Positions 1 through 64,000 of a DNA stretch of 64,000 nucleotides are shown piece by piece; the stretch's first letter is position 1; every line of letters begins with the position of its first letter. The DNA comes from Octopus vulgaris. Lineage: Eukaryota. The stretch lies in NCBI GenBank assembly GCA_951406725.2, contig OX597833.1:32240001-32304000 (forward strand), read 5' to 3'. A program made the translations under genes and the position numbers. Below the pieces are notes generated by a model. It saw only the letters and a list, made by a program, of their open reading frames with translations, was not told the origin of the DNA and searched no databases.

Positions 1-81
1 GAATAAATATTTCCATAGTCATTGGCTTATTCATTTTTACCTTAGATCTTTAAATCGGACATTACTTTTGCACCAACCTGA

Positions 82-124
<43 letters not shown>

Positions 125-1199
125 TGAGGAAAACTTGGCTGATATTTCTAGAGTTCAGTCGACGACACAATAATTAATGAAATACACTTCTGTCCTGTAA
201 ATGTACCCGTGGGGGTCAAGAAAAAAATGGAAAAATGAAGAAAAATGTATTAAGTTAATCATTTAAATGGCTTGTGGATATCTAGGGCAAAACGAGTCCA
301 GCAAGCGAACATATGTTGATCAATTATCAAAGTCCTGTAAAAACTCCAGTCCCACTCTCAGCACTGAAAAAAAAACAGAAGTACTTCATCAACCTGTCCC
401 AGAACAAGCGAAGTGTTTATTTCTGACTTAAAAATTTAGAATATATTGCAACAACACTCTCCTTAAATGTATGTATTGAAACTGAAGTGTTATGTACGAG
501 CATGATTACCAAGGCGACTGTAACGTTTGGAAAACTGCTGCATAGAGTGAGGGACTACCCAGTTATTCGTATATATACCATAATTAAAGTTGACAATGCA
601 CACATGGGTGTGTATGTGTGTATTTACGTATGTATATGTGTGAGTCTATCTATCTGTCTATCTGTCTGCCTGCTTGTCTTTCTATGTGTGTGTGTGTGAG
701 TATTGTGCGTATGGTTGCCTTGGTTGTGTGTATTCTGTCGTTACACGTTTGTGTCAGAAGTGTTGTGTGTGTGTGTGTGTGTGTGCGTACGTGCGTGAGT
801 GTGTGTGTGTGTAAAGTAGGTTTATTTTACATATATGGACAGAATATATCCAGATTAATAAATGAGTAACTGATTTCACCATTAACTGTAATTTCCTCTC
901 AATTCGCTGATAAGATTGCTTATGAGAAATCATTATATCCTTATATGGAATGCTGTTTATCTTACAACATAGGATAGATACACGTATGTAGATGCGTGTG
1001 TACACATGTGAACTACAGGAAATAGTTCAGATTAACCAATTCAGATCTCCTGAATGACATACGCAAAACATTTTGAACGAAGCAAAATTTGCGGTTTAGT
1101 TTGGTCTGTGAACGAAAACTCGATGGTAATTACATTCATGATTCAGTCACTTCCTCACCACTCCCTAGAATTATATAACTTCATCGATAAGACTATCAG

Positions 1200-1637
1200 A
1201 TGGCTTTTTATATCGCTGGTCACACCACTCTCCTGCTTTTTTTCCTTGGTTGCACCCTTTTCTCCTGTTGGCCCAAATTCTTTTATTATTATCTTTCTAT
1301 GACCATGGAGATCTTCTGAAAAATGCAAAGGTTCACATATCAGCCTTGTGACATGTCTGGCTCAGTGGAAATTGTGCTTTCGGTTTTCTGCAGTCACATT
1401 ATTCACTCACCCTCCTTTTGCAATTACGTTGATCCGGGTATGGTCTAGTAATGATAATCCTATCTTGGATTTTCTCATTCCCCTCCGTCATAAATCTTCC
1501 TCGAACTGGCCAAAGTGTTGGTTGTGCATAGGATCTATGTAGGACGGAGGTATTGAAGAGACTGGCATGCAGGAAGTTCCATTGTACTTTGAGCACTTCA
1601 TTAATCGAGTCAAATACCATCCATCAGACTTTCTGCA

Positions 1638-1640
<3 letters not shown>
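1200..1640 (-). mobile_element. Degenerate RTE-like LINE C-terminal fragment
   Basis: Minus-strand remnants LFNTSVL..YA..TLW and RKHNFH*ARHVTR resemble the RTE motifs LFntcVLPvltYgsETW and rKwrWAGHVaR; broken by frameshifts and stops. Confidence 0.4.
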
Positions 1641-1728
<88 letters not shown>

Positions 1729-1847
1729 TTGTCTATATTCACCGTCTGTTAAGTTTCCGTCTTGTTTCTTGTTTGCTCTGCTTTTTTCCTTGTGTTCTGT
1801 CTGTTCAATCATTGATATATATATAAGTTTGGAGCCATACTCCCTAA

Positions 1848-1904
<57 letters not shown>

Positions 1905-1907
1905 TTA

Positions 1908-2103
1908 TTATTTTCTTTTTCAAATTTGCTTCCATTTCTTGCCGAGTGTCTTCCCGACTCCTAGGGCAAAGAAACTCATAGTATACATTGGTAGGCCATT
2001 AAACCAAACTCAATAGTTCGTTCATTTTTTTTTTTTTAAGTTAAATTAAAATACATGAGCAGCAACAGTTCTCACATCGACAATGCTCTTCTCAATACGT
2101 GTG

Positions 2104-2105
<2 letters not shown>
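1908..2105 (-). repeat. ~200-bp non-coding repeat fragment within (TTA)n; its end recurs at 4991-5024
   Basis: TTTCAAATTTGCTTCCATT occurs here and again near 5006-5024, each time next to TTA tracts. Confidence 0.5.
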
Positions 2106-2190
<85 letters not shown>

Positions 2191-2194
<4 letters not shown>

Positions 2195-4898
2195 TAGTTT
2201 TATTTTTTATAGCGTGCTTTCACTTCACTACCGAGCGCAGCTCTGTGTGCCTTGGGTATGTGCTGTGATTTGTTGTGATGCTCTGATGGTTATTGTATGG
2301 AAAGTGTTCTGCGTAGGATGTGTGCAGTGCCTAGTAGTGCAATTTTCTGTATGTTATATGTGTTTGTAAGTCCTGGTGTTTTTGTTATGTATTTGTCTGA
2401 ATATTTTTTTATCATGCCTAATGCACCTACTATGATAGGAATTGTTTCTGTTTCAGGTTCCACATTCTAGTTACCTCTATTTCCAGGTCTTTGTATTTTG
2501 AGAGTTTCTCCATTTCTTTTAGAGACACGTTGTCATCTGCCGGTATTGATACATCAATTAGAAAGCATTTTTTTCTTCATGATCTCTGACAACTATATCT
2601 GGTCTGTTGGCCTTAATTTCTCTATCTGTGTGTATCGGCATATCCCAGAGTATGGTTGCTTTCTCGTTTTCTGTGACCTTTTCTGGTGTGTGCCTATACC
2701 ATCTTTTTTCTGTTGTTATTCCATAATGTTGGCATAGCTTCCAATGTATGTAGGTTCCAACTCTGTCATGTCTGTGAATATATTCCTTCTTAGCCAGGAC
2801 TGGGCAGCTAGAGATAATATGATTTATTGTTTCTTGTCCATCTCCACATATTCTGCAGTTACTTGTAATATTTCTTTTCATTACATGTTTTTGGTAATTT
2901 CTGGTGGGGAGGCTTTGGTCTTGTGCTGCAATTAAAAATCCCTCTGTTTCTGCTTTGAGTCCTGAGCTTCTCAACCATTGCTGGGATTTTTCTTTGTCTA
3001 TTTCTTTTGCGTTTAGTTTAGTGCAGTATTTACCATGAAGGGGCTTTTCTTGCCATCGTTTTATCATGGCTCGTTGCTGTTCTATTTTTAGTTTGGATTT
3101 CATTTGTTTTATAGCTTTTGTTGTTTCTTCATCATCTTCTTCTTCTTCTTCTTTGTGTTTATTAGGTGGTATGATTTCTTGTTTGTATTTGTCAGCTTCC
3201 TTAAATACTGAGAACAGTTTTTTGTTTTGCTCGTGTTTTGCTGCTATCTGGATCAGTTTTCCTTCCTTCTGAAGTAGGTATTTTTGCAGTCCTATGGTGG
3301 TTATTTTATAGTAGTTTTCCAGCTGTATAAGGCCTCTACCACCTTCTATACGTTGTATATATAGTCTTTCTATGTCAGATTTTGGGTGATGCATCCTAGA
3401 TCCTGTCAGTATTTTTCTTGTTTTCCTATCTATTTTGGACAGTTCATTTCGTGTCCAGTTAAGGATATTGTAGCTGTAACTTATAACTGGGACAGCTAAA
3501 GTGTTGATACCTATTATCTTGTTTTTAACATTGAGCTCTGTTTTTAGTATTGATCTAACTCGTCTATAATATTCTTTTTTTATTTTCTCTTTCATTTGTG
3601 TGTGTTGTGTCTTATCTAGTTCATGGATTCCTAAGTATTTGTAAGTTTGGCTTTGGTCTAATTCTTTTATTTCATTGGTTTTATCTAGTGTGATGTTGTT
3701 ACTCTTAACTAGTTTTCCTCTTTTCATGGTTACTTTGGCGCATTTTTCTAATCCAAATTTCATATCTATTTCTTTGGTAAATCCATGAACTGTCTTTAAT
3801 AGTGTTTCCAGCTGTTTGTCATTTGCAGCGTATAGTTTTAGGTCATCCATATATAAAAGGTGGCTGATCGTTTTGCCGTAACATTTATATCCGCATCCAG
3901 TTCTATTTAGCATATCAGATAGAGGTGACAGTGCCAAGCAGAAAAGGAGTGGAGAGAGCGTGTCTCCCTGGAATATTCCTCTTCTAATGGGGATGTCTTT
4001 GGTTTTCATGAGTCCCTCTTTTGTTTGGAGGTGTAGGACTGTTTGCCATTTATTCATAGAGTGCTCTATGAATTTTATGATTGTTGGTGCTACTTTGTTA
4101 ATGGCTAGTGTTTCGAGGATCCATGTGTGGGGAATGCTATCAAACGCCTTTTTGTAGTCAATCCAGGCGATACTGAGGCCTTTCTTCTTTCTGTGGCTGT
4201 CTTCAGTTATGGCTTTATTAATCATTAGTTGATCTTTACAGCCATATGAGCCTTTGCGGCATCCTTTCTGCTCTTCTGGGAACAGTTTGTTTTCGTCCAG
4301 GTGCTTGTTCAGCCTTTGTGATATCACTGCAGTAAATGCCTTGAACATAGTAGGGAGGCAGGTTATTGGTATGTAGTTTTCTGGTTTTTCTGTTTCATTT
4401 GATTTGGGAATTAAGATGGTTTTCCCCTTCGTGAGCCATTCAGGCATTGTCTCTGGCTCTGCTAGTACTTTGTTAAAGTTTTCAGCCAGCTTTTTGTGCA
4501 TTCTTGTTAAATATTTCAACCAGAAGTTGGGGATCTTGTCATGCCCAGGTGCCTTCCAGTTGCTTAGTCTTTGCAGTGCCTGGGTGACCTCTTCAGTTGT
4601 TATGGGGGTCCAAAGTTGTTCAGATGCCGAGTTTGTTATTCTGATACTCCTTTTTTTGGTGGTTCGTTCGCCGACCATATTTCTCCCCAGAATTCTTCCA
4701 ATTCTTCTGCCGTTGGTGCTGCAGTAACTTCTATTTTATTTTTGCCCAGTTCTTGGTAGAACTTTTTGGGGTCGGAGTTGAACTTTTTGTTCTGTTCAAA
4801 GAAGCGTTGGCGTTTCTCGTACCGGCGGATCCTTTGAGCTTTGGCAAGGATATCTTGCTTCAGCTTTTCTTTTATCTCCGGCAAATCTTTTTCTGTCA

Positions 4899-4900
<2 letters not shown>
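2191..4900 (-). mobile_element. R4/Dong-like RLE non-LTR retrotransposon, 5'-truncated (family A copy 1), inserted in (TAA)n
   Basis: RT + CCHC + PD..D endonuclease coding sequence; 3' UTR ends AAAACTACTG followed by (AAT)n; TTA tracts on both sides; nearly identical to 39721-41305. Confidence 0.93.
2558..4678 (-). CDS. Non-LTR reverse transcriptase with C-terminal zinc knuckle and start of restriction-like endonuclease (R4/Dong clade), frameshifted at both ends
   Basis: KAPGHD, YIPITCL, WIDYKKAFDSIPH, GIFQGDTLSPLLF, LLYMDD, YKYLG, CRICGDGQETINHIISSC, RHD, RPDIV; the upstream ORF 4636-4899 continues it in another frame. Confidence 0.92.
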   Translation of the reverse strand: MVGERTTKKRSIRITNSASEQLWTPITTEEVTQALQRLSNWKAPGHDKIPNFWLKYLTRMHKKLAENFNKVLAEPETMPEWLTKGKTILIPKSNETEKPENYIPITCLPTMFKAFTAVISQRLNKHLDENKLFPEEQKGCRKGSYGCKDQLMINKAITEDSHRKKKGLSIAWIDYKKAFDSIPHTWILETLAINKVAPTIIKFIEHSMNKWQTVLHLQTKEGLMKTKDIPIRRGIFQGDTLSPLLFCLALSPLSDMLNRTGCGYKCYGKTISHLLYMDDLKLYAANDKQLETLLKTVHGFTKEIDMKFGLEKCAKVTMKRGKLVKSNNITLDKTNEIKELDQSQTYKYLGIHELDKTQHTQMKEKIKKEYYRRVRSILKTELNVKNKIIGINTLAVPVISYSYNILNWTRNELSKIDRKTRKILTGSRMHHPKSDIERLYIQRIEGGRGLIQLENYYKITTIGLQKYLLQKEGKLIQIAAKHEQNKKLFSVFKEADKYKQEIIPPNKHKEEEEEDDEETTKAIKQMKSKLKIEQQRAMIKRWQEKPLHGKYCTKLNAKEIDKEKSQQWLRSSGLKAETEGFLIAAQDQSLPTRNYQKHVMKRNITSNCRICGDGQETINHIISSCPVLAKKEYIHRHDRVGTYIHWKLCQHYGITTEKRWYRHTPEKVTENEKATILWDMPIHTDREIKANRPDIVVRDHEEKNAF

Positions 4901-4955
<55 letters not shown>

Positions 4956-4957
4956 CA

Positions 4958-4991
<34 letters not shown>

Positions 4992-5020
4992 TTTTTTTTT
5001 TCTTCTTTCAAATTTGCTTC

Positions 5021-5072
<52 letters not shown>

Positions 5073-5131
5073 ATTATTATTATTATTATTATTAATATTA
5101 TTATTATAATAATAATAATAATAATAATAAT

Positions 5132-5182
<51 letters not shown>

Positions 5183-5197
5183 AATAATAATCATCAT

Positions 5198-5234
<37 letters not shown>

Positions 5235-5332
5235 TGTGTGTGTCTGCATGTATGGATGTATGTCATAGTTCTTGCCGCAAGATTGCACTGGTGCGACACT
5301 TGGGTTTGTTTGTAATTTCAATAAAATACCTA

Positions 5333-5478
<146 letters not shown>

Positions 5479-5499
5479 CATATACATACATACATGCTA

Positions 5500-8045
5500 T
5501 ACGTCCCACTAACAGAAAGTAAAGAAAGAGATAGAAATGTTGCTTGGAGACAGCAAAAAGGGTACACTCACTGATTATCCTCAAGCAGGAGCAAAAAGCT
5601 GTCAGTGAAAAAATCCAACATCAGAAGAGAATAACCGAGAGAAAGAACAATAACAAAAAATTTAACCGCAACCAGGCATCTGTATACAGAGACATGAGAG
5701 GAGGAGCAATAAATATCACGGAAGCTTCTTCAGGAGAAGACATAGACATCTTCTGGAGGAAAATTTAGAATGAAGAGAAGGAATTTAACCAAGATGCTCT
5801 GTGGTTGGAAGAAATCCGAAAAAGTTACTACTCCTGCGTTACATCCAAGACATACAGCATTGATGGTGAAACTCTTGCGACTGTGATCCAGAAACTCCAG
5901 TATGGAAAAGCACCTGGAAGAGACTTGATTGTTGGATATTGGTACAAGAAGCAAACATTCTGCCAACCATATCTTATCAATCTATACTAGCAATCTATCA
6001 TTGGGAACAGTAGCATACCACACTGGTTATCTCTGGCAGAGACAAAATTGATTCCCAAATAAGGAACCACCCTCATGGCAAAAAACTGTTGGCCAATTGC
6101 ATTCTAGAAGAGCATGTTTAAACCTCTTCCTCCAAGGCTATTGTGAAACCAATAACATTATCGCAGCCGAACAAGCAGCTTGGAAGAAGGGAGTCTGGGA
6201 ATGTACCGAGCAATTGTTAATCAACAAAACTGTGATGTTAGAGGTGCAAGAGCATAGGAATAACCTAGTTTCAATGTCGCTAGATTACAAGAAAACCTTT
6301 GACTCTATTCCCCACTCATGGATGCTAGAAGCCCTTCAACTTACTAAAGTTCCAGTGAGAATAGTCAAAGCCATAACTGACCTGTCTTCATCGTGGGCCA
6401 CCATCTTGAAATTGAACACAAAGAGTGACTGTATTATCACCCATAGAATACAATATGGCAAAGGCATATTCCAAAGAGACAGCCTCTCTGTGATGTTGTT
6501 TATACTTTCTGTAAACACCCTGTCATTCATGTTAAGGAAGTCTGAAGGATATCTCACTGGTTCACAAGGAAACAGAAATACCAAAATTATACACTATTTC
6601 TTTGTGGATGACTTAAAACTTCAGGCAAAGAATATGCATGAGATGAAAAAGACCTTGACCTAATTACAACATTCTCAAAGGATGTAGGATTGGAGTTTGG
6701 TCAGGATAAACATTGTTATATGGCTGTGAAAAGGGGGAAAACTATAAACCAGACTAACAACATCTCCATCAATGATTTGACTGTTTCCCCTGTATCTGAC
6801 GAGAAATGTTACAAGTATCTAGGGGTGGATGAAAATATACCTTACAGTGGCACCTGTAACAAAATACATGTCACTAAAGAATATTACAGCCGAATAAAGA
6901 AAATTTGGACCTCACTCTCTGCATTCAATAAAACAGTAGCCCACAATGTGTTTGCAGTGCCAGTACTCATGCCAACATTTGGGCTGCTTCATTGGACGCT
7001 TGATGAGATCCAAGCCATTCATGTGAAAATCCACAAAATATTAACAAGCACACATAATTTCTGCATAAACAGTGACATAGACTGCCTCTACCTAAAACAT
7101 AAACACGGCAGCAGAGGCCTAACATCAATCCAAAATACCTTTGAATGTTGCATCATATCCCTTCGGCAATATCTTTTAATCACCAAGTGTCGAAGTGCAT
7201 CCCTTGAGCAAGTTTGCATACATGAGGCTGATAACATCATAAGACTTGGAAGGCAGCTCCTTGAGCAACACTCTTTGTTTGATAACCTAGAATACTTGCT
7301 CAAAGAAATCACACTACTGCAACGTATCATCAGAGGAAAGGATGAGCCTATATGAACAGAAGACTATGCATGCTCCGTGGTGATAGTAACATTGATCATC
7401 AAAGTAGTTTATCATAGATGAATAGCCGGATTACTATCTCCCACTTTGAAGGGTATGCGTTTGCAATCCAGGAACAGGAAATATCAACCAAGTACTTGAT
7501 GCACAAAAGGGATAGAGATGCGAAAAAAGCAGTAAAATGTGACAACCGAGGCAGACTTTGTGGAGTTCATACTGAAGATATCACCCACATCATAAACAGT
7601 TGTCCGAAAATGTCACCACGGTATTATCTGCCAATGAGACGTGACATTTTAGCTAGGAGACTCTGCAATGAAATTCATCAGAAGGATAATCCCGTGGACA
7701 AAGAAATAAGAACCCACAATATGGTAGACGCCATAGCCACTCATAATGAAAAAGAATACTGGTGGAATGTTCCAGTGAAAACCTCAATAAAATGTAAGCA
7801 GAACTGGCCTGATATAATGATTTGGGATAGAGAAGAAAAACTTTGCACAGTTGTGGAAATTAGCTGCCTAGTGGATGTTAACCTAAAGCTGAAGATCAAT
7901 GAAAAAGAGAACACCTGTTCTGAATTATTGAGAAATCTACAGTTACTCTATCCTGATTACAAATTCAGGTTTATACTTGTAATTACTGGGGCCCTTCAAG
8001 AAGTTCATCATTGAAATATATATGAGCATGCCTAGATATGCAACT
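5500..8045 (+). mobile_element. Decayed R4/Dong-like RLE LINE (family B) flanked by (CATA)n
   Basis: ORF pieces 5805-5990, 6097-6663, 6690-7355 and 7418-8014 give KAPGRD, LDYKKTFDSIPH, GIFQRDSLS, FFVDDLK, YKYLGV, RLCGVHTEDITHIINSC, WPDIMIW. Confidence 0.88.
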
Positions 8046-8259
8046 ATATGCATGAGAATACGTACATAAAGCATACAAATCTGCACATACATACATACAA
8101 ACATACATACATACATGCATGCATGCATACATACATACACGCACATACATACATGCATGCATACATACATACATACATACATATATGCATACATACATAC
8201 ATACATACCTACCTACATACATACATACATACATACATACATACATACATACATACATA

Positions 8260-8360
8260 CCCTGTTGATGTTGAAATTCCAATTAAGCAGCCTAGGATCT
8301 AGGTTAGAAACCGATTCTTTCTCTATTGGTAAGAAATCTTGAAATAAACTGAATAATGAC
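8260..8360 (+). mobile_element. ~100-bp non-coding insert, probable LINE 3' UTR remnant, within (CATA)n
   Basis: Unique sequence ending AATAAACTGAATAATGAC then ATACATAC, bracketed by CATA arrays; the 45832 copy ends similarly in GAC+ATAC. Confidence 0.4.
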
Positions 8361-8370
8361 ATACATACAT

Positions 8371-8428
<58 letters not shown>

Positions 8429-10444
8429 CATTATTCTTTTCCCAGTTCCTAATATTTAAAATAAATGGCCTCAACTCTGTATTAAAACCTTTCTGACAGT
8501 ACATTGCTTCCATTTTGACACAATACAAAACCATGAATTTCAGGAGATGGAGCTGGAACTGGAGCTAGAGCTGGAGATTGTTATGACTCTCATTAATGTG
8601 CAGAGGTCCTTCAGGGTGTTAGTAAAAGGGAAGTAACATCAGGGATTTAAACTGCTTTGCGTCTTAAGTTTGTCGAGAAAGTTCACAAGTTGCTCCATAT
8701 AAATACGAATTTGTTGATAATAGTTGTGAAGTTGCTTTATCCTATGTCAGCTCTGATTGTACACACATATCATGAAAGATGCTCAGGCGTTTTTGTTTCT
8801 CTTTAAAACTGAATGGTATAATTTGAAGGAGAATTAGTAGTTATTTCTAGATTTTGAGGCTACCTTATCGCTTTACAAAAATGATACCTTCCCGTCCATG
8901 CTGTATAATATATACTGTCTAACAGAACAGGATGCTCACGGTTAAAACGTCTTTGACCATACACCTGCTAAATGTAAGGTGTATGGGCACTAAATTAAAA
9001 TATATCTCAGGTGGAGATGCTTATCTTTCTCTAAAAACACTCCCTGTTCCATACAAAAATGTGTAGTAATTAAGTTATTTATCTTGTTTCGATTCACACT
9101 GATATCATGACTAAGAAATATTTTAAGGTAATTGGCAAGCCTAGCATTATTGTACGAGTTGCCACCTCTGAATGATAATAAATCAATCCTTCGTATAAAT
9201 AAATGTGGTTCTTATTATTGCTCATTGATAAAATCTTGATAAAGTGCCTTCTACTGTAGCCTCAGGTTGGTCAAAGCCTTGTGAATGAAATTTGGAAGAC
9301 GGAAACTATGCGGAGGTTTGGAGGAATTGAAAGGTTTTCAATGGTTATATACTCTTCTATTTATTTCTTAAATGTACTCGCAAAGTCAAAAGGATGACGT
9401 GTGTAGAAAACGTCGCAGCAATGACTCTTTTGTGTTGTACAATCAAATGTTTTTGATCAGATAAAGGCCATCCATAAACAGAAAAATAGATAATGTACAT
9501 TATTTTTAGACACAAAGTTACTCTTTTGAGGCTAAAATATAGGGCTTGGCGTTGGTCAAAAGAGATAGAGAGAGAAAGAGAGGAGAGAGAGAGGGGAAGG
9601 GAGAATACATAAAAGAATGAAAGATGAGACAGCTTCACCATAGCTGGCGATGCAAGACAAATGACAGAAAACTGCTTTGGGTTCTCTTAAGTGGGAACAT
9701 ATGCATATTTAAAACAGTAGAAAAGTTAAAACGAGCAGTTACAATTAAAAAGAAAGACAACCATTCTAGTGGAAAATTAACCAAATAGAGGATATAGTCT
9801 ATTTTCTTGAATCAGGAATCTTAGGCCTTCTGATCTAGGTGTTTCTGTATTTTTTTCTCGAATTATGTTGAGAGATGGTGATTTCACATTTGTCGTGTTT
9901 TCTATCCTTGAGAAATTTCATGTAAGATATAAGGGTGCTGTTGTGTCGCCAATGGCTTGGTCACCGTTCCGCATCACCATGACTGTTGTATGTAGATGCT
10001 AGCTGCTATAGCTGTTAGACTTGAAATGGAGGTTATGTTATGACGACAAACGTTAAATTATGTGCTTGAAATTATAGCTATGGAAATTAGTGAGTTCAGT
10101 CGACAGCCAGATGGAAAACGATGATTGACCGTAGAACCGGTATAGTCAGTGTTACCATAGAGATAGCAGAAAGTTTGGATATAGAATGAATATTTTATAG
10201 TTATTATCATAAACAAACGAGTTTCACAAAAGCCAAACAAGTTTGTAAACTACGCGCTGAAGGATTACGTAAAAATATGTAAACACATACTGTACTGTCC
10301 AATCAGAAAATGTCTGATCGTCTGCATGGCGTCACTGTAATTACGTATGAGAGATCGTTCCTTTTGCTGGCTGGCAGATGGATTTTATCATATATATATA
10401 TATATAGCCATGTGGATCGCTCTCTCTCTCACTCACTCACTCAC

Positions 10445-10538
<94 letters not shown>

Positions 10539-10541
10539 TAG

Positions 10542-10715
10542 TTAATAATTAAGGTTACTAACAAGCAGAACCGGCATGCTAAGTATAGCAGTCAAAATTA
10601 CTAAACCAGAATTTCCACTTAAACACAAAGCTGAAAGCGAGTAAATGAATAAGAATCCCCAGGCCTCACTATATTTAGCATGCCTGTGCTGCTTGTTAAT
10701 ACCCTTAATTATTAA
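10542..10715. repeat. Foldback element with ~47-bp imperfect inverted arms next to (TA)n
   Basis: 10542-10588 TTAATAATTAAGGTTACTAACAAGCAG...TATAG is the imperfect reverse complement of 10669-10715. Confidence 0.75.
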
Positions 10716-10799
10716 TTGATAACCTTTTACTGTTATCGTTTTCTTTTACGCATGCAAACCCACTGATATTATTATAAACAATATATATGAACAAATGAA

Positions 10800-11048
10800 T
10801 AATAATAGGCGTTAGATAATGGTCAGGTCATTACAGCTGTTTCTTACGCATTTTTAATAGAAGAATGAGAACATTTCATCATTGCAAAAATAAAAAAAAA
10901 AACGTAATCATAAAATAAAACATATAATTTCAAAACAATAGGAAAATATTTCAAGAACACAGCAGGAACATGCCAGGAGCCAGCTGAAGCTGACCATGTT
11001 TAATGGTCAGCTGTAATGAACTGACCTTTATCCATCGCCTGTTATTAT
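10800..11048. repeat. Inverted repeat carrying broken hammerhead halves
   Basis: Arms at about 10801-10839 and 11008-11046. The minus arm retains GAAACAGCTGTA; the plus arm has CTGAAGC-TGACCAT/ATGGTCA-GCTGTA. Confidence 0.55.
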
Positions 11049-11294
11049 CCATTTGCTTATAATACAACATAGGGATTCACGACACGTCGGACACCCTAGA
11101 GTATACCAAATAACGTATGATCAACACAACGTATGATTTGGACCAACTCTTAGGCGTTAAATACTAGTACGGATGGTTTTACTCTGTCTGTACAACCTGA
11201 ACATTCTACTAGATATTTAATCGACCATAGGTGGTGACAACAGGTTAATCCAACCCTACCTGGTGCATATTATTTAAGTACCCGATTCCCTCAA

Positions 11295-11452
11295 TTCTTC
11301 TTCTTCTTCTTCTTCTTCTTCTTCTTCTTCTTCTTCTTCTTCTTCTTCGCCTTCTTCCTCCTCCTCCTCCTCCTCCTCCTCCTCCTTCTTCTTCTTCTTC
11401 TTCTTCTTCTTCTTCTTCTTCTTCTTCTTCTTCTTCTTCTTCTTCTTCTTCT
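11295..11452. repeat. (TTC)n/(TCC)n microsatellite
   Basis: Direct reading. Confidence 0.95.
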
Positions 11453-11905
11453 ATAACTGTTCAATATTTGGTAGACTGATGCAAATTTCTACTGCATCAC
11501 CTGCTAATCTCCGTGTTGTTCTGTTGTGTGCAGCATTGTGTGTTAGTTTCTGCTGTTGGGAGTGTGCAAACTCTTCCTGGTACTGTATTGTGTTAGTCCT
11601 TCTTTTCTCTTGAGGTGTGGTGCAGCCTTTTGTCGTGTTACTGCTTGTATTGTGTGTTGAGTGTCCAATGCGTTTGGTGTTTTGGCTTGCTGGTAGAAGT
11701 TTATTTCACTTGGTAAATGCTGTATAGAGTGTGTCTTGTATTTGTGGGTTGTTTTGTTTAGGTTGTCTTATTGAATTGATAGTGTCTTGCGTAGGATGTG
11801 GGCTGTTTCCAGTGGGGCTATGTTTTGAACAGTGTATTGTGTTGAGAATCCAGGTATAGCTTCTACGTTTTTATACATATGTTCTTTTACGCTCCGATTA
11901 TTATT

Positions 11906-12148
11906 TATGTCTTTATTGCCCACAGGGGGCTAAACATAGAGGGGACAAACAAGGAAGAAAAAGGGATGAAGTCGATTACATCGACCCCAGTGTATAACTG
12001 GTATATATTTAATCGATCCCGAAAGGATGAATGGTAAAGTCGAACTCGGCGGAATTTGAACTCAGAATGTAACGACAGACAAAATACTGCCAAGCATTTT
12101 GCCCTGCGTGCTAACGTTTCTGCCAGCTCGCCGCTAACGTTTCTGCCT
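11906..12148 (-). mobile_element. tRNA-derived SINE (type A) with 15-bp TSD
   Basis: Head GCGGCGAGCTGGCAGAAACGTTAGC..GAGTTCAAATTCC (A/B boxes); GCTCCGATTATTATT is duplicated at 11891-11905 and 12149-12163. Confidence 0.88.
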
Positions 12149-14844
12149 GCTCCGATTATTATTGGTTTTGTTTTTACCTTCCTGCCACACATCTTGAATA
12201 CTTCAATTACAAGGTCTTTGTACTTTAACAATTTCTCCACTTCTTTTTGGGCAATATTTTGATCAGAAGGGACTGCAATGTCTATCAGTAAGCAGGGGTC
12301 TTTTTTCCCAATCCTTGATTATTATGTCTGGGCGATTAACCTTTATTTCTTTGTCGGTTTGAACCAGCATGTCCCAGATGATTGTAGCCTGGTCGTTGTC
12401 TTGTACATTGTTTGGCACATGCTTATACCACCTGTTGTCAATTTTAATGTTGTAATGTTGGTCATATTGTCCAGTGGATATAACTGCTTACTCTGTCGTG
12501 TCTGTATATATATATACAAACTTGGCAAGGACTGGGCAGCCCGAAATGATGTGGTCAACTGTCTCATTGTGCTGGTTGCACATTCTGCATTTGGTGTTGC
12601 GGCATGTTTTCATAATTGATTGTAATCAGGTATTGGTCTTGTGCAGCGAGAATCAGTACTTCCGTTTCAGTTTTTAGTCCAGAGCTTTTCAGTCGTGATT
12701 GGCTTTTACTTAGGCTCATTTCATCTCTGTCAAGCCTTGCAGGGTATTGGCCACGAAGTGATTGTTCTCTCCATTTCTTCTGCAGCATCTTTTGTAATTC
12801 TGTTTTCATGTTGTCGTTTTTTGCCTCTTTGACCATTTCTGCTATGTTGTCATCTGAGGTCAGTATGTCAGCGTAGTTTGTTTCTATTTTGTATTTTGTC
12901 GCCTCCTTGTGTATAGAGATGAGTGTTTTCTTTTTGTCGTGTTGCTTTACTACATGCAGTTGTCTTCCACTGTTTATTTCTAAGTGCTTACCTCGTCCAA
13001 CTGCTGTTATTTTATAGTAGATCTCTATCTATATCAAGCCACGGCCTCCTTCTGAACGGGGTAGATATATTCTATCCGAGTCTGCTTTGGGGTGGTGACT
13101 TCGGTACGCTGTTAGTAGATTTCTGGATTTTCTATCTAGGTTTCTCAATTCACTGATCTTCCAGTTTATTGTGTTAAAGCTGTAATTTATGACTGTTATG
13201 GCTAGCGTGTTTATCCCGATTATCTCTTCTGTATCTACTAAAATATATTAAACATGCAAAGGCAAACTGGAAAACCAGTATAACATTTAAAAAATGACTC
13301 ACAAGTTATTAAAACCTACGCTATGCTAATAAGAAAAGGGATTTTCCAGAGAGACTCATTGTCCTTCCTGCTTTTCTACCTTTCTCTGATACTACTAACA
13401 AACTTGTTAAACGAAACCATCATGTGTTATTGGTGCTATGGACGAAAAATAAGCCATCTCCTGTACATGGATGACGTAAAACATTTCACTGAAAACACTA
13501 TAAACAGAGGAACCTTATCGAAATTGTCCAGAGTTTCAGCAATGACATTGGAATAAGCGTAGGGTTGGACAAATGTACCAGAGCCACACGGAGAAAAAGC
13601 AAATTATTCAGCACTGAAAATACTGCATTCGACACAGACACAGAAATTAGGGAATTAGACCACAACCGCCAATACAAATATCTAGGAATAGACGAAGCAG
13701 CTAAAATACAACACACAGAAATGGAGGAGAAAATTTATCAGGTTTTCAACTTTCTTGTCCATGCTTGGCCAGTATACGAAATTTCGCATCAGTGTGGAAC
13801 ATTGAAGAATGCTTTCTGGTAATCAATCCAAGTGATCTTCAGTTTTGTCTTTCTCTTCTTACAATCCTATATAACGACTCGGTTTACTACAACTATACAT
13901 CCCTCACGGGTACCCTTTTTGCTCTTCTGGTAAAGCATTGTTGTTTTCTGGGTGCTTTATAAACCGGTTATTGATGACTGATGTTAGGGTTTTGTAGGAT
14001 GTTGATAGGCATGTTATTGGTCTGTAATTCTGTGGGTTTACGGTATCTTTGTTTTTGTGAATTAGGGTGGTTTGTCCTTCTAGCATCCAGTTTGGTGTTC
14101 ATTCCAGCTCATTGTTGTACAGTGAAATTGTACACCTCTCCCGGTAAAAAGTGGTAGTTGCCAGCCATTATAAATTGACCAGTAGCCGGTCGACAGTGGA
14201 AGACAAGAGAAGGTCGAAGGTTGAGAGTACGTGTAGACTGTGCTGATAGTCGTGTCTGTGCTGATTAGTAATTATACTGTGATACTGAGTGGACGTTATA
14301 ACGATTCAACTGTTTGAGGATAATAACACTGTACAACTGGGTCGTACAGTGTCAGATAGAAACATTCTATGGACGACTTCAGAATATAACAATATCTGTC
14401 AGAACGACAACCGTTGTCAAAACACAGATACAACAGTGGCTAAAGACCGCTTTACCACAGTGGCGAGGAGGAAAAACAAACTTACGAGGAATGAAAAATA
14501 AAAAATAAACATTCACACGGAGAGTTTAAACTAATTTACGTGTACCATTAAGTACCTCGATAAAAAAGAAACAAAATCTTGTGCAAACTTACGAAAATCG
14601 TAAAATATGGAAAACATTTTAGCTGAGATAGTTGAGTTGCAAAAGCAGCAACAACAACTCACGGAACAACGGGAACTATAACAAAGAAAATGTTACAACT
14701 AATGAAGTTGATAACCAAACTGGAGAATACATGTGGAAAATTCCATAAGCGGATTCAAACATGACCCCGACGAAGGAGTAACCTTCGAGGCTTAGTTCAA
14801 AGATTTCAACATAACAAATTTATTAATGATAGAAAAAGAAAACT

Positions 14845-15600
14845 GTGGTCGACAAAAGGAAAAAAAAAAGGTCTGATGCAAAGAACCGCCAAGGTGTGAA
14901 CGTGTACTCTATATGTGATGGTGTACTGATGTACGTTCAGCGGGTGGTCATACCACAGACATTACAGAAGAGAATGCTGAAAGAGTTTCATGTGGGACAT
15001 CTAGGCATCTCTAGAATGAAAACACTGATGCGAAATTTCGTATACTGGCCAAGTATGGACAAGAAAGTTGAAAACCTGGTAAAAGGCTGCAGGGGATGTG
15101 CGCTGGCAGTGAAACTACCTACTACAAAATGTGAACCTTGGCTGGAAGTGAAAATACCATGGTCCTGATTGCATATCGATTTTGCAAGCCCGGTAAATGG
15201 ATATTATTGCTTAGTAGTAGTAGACAGCTATACAAAATGGCATGAGGTCGCGAGGTATAAATGACCAATCTCATATACAGTAATAAACTTCTTACACGGG
15301 CTGTTCGCAAGATTTGGTGTACCGGATATAATTGTCTCTGATAACAGAACACAGTTTGTATCCTGTGAGTTTAAAAGACTCTGTGAGATGTTCATGTTAG
15401 AACATAAAACTATAGCACCGTATCACCCTAGATCGAATGGACGGGCTGAATGGTTCGTGGACACTTTTAAGAGAGCTTTAAAGAAAGCTGATAAGGAAGC
15501 CACGGACGAGATTGCGATTTAACAATTCTTAAGTGTATACATGGTAACTCTGAACCCAAATCCGCCAGAAGGTAGCTCAGCAGTAGAATTAATGTTTGCC
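14845..15600 (+). pseudogene. Gypsy integrase (HHCC zinc finger + DDE core), disrupted
   Basis: RVVIP..EFHVGHLGISRMK..YWPSMD..CRGC, PWS*LHIDFASP, VSDNRTQF, YHPRSNGRAE. Confidence 0.88.
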
Positions 15601-15990
15601 AGAAAGGTGAAGGCAGTATTCGATAAACTGTTACCAGTGAAAAAAAAAATGTACTAGTAAAGACATGCCAAAATTCTTTAGAATTGGTGATAAGATATAT
15701 GTAAGAATGTACAAAAATGGCAAGCAATACTGGGGAGGAGAAATTGTAACATACATACGAAGAGCGATGTATGGTGTAACAAGCACAAATGGAATGGAAA
15801 GAAGGCATAGAAATTAGCTTATGGAAAGAGTCATAGAAAAGGAACCAACAAGAATAGAAATACCGATGGATTGGCTATATGACACTTTTCAAATTGAAAC
15901 ACCGTTGCACGAAGTCGAAACCACGCGTATAAAGAAAAGGAAGAACATTGAATTCCTAGAAGTAGATCCTAATAAGAAATTATACTGAGT

Positions 15991-16094
<104 letters not shown>

Positions 16095-16145
16095 ATAAAG
16101 AGGAGGTGTGGTGAATAAAAGGAATTGATTGTTAAATAAAATAAT

Positions 16146-16350
16146 TTTATTTCCTTAATGCACACAGGGGGATAAACATAGAGGGGACAAACAAGGACAG
16201 ACAAGGGGATTAAGTCGATCACATCGACCCCAGTGATTAACTGGTACTTATTCAATCGACCCCGAAAGGATGAAAGGCAAAGACGACCTCAGCGGAATTT
16301 GAACTCAGTACGTAACGGCAGACGAAATACACTAAGCATTTCGCTCGGCA
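16146..16350 (-). mobile_element. tRNA-derived SINE (type A) inside the Gypsy 3' LTR
   Basis: Closely similar to 11906-12130; absent from the 5' LTR. Confidence 0.85.
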
Positions 16351-17609
16351 CCCCTCTCGGTAAAAAGTGGTAGTCGCCAGCCATTATAAATAGGCCAGTA
16401 GCCTGTCGACTGTCGAAGGTCGATAGTACGTGTAGACTGTGTTGGTAGTCGTGTCTGTGCTGATATAGTAATAATACTGTATTACTGAGTGGACGTTATA
16501 ACGATCCAACTGTTTGAGGATAATAACACTGTACGACTGGGGGTCGTCCAGTGCCAGATAGAAACATTCTATTGACTTCGGAATATAACAATATCTGTCA
16601 GAGTGACAACCGTGGTCAAAAGACAGATACAACAGTGGCTAAAGACCGCTTTACCACACTTATCAATAAATTGAACGCTGCCGCTAAAGTGGTTATGGGT
16701 ACTGGTAAGGTGTTTTAACCTGAAATTGGGGACCTTGACTATACCTGGAGTTTATCAGTTGCTGGTACTCCTCAGTGTGTCCATGATCTCTTAGCCTGGT
16801 GATGGTGGGCCATATCTCTTGTTCTATTGTGTTCTTCCTTTCCTTTTCTCTATTAATCCACTGATAATTTTTGTTGTGTTTTTTGGTTTGCTCCATATTG
16901 CTTCCTGGTATGACTGAATCGCTTATGTTGTTGGTATGGCATCTATTGATATAGTTTTTAAAAACTTTTTATAAGATCTTTTTGTGTTTATTTTGAATTC
17001 GCTATTATGCGGCAAGTTTTTGCTACTATGCTCTGTTTATTTTTTCTTTTACCTCCCAGGTATCTTCTTTATGTTTTATGTTGTATTGTTTTGTTATATA
17101 GGTCATTTTTTAATATTTTTCACATCGATCCTGTTTCTCTATTTCACAAGCTAGTGACAAGTCTTTCTTGTTTTTGAATTTTATTTATTATGATCTGTTT
17201 CCATTTTGGGGTTTGAGATTTGGTAGGAATTTTTTTCTTTGTAAGGGTCAAGTTCAGTTTTCCTGGATATCACTATAGCTGTTGAGTTGACCAAGTCATT
17301 TAGTTTGTTGATATTTGGTGTACCTTTTGATATGGTCATTAGTACTTGTAAGGCTCTGTTGTATTTATCTATCCTTTCATACAGCTGTTTATTTTTCTAT
17401 AGCCTGGGAAGGTGTTTACGCTGGTCCATATTTATCGGCTGTGTGATGTTTAGTTCTTTTACTTTTGTCATTTCTACAGTCAGTTCGTCGCTATCCTCGG
17501 TTATAGCTGGTGTGTTATGGCGTGTGTTATTTTGTTTCTTGCTTTGTTCTTCAGTTTTCGCTTGTCTATGTGTGTTGTTGATTTGCTGTGCTGTTCTATT
17601 TGTTTCTGG

Positions 17610-17663
<54 letters not shown>

Positions 17664-18187
17664 GAGCGAGAGAGCAGCGTATGCCATCAAAGTGACACTG
17701 GGGTACAATTATACGAAGCCCAAATTACCCATCATAACTATCCTTTTGATAAAGGTAAACCAAGCATATGTGCGCGACATGATAATCTTATATCAAGATA
17801 AACAACACATGACCTTACAGGTGAGGCCTAGTTAGAATTTTCATCAGGTCGAGTAGCCCATCCCGCTCAAAAGGTCCCTGAATAAGGTTTATTTAAAGAT
17901 GATGAACTAAACACCCATGTTTCCAGAGGTGAGTTATTCAAACCCCAAAGAATTCCTCTAAACACATGGATATGATGTTCCCCAACTACTTCTACTCGTG
18001 ATCAGAGGTGCACATATCGTCAGCCACCAAGGGACATGCTCAACTGGTTAAGGTCAAGCAACTGACAAGCAAATCTGTGCTACTGAGCAGAATATTTACT
18101 GTAGCCCATCTTTTATACCAAGACAAAACAATGTACATGATAACACTTCCAAAATCAGAAACTAGGAGAGCCACTGCGTCAGGGCAT
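17664..18187. mobile_element. ~520-bp non-coding repeat (family N) embedded in (ATT)n
   Basis: Full-length homolog at 42563-43074; partial inverted copies at 27378-27665 and 27683-28054. Confidence 0.85.
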
Positions 18188-18227
18188 TTTATTGTTGCTA
18201 TTGTTGTTGTTGTTATTATTATTATAT

Positions 18228-18334
18228 GTACTAGCTACGGCGGTACATATTCTAAAATTGGAACCATACAGAGAAGATTAGCATGGCCCCTGCGTAAGGC
18301 TGACACGGAAATTCGTGAAGCGTTCCATAGTTTT
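18228..18334 (+). pseudogene. U6: Full-length U6 snRNA copy, probably a retropseudogene
   Basis: 107 nt colinear with U6, including ATACAGAGAAGATTAGCATGGCCCCTGCG and AAATTCGTGAAGCGTTCCATA-TTTT; several substitutions; repeat DNA upstream with no visible promoter. Confidence 0.93.
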
Positions 18335-18339
18335 CTTAT

Positions 18340-18718
18340 AGGCGCAGGAGTGGCTGTGTAGTAACTAGCTTGCTTACCAACCACATGGTTCCAGGTTCAG
18401 TTTCACTGTGTGGCACCTTGAGCAAGTGCCTTCTACTATAGCCTAGGGCCGATTAAAAACTTGTGAATAGATTTGGTAGACGGAAACTGAAAGAAGCCCG
18501 TCGTATGTGTGTGTGTGCATATGTTTGTGCATGTGTTTGTCCTCCCACCGCTTGACAACCGATGCTGCTCTGTTTACGTTCCGTTATCTAGCGGTTCGGC
18601 AAGAAGAGACCGATAGAATAAGTACTAGTCTTATAAAGAATAAGTCCGGGGTTGATTTGTCCGACTAAAGGAGGTGCTCCAGCATGGCCGCGGTCAAATG
18701 ACTAAAACAAATAAAAGA
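18340..18718 (+). mobile_element. tRNA-derived SINE (type B) with internal (TG)n
   Basis: AGGCGCAGGAGTGGCTGTG..GGTTCAG head and 3' part ending GGTGCTCCAGCATGGCCGC..TAAAAG; homologs at 30838, 33266 and 43690. Confidence 0.88.
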
Positions 18719-19599
18719 ATATATATATACATGTATGCATGTATACATATAGGTATGCATACATACATAATATATACATATATATACACACATAATTGTC
18801 ACTAATTGTGACTGAGTGGTGGGTAGCACCTATATTGCTAGAAATAAGAGTTAAAAACGCTTAGAGCCACAAGAAAGCATATTTTCATATACTGACAGGG
18901 GAGATAACCGCCCCACAACGAAGCTAGATCTCTATACTAGACTAATTTCGTTTGAAAATTAAATATTACAATTGAATTTTTCCTTTTTGGTTTTATATTG
19001 CGTATAGCTGCGTTCGTTATTTTGCAATTTTCACGTTAGCATTTTGCTGAATCAGCCATAAATTCTTATGGTAAATATATAGACTGACAGTCAGGATTTA
19101 GCCTAACCATTCTGCGATGGAATAATCACTCTCTGTGTGTGAAAAAAAAATTAATATATGTATATATGTTTGTACATACACACACGCACACACATACATA
19201 CAATACATCAATACATACATATGTATAAACATACAGTATGGAAGAATCATTTTAACAATTCAAGAACATTTTTTATATTCAGTTTTGTTTTGTAGTCGTC
19301 CACTGAAGAACTAAGAAAAAGTAAACAAAACATTATTTTTGATCAGAGGTTTGAATTTTGCAAAGTATCGAAATCATTCTATTATCCCTGTTCTCTGAAC
19401 GTAATTTTGTTCAAATATACCCTCCTAATCTTGTACAACAATCCGTTAATCACAAGCGATTATGGCTTGGTAACAAGTACCATACTTTCTTTACTTGTTT
19501 CGGGTAGTTATGTAGTTGCGAACAGATGCAGACATTCTCTTAGTCTTATCATCCTTGACTTAGCAGAACAACCTGGATGTGGCAACCGGTAGAAGAAAG

Positions 19600-19752
19600 G
19601 ACTACCCGCTCACCTTGGATGGTACTCATGTTGAGAAGACTGGAGCAATGTGAAATTAAGTGCCTTGTTCGAGGACACAACGCTCTATTGGATCTATGAA
19701 TTGAACCCACGACCTTATGATCATGACCTGATTACTCTAACCACTAAGCCAT
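19600..19752 (-). mobile_element. Decayed tRNA-derived SINE (type C, CORE-like domain)
   Basis: Reverse complement reads TGGCTTAGTGGTTAGAG...GGGTTCAATTC...GTGTCCTCGAACAAGGCACTTAA. Confidence 0.65.
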
Positions 19753-20892
19753 GCGCATTCACTAAGAATCCTGTCTATGTTCGTGTGTGTTGTGCGCGCG
19801 CACGCACACATGCACATGCATAAACACACACACATACACTCGGGCACGTACACATACATATATAATCTGAGAAGTGAATGAACTACAAATTATGAGCTAC
19901 CACAGTTCTCTAAAATGGAAGATTAGCAAAACAGCTAAAAGCAAATGTACGATCAACGCAGTGGAAGTAACGAACGACGAAAAATCTCGAAAATAGGTGC
20001 GAGCAATTAGTTGAGAAAGATTCCACGATAAAAATTCTGGCATTCTTCAAAATATTCTTGGAGAAGTGTGAACCTCATATTTCCTGATCATATTGAAAAT
20101 ACCAAAATAGAGTAGCGTGGCAAGACTTGAAAAGCAAGAATTGTTTGTTCAGGAAGGCATCCGCTTCTCTTGTTTCCTCTCGTAAGTTTGATTAATTTGA
20201 TGAAGCTAATTTCAAAGACTCAAGGAGCCGCTCGTTGTTATGTCGCTGTTTTTGTTTAGTTTTCGTGAAACATAATCGGGCAGATCTCTGAATAAAGATT
20301 TTCATCCGTGACCATCCCATCTTATTTATCCATGACGTCATCCTTCATTGGATAATGATGGATAGGCAGAATCAGTGGAGCGCCGGTTTGGTTTCGCTTC
20401 TTTATGTTTCAATTCAAATCCTGCTGAGGTCAGCTTGCCGTCCACTCTTTCGGAGCTCAATAAAATATTGTACCATTTGTGTACAAGAGTCGATATAATC
20501 AGCTGTTTCCTTTCTTCAGTTTTGAGATCACGCGTCTATATGAAAAATCATTATTCACTGTGTTCTTACTTTTTTTTCCACACGGTAAGATGTGATATAA
20601 AGGAGATTCCGCTGTTGTTTCTAGAGTTAGATTCCGACTTTGTGGTTGAGTATGTCTGGCTATGTTGACTATGTGACATATCACAAAGCTGTGCCTACTT
20701 AAATCTACTGGTGATAAGATACAGAAGCTTAACATCTTGGTTGATTGTTCTATACTCAGTTATATCAGCGACCCATGCTTTCAATAGCGATGATCAAGAG
20801 TGTGAGGTAATTTGGATAGCCCTCAGTTCATCACAGGGTTGAGTTAGTAGGATACTAAAGCTATTTCCTGGTTAATATTACAAGTCAACCCG

Positions 20893-21090
20893 AAAGCGGC
20901 GAGCTGGCAGAGTCGTTAGTACGCCGGTTAAAATACCTAGAGACGTTCCATCTCTAAGTCCAAATTCTGCCGAGGTCGACTTTGCATTTCATGTTTTTTG
21001 AGTCGATAAAATAAAAGCACCAGTTAAATACTGAGGTCGATCTAATCAACTTACGAAATCGCTGGCCTTGCGCCAAAATTTAAAATCAAT
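20893..21090 (+). mobile_element. tRNA-derived SINE (type A)
   Basis: GCGGCGAGCTGGCAGAGTCGTTAG head and GGTCGACTTTGC core; a more decayed copy lies at about 20375-20505. Confidence 0.85.
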
Positions 21091-21569
21091 ATTACCACCC
21101 AGTCCTTATTTTTAGTGGAGTCCACTTTGTAAGCATTTGGATGCAAGTTGTCTGCTGTATAAGAATACCTTCTCTCTTTAGTCATAGAGGTACGGCTAAG
21201 TGTTATGGTCACAACCTTTGATTAATACTAAATGATAGCAAGCCAGTTTCTTTCTTTCACTTATTGTTTGTTTCATTCATCACTTGTTTTGGTTTTTCTT
21301 TCCTTTCTTTTGTCGAAGTGTTCTTACTTATAAAACTCTTATTAGAATTATATCTGACTTCAAATTTAAAGCAACAGGGATTAAATTACGCTTTAAATTA
21401 AGCAGTAATTATAAGGAGTAAAGACCACTCCAACCTTGACTTTCTGTTTTTAGTGCACTTGCAACTGTCAAAGACGAAATAAACAATATGGACTCAGTAT
21501 CGATACCGATACTGAATGCTTTAGTGTTATTATCTCTTTATCAAAGCTACTAGCGGAGTCTCTACGTGG

Positions 21570-21727
21570 TAATGTTGGTGTGCTTTCGTCCCCGTAACTT
21601 AGTGGTTCAGCAAAAGAGACCGATAGAATAAGTACTAGGCTTACAAAGAATAAGTCCTGCGGTCGATTTGTTCGATTAAAGGCGGTGCTCCAGCATGGCC
21701 GCAATCAAATGACTGAAACAAGTAAAG
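21570..21727 (+). mobile_element. 3' half of SINE type B
   Basis: Matches about 18560-18718. Confidence 0.8.
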
Positions 21728-21732
21728 GAATA

Positions 21733-21819
<87 letters not shown>

Positions 21820-22066
21820 GCAAAAATATCGAAAGCCATTCTCTATCTTGAATTAATAATTTGTCAACGATGAGTTTGAATTTTTGCTAAAACCTCATTA
21901 TATTTTTAAAGTCTACGACATCCCTAGATACAAATTGTAGCGAACTAGCATATCATAGCACTCCGTCTGTTGACAACGACTGACCTAAAATAAAACGGAA
22001 TGATCACAGCGGAAAAGACTTAGATGATAAATTTATTCGTTTGGAGCTAGCCACCCTTGGTGCTAT

Positions 22067-22425
<359 letters not shown>

Positions 22426-23487
22426 ACATAACAACACCTATGCTAGCAGCAGCCACAGCAGTAGCACCACTACCATCACTATCACTAACTCCACAACAAC
22501 CACAGCTACTGCTATCACCAACGCCACCACACCCACCGTTACTATTATCACCACCATCAGAACAACAGAGCAACAACAACGACAACAACAATATATTGCT
22601 ATGGCTGTTTATTTATGTTTACGCGTATTTGCACGTTGCCTGTCACGTTACCATCGTCATCCAACATTGCTGGGTCGAGCTATCCTTGCTAGTCTTCCAT
22701 CCCTCGACAACAGCACACTGTGACCACACTGATGCCTCAGAATGGCAAATTTTGTTTTCTTACCTCAGGAGAAACAACAGCAACAACAATAATAATTATA
22801 ACAACAATAGCAACACCAGGGACAACAACAACAGTAGCAGCAACAGCAATAACAGGTAAGGTAGTACAGAAATAACAACGGATTGTAGCGTCATGGATAA
22901 AAAGAAACTGCAACAGCAACATGGCAGCGATGACAGCAGCAGCAATCAAATGAAGTAATTATAAAATGGAAGCTACAACTGCCATAACAGAAACTATAAA
23001 TACAAGATATATAACAACACTTGTAGCATCAGCTATAACAACAACAACAACAACAGCAGCAGCAATAACAGCTGTAATATCGACAGCAGCAACATCAGAA
23101 ACAATTACAACAACATCAGAAATAGCAACAGCAATAGTAGCTGAGCAACAGGCACAACAAGAAAAACAGCGAGAATGACAACAGAACGTGTTGTTCTATA
23201 TATCGACGTGAATATAGATTACAAGGACATCAACGGCAACGGAGGACAACGACACTAAAAAAAAGTTATACATGGCAAAGTAAGCTTTGATGTTTAATAA
23301 GGAGATACACAGGGTGAAGTAATTAACTCCAGTTTATTTCTCGCCATCAATATTTGCTCCATCTGATTCCACCTCCACCCACCAACTTATCCATCGCTAT
23401 CTACCTGCCTACTCTATACAGTGTAACATTTACACACCGAAACAAGGATACAGGAACGTCTGACCTGAATAATAATCATAATTATAA

Positions 23488-23980
23488 TGATTTCAAATTT
23501 TGGTACACGACCATTAATTCCGGGGGAGGGAGAAGTCGATTACATCGACCCCCAGTGCTCAACTAGTACTTATTTTATCGACCCCGAAAGGATGAAAAGC
23601 AGAGTGGACTTCGGTGACATAATAATCACAATGATAATCGTTTCGAATTTTGGCACAAGGCCAGTAAGTTCGTGGAAGGGGGTTTGTCGATGTAATCGAC
23701 CCCAGTACTCAACTGGGACTTAATTAATCGACTCCGAAACGATGAAAGACAAAGTCGACCATAGCGGACAAAATGCCGCTGAGCATTTTGCCCGGCGTTC
23801 TAACGATTCTGCCAGCTCATCGCCTTCAGTAATAATATTAATAATCCTTTCTGCTGTAGTCACAAGGCCTGAAATTTGGTGGGAAGAGATAAGTCGATTG
23901 CATTAATATCGGTACTTATTTCATCGATTGCGAAAGGATGGAGCTCGGTGGAATTTGAGCTTAAAAACGTAAAAACGAAC
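23488..23980 (-). mobile_element. Three tandem partial SINE type A copies
   Basis: Repeated GTCGATTACATCGACCCCAGT / CGAAAGGATGAAA modules; head at about 23826. Confidence 0.8.
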
Positions 23981-23994
23981 ACATGATAATAATA

Positions 23995-26900
23995 ATTCTC
24001 TTTCATAGGGGAAGGCGCTTTAAGGCTACTCGTCGAAAAACCCACAAAAGCTACGGGTGCCTGACCAACAGAGAAAGAGTCCTTTTTTTCTTCACAAGCG
24101 CATGCTCAAAATGGATCCTTTCACACTGGCCATTTTCCCGACATTCACCCACCTTTCAACAACTTTGCTAGAAGGCAACACTTACCTCTCAACCCCCGCT
24201 TTCCTTTTCAAGTGAAACTTGAAGATGTTTGTGAGGGCTTCACCAAAGAGAAAAGTGTGTCTTTAGCCCTTTCAAGCATATCCACCACACTACCTCTTTC
24301 GCTACAGCCACCAGACAAATAAAAATTGCCTGCCCCTCCCGGCCAAAGGAGGGCGGTGGAGCAATCTTCACTATGGGTTCAGCTGATAGCCGGATCCGTC
24401 CTACACGCGACAGCAGGTGTTCGACATAAACACACACGTCAGCAATGCTCGGGCATTGGATGAGTGTGGACAGGACGGTTTCGTCGTTCGGGGCATATCT
24501 CGGGCAGGCTCGGCTGACGGCACTTCCGTGCCTGTAGAGTTTATCCCTGCCAGGCGATCGATTTCTGGAAGTTATCCGCAGGCCCCGGCTAGAAAGTCCT
24601 CCGGAATAGACCGGTTAGTTGATCCTAGTTGATGCCCAAAATTTCCCCGAGAACGTCGTCGCACTTTTCCTCCACTAACCCTGTATAGAACTCTAGAGTG
24701 GAACTATCAACGACCACACTGCCCGCCTGGCAGAGAACTGTAATCTCTTGACAGCATTCGAGGTCCCAAGCGCCCCTTCTCGGTCTACTTATCAATCAAA
24801 GAGACGAGCAGTGGGAGAGCGAATTTAACAAACGGTGACCGCACCTGCACACTGTCAAGGAAACGCTAGAGATGTCGCAGCCTGAGCGCATGTCTGTGCA
24901 TCAGCAACCACGGCATGTCCAGGACTCCATTCAGCGGCTGTTGACAACAGTGAAGCGCCTCACCAGCGGAACGCGACCCCTCCACAGAAAGCAGAAGAGC
25001 ATGCAAACCAGCTTGTTCAGCCAACATAAGGAGCAAGTGACGACGGTCAAGCAGTAATAGATGACGGATGCGATGTACGCATTCGCAATCTCGGCTTCCT
25101 CTCGGTCCATTTCTGAGTGAGGTTGGCCACCCTGTTAGTCACCACGTCCCAGTTTTTCTCTATTGGAGGTCCGAACCGAAACAGACCCTGAGCAGTTTAA
25201 CCGGACCGTCTGTCCAGCGCCCCACGACACTGTTGAATGGCATGGACTTGCTTTTCAGGTGCCGAGTTGAAAGCCTACTGACTTTTCCACGTTAATTTTT
25301 GTTCCTGTTACCGCTTCATATTCTGTTAGTGTGTCACTAATCAGGTCTATGTGCCTGTAGCTCGGCAATATGACATTGACATCGTCGACATAAACAGATA
25401 CGTTTCTTCCACATCCTATATCAAACGGGATACCGATGAATGCCACCAGCTTCCGCAGCTCAAGACTCAGTACATGCAGAAGGGAGGAGAGAGGGTACCC
25501 TTGACGAACCAAGCGCAAGATGCTGAGTGGTTCTGAGAGGTGACCATTCTCCTGAACTACCAAGTAGATGCCGCTGTACAAAGCAGCGATCCAAGCCGGC
25601 TGCCGCGAGAACAGCCACCAAATATTGGTGGTCGACCCTATCGAAGGCTTTAGATTGATCTAAATTGATCAGAGTCCACCCATGCCTTCTTCGTTACCCA
25701 TCCTCTCTATGATATAGTGCATGAATAGACTTGGTTGGGATGGCGCATGTTTGCGCTTCGCCAATCAGCTTGTCCATGGTAAGCGCCAACCTCTTGATTA
25801 ACATCTGACCAAAATCTTCAGCTCTTCAGAGTGATGGGCCTGAAATTCTCTATCATGTCCTCCTTGTTTGGGTCCTTTCTCAGCCGTGCGAGCACCCATC
25901 GACAAACAAAAGTAGGAATTCTCCCATTCTGTTGCCAGTTGCGGTAGACGTCTGTTAAGAAACCCGCAAGTCTGGCATAGAAATATAAAGCTCGTAGAGC
26001 AGACCATCCACACCTGGCGATCTGTCTGTCGCACAGCCATTAATCGCCTCCTGCATTTCCGCGGCTGTTATCGGCCTTTCGCAGTACTCCACCTCGCTGG
26101 TCGAGAGTCGCCGCAGACACCGAAGTCTGCTCTGTTATCCGTTATACCACTCGTCCCGAACAGTGGAGCAAAGTGCTGCTGAGAGGGCGAACACATCTGC
26201 TTCTGTTCAAACATCTCGCGCCCGTTCTAGTCAGCCAAAAACCAATGGATTTGTTGCCACCTTTTGCTTCCGCCAATCGAGCCCATCGAGCGGCTTTCGT
26301 TCTCTCTTCGCTTAGTGAACGTGCCTTAGATCTGACAACACAGCCTTCGTGTGTGACGTCGAAAAATTGGTCGAGGGTCAACCCCACCGCAAACACGTCT
26401 ATTGCCATACCTTTCCTAACTGCCCCATCTAACTTTCTAACTAAATCCTCCTCTATTCTATTTCTTTCTACCGCTAAAGCCTTACTAAACCAGATATATT
26501 CTACTCTAATTGCTCGTTTAAGAGCAAACTACCAGTTGTTGTTGAAAATTGCCACCGTCAACGCCCACTTAAGTAATTTACTAATCCGGTCTTTGTAAGC
26601 TTGGCACGCCGGTAACGACGTGTTCAGCTCCCAGTAACCGGGACCCTGTCCACAAGGCCTATCTAGGTCGACCGTACAGATCACGAATTTGTGGTTTGTG
26701 TAGCCGACCGTGTGAAATGTGGACAACCTATCCAACCTTATCTGCTGGCCTACAGAAAACTCTATCTAAATACGATCTCGATGACCCGATGCGATTTGTC
26801 CAAGTCCACATTGGCACATTCGGGTAATCTAGTCGGTATCTGTCTGAGCAGGTTTTCGAGGCTTTTACACTCCCTCTCTCCTATCAGATACTCCCACGCA

Positions 26901-27052
26901 ATCGAAACATCCATCTAAGACAGCGTTCCAATCCCCTACTAACACTTTCAAAACGTTCCCAGGAAAACCTCCAGACGCTTGAAGTAATCGGGCCAGCCTA
27001 CTCCTGTCGGAGCATAAACAGCCAGCAGTCTGAAGGCACTACGGTCACTGCT
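23995..27052 (-). mobile_element. Decayed L1/Tx1-clade LINE (APE + RT), 5'-truncated
   Basis: GPGYWELNTSL, VRQGYPLSSLL, VSVYVDDV and RVGRIRLSAE are homologous to ORF2 of 55106-60418. Confidence 0.85.
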
Positions 27053-27313
27053 TGTGACCTTGTTTCCAAGGCGACCCGAGGCCTCTGGCATTTATACAAC
27101 CAATTTAGAGCATGACCATGCTGAAAACATATTAATGGAGGAGAGCATTACTTCCTGCAGTTGTCTAGTGGGGTAGCCCCTTTGGTCCTTCGTGTGGGTT
27201 TTTCCACGAGTAGGTTTTTCTAGAGTCTTTTTGAAAAAGTTTTCTAAAATATGATGATGATGATGATGATAATAATAATAATAAGCTCTCTTCCTCCTCC
27301 TCCTCCTCTTCCT

Positions 27314-27376
<63 letters not shown>

Positions 27377-27377
27377 A

Positions 27378-28054
27378 ATGCCCTGATGCAGTACCAGGCT
27401 ATGGCTCTCATGGCTTCTGATCTTAACTGATTGGAAGTGTTATCATGAACATTGTTTTCTACTCAATACCACAGATTTGCTCGTCAGTTGTTTGACCTTA
27501 ACCAGTTGAGCATGTCCCTTAAGAGCTGACGATATGTGCATCTCTGATCACGAGCAGAAGTAGTGGGGTAGCATCATAGCCATATGTTGAATGGAATTCT
27601 TTGGGATTTGAATAATTCACCTCGGGATGGGCTACTCGATCTGAAGAAGATTCTAACTGGGCCCCATTATTAATAATAATAAATGTCTTGATGCTATACC
27701 AGGTAATGGTTCTCATGGCTTCTGATTTTAACTAACTGGAAATGTTATAATGTATATGTTTTGTCTTGCAGTAATAAATAAGCTACAGTAAATATTCTGC
27801 TTAATATCACAGATTTGCATGTTAGTTGTTTGATCTTAACTATTTGAGCATGTCCTTTAGTGGTTGACGATATGTGCATCTCTGATCACAAGTAGAAGTA
27901 GTGGGGGGGATTCTTGAGAGGGATTCTTTGTGGGTTGAGTAATTGACATAGGTATTCCGTTCATCATCCTTAAACAACCCTTATTCAGGAACTTTTTGAG
28001 CGGGTTGGACCACTCGACCTGAAGAAAATTCTAACTGGACCCCACCTGCAAGGT
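27378..28054. mobile_element. Two tandem partial copies of family N, inverted relative to 17664
   Basis: Both start ATG(C/T)C(C/T)TGATGC after AAT repeats and end near CTAACTGG(G/A)CCCC. Confidence 0.8.
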
Positions 28055-28069
28055 GATGAAAAAGAAACA

Positions 28070-29640
28070 AAAAGTCATACCAGAAAATTTCCAAAACAGG
28101 CGAAACTTCCCAGGGCTGCTCGTGGAAATTCCATGAGCTCTTGTTCGCTCTGATCACTAGTACTCTCTGTTCATCTTCCTCCCTCAATGTACTGTGCATG
28201 CTCGAGCAGTTCCGTTCACTTGAACCATTCTTTCAACAAATTTGCAGGAGGGAAATACTGCCCTTTCTGTCCTCATTTTCCTTTTCAAGTAGAACTTATT
28301 GATTAGGACTTGGCCAAAGAGGAAGCCCTTTCAATCTGGTCCACCATACAACCACTTTTACTAATGCCACCAAGCCGATAAACACTGTCCTTCCCGGACA
28401 ACGGAAACTGGCAGATAAGCTTCACAAGGTACTCAGCCGATAGCCAGATTTGCCCTACACGCGACAGCAAATATTGACATAAACCCTGCAGCCAGCAATG
28501 TTTGAGCTCTGAACGTGTGCGTACAGAACTGTTTCGTCGCTCTGTGCTCATTTCAGGTAGGTCCAGCTGACAGACACTTCCATACTTGTAGAGTTTATCT
28601 CGAACCGACAATCATTCCCCTGTAGCAAGGCAAGAATTTTCTGAAAATTATCCATGGGCCCCGGCTCGAAAATGCTCCGGAACAGATTAGCCAGTTGATA
28701 CTCGACGACACTGTCTCCTCATGAACGTTGTTGCACTTGCCCACCTCTAAACCTCTACAGAATACCAAATGGAACTTCCACTGATCGCATTGCAGACAGG
28801 CAGAAGGCTATGAGCACATGATGGAACTCTAGCTGTAAGGGCCCTACCTTAGTCTACGATTGAGCCAGAACTGCATCACACTCAAAGAGACGAACTGCGG
28901 AACAGCGAATGTGACAAAGGGCGATCACACATGCTCACTGTCAAATAAAGACTGGAGATGTTTGCGTATCAGCGACCTCGCCATGCTTAGAGTGTGTTGT
29001 CAACGATTTGAGCGCTTGACCAGTGGAACGCGTCCCTTCTACAGAAAGTGAAAGAGTAGGCGCTCCAGTCCGGTTTGATAAAGTGGTGATATATGACAGA
29101 GGGGGATGTATGCATTCACCACCTCCGCTCGATCTTTCAAGTATAACTTTCTCTCAGCCCATTTCTGGATGTGACTGGCGCCCTGTCTTGTCACCTTGTC
29201 CCAATACTTCTCTTAGAGATCTGGATCAAATCAGGCAATGAGCAGTTTAAACGAGAGAGGACAACCTTGACAGACAAAATGCATGATTCTGAGTGATTCC
29301 GGCAAAGGACCATTCACTCGAACTACAAGCAGATGTCGCTGTACATTGCGGCGATCCAACCATGGAAAGCAGGACTGAAACTGGTCGATGTGAGAACAGC
29401 AGTCCGCCACCAACCACCTCCACCGTGCTGCCAATCATCACTTCTCGTATTTCCACAGCTGTAATCAAACACTAATGAGCTTTCCGGATGCCCGAAGAAA
29501 TCCTAGTCTGAAGGCACAAACTTCGCTACTATTCACACCCAGGACCACCGACTTAATTTCTGGGTCCAAGAAAATGATCCAGATCTTGAGATCCAGATCT
29601 TTCCGAAACAATATCGCAGTATCCGCCAAGGCACCCGTGA
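28070..29640 (-). mobile_element. Heavily deleted Tx1-clade LINE remnant
   Basis: VRDKLYK, LLSRVGQIWLSAE, VCQGCPLS and an APE fragment (IFRKDLDLK..FLDPE) at about 29560-29620. Confidence 0.75.
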
Positions 29641-30837
29641 CATTGTTTTAGTTGAGTTACTTAACTATCAATGACTTCTGGTTGAGATTATTTTAGTTCG
29701 TTGCTCTACCTTCGTATTGTTTTACTAACAACTTGCCCGCATATTTCCTATATTCCAACCAACTTTGTCATTTGTACATAACGTGAATATCCAAGGCATA
29801 ACAGAAACGGAGTTTTGTTTACTAGCTCTTGGTTTAATTTTTGAACGATGGCTTGTCTCAGTTCTTCGTTCTTCTCCTCATTATCAATCATTTGAAGTTC
29901 CTCCTCACAGTTTTTTGTTGATGTCATTTGCTATTGACTCTTTAGTGATTTCATTCTCTTTTGTCTTCTTTTGTATACCCCGATAGTTTAATACTTTCCT
30001 TTGCAATATTTATCTCTATTGTCACATGATAGTGGTCCATAGGCCACCTCCTACTCTATTCCCGGAGTTGTGCTTGCTGGCAATCTGAAAACTGGGGCTC
30101 ATTGCTCTTGTTGCCATTTCGGCTGGTATCCGCTGCTTTTCTTCCTCGTTTTCTTTTTTTATGCTTTTCGTTTCTCCTGGGCAAAAAACCCTGAAGATGT
30201 TTTTACTATGTCATGTACAACAACTGGGTCTATTTCCCTGCATATTCAATTTTACGCTCCATCCTCGGCGCCCTCAGATAGATACAACTCCAATATTGAC
30301 TTGTGAATCTCAGAGGTCTAACTTCCAAATTCATTTTCCTTTTCGTGCTACATTTGCCCAGTCGCATTCACCCGCTTATAATGCAATAGAGCAAACTCAT
30401 ATCGTTCTAACATCCCACATTGTCATCCTTATATTTCTAGAGTAAAGTGCATGGATGGAGGCATATATAATTATTTCAGTATCTGTTTTGTTTGAGTCTT
30501 GCACATGTATCTATCTATGCGAGCATTCTTAGATTGTTGGGCTGACAGAAGTTTCAGTTGTAGTTAAACCATAAGTCAACCCTCATCAAAAAGCGGATGT
30601 GTTCCTGCTGTGACTGCCTTTTCATTGTTGACAGCACTATCTATCGTGGTGATCTAGTTTTAAGACAGCAGGATGTTTGAGGGAGATTTGGTTTTATTTC
30701 TAGCCGATAGAGCTACTACGTACAGGCTCGCTCACTTGCTCTCAGACATTGCGCATGACAGTTATGAAAATGATGGAAAGAAACAAGAATTAGACCCTAT
30801 TTTTCTGATCTCTATTATTTAAATTAATTCTGTGAAT

Positions 30838-31258
30838 AGGTGCAGGCGTGGCTGTGTTGTAAGACTTTTCCGTGACGCTTTGGGTAAGGGTCTTCTACAA
30901 TAGCTTCGAGCCGACTAAAATCTTGTGAGTGGATTTGATAGACAGAAACTGAAAGAAGCCTGTCGTGTGCACACACACGCGCATACACACACACACACAC
31001 ACATACACATACACACACAGAAACACACACACGCACGCACAAACATACGCGTGTGTTTTTATGTCTGTGTTTGTACTCCACCACCTCTTGACAACCGGTG
31101 TTGTTGTGTTTACGTCCCTGTAACTTAGAGGCTAGGCAGAAGAGACCGATAGAAGTACCAGGTTTTACAAAAGAATAAATGCTGAGATAGATTTATTCGA
31201 CTAAAATCTTCCAAAACGGTGCTCCAGCATAGCAACAGTTTAATGACAAGTAAAAGAA
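30838..31258 (+). mobile_element. tRNA-derived SINE (type B) with internal (CA)n
   Basis: Homologous to 18340-18718. Confidence 0.82.
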
Positions 31259-31443
31259 GAGATAAAAAAGTTGCCTTATCAAGAATTTTCGATTTTATAT
31301 TCAGTTAATTCCCTCAAAATGTCTAGAAACTAAAGGAACTTTTATGATGGTACATGATCTGCTAAAAACAGTAGTCAATTCTTCCTCAAATCACACCCTA
31401 CCATCTTTAAAAGGGAAAGACACCGTTTACAACGCAAGGTGAT

Positions 31444-31497
<54 letters not shown>

Positions 31498-31613
31498 GCG
31501 TGTGTGTGTGTGTGTGTGTGTGTGTGAATATAATATAGATATATTTAACGAAGGGAGAGAAGGGAGTATAATAGAGTAGAACAAGACAGTGAGAGAGAGA
31601 GAGAAAGAGAGAG

Positions 31614-31678
<65 letters not shown>

Positions 31679-32149
31679 GGGGTTGAATAATAGCACCAAA
31701 AGTTGGCAAAATTTCTAATAGCATTTTACTAATAGGTGGGATATTTACGTCAAAGCAACTAAATTGAGTCAGCCGTTTGGAATTTAGGGCTTTGGTACAT
31801 GTTTTTGGTTTATTTCAAACTTTAGATCTTTCTTCCTTCTCCACCTCCAACTCTTCCGCCTTCTTGCATTCTTCTTTCTTCTTTTCTGTCTTTCGTTCTT
31901 TTTTCTACTTTTCTCTTTCTCTTTCTTTGTTTCTAATCCTTTTTGTCTATCTGTCCATCATTCATGTTTTCCTCTTTCCTTTTCGTTTTCTCAAACCTTA
32001 CCTCTCTCTCTCCTCCTCCTCCTCCTCCTCCCCCTCCTCCATTAACTTCACGTAATTTACGTACTCTGTTTAAACGCAAAATTCCTCCACCCTCTACATC
32101 AGACAACCACCTACTTCTCTCTCTCTCATCTTTCTCTCATCTTTCTTTC

Positions 32150-32195
<46 letters not shown>

Positions 32196-32652
32196 GCCAA
32201 CGTATTTCACCCCTTCACATCTTTATTGTCTCTATCCCTTTCATTTTCCTTTTATGTCATATTTTTTCTCTCACCCTTCACTCTTTTTCTTCTCTTCTCT
32301 CAATTATACTTTCTTTCAGCCTTCCCCACCCTGCTCCACGCTGTGCCACCCTCATTTGCCATTATATCTGGCACCAACACTTCCCTTTCGTCTGTTGTTC
32401 CGATTTAATTCCATCGCATATCGCCTTTCTTCACACATGCGCGCGCACACATCTACATTGAGATACACATAACTGCGTACATATATGCACATCACGCACA
32501 TACGTACATACGTGTGTGCGCGCACATATATATATATACATATGTACATATACTCTCACACATATACATATATACACATAAATACAAATATGTATGTGTG
32601 TGTGTGTGAGTATATATATATGTATATATATGGGCTGAGGCTCAAATAATTA

Positions 32653-32705
<53 letters not shown>

Positions 32706-32712
32706 CATACAT

Positions 32713-32751
<39 letters not shown>

Positions 32752-33098
32752 AACACGCACAGACATTGTATCTCTTTACTTCGCGTCTTTTCCCTGATGT
32801 ATTTTTAAATTCAATATACAGCTGGGTTGTACACGTACTCCCGCCATATGCACACATACTTATTTATGCAAACGTATTTACATAAGCACCCAGTGAGAGA
32901 GGTGGAAGTGATTGATCGAAATTATAACGCGTAATAAGAGAGTGAGAGAAAGAGAGATAGAGAGAAGGGGTGTGGTGAATAAATACAAGCTGAAACAGGA
33001 GGGAGGAGGTAAAAACCAAGAGATAATATTACATATATACATGTACATGCACGCACACATGCACACACATTACATATACACATGCATCTATCCATCCT

Positions 33099-33153
<55 letters not shown>

Positions 33154-33190
33154 ATACATAATAGATACATATATGTATACATATATATGA

Positions 33191-33241
<51 letters not shown>

Positions 33242-33265
33242 CATATATAACGTATATAATATATA

Positions 33266-33391
33266 CAGGTGCAGAAGTGCTTACCAACCACATGGTCCCG
33301 GGTTCAGTCCCACTGCGTGGCACGTATAATTTCGGGCCGACCAAAGCCTTGTGAGTGGATTCGGTATTCGGAAACTGCAAGAAGCCCGTAC

Positions 33392-33471
<80 letters not shown>

Positions 33472-33660
33472 TCTGTTTGTCCCCCAACATCGCTTGACAA
33501 CCGATGCTGGTGTGTTTACGTACCCGTAACTAAGCGGTTCGGTAAAAGAGACCGATAGCAGAAGTACTAGGCTTACAAAGAATAAGCTCTGGGGTCGATT
33601 TGCTCGACTAAAGGCGGTGATCCAGCATGGCCGCAGTCAAATGACTGATATAAGTAAAAA
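33266..33660 (+). mobile_element. tRNA-derived SINE (type B) with internal (TA)n(TG)n
   Basis: Homologous to 18340-18718. Confidence 0.85.
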
Positions 33661-33786
33661 AAAGAGTATATATGTAATGTATATACACACAATTATACAT
33701 GTATAGGTGTGTGCGCGACTTTATGTGTGCGCGGCTATATGCGTGTGTGCATGTGTGCATGTGTGCATGTGTGCTTGTGTACGTGT

Positions 33787-33872
<86 letters not shown>

Positions 33873-34701
33873 AATAATCTGAGAATTTCTAGTATAGACT
33901 TAAATGCGTTGTTGAGTAGTCCCAGGTCAAGCCAGATCCAGCAGACTACAGCAACTGCGACTGACTGGGCAATGCCTCACATGGTTGTAGTCCGATGATT
34001 GAAACTAGAAGCCTCCACCCCCAAAGAAAAATGAATAAAAAGAAATCTGAATCACATATTTTCAGAAATTGTATATTTAGAACTGTATTATCAGCTTATC
34101 TAATGTGTCCTTCCTTTTTTCAAGACCTCAGGTTATGATTTCAGGCTAAGCTGATTGCTATTTCTAACAAACAGAACAACTGCGTAGAGGTTCTTCTAAC
34201 ATGATTGCTAAGACGATGATTGTATTGTCCAAGCTGACAACGTCGGTGATTCGATATGTACCAACCACGTCGACGGTGGTAATGATGGTGATGTCGAAAA
34301 GGATAACGATAGCGATGATAATGATGCCTACGATGATAGTGACAATGATATTGGTAATAGTAGTGGTGGTGGTGATGGTAGTGGTAGTGATGGTGGAGTT
34401 AAAGTGTAAAACTTGATCTTTTTGTTTTTGTCTGTAAAACGTACGCCCTTTTACTCTAAAAATGTTTCGAGTCGAGCTTTATACAGAATTATTTCTATTG
34501 ATAACGTCTTCCAAAAAACTCAGCCAGTCACACAAGAAACTAAGTATTCTTTATAAGAAACATTCCCTCTTTTCCTCCCCTCATCTTTGCATAGTTTACA
34601 TTCCAGTTCCTGTGTGAAGCACTGAGCACATTTCCAATGGAGGCTATACATCTGATATAACTGCTTCTGTCTTAAATATACCTCAACTTACACATACACA
34701 C

Positions 34702-34781
<80 letters not shown>

Positions 34782-34816
34782 CTGTTTCTGTCTGTCTCTC
34801 TGTCTCTTTCTTTCTC

Positions 34817-35332
<516 letters not shown>

Positions 35333-36127
35333 CATACATATATATGCAGTATATATACACATGTGTGTATATGTATATATATATATAGTGCTCACGGAAC
35401 AACCTACCTACCTACCTACCTACCTACGTTCTCCCCTCTCAACTCTCAACCAACCTACATATATACATATATACTCTTTCACTTGTTTCAGTCATTTGAC
35501 TGTGGCCATGTTGGAGCAATGGTGCGCGTTTTTCCCCAAAATATTCTATTGAAATCACCTTCTGCCATATATGCTGAAGACCAGGCTTTGGGTAGACCCG
35601 GACAACTGCCAGGTGTGAGTTTTAGTGCTACGGTAGACTCACCCGTATCTATTTTTAGACTGATTAGTAAAAGAATGTAATAAATTTAAAATAAAGCGAT
35701 ACAGTGTAGTTAATATAATGAGTTACAAATATATTTATTCAGTTTATTATAAGCAAGTCTGTGTCCTCAGCAACTGTGTGTTGTTTGTTTATGTGAGAGG
35801 ATAGCAACCAGTATTGTAGAAACAAAATAAAAATGTCGGTAAGTTTTGGCACAATATACAAATGCAGTGCCTATCTGTCTGGTCGTTAACATTATTTTTT
35901 AATGAATACAGTACGTACCAAGAGTACTTTCTTGATCTAAATTACCTTTTCGGACATAACAACAACAAAACATGGGTGTAACTGTAAAGAATGATCAAAT
36001 GGTCTAAAGTTCAAGTAGCTGTTAACCATTAGCAATATTTGTTTTGATAGTCATGATGTTGGTCTCATATTGTCGCTGTATGTCCATGTATGCTCAGACA
36101 GATTTTATAATTATCAATACCCTATAA

Positions 36128-36690
36128 TGGCATCAAAGAGAGGACATGCCTACACAGTCAGTAGGTGGTAACATTCGTGAAGGAGCAAGGCAACCGAGCT
36201 GCTGTAATGCATTTCGGGTCTCACTCTACAGTGAAAATAGTTGGGTCTGACTTAAACAAGAGGAGAAACTTCAGTAGATTGGAAGATCTAAACACAACCC
36301 TCGCATACCGAAATCTAAATGGGTGAAACTGTAAAATGAGATAAAGACATGGGTTTTAAATTAACGAATCCAAGATTTTAGTCTCGGTTAAACGAATCAT
36401 GCGGGATGATGCTATAGAGTCATGAAACAAAACAGATTAGCCATCCGAACAAAAATGTCAGCAGAGAACCAAAACTATTTGAAATTTCCCAAAAATCAAT
36501 AAATTTTGAAGTGATTGCAAATATGAGGTGATTCCCCATGAGGTTTGCTATACCAAGCAATAAGTGTGTTGATGTAAAAAGCACCAAACCTGTGACTATT
36601 AAAATCTCTGGCCATGAGAAATCACATTTTATATGTATATTAGCTTGTTGTGCTGATGGCACCAAATCACTACCTTTACTCATATTCAGG
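36128..36690 (+). pseudogene. pogo-family (DDE_1) transposase remnant
   Basis: MASKRGHAYT start, IANM..PMRF and TKPVTIKISGHEKSHFICILACCADGTKSLPLLIF match the pogo/Tigger DDE_1 motif pattern. Confidence 0.75.
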
Positions 36691-36779
36691 GACAATTCAT
36701 AGTATTTTCCCATTATGCGCCAGTAAGCAAGCAAGCAAGCAAGATTCAAGTACATTTTTAATGTATTACAGATATAAAC

Positions 36780-36910
36780 CGTCTAAGAAAAAAATACACA
36801 GAGAAAAGAAGCATGAATTAAAGTCTAAACACCAATTTGCTGAAGTAATGGAGAAGATAAAACAAAAATTGCGAGCCAAAGCTACATGCAAACGCCGTTT
36901 CGAAAATTGA
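36780..36910 (+). mobile_element. Small R4/Dong-like N-terminal fragment
   Basis: EVMEKIKQKLRAKATCKRRFEN resembles EIKEKLKQDILAKAQRIRRYEK of family A. Confidence 0.45.
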
Positions 36911-37140
36911 TCCCAGTTCTTCAGAAGTAACACACTGGATACAGCACCATCAAAATAGAAGCCCCCAGTGCAAGATAATCGCGTTAATATCACTGCGATT
37001 TAAAATCTCTCTCCTCCAACTTCTTTCTCTGTATGGGCTCATTAATCAGTCCTTTGTTATTTTTGAGTCAAAATTATTAATAGTTGAGCGAAATGATAAT
37101 CTGTTGCATTGAGGACTTTTCTATACTGCTGCTGCTGCTG

Positions 37141-37182
<42 letters not shown>

Positions 37183-37183
37183 T

Positions 37184-37248
<65 letters not shown>

Positions 37249-37470
37249 GAATATATGTGTGCGTGCATATACACACACACATAAACATACATATAACACA
37301 CACACATGTAATAATTATGCAACGTATGTATATATGAATTTATATACCGTGTATGTGTCCAGGTGAAGAAACAATTTTTTACCTGTTTATATTTATGAAC
37401 AAACACAAATACAAAAGTCAAAAACATTGTATATACATTAGCGTGCATATGTGTCTCCGTTGTGTTTTGA

Positions 37471-37536
<66 letters not shown>

Positions 37537-38012
37537 TCTTGTTTTGCTTACGAATTAATCAGGAAGCGGAAATGTGTGAACGGAAACAGCATTTTCTAAA
37601 GAATTTCGATGGAAGGGGAAGCTGTAGACGCCAGCATTCCTTCTGAAACTACTGTACTTCATACAGCTGATGTTAAGCATGAGTTTCCAGAGGCCTCTAC
37701 CTGCTCGAAATAGCAGCCAAATCTCTGTTAAACCACACCATAACGTCTTCAGCAAGGGCACATTGGATTCGTTATGCACGTTTTCTGAAGAAAAAAAATA
37801 GGCGTGATGTCCACTGGCAGAATACATTTGGTCATAGACCTGCTCAGTCAGTGCTGATCTGGGTCTAAACAACTATAACAACAACAAAAACAATAACACC
37901 AACCAAGAAGAGGAGGAAGAAGAAGAAGAAGAAGAAGAAGAAGAAGAAGAAGAGAAAGAAGAAGAAGAGAAAGAAGAAGAAGAAGAAGAAGAAGAAGAAG
38001 AAGAAGAAGAAG

Positions 38013-38043
<31 letters not shown>

Positions 38044-38189
38044 GTAGTCACCCTTGCTTGGGCTGTTAGAAATATCAGCAAAATTCTCATCATCGTACCA
38101 TACTGTAATGAAAAAAAGAAAGGACACATTTAAAGTAGCCTCATATATACGAATGATACTTTAACGTGGGTCTCACTAGAGATTTGTAT

Positions 38190-38540
38190 TAATTAAACTT
38201 TGTCTTGCATGACACATTTGTTTTATGAAACCTTTTTTACGAAAATCCCTTGTCTTACACGAGCTTTGTCTTATTTGAGCATTCTCTTACATGAGTTTAG
38301 TCTTACATGTATTGTGTCCTACTTGGACTGTCTTACTTGAGTCCTGTTTTACTTGAGCTATATCAGACTTGAGCTTTGTTTTACTTGATCTTTGTCTTAT
38401 GTGAGTTTTTGTCTTGAGCTTTGTCTTATGTGAGTTTGTCTTAGACGAGTAGTATAATATTCTTACTTTGTGGTATGCGAGCTTTATCTTGCATGAGATT
38501 TGACTCATTTGATTTTTGTCGCGCTTGAAAGTTGTCTTAA
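38190..38540. repeat. Degenerate minisatellite with ~17-20-bp GAGCTTTGTCTTAY units
   Basis: About 15 or more diverged units visible. Confidence 0.65.
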
Positions 38541-38599
38541 TTGACTTGAGCTTTGAGTGGTCGTCATAGACCTGACCAAAGATGAAGTGTGTGAGGGAG

Positions 38600-39385
38600 T
38601 CGTTTCTGAAGAGGCACTAGTTTTAGTAATGTTATATATGAGATTATTATGGCTGCAATCAATTTGTCAATGTAAGTGTAACGACCTTTTCCTCTTCTTA
38701 CATCAACATGAAGTAGGTTCCACAAGACTAATTTAAATGCCTCCAGTTCAGGATGGCTCACAGAATGACCAGATAGTCGCAGCCGTCTCTGCTTGATCTT
38801 CTCGTTTCCGCAGGACTCCATAAAGGCATTCATTTGTCATATGTTCACATTTAGGGCCGTTCGTGGCATCCTTGTGTGGAATCCATTTAGCCCGTTTGAT
38901 AATTTCTTTGTCAGTGTCCATGTTTCACTGCTATATAATATCATTATTTGACAGTTGCAATGAGTAGCATGATTTTGATTTGCCTGAGCAGGCTGTCCAT
39001 GCTTGTGCCATCCTGATCTTGATATCTGCTTCCAAACTGCTCACCAAACCACCTAAGTGCTTGAAGTCTTCAGCAACATTTAACTTGGAACCGCTGAAAG
39101 CAAACAGTTCAGTATCACTTGATTGGTTGAAAGACATGTATTTAGTTTTCTTGATATTTGTGTGCAGTCCTATCTTTGCAGCTGATGTTTCTACTCTGCT
39201 GAGCAGCTGTTGTGCTTAAACTATTTGATTAGAAATGAGTGCTATATCATCTGTGAAGTCCAGGTCAGTGATGGTTACTGCTGGTTCTCTCTGCAATATT
39301 TATCAGTCTATGGTAAGACCAAGGTATTCGTCACTATTGTCTATAGTCTGCTGCATTTCATAAGCCAATGCAATTGCAAACAATA
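38600..39385 (-). mobile_element. Decayed RTE-clade LINE (RT C-terminal half)
   Basis: TITDLDFTDDIALIS, GLHTNIKKTKYM, EDFKHLGG, IKQRRLRLSGH, RGKGR.TYID. Confidence 0.8.
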
Positions 39386-39550
39386 TTGATGTATTTCAGA
39401 AATCGGTATTTCTTGGAACTGTATGCATACTGCGTAAAGCACTGTCTTTCTGAGGTCGTTGTTGTGTCTTGACGGACAGTAAAATTCTCCGGCACACGCA
39501 TTATCTTCAATCTACAACATCACAATATTGGATTCTGTGCGGCGCCTTCA
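39386..39550 (+). mobile_element. 3' end of Dong-like LINE (family D)
   Basis: QKSVFLGTVCILRKALSF* plus a 3' UTR homologous to 41379-41530 (minus); followed by GAT/AAT repeats. Confidence 0.7.
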
Positions 39551-39554
39551 ATAG

Positions 39555-39598
<44 letters not shown>

Positions 39599-39649
39599 AT
39601 GATGATGATGATGATGATAATAATGGTGATGATGATGATGAGGAGGATG

Positions 39650-39698
<49 letters not shown>

Positions 39699-39720
39699 TA
39701 ATAATAATAATAATAATAAT

Positions 39721-41302
39721 AAAACCAATGAAATAAAAGAATTAGACCAAAGCCAAACTTACAAATACTTAGGAATCCATGAACTAGATAAGACACAACA
39801 CACACAAATGAAAGAGAAAATAAAAAAAGAATATTATAGACGAGTTAGATCAATACTAAAAACAGAGCTCAATGCTAAAAACAAGATAATAGGTATTAAC
39901 ACTTTAGCTGTCCCAGTTATAAGTTACAGCTACAATATCCTTAACTGGACACGAAATGAACTGACCAAAATAGATAGGAAAACAAGAAAAATAATGACAG
40001 GATCTAGGATGCATCACCCAAAATCTGACATAGAAAGACTATATATACAACGTATAGAAGGTGGTAGAGGCCTTATACAGCTGGAAAACTACTATAAAAT
40101 AACCACCATAGGACTGCAAAAATATCTACTTCAGAAGGAAGGAAAACTGATACAAATAGCGGCAAAACACGAGCAAAACAAAAAACTGTTCTCAGTATTT
40201 AAGGAAGCTGACAAATACAAACAAGAAATCATACCACCTAATAAATATGAAGAAGAAGAAGAAGAAGAAGAAGAAGAAGAAGAAGAAGAAGAAGAAGAAG
40301 AAGAAGAAGAAGAAGAAGAAGAAGAAGAAGAAGAAGAAGAAGAAGAAGAAGAAGAAGAAGAAGAAGATGAAGAAACAACAAAAGCTATAAAACAAATGAA
40401 ATCCAAACTAAAAATAGAACAGCAACGAACCATGATAAAACAATGGCAAGAAAAGCCCCTTCATGGTAAATACTGGACTAAACTAAACGCAAAAGAAATA
40501 GACAAAGAAAAATCCCAGCAATGGTTGAGAAGCTCGGGACTCAAAGCAGAAACAGAGGGATTTTTAATTGCAGCACAAGACCAAAGCCTCCCCACCAGAA
40601 ATTACCAAAAACATGTAATGAAAAGAAATATTACAAGTAACTGCAGAATATGTGGAGATGGATAAGAAACAATAAATCATATTATCTCTAGCTGCCCAGT
40701 CCTGGCTAAGAAGGAATATATTTACAAACATGACAGAGTTGGAACCTACATACATTGGAAGCTATGCCAACATTATGGAATAACAACAGAAAAAAGATGG
40801 TATAGGCACACACCAGAAAAGGTCACAGAAAACGAGAAAGCAACCATACTCTGGGATATGCCGATACACACAGATAGAGAAATTAAGGCCAACAGACCAG
40901 ATATAGTTGTCAGAGATCATGAAGAAAAAAATGCTTTCTAATTGATGTATCAATACCGGCAGATGATAACGTGTCTCTAAAAGAAATGGAGAAACTCTCA
41001 AAGCACAAAGATCTGGAAATAGAGGTAACTAGAATGTGGAATCTGAAAACAGAAACAATTCCTATCATAGTAGGTGCATTAGGCATGATAAAAAAATATT
41101 CAGACAAACATAACAAAAACACCAGGACTTACAAACACATATAACATACAGAAAATTGCACTACTAGGCACTGCACACATCCTACGCAGAACACTTTCCA
41201 TACAATAACCATCAGAGCATCACAACAAATCACAGCACATACCCAAGGCACACAGAGCTGCGCTCGGTAGTGAAGTGAAAGCACGCTATAAAAATAAAAC
41301 TA

Positions 41303-41305
<3 letters not shown>
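39721..41305 (+). mobile_element. R4/Dong-like LINE (family A copy 2), 5'-truncated, in (TAA)n
   Basis: Near-identical to about 2191-3682 (minus); in-frame (GAA)39; premature TAA at 40663-40665; ends TACTG+(AAT)n. Confidence 0.93.
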
Positions 41306-41378
<73 letters not shown>

Positions 41379-41935
41379 GCCGTCGCACAGCATACAATTT
41401 CGTGAGGTCGTGGATTGAAGATATTGTGTCTACCGGGGTTTGTGCTGTTTGTCAAATCACAACAAGGACCTCAGACAGACAGTACTTTAAGCAATATGCG
41501 TGCATTTCCAAATAATGCCTACGTTTGCAATACACCTAGATTGTAGGGTATTTCTAAAGTTTTCAGATGTTTTTTTCAGATTGGGTGGTATCGAACTCAG
41601 TGCTCCGATGACAATAGGGATAACCTTTACGTTTGATTGTCGTAGCTGCCCCATCTTAGGCATCTGGATTCTCAGGTCTCCATATTTATCAACCTTTTCT
41701 CTTTCATTCATGTTACGTTGATCTCCTGGTACTGCCACGTCAATTGTTAGGCTCTCTTGTTTGTCCCTCCTACAGGTTACTACATCCAGCCTTCGTTGCT
41801 CTAATACCTTGTCTGTCTGAAAGTCAAAGTCCTAGAGGATTTTTGCTTTCCCCAGTTCGTCTATTACCTTTTCCGGTGTATGTTGGTACCAAGCACCCGT
41901 AACCCCATATCCATACTTACGGCATACTAGCCAAT
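41379..41935 (-). mobile_element. Dong-like LINE 3' fragment (family D, RLE domain)
   Basis: WYQHTPEKV, DFDFQTDKVLEQRRLDVV, IDVAVPGD, EKVDKYGDL, VKVIPIVIGAL. Confidence 0.82.
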
Positions 41936-41966
41936 TCTTCTTCTTCTTCTTCTTCTTCTTCTTCTT

Positions 41967-42038
<72 letters not shown>

Positions 42039-42044
42039 TTTAAG

Positions 42045-42230
42045 ATACGCCGGGCAAAATGCTTAGCTGCATTTCATACGTCTTTACTTTCTGAGTTGAA
42101 ATTCCGCCGAGTCCACTTTGTTTTTCATCCTTTTGGGGTCAATTAAATAAGTACTAGTTCAACACTGGGGTCGATGTAATCAACTTACTCCTTCCCTGAA
42201 ATTGTTGGCCTTTTGCCAAAATTTGAAATC
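42045..42230 (+). mobile_element. tRNA-derived SINE (type A), 5' end clipped, with ATT tail
   Basis: Homologous to 20893-21090. Confidence 0.82.
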
Positions 42231-42475
42231 ATTATTATTATTATCATTATTTTACTTCTCATAGTTCATAGTCTTACTTGCTCTGGTTGATTCTGTGAGA
42301 GCGGACAGCACCTTGTTATCAGAGGTATTGCGCAAATTATAAGCCTTGGTACGTGGACGATAATTTATCGTGGAAGCCACTCAACACATAAGCACCAATC
42401 TCAAAATCCTAGCTGTCTCCAATACAGCTCTGCTCTGCCCTCATGTTAATTCCAATTTCTCCGGCATGGGACTGG

Positions 42476-42517
<42 letters not shown>

Positions 42518-42562
42518 GTCGTCGTCGTCGTCGTCATCATCATCATCATCATCGTCATTATT

Positions 42563-43074
42563 GAGCAAGAGAGCAGTGCATGCCATCAAAATGATACTGG
42601 GGCAAAATATATGAATCCAGTTTACCCATCATGGCTACCCGCCTTATAAGTGTGCACAAGTTACATGCATCATCACAACCATATGTGCGTAACATCGTGA
42701 TCTCATATCAGGCCTAACAGTACCTGACCTTGCAGGTGGGGGCCAGTTAAAATTTTCTTCAGGTCGAGTGGCCCAATCCGCTCAAAAGGTCCAGAGGTGA
42801 ATTTTCCAAACTCCAAAGAATTCCTCTTAACATAGGACTATGATGCGCCCTCAATACTTCTACTCGTGATCCGAGATGCACATATCATCAGCTACTAGAG
42901 GGACATGCTCAACTTATTAAGGTCAAACTGACAAGCAAATCTGTCGTATTGCGCCGAATATTTGCTTCAGCCCTTTTTTTTTAATACCAAGACAAAACAA
43001 TGTACATTATAACACTTCCAATCAGTTAAGATCAGAAGCTGTGAGAGCAACTGCCTGGTACTGCATCAGGGCAT
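42563..43074. mobile_element. Family N ~510-bp non-coding repeat
   Basis: Colinear with 17664-18187; ATT repeats at both ends. Confidence 0.85.
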
Positions 43075-43219
43075 CTATTATTATTATTATCACCATTATT
43101 TGAAAAACAGGCAAAAGATTTTGCAAATCATATTTGTAATATCCTATGGATTGGAAATACAACTACAGTATGGAGTTTGCGGAAACGTACATTAAAATAT
43201 TTACAAATTTCCATCCATT

Positions 43220-43305
<86 letters not shown>

Positions 43306-43320
43306 TACACACACACACAA

Positions 43321-43352
<32 letters not shown>

Positions 43353-43370
43353 ACACACAGATATATATAC

Positions 43371-43660
43371 TAGGCTTCTGTGTGGTTACCTTTCCTCAGT
43401 GTGAGAAAACCACAAGCTAGCGACGAAAGTAACCACCCAGAAACCTAGGTGTGAAAGTAAGGCTAGAGATGGGAGCGATGACATCCTTTGCAAAAACTAT
43501 ACAGACACAGACTGTGTGTCGATGGCCAGCTAGAAAAGATATTTTCCTGGGGCTAAAACAGCAGTAGCATTGTATTGTCCTCTATAAAGCTGCCACATTC
43601 TGTTGGCATATAAACATTACTATCCGGTACAGTTACTGTATATCTCTCCCTCAGGGATTT
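43371..43660 (+). mobile_element. Diverged copy of the 351-nt HHR unit with an inverted 5' fold-back
   Basis: GACACAGACTGTGTGTC..GCCAGCT..GATATTTTCCTGGGGCTA..CAGTAGCAT aligns to the reverse complement of 54878-55030; decayed HHR GCGACGA..GAAACCTAGGT at about 43420-43450, with a mirror copy at 43371-43413. Confidence 0.7.
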
Positions 43661-43689
43661 AAAACAAGTTGTTTTTCTCTATAAAATAT

Positions 43690-44047
43690 CTTTTACTTGT
43701 TTCACTCATTCGATTACGGCCATGCTGAGGCACCGCTTTGAAGGGTTTTAGTTGAACAAATCGACCCCAGGACTTTTTTAAAACCTGGTGCTTGGACATA
43801 AACACACCAATACCGGTGGTCAGGCGGCGATGAGGGACATACACAGACACAAAGGCACACACACATAGATATATACATATATATACGACGGTACCTTTCA
43901 GTTTTCGACTACGAAATCCTCTCACAAGGCTTTGGTCAGCCCGAGGTTATAGTTGAAGACACTTGCTCAAGGTACCACGCTGTGGAACTGAACCCGAAAT
44001 CATGTGGTTTGGAAGTAAACTTCTTACCACACATCCACGCCTGCGCC
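43690..44047 (-). mobile_element. tRNA-derived SINE (type B)
   Basis: Reverse complement homologous to 18340-18718. Confidence 0.82.
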
Positions 44048-44364
44048 TACGCACACGCAGTCACACACACACATACACACTCACACATACACATATGGGC
44101 GTGCATGTTTATATACATACATACATGCATATATATACCTACTTACCTATCCATCTACCTACCTACCTACCTACCTACCTACCTACCTACCTACCTACCT
44201 ACCTACCTACCTACATACCTACCTACCTACCTACCTAACTAACTAACTAACTACCTATCTACCTACTTACCTGCCTGCCTGCATGTCTGTCTACCGACAT
44301 ACCTACATATATACATACATCACACACATACGTATGTATGTATAAATGTATATTATAAATGTCA

Positions 44365-45708
44365 TAAATATTTGAAAGGGAATATTCCAAGGAAATAGTC
44401 TTTTTATAGCTCTGTTTATTTTGGCATAAAATATTTTATTATTTCCTTTACATGCTAAGGCCTAGATATACCAATGTAACTTATAATTTCCTTATGGGTG
44501 ACCTGAAGATCTAGGTTTACAATGTCAAAAAAACAGCAATAGAAATGGAATTCGGTAAAGAGAAATATTCGTATTTTATTGCTGAATGTGGTAAATCAGT
44601 CCCCACCAACCCAAAATCCGTGCATCAAAGGTCACTCTAACTCTCTTGTTTCACACAAAAAATGCTAAAAATATGTAGGCATTGAAACATATGTGAAAAC
44701 ATATGAAGGTGCTGTGTACAAAGGTAGAGCGGTCTGAGAATGTTACACTAGACTTCGAAATAAATATGGCAATCTGAACTCTCCTCATACACGACAATAT
44801 GCAACGCATTTGCAATACCAGTACTGATACCACCATCTGGAAAAGTTGACTGATCTGATGCCAGGATCTTACACGTCTTGATTCACATTAAGGCCTGTAA
44901 GATCAGCTGGAAGCTATCACAGAAATAGTGATATCGACAGGCTCTAACCAAGAAGAGATGAAGGTGATAGAAGCTTCAGATCAGTGCAGACAGCCTTCGA
45001 ATGTCGTGTACTATCTTAAGAAAGCACCAGCTGAACACCAGCAGCAAACATAATGCTGAAAAGGGGAAAGAACACCTTATAAGTCATGAGTTAGCTTCTC
45101 AAGAAGTACTGTCTTCCAAATAACATTACATGTAAACTCAAAACAGCTAGACTAACATACCTCGAAAAATGATCGGTATACTGAATGAAAAAAAGACTAT
45201 ACATGCGTGAGTTTTCCGAAGACTTATGGGTGATATTAATGTCGACATGAAGTACATCCTTGCTACACCGCATCACACTTCGAAGGCTATGCGCTAACAA
45301 TCCATGAGGAGGAGATTGCTAAAAAATACCTAATGAACAAAAGCGACAGTGAAGCTCTTTGGATACTAAAGATGTAATCGAAAAGGTCGATTATACCACA
45401 TTTTTGGTAGAAGACATCACACATAGGATTAGCAGCTGCCCAAAAATGTCATCTAGGTACTAACTCCCATTTGCGACGTGACGTTGTTACCAAAACAATA
45501 TACAATGTCATTCAGAAAAAATGACTGTCCTCGGATAAATATAGAAAATCTTCGTTATTGATCACATACATAAAAATCAACACAAGGAACATTGGTTGAA
45601 AATTATCATCAAAACTTCTACCAACTTCAAATTCAACATACTTGATGCAAGTCGAATAGACAAGAAAAGTTATGTAGCGTCATAGAGGTCAGTAGCTCGG
45701 CTGATTGA
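44365..45708 (+). mobile_element. Highly decayed Dong-like LINE (family B-like) between CATA-rich tracts
   Basis: GIFQGNSL, FLMGDLK, EFGKEK and EDITHRISSCPKMSSRY remnants. Confidence 0.72.
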
Positions 45709-45831
45709 ATACATATATGTATATATGCATGCATACATACATACATACATACATATATACATACATACATACATACATACATACATACATACATACATAC
45801 ATACATACATACACGTATACATGTATGTATG

Positions 45832-47013
45832 TCTCTTATATTATTTAATTATTATAAATCTTCCACTGAGGAGGGAGCCGGTTACCAACAAAGATACAAG
45901 GCTCCATCTTTGGGAAGTAGTTAACACAGACAAATTCACATTTGGAACTTGAGAAAAGTATTGCATATTTTTATTGTTCCACTCATGTTGCACTTGAAAT
46001 ATACGAATTAGCCGGTCGATTTCTCTTTCTGAAAATCCCAGTTTATCCAGATTCTGTTTTAAGCATTTACTAACAAAACCTAGTCCTCCAATTATTATTA
46101 TTGGTATGAATAGGAATTCATAGTCTGTATATAGAAACTGGAGGTTTCGAAGCAGTTGTCCATAGATATCCTCCTTTTCTTTGATTTCTAAAGAGATATT
46201 TATATCTACAGGGCAGCTACCTATATGATGGTATATACCTTTGCCCCTCTATTCCAAACAAAAATATCCGGCCTGTTATGTTTACATTTGACAGAATGTT
46301 TGATAGGAATATTCCACCAGTATTCTCTGAGTTGGTGTTTATGAATGTATTCCATAACAGAGGAATTTTCTGAGTTTATTTCAGGACAGTCTTTTTTGCG
46401 GATGGCATCGTAAATTTGTTTTAGCACCAGCATCGTGCCACATAAGGAATAGTACAATGACAACATTTTAGGACAGCTGCCAATCACCTGTGTGATGTCT
46501 TCCACAGAAACACGACATAAATTACACATGCGGTTGCACCTTGGGATTACAAGAGCGTCACTGTCTCTTGTTCACCAGGTACTTTGTGGCAATCTCCTGC
46601 TCCTGGATTGCAAACGCACTGCCTTCAAAGTGTGATGTGATGACGTGGTCTTGTGTCTAAGAGAGGCTGCACTTCATGTCAATACTACTGTCTTCTTCAA
46701 GCTTACGGGCATAGTCTTTTTCTTTTTGTATGCTGAGTGCTTTCCATCCAGGCTACTGTTGTTTAGCAGGTGGTACCTGAATGATACCATACGGGATTCG
46801 GAGACCGTCTGTACTGATCTCAAGGCTCTACCACGTTCATTTCTTCTTAGGTAGAGCCTGTCAACATCATTGTTTCTGTGGAAGTTCCCAGTTGTCAGGA
46901 TTTTGCGGGTTTTGATATCAATAGAGTGGATTTCCTTTACAGATCGACGAATTATCCCAAATGTTGGATCAGCACTGGTACTGCAAATGCATTGTGGGAT
47001 ATTGTTTTGTTGT
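45832..47013 (-). mobile_element. Dong-like LINE 3' part (family B-like) flanked by (CATA)n on the sense strand
   Basis: TRKILTTGNFHRNNDVDRLYL, CNLCRVSVEDITQVIGSCPK, HNRPDIFVW; 3' UTR ends GAGAC+ATACATAC. Confidence 0.85.
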
Positions 47014-48584
47014 AAGTATGTATGTAAATATGTATGTGCGTATGTATGTACGTACGTATGTATGTATGTATGTATGTATGTATGTATGTATGTATGTATG
47101 TATGTATGTATGTATGTATGTATGTATGTATGTATGTATGTATGTTTGCACAACTACTTCGAAACCTGTATTTCCTATCCCCTGATTAGAAATTCACATT
47201 TATATCAATACTAATTGGTATACTTGGTTGTGTTGACAAAAATATGTAAGAGATCATCTAGAAAAGCTATAGTTTTCAAAGAAAGTGGCCGGCGAACATG
47301 CACTTTACAATTCGTAAGTAGAACAGTAAAATAGGCAAACATTTTCTGAAATTCAATACGTAACTATTATCGTTGTTATCCAAATGCGAACGGTGAAGTC
47401 TCTGTTTCTTAGTCAGAAACCACCTCTTACCTTCTATGATAAAATTGAAGGCATATATATATACACATAGACACGTGCATTCACGTACAAACCTGCTCAT
47501 ATACACCTGTACAAACATAAATCCAGTTAGCTCTCAATTAAACATAGCTAGACAATTACCGGCTGCTTTCAGAGGAGTCCATTCTACTGCATATATTCAG
47601 GTCAGGTTTGCGATCTGGGGATGACTCCTCCCATCTTCTCACTAGTGGCCGAGACCTTGAAAAGGGGCCATGACAGCTGCACTAAACTATAAAATATGTA
47701 CATAGACACGTACATTGTGGGAATGTGTGTATGTGTGTGTGGTATGTGAATATGTCTGTGAGTTTATGCATGTGTGCGTGTGTGTAAGTATGTGTATATA
47801 TGTGTGTGTATGTGTATGTGTGTGTGTGTGTATGCGTGCGTGCGTGTGATTATGTTTGTGTGCGCGCGTGTGTGCAAATGGGTGTAAGATAAACCGGTTA
47901 GTTGCTCGTGAAGAGCGTGGGAGAAAAGTAGATTAAACAAACTACCTTTTCCTTTTGTGTCAGTTATTCTCATTATCAAGGTCAGTAGGCAACGTGACGT
48001 GGGAAGAAGAAAAAGGAGAGTAAGGCATTGGTAGTGCAGAAATGGAGGAGGGGAAGGTCAGACCTTGCGTTAAAAATTTTCAATGAATCTAGTGTCAGAA
48101 TTGTTTGCAAGATGTTTGAATTGAGATTACGCAGAGTTAGTTGGAGTTAGGAAGAAGTAAGAGAGCCTAGGGACTACAGGAAAAGTACTCTCTGCCAGCC
48201 AAAGAGCTTTCTTTTTGTGGGACGCAGCTGCAACATGAAGTACAACTTGTCCTTTTCCTGTATTTTTTCTTTTCTTTATACCTCATTGTGAATTTTGTGT
48301 GTGTGTGTCTCTGTGGGTGCATGTATATGTATATACATACATGCATGAACACACACACACATGTGTGTGTGTGTAGGTATTGGCGTCGATGTTATCAATG
48401 TCGGCCGTTATCTTAAAAGAGAAATCCAGCTTGGAGAAACGTATTTTTATGGTAATCAGATGTTTAGAAAGAAAGAATAAAAAAGAAACACAAAAAGATA
48501 AAAGTAATATAAATAAAGCCTATTGATCAAGGTTTAATTAAGTCCAAACGATTCTGAAGAAAAATGTTCATATATTATTCAACT

Positions 48585-48950
48585 AGTGGTTCCGAAACTT
48601 TTTCGGACTGCCTCCCCACCCTTTGGTTCCCATGTTACATTCCTAGTGTTCTTCGTCCACAAAACACCTCTTTTTACTGCAAATTCAAACAACTGTGTTT
48701 AATAAGTAAAGCTTAACCTAGTAAAACCATTTGTTTTACTGTTTTTAGAATCTGAAAGAATAAGTTTACAACTCACTTGTAACTATTTTTAATGGGATAG
48801 ATGTAGTTAGTGCAGAGACACCAGTTTCACAACATAAAACTGGAAGATACTAAGAAGCTGTCTTACATCTCTGTGTTCAATAATTTTTAGTCTGTTTCTT
48901 TACTTAGTAAGAAAGAAGCTGGGTGACTGCACTGTGGTCCGCACTAATAA
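48585..48950 (-). mobile_element. hAT (Charlie/Buster-like) DNA transposon end
   Basis: TIR-like TAGTGGTTCCGAAACTTTT and a minus-strand CETGVSALT remnant of the hAT dimerisation motif (YLCEtGFSaL). Confidence 0.5.
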
Positions 48951-49039
48951 ATATGATGTTGGGAATATAATAAAGTATATTTTGACTTCGTTTCACAGAG
49001 CAGGGTAGCGATCAGAAATATCCTGGTATAAATTTTTGA

Positions 49040-49690
49040 GCCTCAGCTCAATCTCATAAGAACAGCACATTGTAAAGTTTAAGAGGAAACTATACATGCA
49101 GGTTCAAAGTGCAGCCATTGGTGTCGGTGTGGCTGGAGATGTGGCCGGTCTCTTCATAACATGGTGGGACAGAAAACGTAAACAATCCTTAGCGGAACAA
49201 TCCACAACTATTTTGCTTTACTGTAAATATGTAGATGACATTAATATTCTAGTTAGGACAAACTCTGGTAACAGTATTGTAGAAACCGAGAGGAGTATCA
49301 TGGGGAGCATCCAGCATATAGCTAACTCCATCCACTAAAGTATCAAGTTAACTATAGATTACCCCACTAGGTACTCTAACAATAAACTCCCTGTCCTTGA
49401 TACTGAACTTTGGTTAGAGATTGAACAACAGAGTGCAGCTCCTCCACTTCTATAATATGAAACCCATAGTTTCGAAATATGTTGTTCACAAGAACTCAGC
49501 TTTGCCACAAAACATGAAACTTAACATACTGATAGCAGACTTGGTTAGGATAATGAACAACGTGTCCCCAATATGCAAACCCTATGAACGAAAAAAAAAA
49601 GACATGAACAAAACTTCATGCACCACATGCAATTCTCTGGATGATATCAGAAAGACAGGGTTCGGGTATACAGGAGAGCTAGAGAGAAGG
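49040..49690 (+). pseudogene. Penelope-like RT fragment of a family distinct from 51121-54480
   Basis: YMQVQSAAIGVGVAGDVAGLFITWWD, YCKYVDD, LPVLDTELW, YNMKP..SALP. Confidence 0.7.
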
Positions 49691-49996
49691 ATGGGGGAAT
49701 TTAACATTTTGAAAACATTGTTTTTTGCATATTCGGGATTTCCGACATCGAAAATAGGAATCCACTGAAAAAAATCAGAAGGGACGTATGGGGAGGGGCT
49801 ATAGACCCCTATATGAGCAAGGACTAAAATTTGACTCCCTTAGAACCTTTCCCTAGTAATGGAAATCATTCATCCCAAATTTAGTACCGCTTAATCCCGT
49901 GATTTGGCCGTGCATAGAGGAGACACACACACACACACACTCACACACACTCACAGTGAATTTTATACGGATGTGTATATATAAAATGACAAGTAA

Positions 49997-50290
49997 TCTC
50001 TATATATAAAGATGAGAATGTGTGTCTGTCTGTCTGTATGTCGGTGTGAATTCCTAAAACTTGAGAACTACACAACCAATTTCATTCAAATTTTGCACAT
50101 GCCTTACTTAGGGTCCATGTAGTGTTATAGGCAAATTTTTAAAACTTCTTGCCTAATGCGGGCCCACAGCAATATCATATCTTCACTATTTCAGTATTAC
50201 GTGTCAAAAGTGAAACAATAGTATCTCTCTATTGTAATGTCAGATACTTTCACTTTAATAGTTTCACTTTTATACGGAAACTATTAAAGT
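49997..50290 (+). mobile_element. Non-autonomous Helitron-like 5' segment
   Basis: TCTCTATATATAAAG followed by TGTGTGTCTGTCTGTCTGT and CCAATTTCATTCAAATTTTG, resembling invertebrate non-autonomous Helitron 5' ends; no 3' end found. Confidence 0.35.
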
Positions 50291-50540
50291 GAAACTATTA
50301 TCTCACATATATACAGTCATACATACATATATACATAATACATATATATAATATATATATTATGTATATAAATATATATATATATTTTAGAAAAGAAACA
50401 CCTTTTATCAATTCAACAATGAAAAATATACCATATAGAAAAAATTACATCCTATAGAAAAATTAAATATAAGATAAAAACATATACCAATGATTAAGTA
50501 ATGAGCAAAATAATATATAAAACGTATATATTTGGTAAAA

Positions 50541-50623
50541 TGACTACACGTGTTTCGTGGCTATATTTAAGAAATGCTAACAGAAAAATTGATTCAAAAT
50601 AAATATAGCCACTCTTCAGGTCA
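50541..50623 (-). ncRNA. Canonical type I hammerhead ribozyme with extended stem II
   Basis: TGAC-CTGAAGA-GTGGCTATATTTA...TAAATATAGCCAC-GAAA-CACGTG-TA-GTCA: 4-bp stem I, 13-bp stem II, palindromic stem III, GUA site. Confidence 0.88.
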
Positions 50624-50843
50624 AAGATAAAAACAATGCAATAATTAAATAAATATGCGTATATAATCTTGTAAAATACAAAATATCTCAACAAATATAT
50701 ACTGGTGCAAATAAAAATAGAATAAAGTGGTATAAATATTTATTATATCTATAGAAATAAAATTTTAACTTATATAAGAAAAGAATAACAAACTATAATA
50801 TATCATTACTAGAAAATAAAATACAAATAATTAATTATTTAAA

Positions 50844-50914
<71 letters not shown>

Positions 50915-51216
50915 CAATATACACACACACACATATATATATACATGTATGTATATGTGCATATTCATATCTATTATATCAAAGTCAATGTCTTTATGTG
51001 TGTTCGTGTGTTACTTATACATTCGAAAACTGCAGCACCGACTGTCGTTAAGGAATCCTAAGTTAACACGTCAGAGATATAATTCAAATTTTCAAATTAT
51101 ATATATATATATATATATATAACGGGAAGGTTTACAAAATAAACAAAAGACGAAGGCAGGTGGAGTACAAACAAACAATGTATTAGTATGGCGGTCAGGA
51201 ATAGAAATAGAAGAAG

Positions 51217-51254
51217 TCTTTTACGTTTCGAGCCTACGCTCTTCGACAGAAAGA
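51217..51254 (-). ncRNA. Minimal hammerhead in pLTR with non-canonical core CUGUCGA
   Basis: TCTTT-CTGTCGA-A-GAGC-GTAG-GCTC-GAAA-CGTA-AAAGA. Confidence 0.72.
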
Positions 51255-52050
51255 TACACAGAAAAAAACAAGGAGAGAAAAAAATGCGTGTAGGAGCTAA
51301 CGATCTATCATGGCGTCCTGACTTCGGACAGTGGTCAGGGAAGATAACAGGGTCAAGTGACTTCCAAAACGAAGGTGCCCCCAACACAAAGGTGCGTGTG
51401 TGTATAAGAGAGTATGTATGTGCGTGTGAAAGAGGGCTGGTGGTCTGGACGTGTGTGTGTATGTATGTGTGGGTGTGAAGATGTGGGGATTGGTGTGTGG
51501 GTGGTGTGTTGTGATGTGATATGTGTATGTATGTGTAGGTGTAAAGATGTGAGGATGGGTGTGAGGGCGGTGTGCTGTGGGTGGTGTGTTGTGATGTGAT
51601 GTGTAATGTTGTATGGTATAGTGTAGTGTGGTGTGATGTTGTGGGGAGGTGGGGAGGCGAGAGAAGGGAAAGCCCAGGTGGGGTGTGGGTTCGGCTGGGA
51701 GTTGGGTTGAGTGGGGGTTGTGGGGGATGGGGGAGAGTGAGAGGGGGAGAGAAGGGAGGGGAGGAGGGGAGAGAGGAGATGAGGGGGTGGAGGAGAAGGA
51801 GGAGAGGGAGGGGAGAGGCGGAGAGGAGGGGAGTGGTAGGGAGAGGAGAAGAAGGGGGAGGGAGAGGGGAGAGGGGGAGGAAGAGGGGAGAGAAGGGAAG
51901 TGAGGGAGCTGAGAGAAAGAGAGAAGGGGAAGAGGGAAGAAGAGAGAAGAAGAGGGAAGAAGGTGGAAGGAGGGAAAGAAGGGAAGAGGAAGGAAAGAGA
52001 GTAGGGGTGAAAAGATGAAGGGCTGAAGAGAAGTAGGAGTCGGGGGTAGG

Positions 52051-54199
52051 TTAGATGAAAAGGGGGGAGTTGAGACCAAATGGCGTAAAAGAGTGAAGAG
52101 AGAAGATTAATCCCTGTTTACGGCGCAAGCGGGAATCCGGATGGCCTCTGTGCAAGGACAATCCGAACACAGACAGGTGTTGCAAGGAGTGACCGGTGGA
52201 GCGGAAATGGCGTGAGACTGGAGTGTCATTGGCGAGGCGGATGTCTCGGAAGTGTTCCGCGAACCGGTCAGCCAAGCGGCGTCCCGTTTGTCCGATGTAC
52301 AGGGAGTGGCAGAGAGAGCAGGAGATGCAATAGATGATATTGCTGGAGGTGCAGGTGAAAGAGTCGATGATGCGATAGGGTCGATGATGGGTGCCGGTGA
52401 GGAGGGTGGTGTTGGAGAGATAAGGGCAAGTGCGGCAACGTGGGCGGGAGCAGGGGAACGAGCCAGGTTGGGAGGTAGGTTCAGGGAAGAAGCTGTGGAC
52501 AAAGAGGTCTCGTAGGTTATGGGCTCGTTTGAAGGAGGGGAGGGGTCGGTTAAAGAAGAGGTGTGAAGTGGACGGGTCGGACTGGAGATGCCGGAAAACT
52601 CGAAGAATGGTGCGTTGGAGAGGTAGGGTGGTGGGGTGGTAAGTGAGGGGAAAAGGGAGGCGGGAGACTGCAGGGCGGATTCGGGGGGAGAGAGCAGATG
52701 CACGGTTTACGGAACGTGCTCTGGCAAGGGCGGTGTGAATAGTGGTGAGGGGGGTATCCACGTAGGATGAAGTGGCGAGCCATGAGTTGAGACTGAGTTT
52801 CAAAGTCATGGTCGTCACAACAGATCCTACGTAGACGGAGGAATTGGAAATAGGGTATGGAAAGCTTGGTGTGTTTGGGGTGGGAGGAAGAGAAGTTAAG
52901 GTATGAGTGTGAGTCTGTGTGTTTGTAGTGAATGGAGGTGGTAAGAGTGGAGTGATGAACGCTGTCCGAAATGTCGAGGAAGGAGGCATAGGTATTGGAG
53001 ATAGTGCAGGTGAAGTGGAGGGCAGGATGGAAGGATTGAACGAAAGAGAGGAAGGAGTCTAGATGTTCACGGGAGAGTGAGGCGGCTCCGATAATCTCGT
53101 CAATATAACGACCGTATAGTTCGGGAGTGGGACCAGGGAAACTAGAGAATATTTGGGCCTCAACATAGCTAACGAACAGGTTCGCATAGTTGGGGCCCAT
53201 TCGCGTTCCCATGGCCACTCTCGAGACTTGTTGGTAGAACTCGTCCGCGAACGAGAAGCAGTTAAGGGAAAGGACAAGTTCGGACAGACGAATGAGTGTG
53301 GGGGTGTCGGGTTCGGGGTTGGGGCGGAGGTCGAGAAAGTGTTGAAGTGCACGCAGTTCTTCGGGGTGAGGGATGACGGTATAGAGGCTCTGGATGTCCA
53401 TTGTAAAGAGGAGTTTGGAGGAGCCGGGAGGAAAGGAGAAAGAGTTGAAAAGCCGGAGAGCATGGTTGATGTCGTAGATATGAGAGGGAAGAGACGCCAC
53501 TAGGGGGGCAAGGACACGGTCGAGGTATTTTGAGATGAGCTCTGTGGGGCAGTTACAGGCGGAGATGATGGGGCGGCCAGGGTTGTTGGGTTTGTGGATT
53601 TTGGAGAGGAAGTAAATGGTGGGGGTGCGTGGGGTTCGGACAATGAGGTTGGATGCAGTGTGGGGGAGACGGGAGGACGAGATGAGATCGTGGACAGTAG
53701 AGGAGACCGTCTGTTGGTAGCTAAGCGTGGGGTCAGAGGACAGAGGGGAGTAGAAGGAGGTGTCATTGAGTTGACGGAGCGCCTCGGCCCTGTTGAGGTC
53801 CGCGCGCCACTCCACCACAGCTCCACCCTTGTCGGCCGGTTTGATGACAATGTCAGCGCGCTGTCGGAGGGAACGAAGAGTCGAGAGCTCGGCCGGGGAA
53901 ATGTTGAGGCGGCGGTGACGCCTGGAGAAGTTGAATTGCTCTAACGCGCGCTGACAGGCACCCGCGAAAAGATCCACTGCTTGGAACTGGCCGGGGGCAA
54001 GCGTCCACTGGGATGGTCGGCGGCCCAGGTCAGTGAAGCAGTCCTCCTTGTTGGATGCGAGTGGTATGTCGCGGAAAAACGCACCCAACCGGACGCGGCG
54101 CACAAAGCTGTGGACATCAGCACGCGTCTGGAATTCCTTACAGGATGGAGTGAGGGGGATGAAACGTAGGCCCCTACTGTGGACGGAGCGTTCCGCCAC
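52051..54199 (-). CDS. Penelope-like RT / GIY-YIG endonuclease polyprotein with one frameshift at about 52750
   Basis: IKPADKGG, PGRPIIS, FTMDIQSLYT, MGTRMGPNYANLF and RYIDEI in ORF 52550-54199; CSRPRCRTC, NIIYCISC..YIGQTGR, RFAEH and GLN in ORF 52051-52989; the frame changes in a G6 run at 52749-52754. Confidence 0.92.
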
Positions 54200-54842
54200 A
54201 GAGAGGGGATGATCTGGGGGAATGGTAACAACAGACTGAAATGGAGAAGAGGTGGATGGAATAGGAGTAGGAGGGGTGGTAGGGATGGTGGAGGTCTGAG
54301 GGGGAGGGAGTGGGGAGGTGTGTGTGGGTTGTTAGGAGGGACAGTGGGGTTAGGTGTGGGTGGGTGGAGCCTATCAGGGGGGAGAAGGGTAGTGGCGTTG
54401 GGTGTGATGGAATGGAGGAGTGATTGGCGTTTACGAAGTTTAGTATTGGAAAGAAATTGATGAAAGAAGTGATTTAGATGGATAATGAAGCGCAATGCAT
54501 GCATACATACATATGTACATACATATATGAGAATACAGCGTGAAAGCACCAAACTACTTTTGTTGATCTTAGCTTCACGGAACAGCATACTATATATATA
54601 TATATATATATATATACATTCGCTAGCTTTCTTACAAAGGGGTCTTAGCTTAGACTTTTTGGGGGCAACAATATCGAACAATCTCAAGTGTAACTGCCCG
54701 AAAAAGTTGTGACTTCAGGGACTTGAGTGAGGAAAGAAAGTCACGAATGACCCGCCTTTTTTTGCCTCTCCTTTTAATTGTTGTTTCTCTTATCCGCCTA
54801 TCTGTCTGAATGTTTTAATGCCATCTATTGCATTTTTGTTCC

Positions 54843-54882
<40 letters not shown>

Positions 54883-55041
54883 GCATATTTGCCATTTGAA
54901 TATGGCTAACCCATAAGGGTGGATGCTACTGTAGTTTGTAGCCCCAGGAAGATATCTCCTCCAGCTGGCTATAGACACACTATCTGTGTCCTCTCAGTAT
55001 TTGTGAAGGGGAGTCATCCTCCCCGTCTTCAACACATGATA

Positions 55042-55086
55042 CACACGTACCCGAATTTCAAGGTGTTTACCTTTCATCAGCGTGTG
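55042..55086 (-). ncRNA. Type I hammerhead ribozyme
   Basis: CACACG-CTGATGA-AAGGT-AAAC-ACCTT-GAAA-TTCGGGTA-CGTGTG: 6-bp stem I, 5-bp stem II, short wobble stem III, GUA site at 55048. Confidence 0.85.
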
Positions 55087-55319
55087 ACAATCATGATTTC
55101 GATGAATTTCTTTATTACGATTATAAAATCATTACATAGAAGGACAATACAGGACATACATACAAAAAATAGTTAAGTGGTTCGATTAAAAATTTTCCAT
55201 AATATATGGATTATTCCTTATACAAAATTTGTATTTAAATTGTCCTTTGCATTGACTAATAGAACATTATAACATTACATAGCTTGAGATCTTACCGATA
55301 TATTTTAAACCCCGGCAAC

Positions 55320-58300
55320 CTATAAGGCCCCGCAGCTTTTCTTTCCTCTCCTCCATCCATAGTTTCTGACACCCACCTTTTTTGCCACTTCCTTCCATCT
55401 TTTTTCATACACACCTCGTGGTAAGATCTTCTTTTCCAGCCCCATTTTGCTCTTCAGATGATATCTGAAGTAAGTGAGCAAGCCGGGGCCTGAGACAAAG
55501 GCTCCTATTGCGACTCCTTCCATTCTTGTACGCCACATGCATTCTTTTACTACTGCAACCGTGCAGTGAAAACATGCCTCACCTTCCTTCGAGAGTCCAG
55601 TTGGCGGTATCATCTTAATCATAGACTCAGCCGACAGCTGTACTCGTCCCAGATGCGATAACACGTGTTCTGCGTAACTTATCAAGTCTGACAACTTCCG
55701 ACAGTGTACAAAAGCGTGCTGGACGGTTTCATCGTCCAACCCGCATCTTGGACACGTCGGTGGCACCGAAATTCCGTGCCGCGATAACTTCTCGCGAACA
55801 GGTAAAGCATTCCTATAACACTGCCAGGCCAGGGATCTTTGGAAGTTATCCAAATACCCCGTCCTGAAAGTCTTTTTAAACAGGTTGGTAAGCTGGTCTT
55901 CGTCAAACCCCAGAGCCCCTCCTAGGACGTCGTCGTTCTTTGCCTCTACCAGCCTGCTATAAAATACCGAGGTGGTATTTCCGCAGCCGGCCTTGCCCGC
56001 CTTGTGGATCAGCGTGAGTGCCTGCCGGCACTCTTTTTGCTATAAAGTCAGATTCCGTCTTTTGATGTGACCGGGTTTAAAATTCACTAAGGAAGCCGGT
56101 CTCGGGAAAAATTCCCCTGCCAGCGGACTCCACACCTTATCACCCTCCAGGTGGTGCCAGAGATGCTTCAGCCTCAACGCATGCCTGCGCATCATCAACC
56201 AAGGCATTCCTAACCCACCCTTTAACGGTTCCTGGCAGCAAACGGAGCGCCTCACAAGTGGCTTTCCTCCCTTCCACAAAAAGCGGAAAAGGATTCGCTC
56301 CAACTTGCTAAGCCATGAATCGGGGCAAGGGACAGCGGTCAGGCGGTAAGTGATTACAGATGCAATGAACATCTGTGCTACCTCCGCCCTTCCTTTCAAG
56401 GACAGAGACCTTCCGGACCAGGTCCGTACTATGGCCTCCACCTTGTCCGTCACCTCACTCCAATTCCTCTCCGTTTGGGAGTCTGACCCAAACCAAACTC
56501 CTAGCAACTTAACTGGACCATCCGTCCAGTGTCCACGACACTGGACGATATCGACTTGCTCCTCCAGGTGCCGAGGCGCAAGCCAACCGACTTGTCCTTG
56601 TTAACCCTTGCTCCTGCCACCGCCTCGTATCCTCTGATAGCATCTTCTACACAAGGTAGCTGGGCCTCATTGGACACGATGAGGGTGACGTCATCCGCAT
56701 AAGCAGTAACCGTCCTCCCACCTCCGATCTCATCCGGGTTACTTCCCAGCCTCTCCAACTTTCGCAGCAATGGCTCGAGAGCCAACACGTACAAAAGTGG
56801 TGACAAGGGGCACCCTTGACGAACTGAACATTCGATCGAAAACGGTTCCGTTAGGTAACCGTTTATCTGGACGGTGGACTTGATGCCGCTATACATAGCG
56901 GAGATCCACCCGCGAAATTCAGGGCCCAGTCCAGCCGCTTCGAGGACCGTCGCCAGGTACTTATGGTCTACCCTATCGAACGCTTTACTTTGGTCTAAAT
57001 GGACCATTACCCCGCCCTTGCCGGTTAATTTACCCACCCTATCTAAGGTGTAGCGTATAAAGTGAAGATTTCCTGGATCGACCTGCCTGGAATTGCACAT
57101 GTCTGTGCTTTCCCTACAAGTTTCTCCACGACAATCGTCAACCTTTTTGCCAACACCTTGGCCAAAATCTTTAACTCTACATTAAGTAGAGTTATGAGCC
57201 TGTAATTACTAATGTTATCCCCCTTGCTCGGGTCTTTCTAGATTAGCGTCACCACTCCCCGGTTTACAGAACTGGGAATTCTCCCATTCTGCTGCCAGTT
57301 CGCGTAGACACCTGCCAATATTCCCCCGAACAAGTCCGGCATACTTTGGTAAAACTCGTAGGGCAGACCATCCAACCCCGGCGACTTCTCCCCGGCGCAT
57401 CCGGCCAGTACCCCCTCTATCTCCTCGGGAGTGATCGCTCCTTCACAGCACTCCACCTCACGCCCCGAGAGCCGCGGTCCGCCGGCTAGGAAGTCCTTTA
57501 AGGCCCTCCCCCGCTCCGGCGCAACACCACCCCCGAACGCGCGGGCGAAATGCTGGTGAAGAAACTTTTGCATCTCCTCCTGTCCATAGATCTTTTGTCT
57601 CTGTTCGTCAGTTAAAGACTTGATTGAAGCTTTGTTACCTCTCTGACTCTCCACTCGACGGGCCCATCCGGCAACGTTAATACCTTCTCGTTTCCCAGCG
57701 CGTAGCTTAGCTCTAACTCTGCAACCTTCGTGTTTGGAGTTAAGGTGACGGTACAATACCGTCCTTGCCGCCATCACTCCGGATGCAGAGCCAGCTTCCA
57801 TTGCCTTAACTAAATCGTCCTCTATCCTAGACCTATCTAACCTTAGCTGATTGCTAAATCTAATGGACTCTGAACGAATGGCTCTTTTGAGGGAGTGCCA
57901 CCATCTATTGTTAATGATGGTGCCACACAATGCCCTCTGTACTAACACCTTAATCCGGGTATGGAAGTCTTCACAATTCAAAATAGACTTGTTCAGCTTC
58001 CAGTACCCGGGTCCCTGTCTATGGCACTTATCTAATTGCACCCTACAAGTCACAAATTTGTGATCCGTGTAAGGCACAATGTGAAACCGTGGACAACTAA
58101 ACGTATCCTTATCTCTTTTCCTAACGAATATCCTATCTATATACGATCTGTGTGAGCCGTCGTTGTTACTCCACGTCCACTGTGGAACGCTCGGCTCATC
58201 CAGTCGATAACGGTCCACTAGATAAAAGCTCTCTAGTAGACCCTTGAGGCTAGGGTTCCCCTTCCTATTAGTTGAGCCAACATTGTCGACCCGCGCTTCG

Positions 58301-58728
58301 AGGACAGTGTTAAAGTCCCCTACTAAGACTACCGTTTTCGACGTCGCTAAAAAGTGCTCCAAATTCCGAAAAAAACCCGCCTACCTACACTCATTCGGAG
58401 CGTAGACAGCTACCAACCTGAAGGACTGTTTACTTACGTGGTTCACATCCAGAACGACCAGCCTGCCTTCTGGGTCCAGAAAGACAGTACTTACCTGCAA
58501 GTCCAAGCTCTTCCTGATAAGGACTGCCACGCCTCTTCCTCTTCCTCGGCTAGGAGAAATAAATTTCTCGAAACCATTTAGAAGAGGCGAGAACGCTTGG
58601 GCCCCGTTCATCTTGGACTCGGTTACAATAGCTACGTCCACTCCGTGTGTCGTGAGGTCGTTCAGAAAACAAATTTGTTTCCATTTCGACCCCATTCTAC
58701 GCACATTCACACAACCCAGCTTTGCCAA
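55320..58728 (-). CDS. Tx1 ORF2 (APE endonuclease, RT, C-terminal Cys motif), split by several frameshifts
   Basis: CVNVR, VAVYAPN, LVGDFN, SYIDRIF, TDHK, GPGYWKLN, KSPGLDGLPYEFY, LDQSKAFDRVDH, VRQGCPLSPLLY, AYADDV, GGLGMP, CPRCG..ETVQHAFVHC. Confidence 0.92.
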
Positions 58729-58755
58729 TGTCGGAGAGAGAAAAAATAAATAAAC

Positions 58756-60192
58756 TTACGGTTGGGACAGGGAGCATGACAGTTTAAATCTGCCTGCTTC
58801 CCCTTCTTCCTCCCTTGTGGTCGTAGCTGCAGGGCTCTTAACCGGCGTTGCCATCGGGCTCTGGGTAGGTGTGGTTGCCGGGGTTATAATAAGTTTACCC
58901 TCCAGTATTTCATTCGTTACATCTCTGATAAGATTATTCTTTAAATGTTCTTGTAGTGTTTTTTCCTTCCACTCGTCTTCCTTTATTTTTGCAAAGCGAG
59001 TGGTTGATTTTGTGTCTGTAGACTTACTGAATAGTTTAAATTTTGAAAATTTGAAATACTTGTACACCCTATCGTTCTTCTCGTCAAATGCTATAATCTT
59101 TTCATTTTTTTTTATCAATTTTTTCAAATCTTGTTTTATGGGGAGGGGCTTGGCGAACTGTCTTCCAATGAATACAGTGCCGTGGGGGTAGGGTTGGGGA
59201 ATTTGTTTTGTATGTATCTCTGCGGTGTTTGCTGATTTTTTCTTTGTTTGGGGAGGGGAGTCCAGGGTGTTATCTTTCTTTTCTTTTGTGTGTCACCTGT
59301 GTATATTCCATTTGTTCATTTTCATCTTCCGTTTCGGTTCCTTTCCTTGTCGCAGTCTTGGGTTCTGTTTCCGCTTTTTCTTTTTCAGTGTTTGAAGCAC
59401 TTTGAGGAGGGGCTTCGTTGATTTTCTTTTTTTTATGCAGTTTGAGCGGACGTGACCCTTTTCGCCACATTTGAAGCACCTAGGTCTGCGCCCCTCCACT
59501 GACACTCTCATTGAAGTTCCCTCCTCATTAAATACCCTATCGGGTAAGTTTTCTAGTATCTTATTTTCTGCTTGAACGAGGAGTTCTAGCGCTTGTCCTT
59601 TCCAGTGCACCTCCTCTTTCCTTCTCATCTGCAGAATTGAAACTTCCCGCTCTACGTTGTGCAGGACTGCCGCTGCTACCCACATTATATCATACCCTCT
59701 TGGTATATCCTCTACATGTAGTTTGGCTGTTCTTTTTCCCATATACGTAGGTAGCAACATGATATCCTCACTTTTCAAGGTCATTGATGACACCTCTCTT
59801 GCCACATCAGCCGAGTCGAAATGTGCTTCAACGGTAGCGCTGCGAGCACCTCGAACAACGTGGCGAATTTTGTTCCACACCGGGGACAAGCACTTTTCTA
59901 CTATCTCGTTCTTGACATCCATTATTTTTTTTTCTTTGTTGCTATAAACTTTGTATACAACTGTCTTTGCCTTTATTTCCTGTACCTTCGCTTGCGGCGG
60001 TACCAGTTTAATTTCATTGCCTTCCGTTTTTACCAAGTTCCGGTATTCGAATAACTGTTCAATCTTGAATTCTACATCCGTTACGGTTCCGCCCACTGCG
60101 GCCGAAAAAGACTGTTTTTTGACTTCGGTATCCTTTTGTTCACCTTTTCCCATCACGGGAAAGTCGCTCCTCGACGCCAAGTCGAACTCCAT
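58756..60192 (-). CDS. Tx1 ORF1 (gag-like, CCHC zinc knuckle), frameshifted
   Basis: SFSAAV N-terminal motif and CFKCGEKGHVRSNC; continues in ORFs 59270-59479 and 58756-59127. Confidence 0.82.
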
Positions 60193-60677
60193 TTCTCAAA
60201 TTATGAGAACAAATGTTGCAAAAAAATTACCTCGAAGGTAATGACAATGTTTAAACAGAATTTTCCGCCCCGTAGGGCGAAAATTACTGTTACACAACGG
60301 ACAACTGTTCAATTCACGAGTAAACACAAACAACGACGAACAAAAAATACGAACTCACTCAACAAAAAGGCAGCAAAATTCTCAAAACGCAGATGAAAGA
60401 GGGGTCCCTAGACGAATAACAATCATGGTTTCGATGAGAAGTCAGATCCCTTCACAAATACATATACTTTTTCCAGTGTCGATTTGACACTGATATTGAA
60501 AAAGTGATATCAAACAATGATAAATCTCAGAGCGAGTTATAACAGTAGCGGTAACACATCGTGATGCATATTTGCCATTTGAATATGGCTAGCCCATAAG
60601 GGTGGATGCTACTGTAGTTTGTAGCCCCAGGAAGATATCTCCTCCAGCTGGCTATATATATATATATATATATATAT

Positions 60678-61565
60678 TTGATATAGGATAAAATTTTTTT
60701 CGGGAAAAAATTTTTATCAATGGCCAGCATATCAAAAAATGCCTGTAAAGGTAAAACTTATACATAATTTACAAGATAAGGGCAGAAGAAAAATTCTAAT
60801 GCCAGATACGCCGAAACAAAAAAATTGTCGATAACCATTAAATTTATGCGTCTCGAAATTCCGTGGGTATGAATAAGTATTTCATTTATATCTCGCGTAT
60901 GTGCCGCTGAAAAGGGGAAATTTCTTGTGAATTAACCCCGAAATTGGACCAATACGGTAATAACGAATTTTTTAGAGATTTCTATCGGTTTGTTTCGAGA
61001 CGCATAAATTTAATGGTTATCGACAATTTTTTTGTTTCGGCGTATCTGGCATTAGAATTTTTCTTCTGCCCTTATCTTGAAAATTATGTATAAATTTTAC
61101 CTTTAAAGGCATTTTTTGATATGCTGGCCATTGATAAAAAAATTTTCCCGGAAAAAATTTTATCCTATATCAATTATAAATAGATTAGTGTTTCACTTCC
61201 GGATTCTATCACTCTGTGAAAGTTTCTAGTTCGAATCACACGTGTCTCGAGGTGCGCCTAAGATTTTTCTATTTGGATATATTTTGGGTACTTAAGTCGG
61301 CTCGGTACTTGGTGCTTGCTTCTTCCGTGGGTATGAATAAGTATTTCATTTATATCTCGCGTATGTGCCGCTGAAGAGGGGAAAATTTCTTGTGAATTAA
61401 CCCAATACGGTAATAACGATACGGACCAATACGGTAATAACGAATTTTTTAGAGATTTCTATCGGTTTGTTTCGAGACGCATAAATTTGATTATTATCGA
61501 CAATTTTTTTTGTTTCGGCGTATCTGGCATTAGAATTTTTCTTCTGCCCTTATCTTGTAAATTAT
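60678..61565 (+). mobile_element. pLTR/retrozyme-like non-coding element: 464-nt direct-repeat period plus 180-bp inverted arm, in (TA)n
   Basis: Inverted arms at 60678-60858 and 60993-61173; direct repeat starting at 60859 and 61323; HHR motifs at 60904-60957 and about 61368-61434. Confidence 0.8.
60904..60957 (+). ncRNA. Hammerhead ribozyme with G8A core mutation
   Basis: CCG-CTGAAAA-GGGG...CCCC-GAAA-TTGGACCAATA-CGG; the sister copy at 61371 has CTGAAGA. Confidence 0.65.
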
Positions 61566-61599
61566 ATATATATATATATTTATGTGTGTGTGTGTAATA

Positions 61600-61702
61600 A
61601 ATCTCTGAGCGAGGTATAAACAGTAGCTGCACGACATCGTGAAGTATATGTGGCTAACCCCTAAGGGTTAGCCACATTTAAGTGGCAAATATACTTGACG
61701 AT
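61600..61702. repeat. Snap-back fragment of the 351-nt HHR unit
   Basis: Matches about 60523-60602, then reverses at CCC-CTAA-GGG; 13-bp perfect stem at 61648-61677. Confidence 0.7.
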
Positions 61703-61895
61703 ATATATATATATCTGTATATATATAAAAGGCATGATGCGTGTGTGTGTGTATGTGTGTGTGTACGTGAATGTAAATTATGCACGTCCACAAATTAGCA
61801 GATTTTAAAAATTTCGTCCTTTTAATGAGTGGTTGAGAGGCAAAAATAGACAGATAGGGGTTGTTATGTATGTATGTATGTGTGAATGGCTTCAG

Positions 61896-61951
<56 letters not shown>

Positions 61952-62126
61952 ACATGTATGCGTACAAAACACATGTATGCAATGTGTGTGTGTGTGTATG
62001 TGTGTTGCCCGAGTCACGCTCCTTCGCAAACGATCAACTATTATTTTGTAAACAATATTTCGAAACTGTTGCATTTGTAAACAATGTTTCGAAAATAGGT
62101 GTATGTACGTATATGCTATTTTTGTT

Positions 62127-62166
<40 letters not shown>

Positions 62167-62168
62167 GC

Positions 62169-62210
<42 letters not shown>

Positions 62211-62479
62211 TTAGTTGTGATCTGAACATAACCGCTTCTCACACAGAGGATTGGGGGCCCTTTTGGGCGTTCTATTTTCTTTGCTAGAAGGGTTCCCTAC
62301 CCATGGGCAAAGGGGGTTACATGATGGGGAGTGTTTTCAAAAGGGTTGGCATATGCAACCTGATCACCTCTGCCGATCAAACTCCCAACCCATGCGCTCC
62401 CGTCGCGACACTGATTCTGCAGAACTGGGTTGGGTATGAAAACCAACTTTAAAGTATAAATAGTAATGCTTTTGAATCA

Positions 62480-62950
62480 GTAATGTTGTGTTCGGTTAAC
62501 TCCTATTTGGAGTGAAAAATCAATAAACTGGTTCCTTATGGGGTTTTCAATTTAATCAGGATAAAAAAACAAATCGACAAACCGATTCCATATAGGACTT
62601 CCCACTAAAATTGGCTACACCCCATTCTCAACCATAACTTTGACCAATTTTGATGTATTTTGTTCAAATTTGATGCCAGCATTACTTAGGACTCGTGGGA
62701 TCTTCGAATGCTTTAAGTTCTCCAAAAACGAAAAAAAAAAAAAATGACGAGTGGAAAAAATCGATAAACCGATTCCTTATGGGATCTCCCAATCAAATTG
62801 TCAGCAACTCATTTTCAGCCCAAAGTTTACCAATTTCAACGGATTTCGCTCAAATTTGACGTCGATGTTACTTAGTTTGGTTTGAAATAAAGAGCTTGAT
62901 TAGCTTAATAATCCTAACTGAATCCCGAGCAAAGCCGGGCTATACTGGTA

Positions 62951-62951
<1 letters not shown>
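62480..62951 (+). mobile_element. Helitron-like 3' segment
   Basis: Subterminal hairpin CCCGAGC-AAA-GCCGGG (62924-62939), then GTAG|T; internal duplications at about 62517, 62571 and 62758. Confidence 0.45.
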
Positions 62952-63015
<64 letters not shown>

Positions 63016-63180
63016 GTGAGAATTTACAAAAAAGCAAAAGACGAAGACGGGTAAACAACAAACAGAAATGTGTCAGTTTAACGCTCGGGAAGTGAGAAAG
63101 TCTTTTACGTTTTGAGCCTACGCTCTTCGACCGAAAGGAACACGGAAATAAACAGGGAGAGCAAATAGAAAAATGGCTTA
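63016..63180 (-). mobile_element. Solo Penelope pLTR remnant with decayed HHR
   Basis: Homologous to 51121-51290; reverse complement reads CGGTCGAAGAGCGTAGGCTCAAAACGTAAAAGAC. Confidence 0.75.
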
Positions 63181-63431
63181 GTCCTGAAAGATTCCTTGGC
63201 GATGCATGGTGTATTTTATAAATATGCCTGGGTAACGTCTCATAAATGTATGAAACTATTTGTAGCTCTTTCAGTTGTGTATTAAATTGATATATATGAG
63301 GCTTTACCTAGGATATGTATTCTACTTATATTTACTGGTATCTGATTGTCGAACATTTATAACCAAATTCTTTTAATACTGAGTGCTTTATTGATATCTG
63401 TCAGGATATTTTCTTATATATAAACATATAT

Positions 63432-63495
<64 letters not shown>

Positions 63496-63562
63496 ACACA
63501 CGCATACACACACACACATACACACACATACACACACACACACATATATTAATATAAGAAAA

Positions 63563-63854
63563 CAGGAAAGTGGAAATTTTTTTGGTATTATTTATTCTCC
63601 ATTACAGGTATTTCATTTGCTAATAGGAATTAAGATTTACATGGTATATAGACATGTAAATAATTTCCTATTAGAAATTCTTCTGACACAGAACATTTTT
63701 TATAAAACATAAAAACATTTCTGTCTGACGAATTTCTAATAGGAAATTATTTACATGTCTTTATAACATATAAATCTTTGTAATTTCTATCCTATTAGCA
63801 AATAAAACACGTGTAATGGAAAATGAATAATACCAAAAACTTTCCATTTTCCTG
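63563..63854. repeat. ~290-bp imperfect palindrome whose two arms are long-stem-II hammerhead remnants
   Basis: Plus arm: CTGACGA (63725) - ATTTCTAATAGGA...TCCTATTAGCAAAT - AAAACACGTGTA. Minus arm: CAGAAGA...GAAATACCTGTA. Confidence 0.7.
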
Positions 63855-64000
63855 CAAATAATATTTCCATAATTCTCAATTTTCATGTATATTTTAATTA
63901 ACAAACAACTATAATTATGAATACCTTTTGATTGTAATAATGGAAGAAACATAAGAGGAAACAGCTGGGATTTACCCGAACTACCTATATATATATATAT

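Follow-up and report, generated by a model that had tools for sequence, protein, structure and literature searches.

A hammerhead retrozyme family of Octopus vulgaris, probably inserted by a Penelope-type enzyme, and a Tx1 LINE that targets it

The genome of Octopus vulgaris contains a non-coding hammerhead repeat with a 353-nt unit which was likely inserted by a borrowed Penelope-type reverse transcriptase and endonuclease, probably starting on both cut DNA strands to copy a single circular RNA, and within which a Tx1 family inserts at one fixed site. We analyzed a 64,000-nucleotide stretch of contig OX597833.1 (the window) together with copies found across the genome. The repeat is a non-LTR retrozyme, an element of a known kind, and its unit taken alone is an ordinary new family member. 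Assignment to the retrozymes, use of a Penelope-type reverse transcriptase, and copying around a circular or tandem RNA had all been proposed in the original prediction, and all fit the structure of the copies genome-wide.

The window copy consists of 54878–55105 (228 nt) and 60438–60560 (123 nt), which together give 351 nt once the Tx1 and one target site duplication (TSD) are removed. That these halves form one monomer was borne out by the 30 best genomic matches, in 27 of which the left half runs directly into the right; the remaining three are split by Tx1 and comprise the window itself, L002, and L018, the last two being the two ends of one locus. Intact copies of the family have a unit of 352–353 nt and the natural dimer (L008) has one of 353 nt, so the window copy is 2 nt short. 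Unit positions are numbered from c1, the base after the predicted cut. The features of the window are as follows.

43382–43661, no strand assigned: decayed old relative (68–80%) that has a short inverted arm; its hammerhead cores are degenerate
54848–54877, no strand assigned: (TA)n of the target, flanking the 3′ end of the retrozyme
54878–55105, minus: retrozyme 3′ part, c295 to c353 then c1 to c170; it ends at 54878 with the "short" one (c170) of the fixed 3′ ends known in the family
54997–55010, minus: long-range stem arm 1, c35–48, 14 bp
55048–55080, minus: hammerhead core with CUGAUGA, helix II with a 4-nt loop, GAAA, 3-bp helix III, and GUA
55087–55105, minus: downstream copy of the Tx1 TSD, through which hammerhead helix I retains an intact 5′ strand behind Tx1
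55106–60418, minus: L1/Tx1-type LINE, full-length, broken, co-oriented with the ribozyme
60419–60437, minus: upstream copy of the Tx1 TSD; transcription of the repeat is predicted to begin at 60435 (c297)
60438–60560, minus: retrozyme middle part, c171–c294
60448–60461, minus: long-range stem arm 2, c272–285, 14 bp
60489–60494, minus: ATCAGT motif, candidate snRNA-type promoter element
60516–60560, minus: "tail" segment (approximate), c171 to c216–219, separating the family's two fixed 3′ ends
60561–60656, minus: second-unit start of 96 nt, c75–c170, with the variable 5′ end of the window copy; a shared TATA joins the (TA)n
60653–60677, no strand assigned: (TA)n of the target, flanking the 5′ end of the retrozyme
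61597–61702, no strand assigned: separate 106-bp two-armed insertion of an older subfamily (82–84%) with no hammerhead

The predicted terminal redundancy is present, with 60561–60656 duplicating 54878–54973 at 1 mismatch in 96, but its length is not constant in the family and it only marks the 5′ truncation point of the window copy; arms range from ~30 to 3148 nt. The 14-bp complement at 54997–55010 and 60448–60461 and the (TA)n on both flanks were confirmed. Three related copies had been proposed for the window, and relatives do lie at the two other sites, although neither is an equivalent unit: one is decayed, and the other is two-armed and lacks the ribozyme, with one arm ending at ~c212–216 and the other at ~c170. 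The unit has a GC content of 0.42 and a longest Met-started frame of 46 aa, and the monomer with joined ends folds with z = −5.4. Because it comprises 1.27 units with one ribozyme, the window copy falls outside the "active" definition seen in bioRxiv 10.64898/2026.07.22.740005 and could not itself yield a circle.

The minus strand carries a canonical type I hammerhead, with CTGATGA at 55080–55074, GAAA at 55059–55056, and a GTA triplet ending at 55048, which places the predicted cut between 55048 and 55047. Helix III includes a U·G wobble in the window copy versus C-G in the family. An Rfam cmscan reported no hammerhead at E ≤ 1, and the motif was therefore read directly and tested by covariation. 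Helices I–III and the core are present, 93% of cells are paired in 23 divergent copies, and 11 of 20 hammerhead pairs change on both sides (matched by 0 of 500 shuffles). The 14-bp long-range stem (c35–48/c272–285), which closes the cut-to-cut monomer, is paired at 94% across 18 copies; its covariation is weak (4 cells; the pair count is reached by 2 of 500 shuffles). Self-cleavage of the repeat is predicted from this conserved fold; among Xenopus elements, 8 of 9 failed to cleave in vitro (bioRxiv 10.64898/2026.07.22.740005).

We examined ~170 of >1000 insertions, in samples chosen for similarity or for exact motifs, which biases the distributions of length. The 3′ ends fall at two fixed internal sites 46–49 nt apart, mostly in (TA)n, and only the 5′ ends vary. 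Copies are thus not freely permuted, as the original prediction had proposed to check, and the variable breakpoints to be looked for in that check occur on one side only. Arm ends lie at c163–179 or c212–225 in 223 of 242 arms. Among 98 insertions with two head-to-head arms, 84 pair a long with a short end, one is long and long, one is short and short, and 12 have one atypical end; the long-with-short arrangement thus accounts for 84 of the 86 classifiable insertions (p = 5e-23). Both sides are (TA)n in 105 of 173 insertions, a direct repeat of at least 8 nt flanks 22, and 46 have neither; TSDs measure 12–15 bp at 14 non-simple sites. No pile-up of 5′ ends was detected at the predicted cut (6/28, expected 4.1, p = 0.21) or at c297 (7/41, expected 6.4), and that at the arms of the 14-bp stem was not significant (16/71, p = 0.11; 12/44, p = 0.20). 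Arms pass the cleavage site without stalling, and 33 of 93 cross it in a set assembled without ribozyme-based selection.

This end geometry is the Penelope "tail" signature, matching the tail and inverted-arm structure of Penelope-like elements (PLEs) in PMC3846280 and PMC8557442. PLEs, among them the Adineta Penelopes (PMC3846280) and Naiad/Chlamys with the non-autonomous MRC1 (PMC8557442), share with the retrozyme two internal 3′ ends with an intervening tail, a head-to-head inverted arm, and AT-rich or (TA)n targets (PMC11167929, PMC3846280, PMC8557442). The retrozyme differs in having no ORF, a tail of 46–49 nt rather than 30–40 nt, and TSDs of 12–15 bp rather than ~10 bp; in these papers the tail is optional or often one-ended, whereas that of the retrozyme sits at exactly one end in the 84 of 86 insertions. 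Poseidon_Ac in vitro likewise has two internal reverse transcription starts and priming on both strands (PMC11167929). Head-to-head arms were attributed in PMC3846280 to self-priming on antisense RNA; those of the retrozyme, unlike that account, fit priming from both DNA ends.

Evidence on the template comes from insertions with several units. Arrays of the family hold 2–9 units with a ribozyme in each, and single insertions with PLE ends carry up to six near-identical units (L314, L315). In multi-unit arrays, unit divergence is 1.0% within a locus versus 6.1% between loci. When units of a single insertion are compared at polymorphic positions, 203 of 217 tandem comparisons and 467 of 497 between two arms agree, against 63% between loci. 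Units share rare alleles at 10 of 5904 sites in tandem and at 26 of 14,313 sites between arms, as against 5.4e-5 between loci. Common-allele differences, many at CpG-like sites, number 34 tandem and 107 arm-to-arm comparisons, and the units of L008 differ at common alleles. In the nine-unit L313, some alleles are shared by only part of the units, which points to later turnover at the DNA level. Assembled contigs from seven distinct runs, none on record as RNA but presumed to be so, match parts of the unit, among them stretches that span the ribozyme, in a form from which strand, ends, and circularity are not readable. A circular template is favored because arms cross the cut, reach six units, and share a haplotype and rare alleles per insertion.

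The LINE inside the window copy is flanked by a 19-bp TSD (55087–55105 and 60419–60437, 1 mismatch). Its ORF1, with a zinc knuckle, is split by a stop (60195–59293 and 59292–58756), ORF2 (APE, RT, zf-RVT) lies in four frame pieces over 58380–55320, and the 3′ end reads AATAAAGAAAT with no poly(A); Pfam domains are PF00098, PF03372, PF00078, and PF13966. The LINE is presumed to belong to the Tx1 clade, as labeled in the original prediction. Tx1 had been regarded as a chance interruption, which does not hold: 27 of 30 Tx1 3′ ends lie at one fixed site just upstream of the ribozyme core, in subfamilies of 72–99% identity, and its family thus targets exactly this retrozyme site. This exceeds the level taken for target specificity in PMC4494074 (>20% of flanks in one target). 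A sister clade inserts both at the retrozyme site and at the first base of U2 genes, and among sister clades of the same genome the target is U2 +1, another hammerhead-like repeat, the 5′ end of other Tx1 elements, or variable. Tandem Tx1 arrays with a ~5.3 kb period, considered as Tx1–retrozyme composites, proved to be sister families inserted into their own 5′ target. The target site lies 59 nt below a U2-promoter-like motif, the sole ATCAGT of the unit, 59 nt upstream of c297; U2 genes have ATCAGT at −57 to −61. This candidate promoter was called from one 6-mer, selected rather than found de novo, with about three U2 promoter types compared. Known target-specific Tx1-clade LINEs (Tx1L in Tx1D, Keno in U2, Tx1-Mar in Mariner-N4, Kibi/Koshi; PMC4494074) resemble the window Tx1 in their APE-RT organization, fixed site in another repeat, and TSD of ~19 bp, but its target is, unlike theirs, a hammerhead retrozyme at the predicted transcription start. 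A hammerhead retrozyme was not found as a LINE target in our literature searches; Repbase cephalopod entries could already hold this Tx1.

Two other accounts of these copies concern the nature of the repeat and its tie to Tx1. The repeat could be the pLTR of an autonomous Penelope-like element, with the copies as 5′-truncated pieces; fixed 3′ ends, a tail, inverted arms, and TA targeting are all pLTR traits, and 24 of 57 Xenopus families are homologous to known transposable elements, nearly all of them PLEs (bioRxiv 10.64898/2026.07.22.740005). We consider this very improbable. Going toward 5′, arms do not run into an ORF but re-enter the unit up to 6–9 times, Met-started frames in the unit do not exceed 46 aa, and the hammerhead is canonical rather than of the minimal PLE type. 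The 64 single-arm 5′ flanks have no coding extension in common, sharing only Tx1 and one pair of unrelated repeats, and no RT/GIY-YIG ORF is attached to the unit among them; fixed ends on a Penelope ORF, the finding that would have spoken against the original prediction, were thus not what these flanks showed. PLE protein matches occur in six loci beyond the window, and at none of them does the match continue into the unit. Against the main reading, no autonomous PLE of matching sequence was found among these flanks or in the window: the Neptune-type PLE of the window, tried as a partner, has no sequence similarity to the unit, which matches none of the three PLE-end regions of the window. This Neptune-type PLE, in 30 copies, has one fixed end in (TA)n, as seen with a query unable to reveal a tail. 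Still more implausible is that Tx1 and the repeat move together as a composite, the fixed site being a single old insertion that was amplified. Nearly all copies of this particular Tx1 clade do lie inside the repeat (28 of 30 entries located there), and one Tx1 copy (L043/L082) has ~70 nt of foreign-subfamily flank upstream of c297. Against this, the flanks come from many subfamilies (72–99%), the 5′ and 3′ sides are consistent in subfamily for all but one of 15 full-length copies (closely in 12, only roughly in the two oldest), 5′-truncated copies (L078, L090) occupy the target site with retrozyme on both sides, and the sister clade strikes U2 as well as the retrozyme.

The strongest competitor leaves the Penelope machinery in place and changes the template to a linear multimer, left uncleaved after transcription of homogeneous arrays, or to linear monomers between which the reverse transcriptase jumps, with circles absent or irrelevant. 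Because homogeneous arrays of 3–9 units exist, linear uncleaved multimers could give similar copies; in the in vitro work of PMC11167929 the main substrate was uncleaved RNA and cleavage was dispensable, and a few insertions mix alleles among units (L008). We nonetheless regard this as unlikely. A linear route from an internal promoter shortens the product at each generation and so needs a separate source of long arrays, but the long arrays L314, L315, and L319 themselves have fresh PLE ends, and the locally expanded L313 is separated from them by 12 fixed alleles. Rare alleles are also shared among tandem units as frequently as between two arms, and the long-range stem closes the monomer from cut to cut.

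Returning to a circular template, we infer the following cycle from what is seen in the DNA, namely the unit itself, conservation of the ribozyme fold, the geometry of the ends, arms of several units, haplotypes shared within an insertion, and the Tx1 site. Transcription would begin at ~c297 in loci where two or more ribozymes follow the ATCAGT element, two self-cleavages would free a monomer, and a host ligase would close it into a circle. A PLE protein, possibly a dimer, would bind the c170–c219 region and make a staggered cut of ~12–13 nt in AT-rich DNA, whereupon one DNA end would prime at c216–219 and the other at c170. Both cDNAs would go round the circle, end at variable points, and be joined head to head, often via a few shared bases; where one arm failed, the remaining arm would be joined directly to the target, as may have happened with the window copy. 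Tx1 would have landed later at the predicted start site of this copy, where the retrozyme promoter may drive it. We advance more tentatively, as a possibility short of an even chance, that the copies preserve the entire cycle as it ran in vivo: a Penelope-type dimer on one ribozyme-made circle, with one internal start per cut strand, always one each, and rolling; a repeat with its own snRNA-type promoter; and a Tx1 lineage which evolved to strike that start (as well as U2 +1) and so acquires the promoter, and whose RNA, lacking poly(A), may have its 3′ end cut by the hammerhead left intact downstream.

Metazoan non-LTR retrozymes are described from coral, mussel (350–390 bp), and axolotl (331/353 nt) in PMC7229834 and bioRxiv 10.64898/2026.07.22.740005. 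Like the octopus unit they are non-coding, ~350 nt long with a GC of 42%, and have a canonical type I hammerhead; they too occur as monomers to multimers with TSDs of >4 bp and coexist with PLEs. The octopus unit is also self-paired and low in GC, and its 353 nt lie within the ~170–400 nt typical of the class. The octopus family correspondingly has no LTR structure, variable 5′ ends, and TSDs of >4 bp, although the species or family tables of bioRxiv 10.64898/2026.07.22.740005 or Repbase could already hold it. PLE mobilization and a circular template were proposed in both papers from co-occurrence and pLTR homology, whereas the octopus unit has no such homology with the PLE ends of the window. 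In their available parts these papers give no analysis of insertion ends, and the enzyme that spreads animal retrozymes and the formation of arrays by rolling round a circle are proposed there rather than shown. The octopus copies add two fixed priming sites, the rule of one long and one short end, and rare alleles within an insertion, with the circle as a prediction. The family thereby offers the existing in vitro PLE assay a 353-nt substrate with start sites at c170 and c216–219, an AT-rich target, and a stagger of ~12–13 nt, and predicts one start per strand. The near-identical Tx1 sister clades with different start sites provide a natural system for LINE target choice and switching. If true, rolling with one start per strand would explain both the PLE "tail" and second-strand synthesis.

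The two halves of the retrozyme copy divided by Tx1 join to a unit of 228 + 123 = 351 nt, and the arithmetic and coordinates of the original prediction are correct. Rechecking also recovered its 14-bp complement between the halves, the 96-nt repeat of the monomer start (one mismatch), the (TA)n on either side and the Tx1 target-site duplication (TSD), which is 19 bp with one mismatch. The hammerhead of this copy lies on the minus strand. Searching its own genome with the left half yielded 2060 candidates; 40 of them were scored and 30 loci fetched. Natural joining of the halves was borne out, as the left half passes uninterrupted into the right at 27 of these 30 loci. Exact genomic matches numbered 187 for a ribozyme-core 24-mer and 1611 for a 3'-region 24-mer (0 for either control). 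Units are numbered from the base following the predicted cut (c1), with the natural dimer at locus L008 (unit 353 nt) as reference.

The retrozyme copy and other elements of the window
54878-60656, minus: retrozyme copy split by Tx1; one-armed and 447 nt long, with the short 3' end and a 5' end at c75
51117-54560, minus: Neptune-type Penelope element, (TA)n-flanked; RT (52550-54331) and GIY-YIG (52051-53058) not in the same frame; genome search with ~1900 candidate pLTR matches
34918-35330, plus: solo pLTR-like fragment within (TA)n, carrying a minimal hammerhead motif (35160-35194)
60666-61185 and 61323-61573: MITE-like palindrome of 520 bp, imperfect (83%) and with a partial direct repeat, adjoining the retrozyme copy
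2558-4735, 6052-8014 and 39454-40665: disrupted RT frames from LINEs of other families
18228-18334, plus: U6 snRNA match (102.7 bits), possibly a retrocopy; upstream simple-repeat-like, without ATCAGT

Folded from cut to cut, the monomer pairs its two ends and closes a multibranch with the 14-bp stem (z = -5.4, matched by 0 of 100 shuffles); the stability of the 91-nt ribozyme region by itself is not unusual (z = -1.1). Across 23 divergent copies, taken from 31 retrozyme flanks downstream of Tx1 insertions, 93% of cells in hammerhead helices I-III are paired and both sides are altered in 11 of 20 pairs, to which no probability is attached because the copies are related. Pairing in the 14-bp stem stands at 94% across 18 of 20 selected copies (two rearranged rows dropped), chiefly by G.U-tolerant changes with just four double changes. 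Both GUA and GUC occur as the hammerhead triplet in the family. Judged by sequence, the unit belongs to the metazoan non-LTR retrozymes as characterized in the accessible parts of PMC7229834 and bioRxiv 10.64898/2026.07.22.740005; all their sequence-level features are found in it, with ribozyme activity and the circle being predicted.

Loci were mapped by best hit or ribozyme core (100), by a 3'-region motif (70) or as long loci (26), and 173 insertions were kept after dropping 17 duplicates and six Tx1-split loci. In ribozyme sense, the 3' ends are fixed at ~c170 or c216-219 in 223 of 242 arms from the 100- and 70-locus sets, and the 5' ends are variable. The copies are therefore not freely permuted; of circular permutation with variable breakpoints, proposed as a check, only the variable breakpoints at the 5' end are seen. 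The predicted monomer-plus-overlap is present in the window copy, a one-armed case, and represents one point in a continuum.

In 98 of the 173 insertions, two arms meet head to head and their 3' ends face outward: 84 long+short, one long+long, one short+short, and 12 with one atypical end. Arm junctions (n=99) show an overlap of at least 2 nt in 48, possibly inflated as overlaps derive from alignment ends, and a gap in 32. (TA)n lies on both sides of 105/173 insertions, a flanking direct repeat of at least 8 nt occurs in 22/173, and 46/173 have neither; 14 of the 22 repeats are non-simple, with lengths of 12-15 bp that possibly include 1-3 nt of microhomology. This geometry is the signature of Penelope-like elements (PLEs), in which one of two inverted ends carries a tail (PMC3846280, PMC8557442). 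PMC11167929 shows a PLE protein, predicted to be a dimer, that initiates reverse transcription at two internal sites bracketing the tail and cuts and extends both strands of AT-rich DNA. One long and one short end per insertion would result from one RT start on each DNA strand, and the one-of-each rule fits such a scheme. The competing case, in which copies are pLTRs with fixed ends on a Penelope ORF, was not encountered among 64 single-arm 5' flanks; because these share only Tx1 and one unrelated repeat pair, with no coding extension, the unit itself is not a pLTR attached to an ORF. None of the window's three PLE-end regions matched the unit, and no partner PLE was found there.

The template for these copies was probably an RNA circle. 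The predicted cut is crossed by 33 of 93 arms in a set not selected for the ribozyme. Neither the cut nor c297, the predicted transcription start (60435), collects more 5' ends than expected. Single insertions with PLE ends hold up to six near-identical units, and full-unit divergence is 1.0% inside one locus versus 6.1% between loci; in each of four arrays of one subfamily, every unit carries an allele found in that array only. Subfamily haplotypes agree in 94% of comparisons for tandem units and two arms versus 63% between loci. A linear multimer or template jumping is an unlikely source; speaking against the circle, homogeneous arrays could be transcribed without cleavage, DNA-level turnover has left signs at L313 (nine units, outside TA), and alleles are mixed in the L008 dimer. 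In favour of the circle, rare alleles are shared by tandem units (10/5904) and by two arms (26/14313) at the same rate, versus 5.4e-5 between loci, in pairs that are not fully independent.

A genome search with the LINE 3' end without flank (30 of 40 hits fetched) placed 27 of 30 Tx1 3' ends, including the window copy, at one fixed position, which precedes CUGAUGA by 25-26 nt; the subfamilies hit there are 72-99% identical.

Exceptions to the Tx1 site
L081: within the target duplication of a second Tx1
L084: immediately before a third hammerhead-like repeat, more distant, whose core reads CCGATGA; C-for-U at this core position is also seen in one retrozyme subfamily
L077: unrelated

In a tree of 67 of 68 3' ends (one duplicate removed), the window's Tx1 clade (SH-aLRT 100) has a retrozyme host in 28 of 30 rows. 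A second clade has retrozyme (three rows), U2-start (two) and other (one) hosts, a third inserts ahead of a further TA-flanked repeat that is hammerhead-like, and the remainder are self-inserting or use varied sites. The 3' flanks at L241, L246, L250 and L265, hit by a sister clade, hold a second TA-flanked repeat, whose hammerhead-like motif has the core CTGCATTGA replacing CTGANGA. Subfamily is consistent between 5' and 3' flanks in 14 of 15 full-length Tx1 copies (12 matching closely, the two oldest matchable only roughly) and discordant in one. Sister Tx1 copies also form head-to-tail arrays (L231-L239, L244; G000:C9:59.20-59.25 Mb and C5:29.18-29.21 Mb) of up to ~9 full-length copies with a ~5.28 kb period and many 1148-aa open frames, which arose through self-insertion at the copies' own 5' target.

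The Tx1 site may correspond to a transcription start, as the spacing of a U2-like motif is suggestive of this, though not proof. Of 30 U2 loci, 28 carry AT[CT]AGT between -57 and -61, in about three promoter types, and the other two both have Tx1 directly upstream. The sole ATCAGT of the unit lies at -59 from c297, and old subfamilies retain it as ATCAG[CT]G. At L043/L082 (G000:C20:29.656-29.661 Mb), the proximal ~70 nt of 5' flank above the Tx1 site come from a different retrozyme subfamily than the remainder of the host copy, a pattern indicating either an RNA whose start lay farther upstream (5' transduction) or gene conversion. At L245 (~45 nt above the Tx1 5' end), a sister Tx1 occupies an initiator-like site with a TATA-like box 28 nt above it, which would fit the targeting of start sites outside snRNA promoters too. 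The TSD leaves hammerhead helix I intact downstream of Tx1 and the LINE is without poly(A); therefore, Tx1 read-through RNA could be cut by the predicted ribozyme 58 nt beyond the LINE end.

A search of literature listings, with Repbase and preprint supplements outside its coverage, found no paper on two-ended PLE priming or a retrozyme-targeting LINE. The insertion-level support for PLE priming from two ends on a single template goes beyond the accessible parts of PMC7229834, bioRxiv 10.64898/2026.07.22.740005, PMC11167929, PMC3846280 and PMC8557442, as does a LINE that targets a retrozyme repeat.
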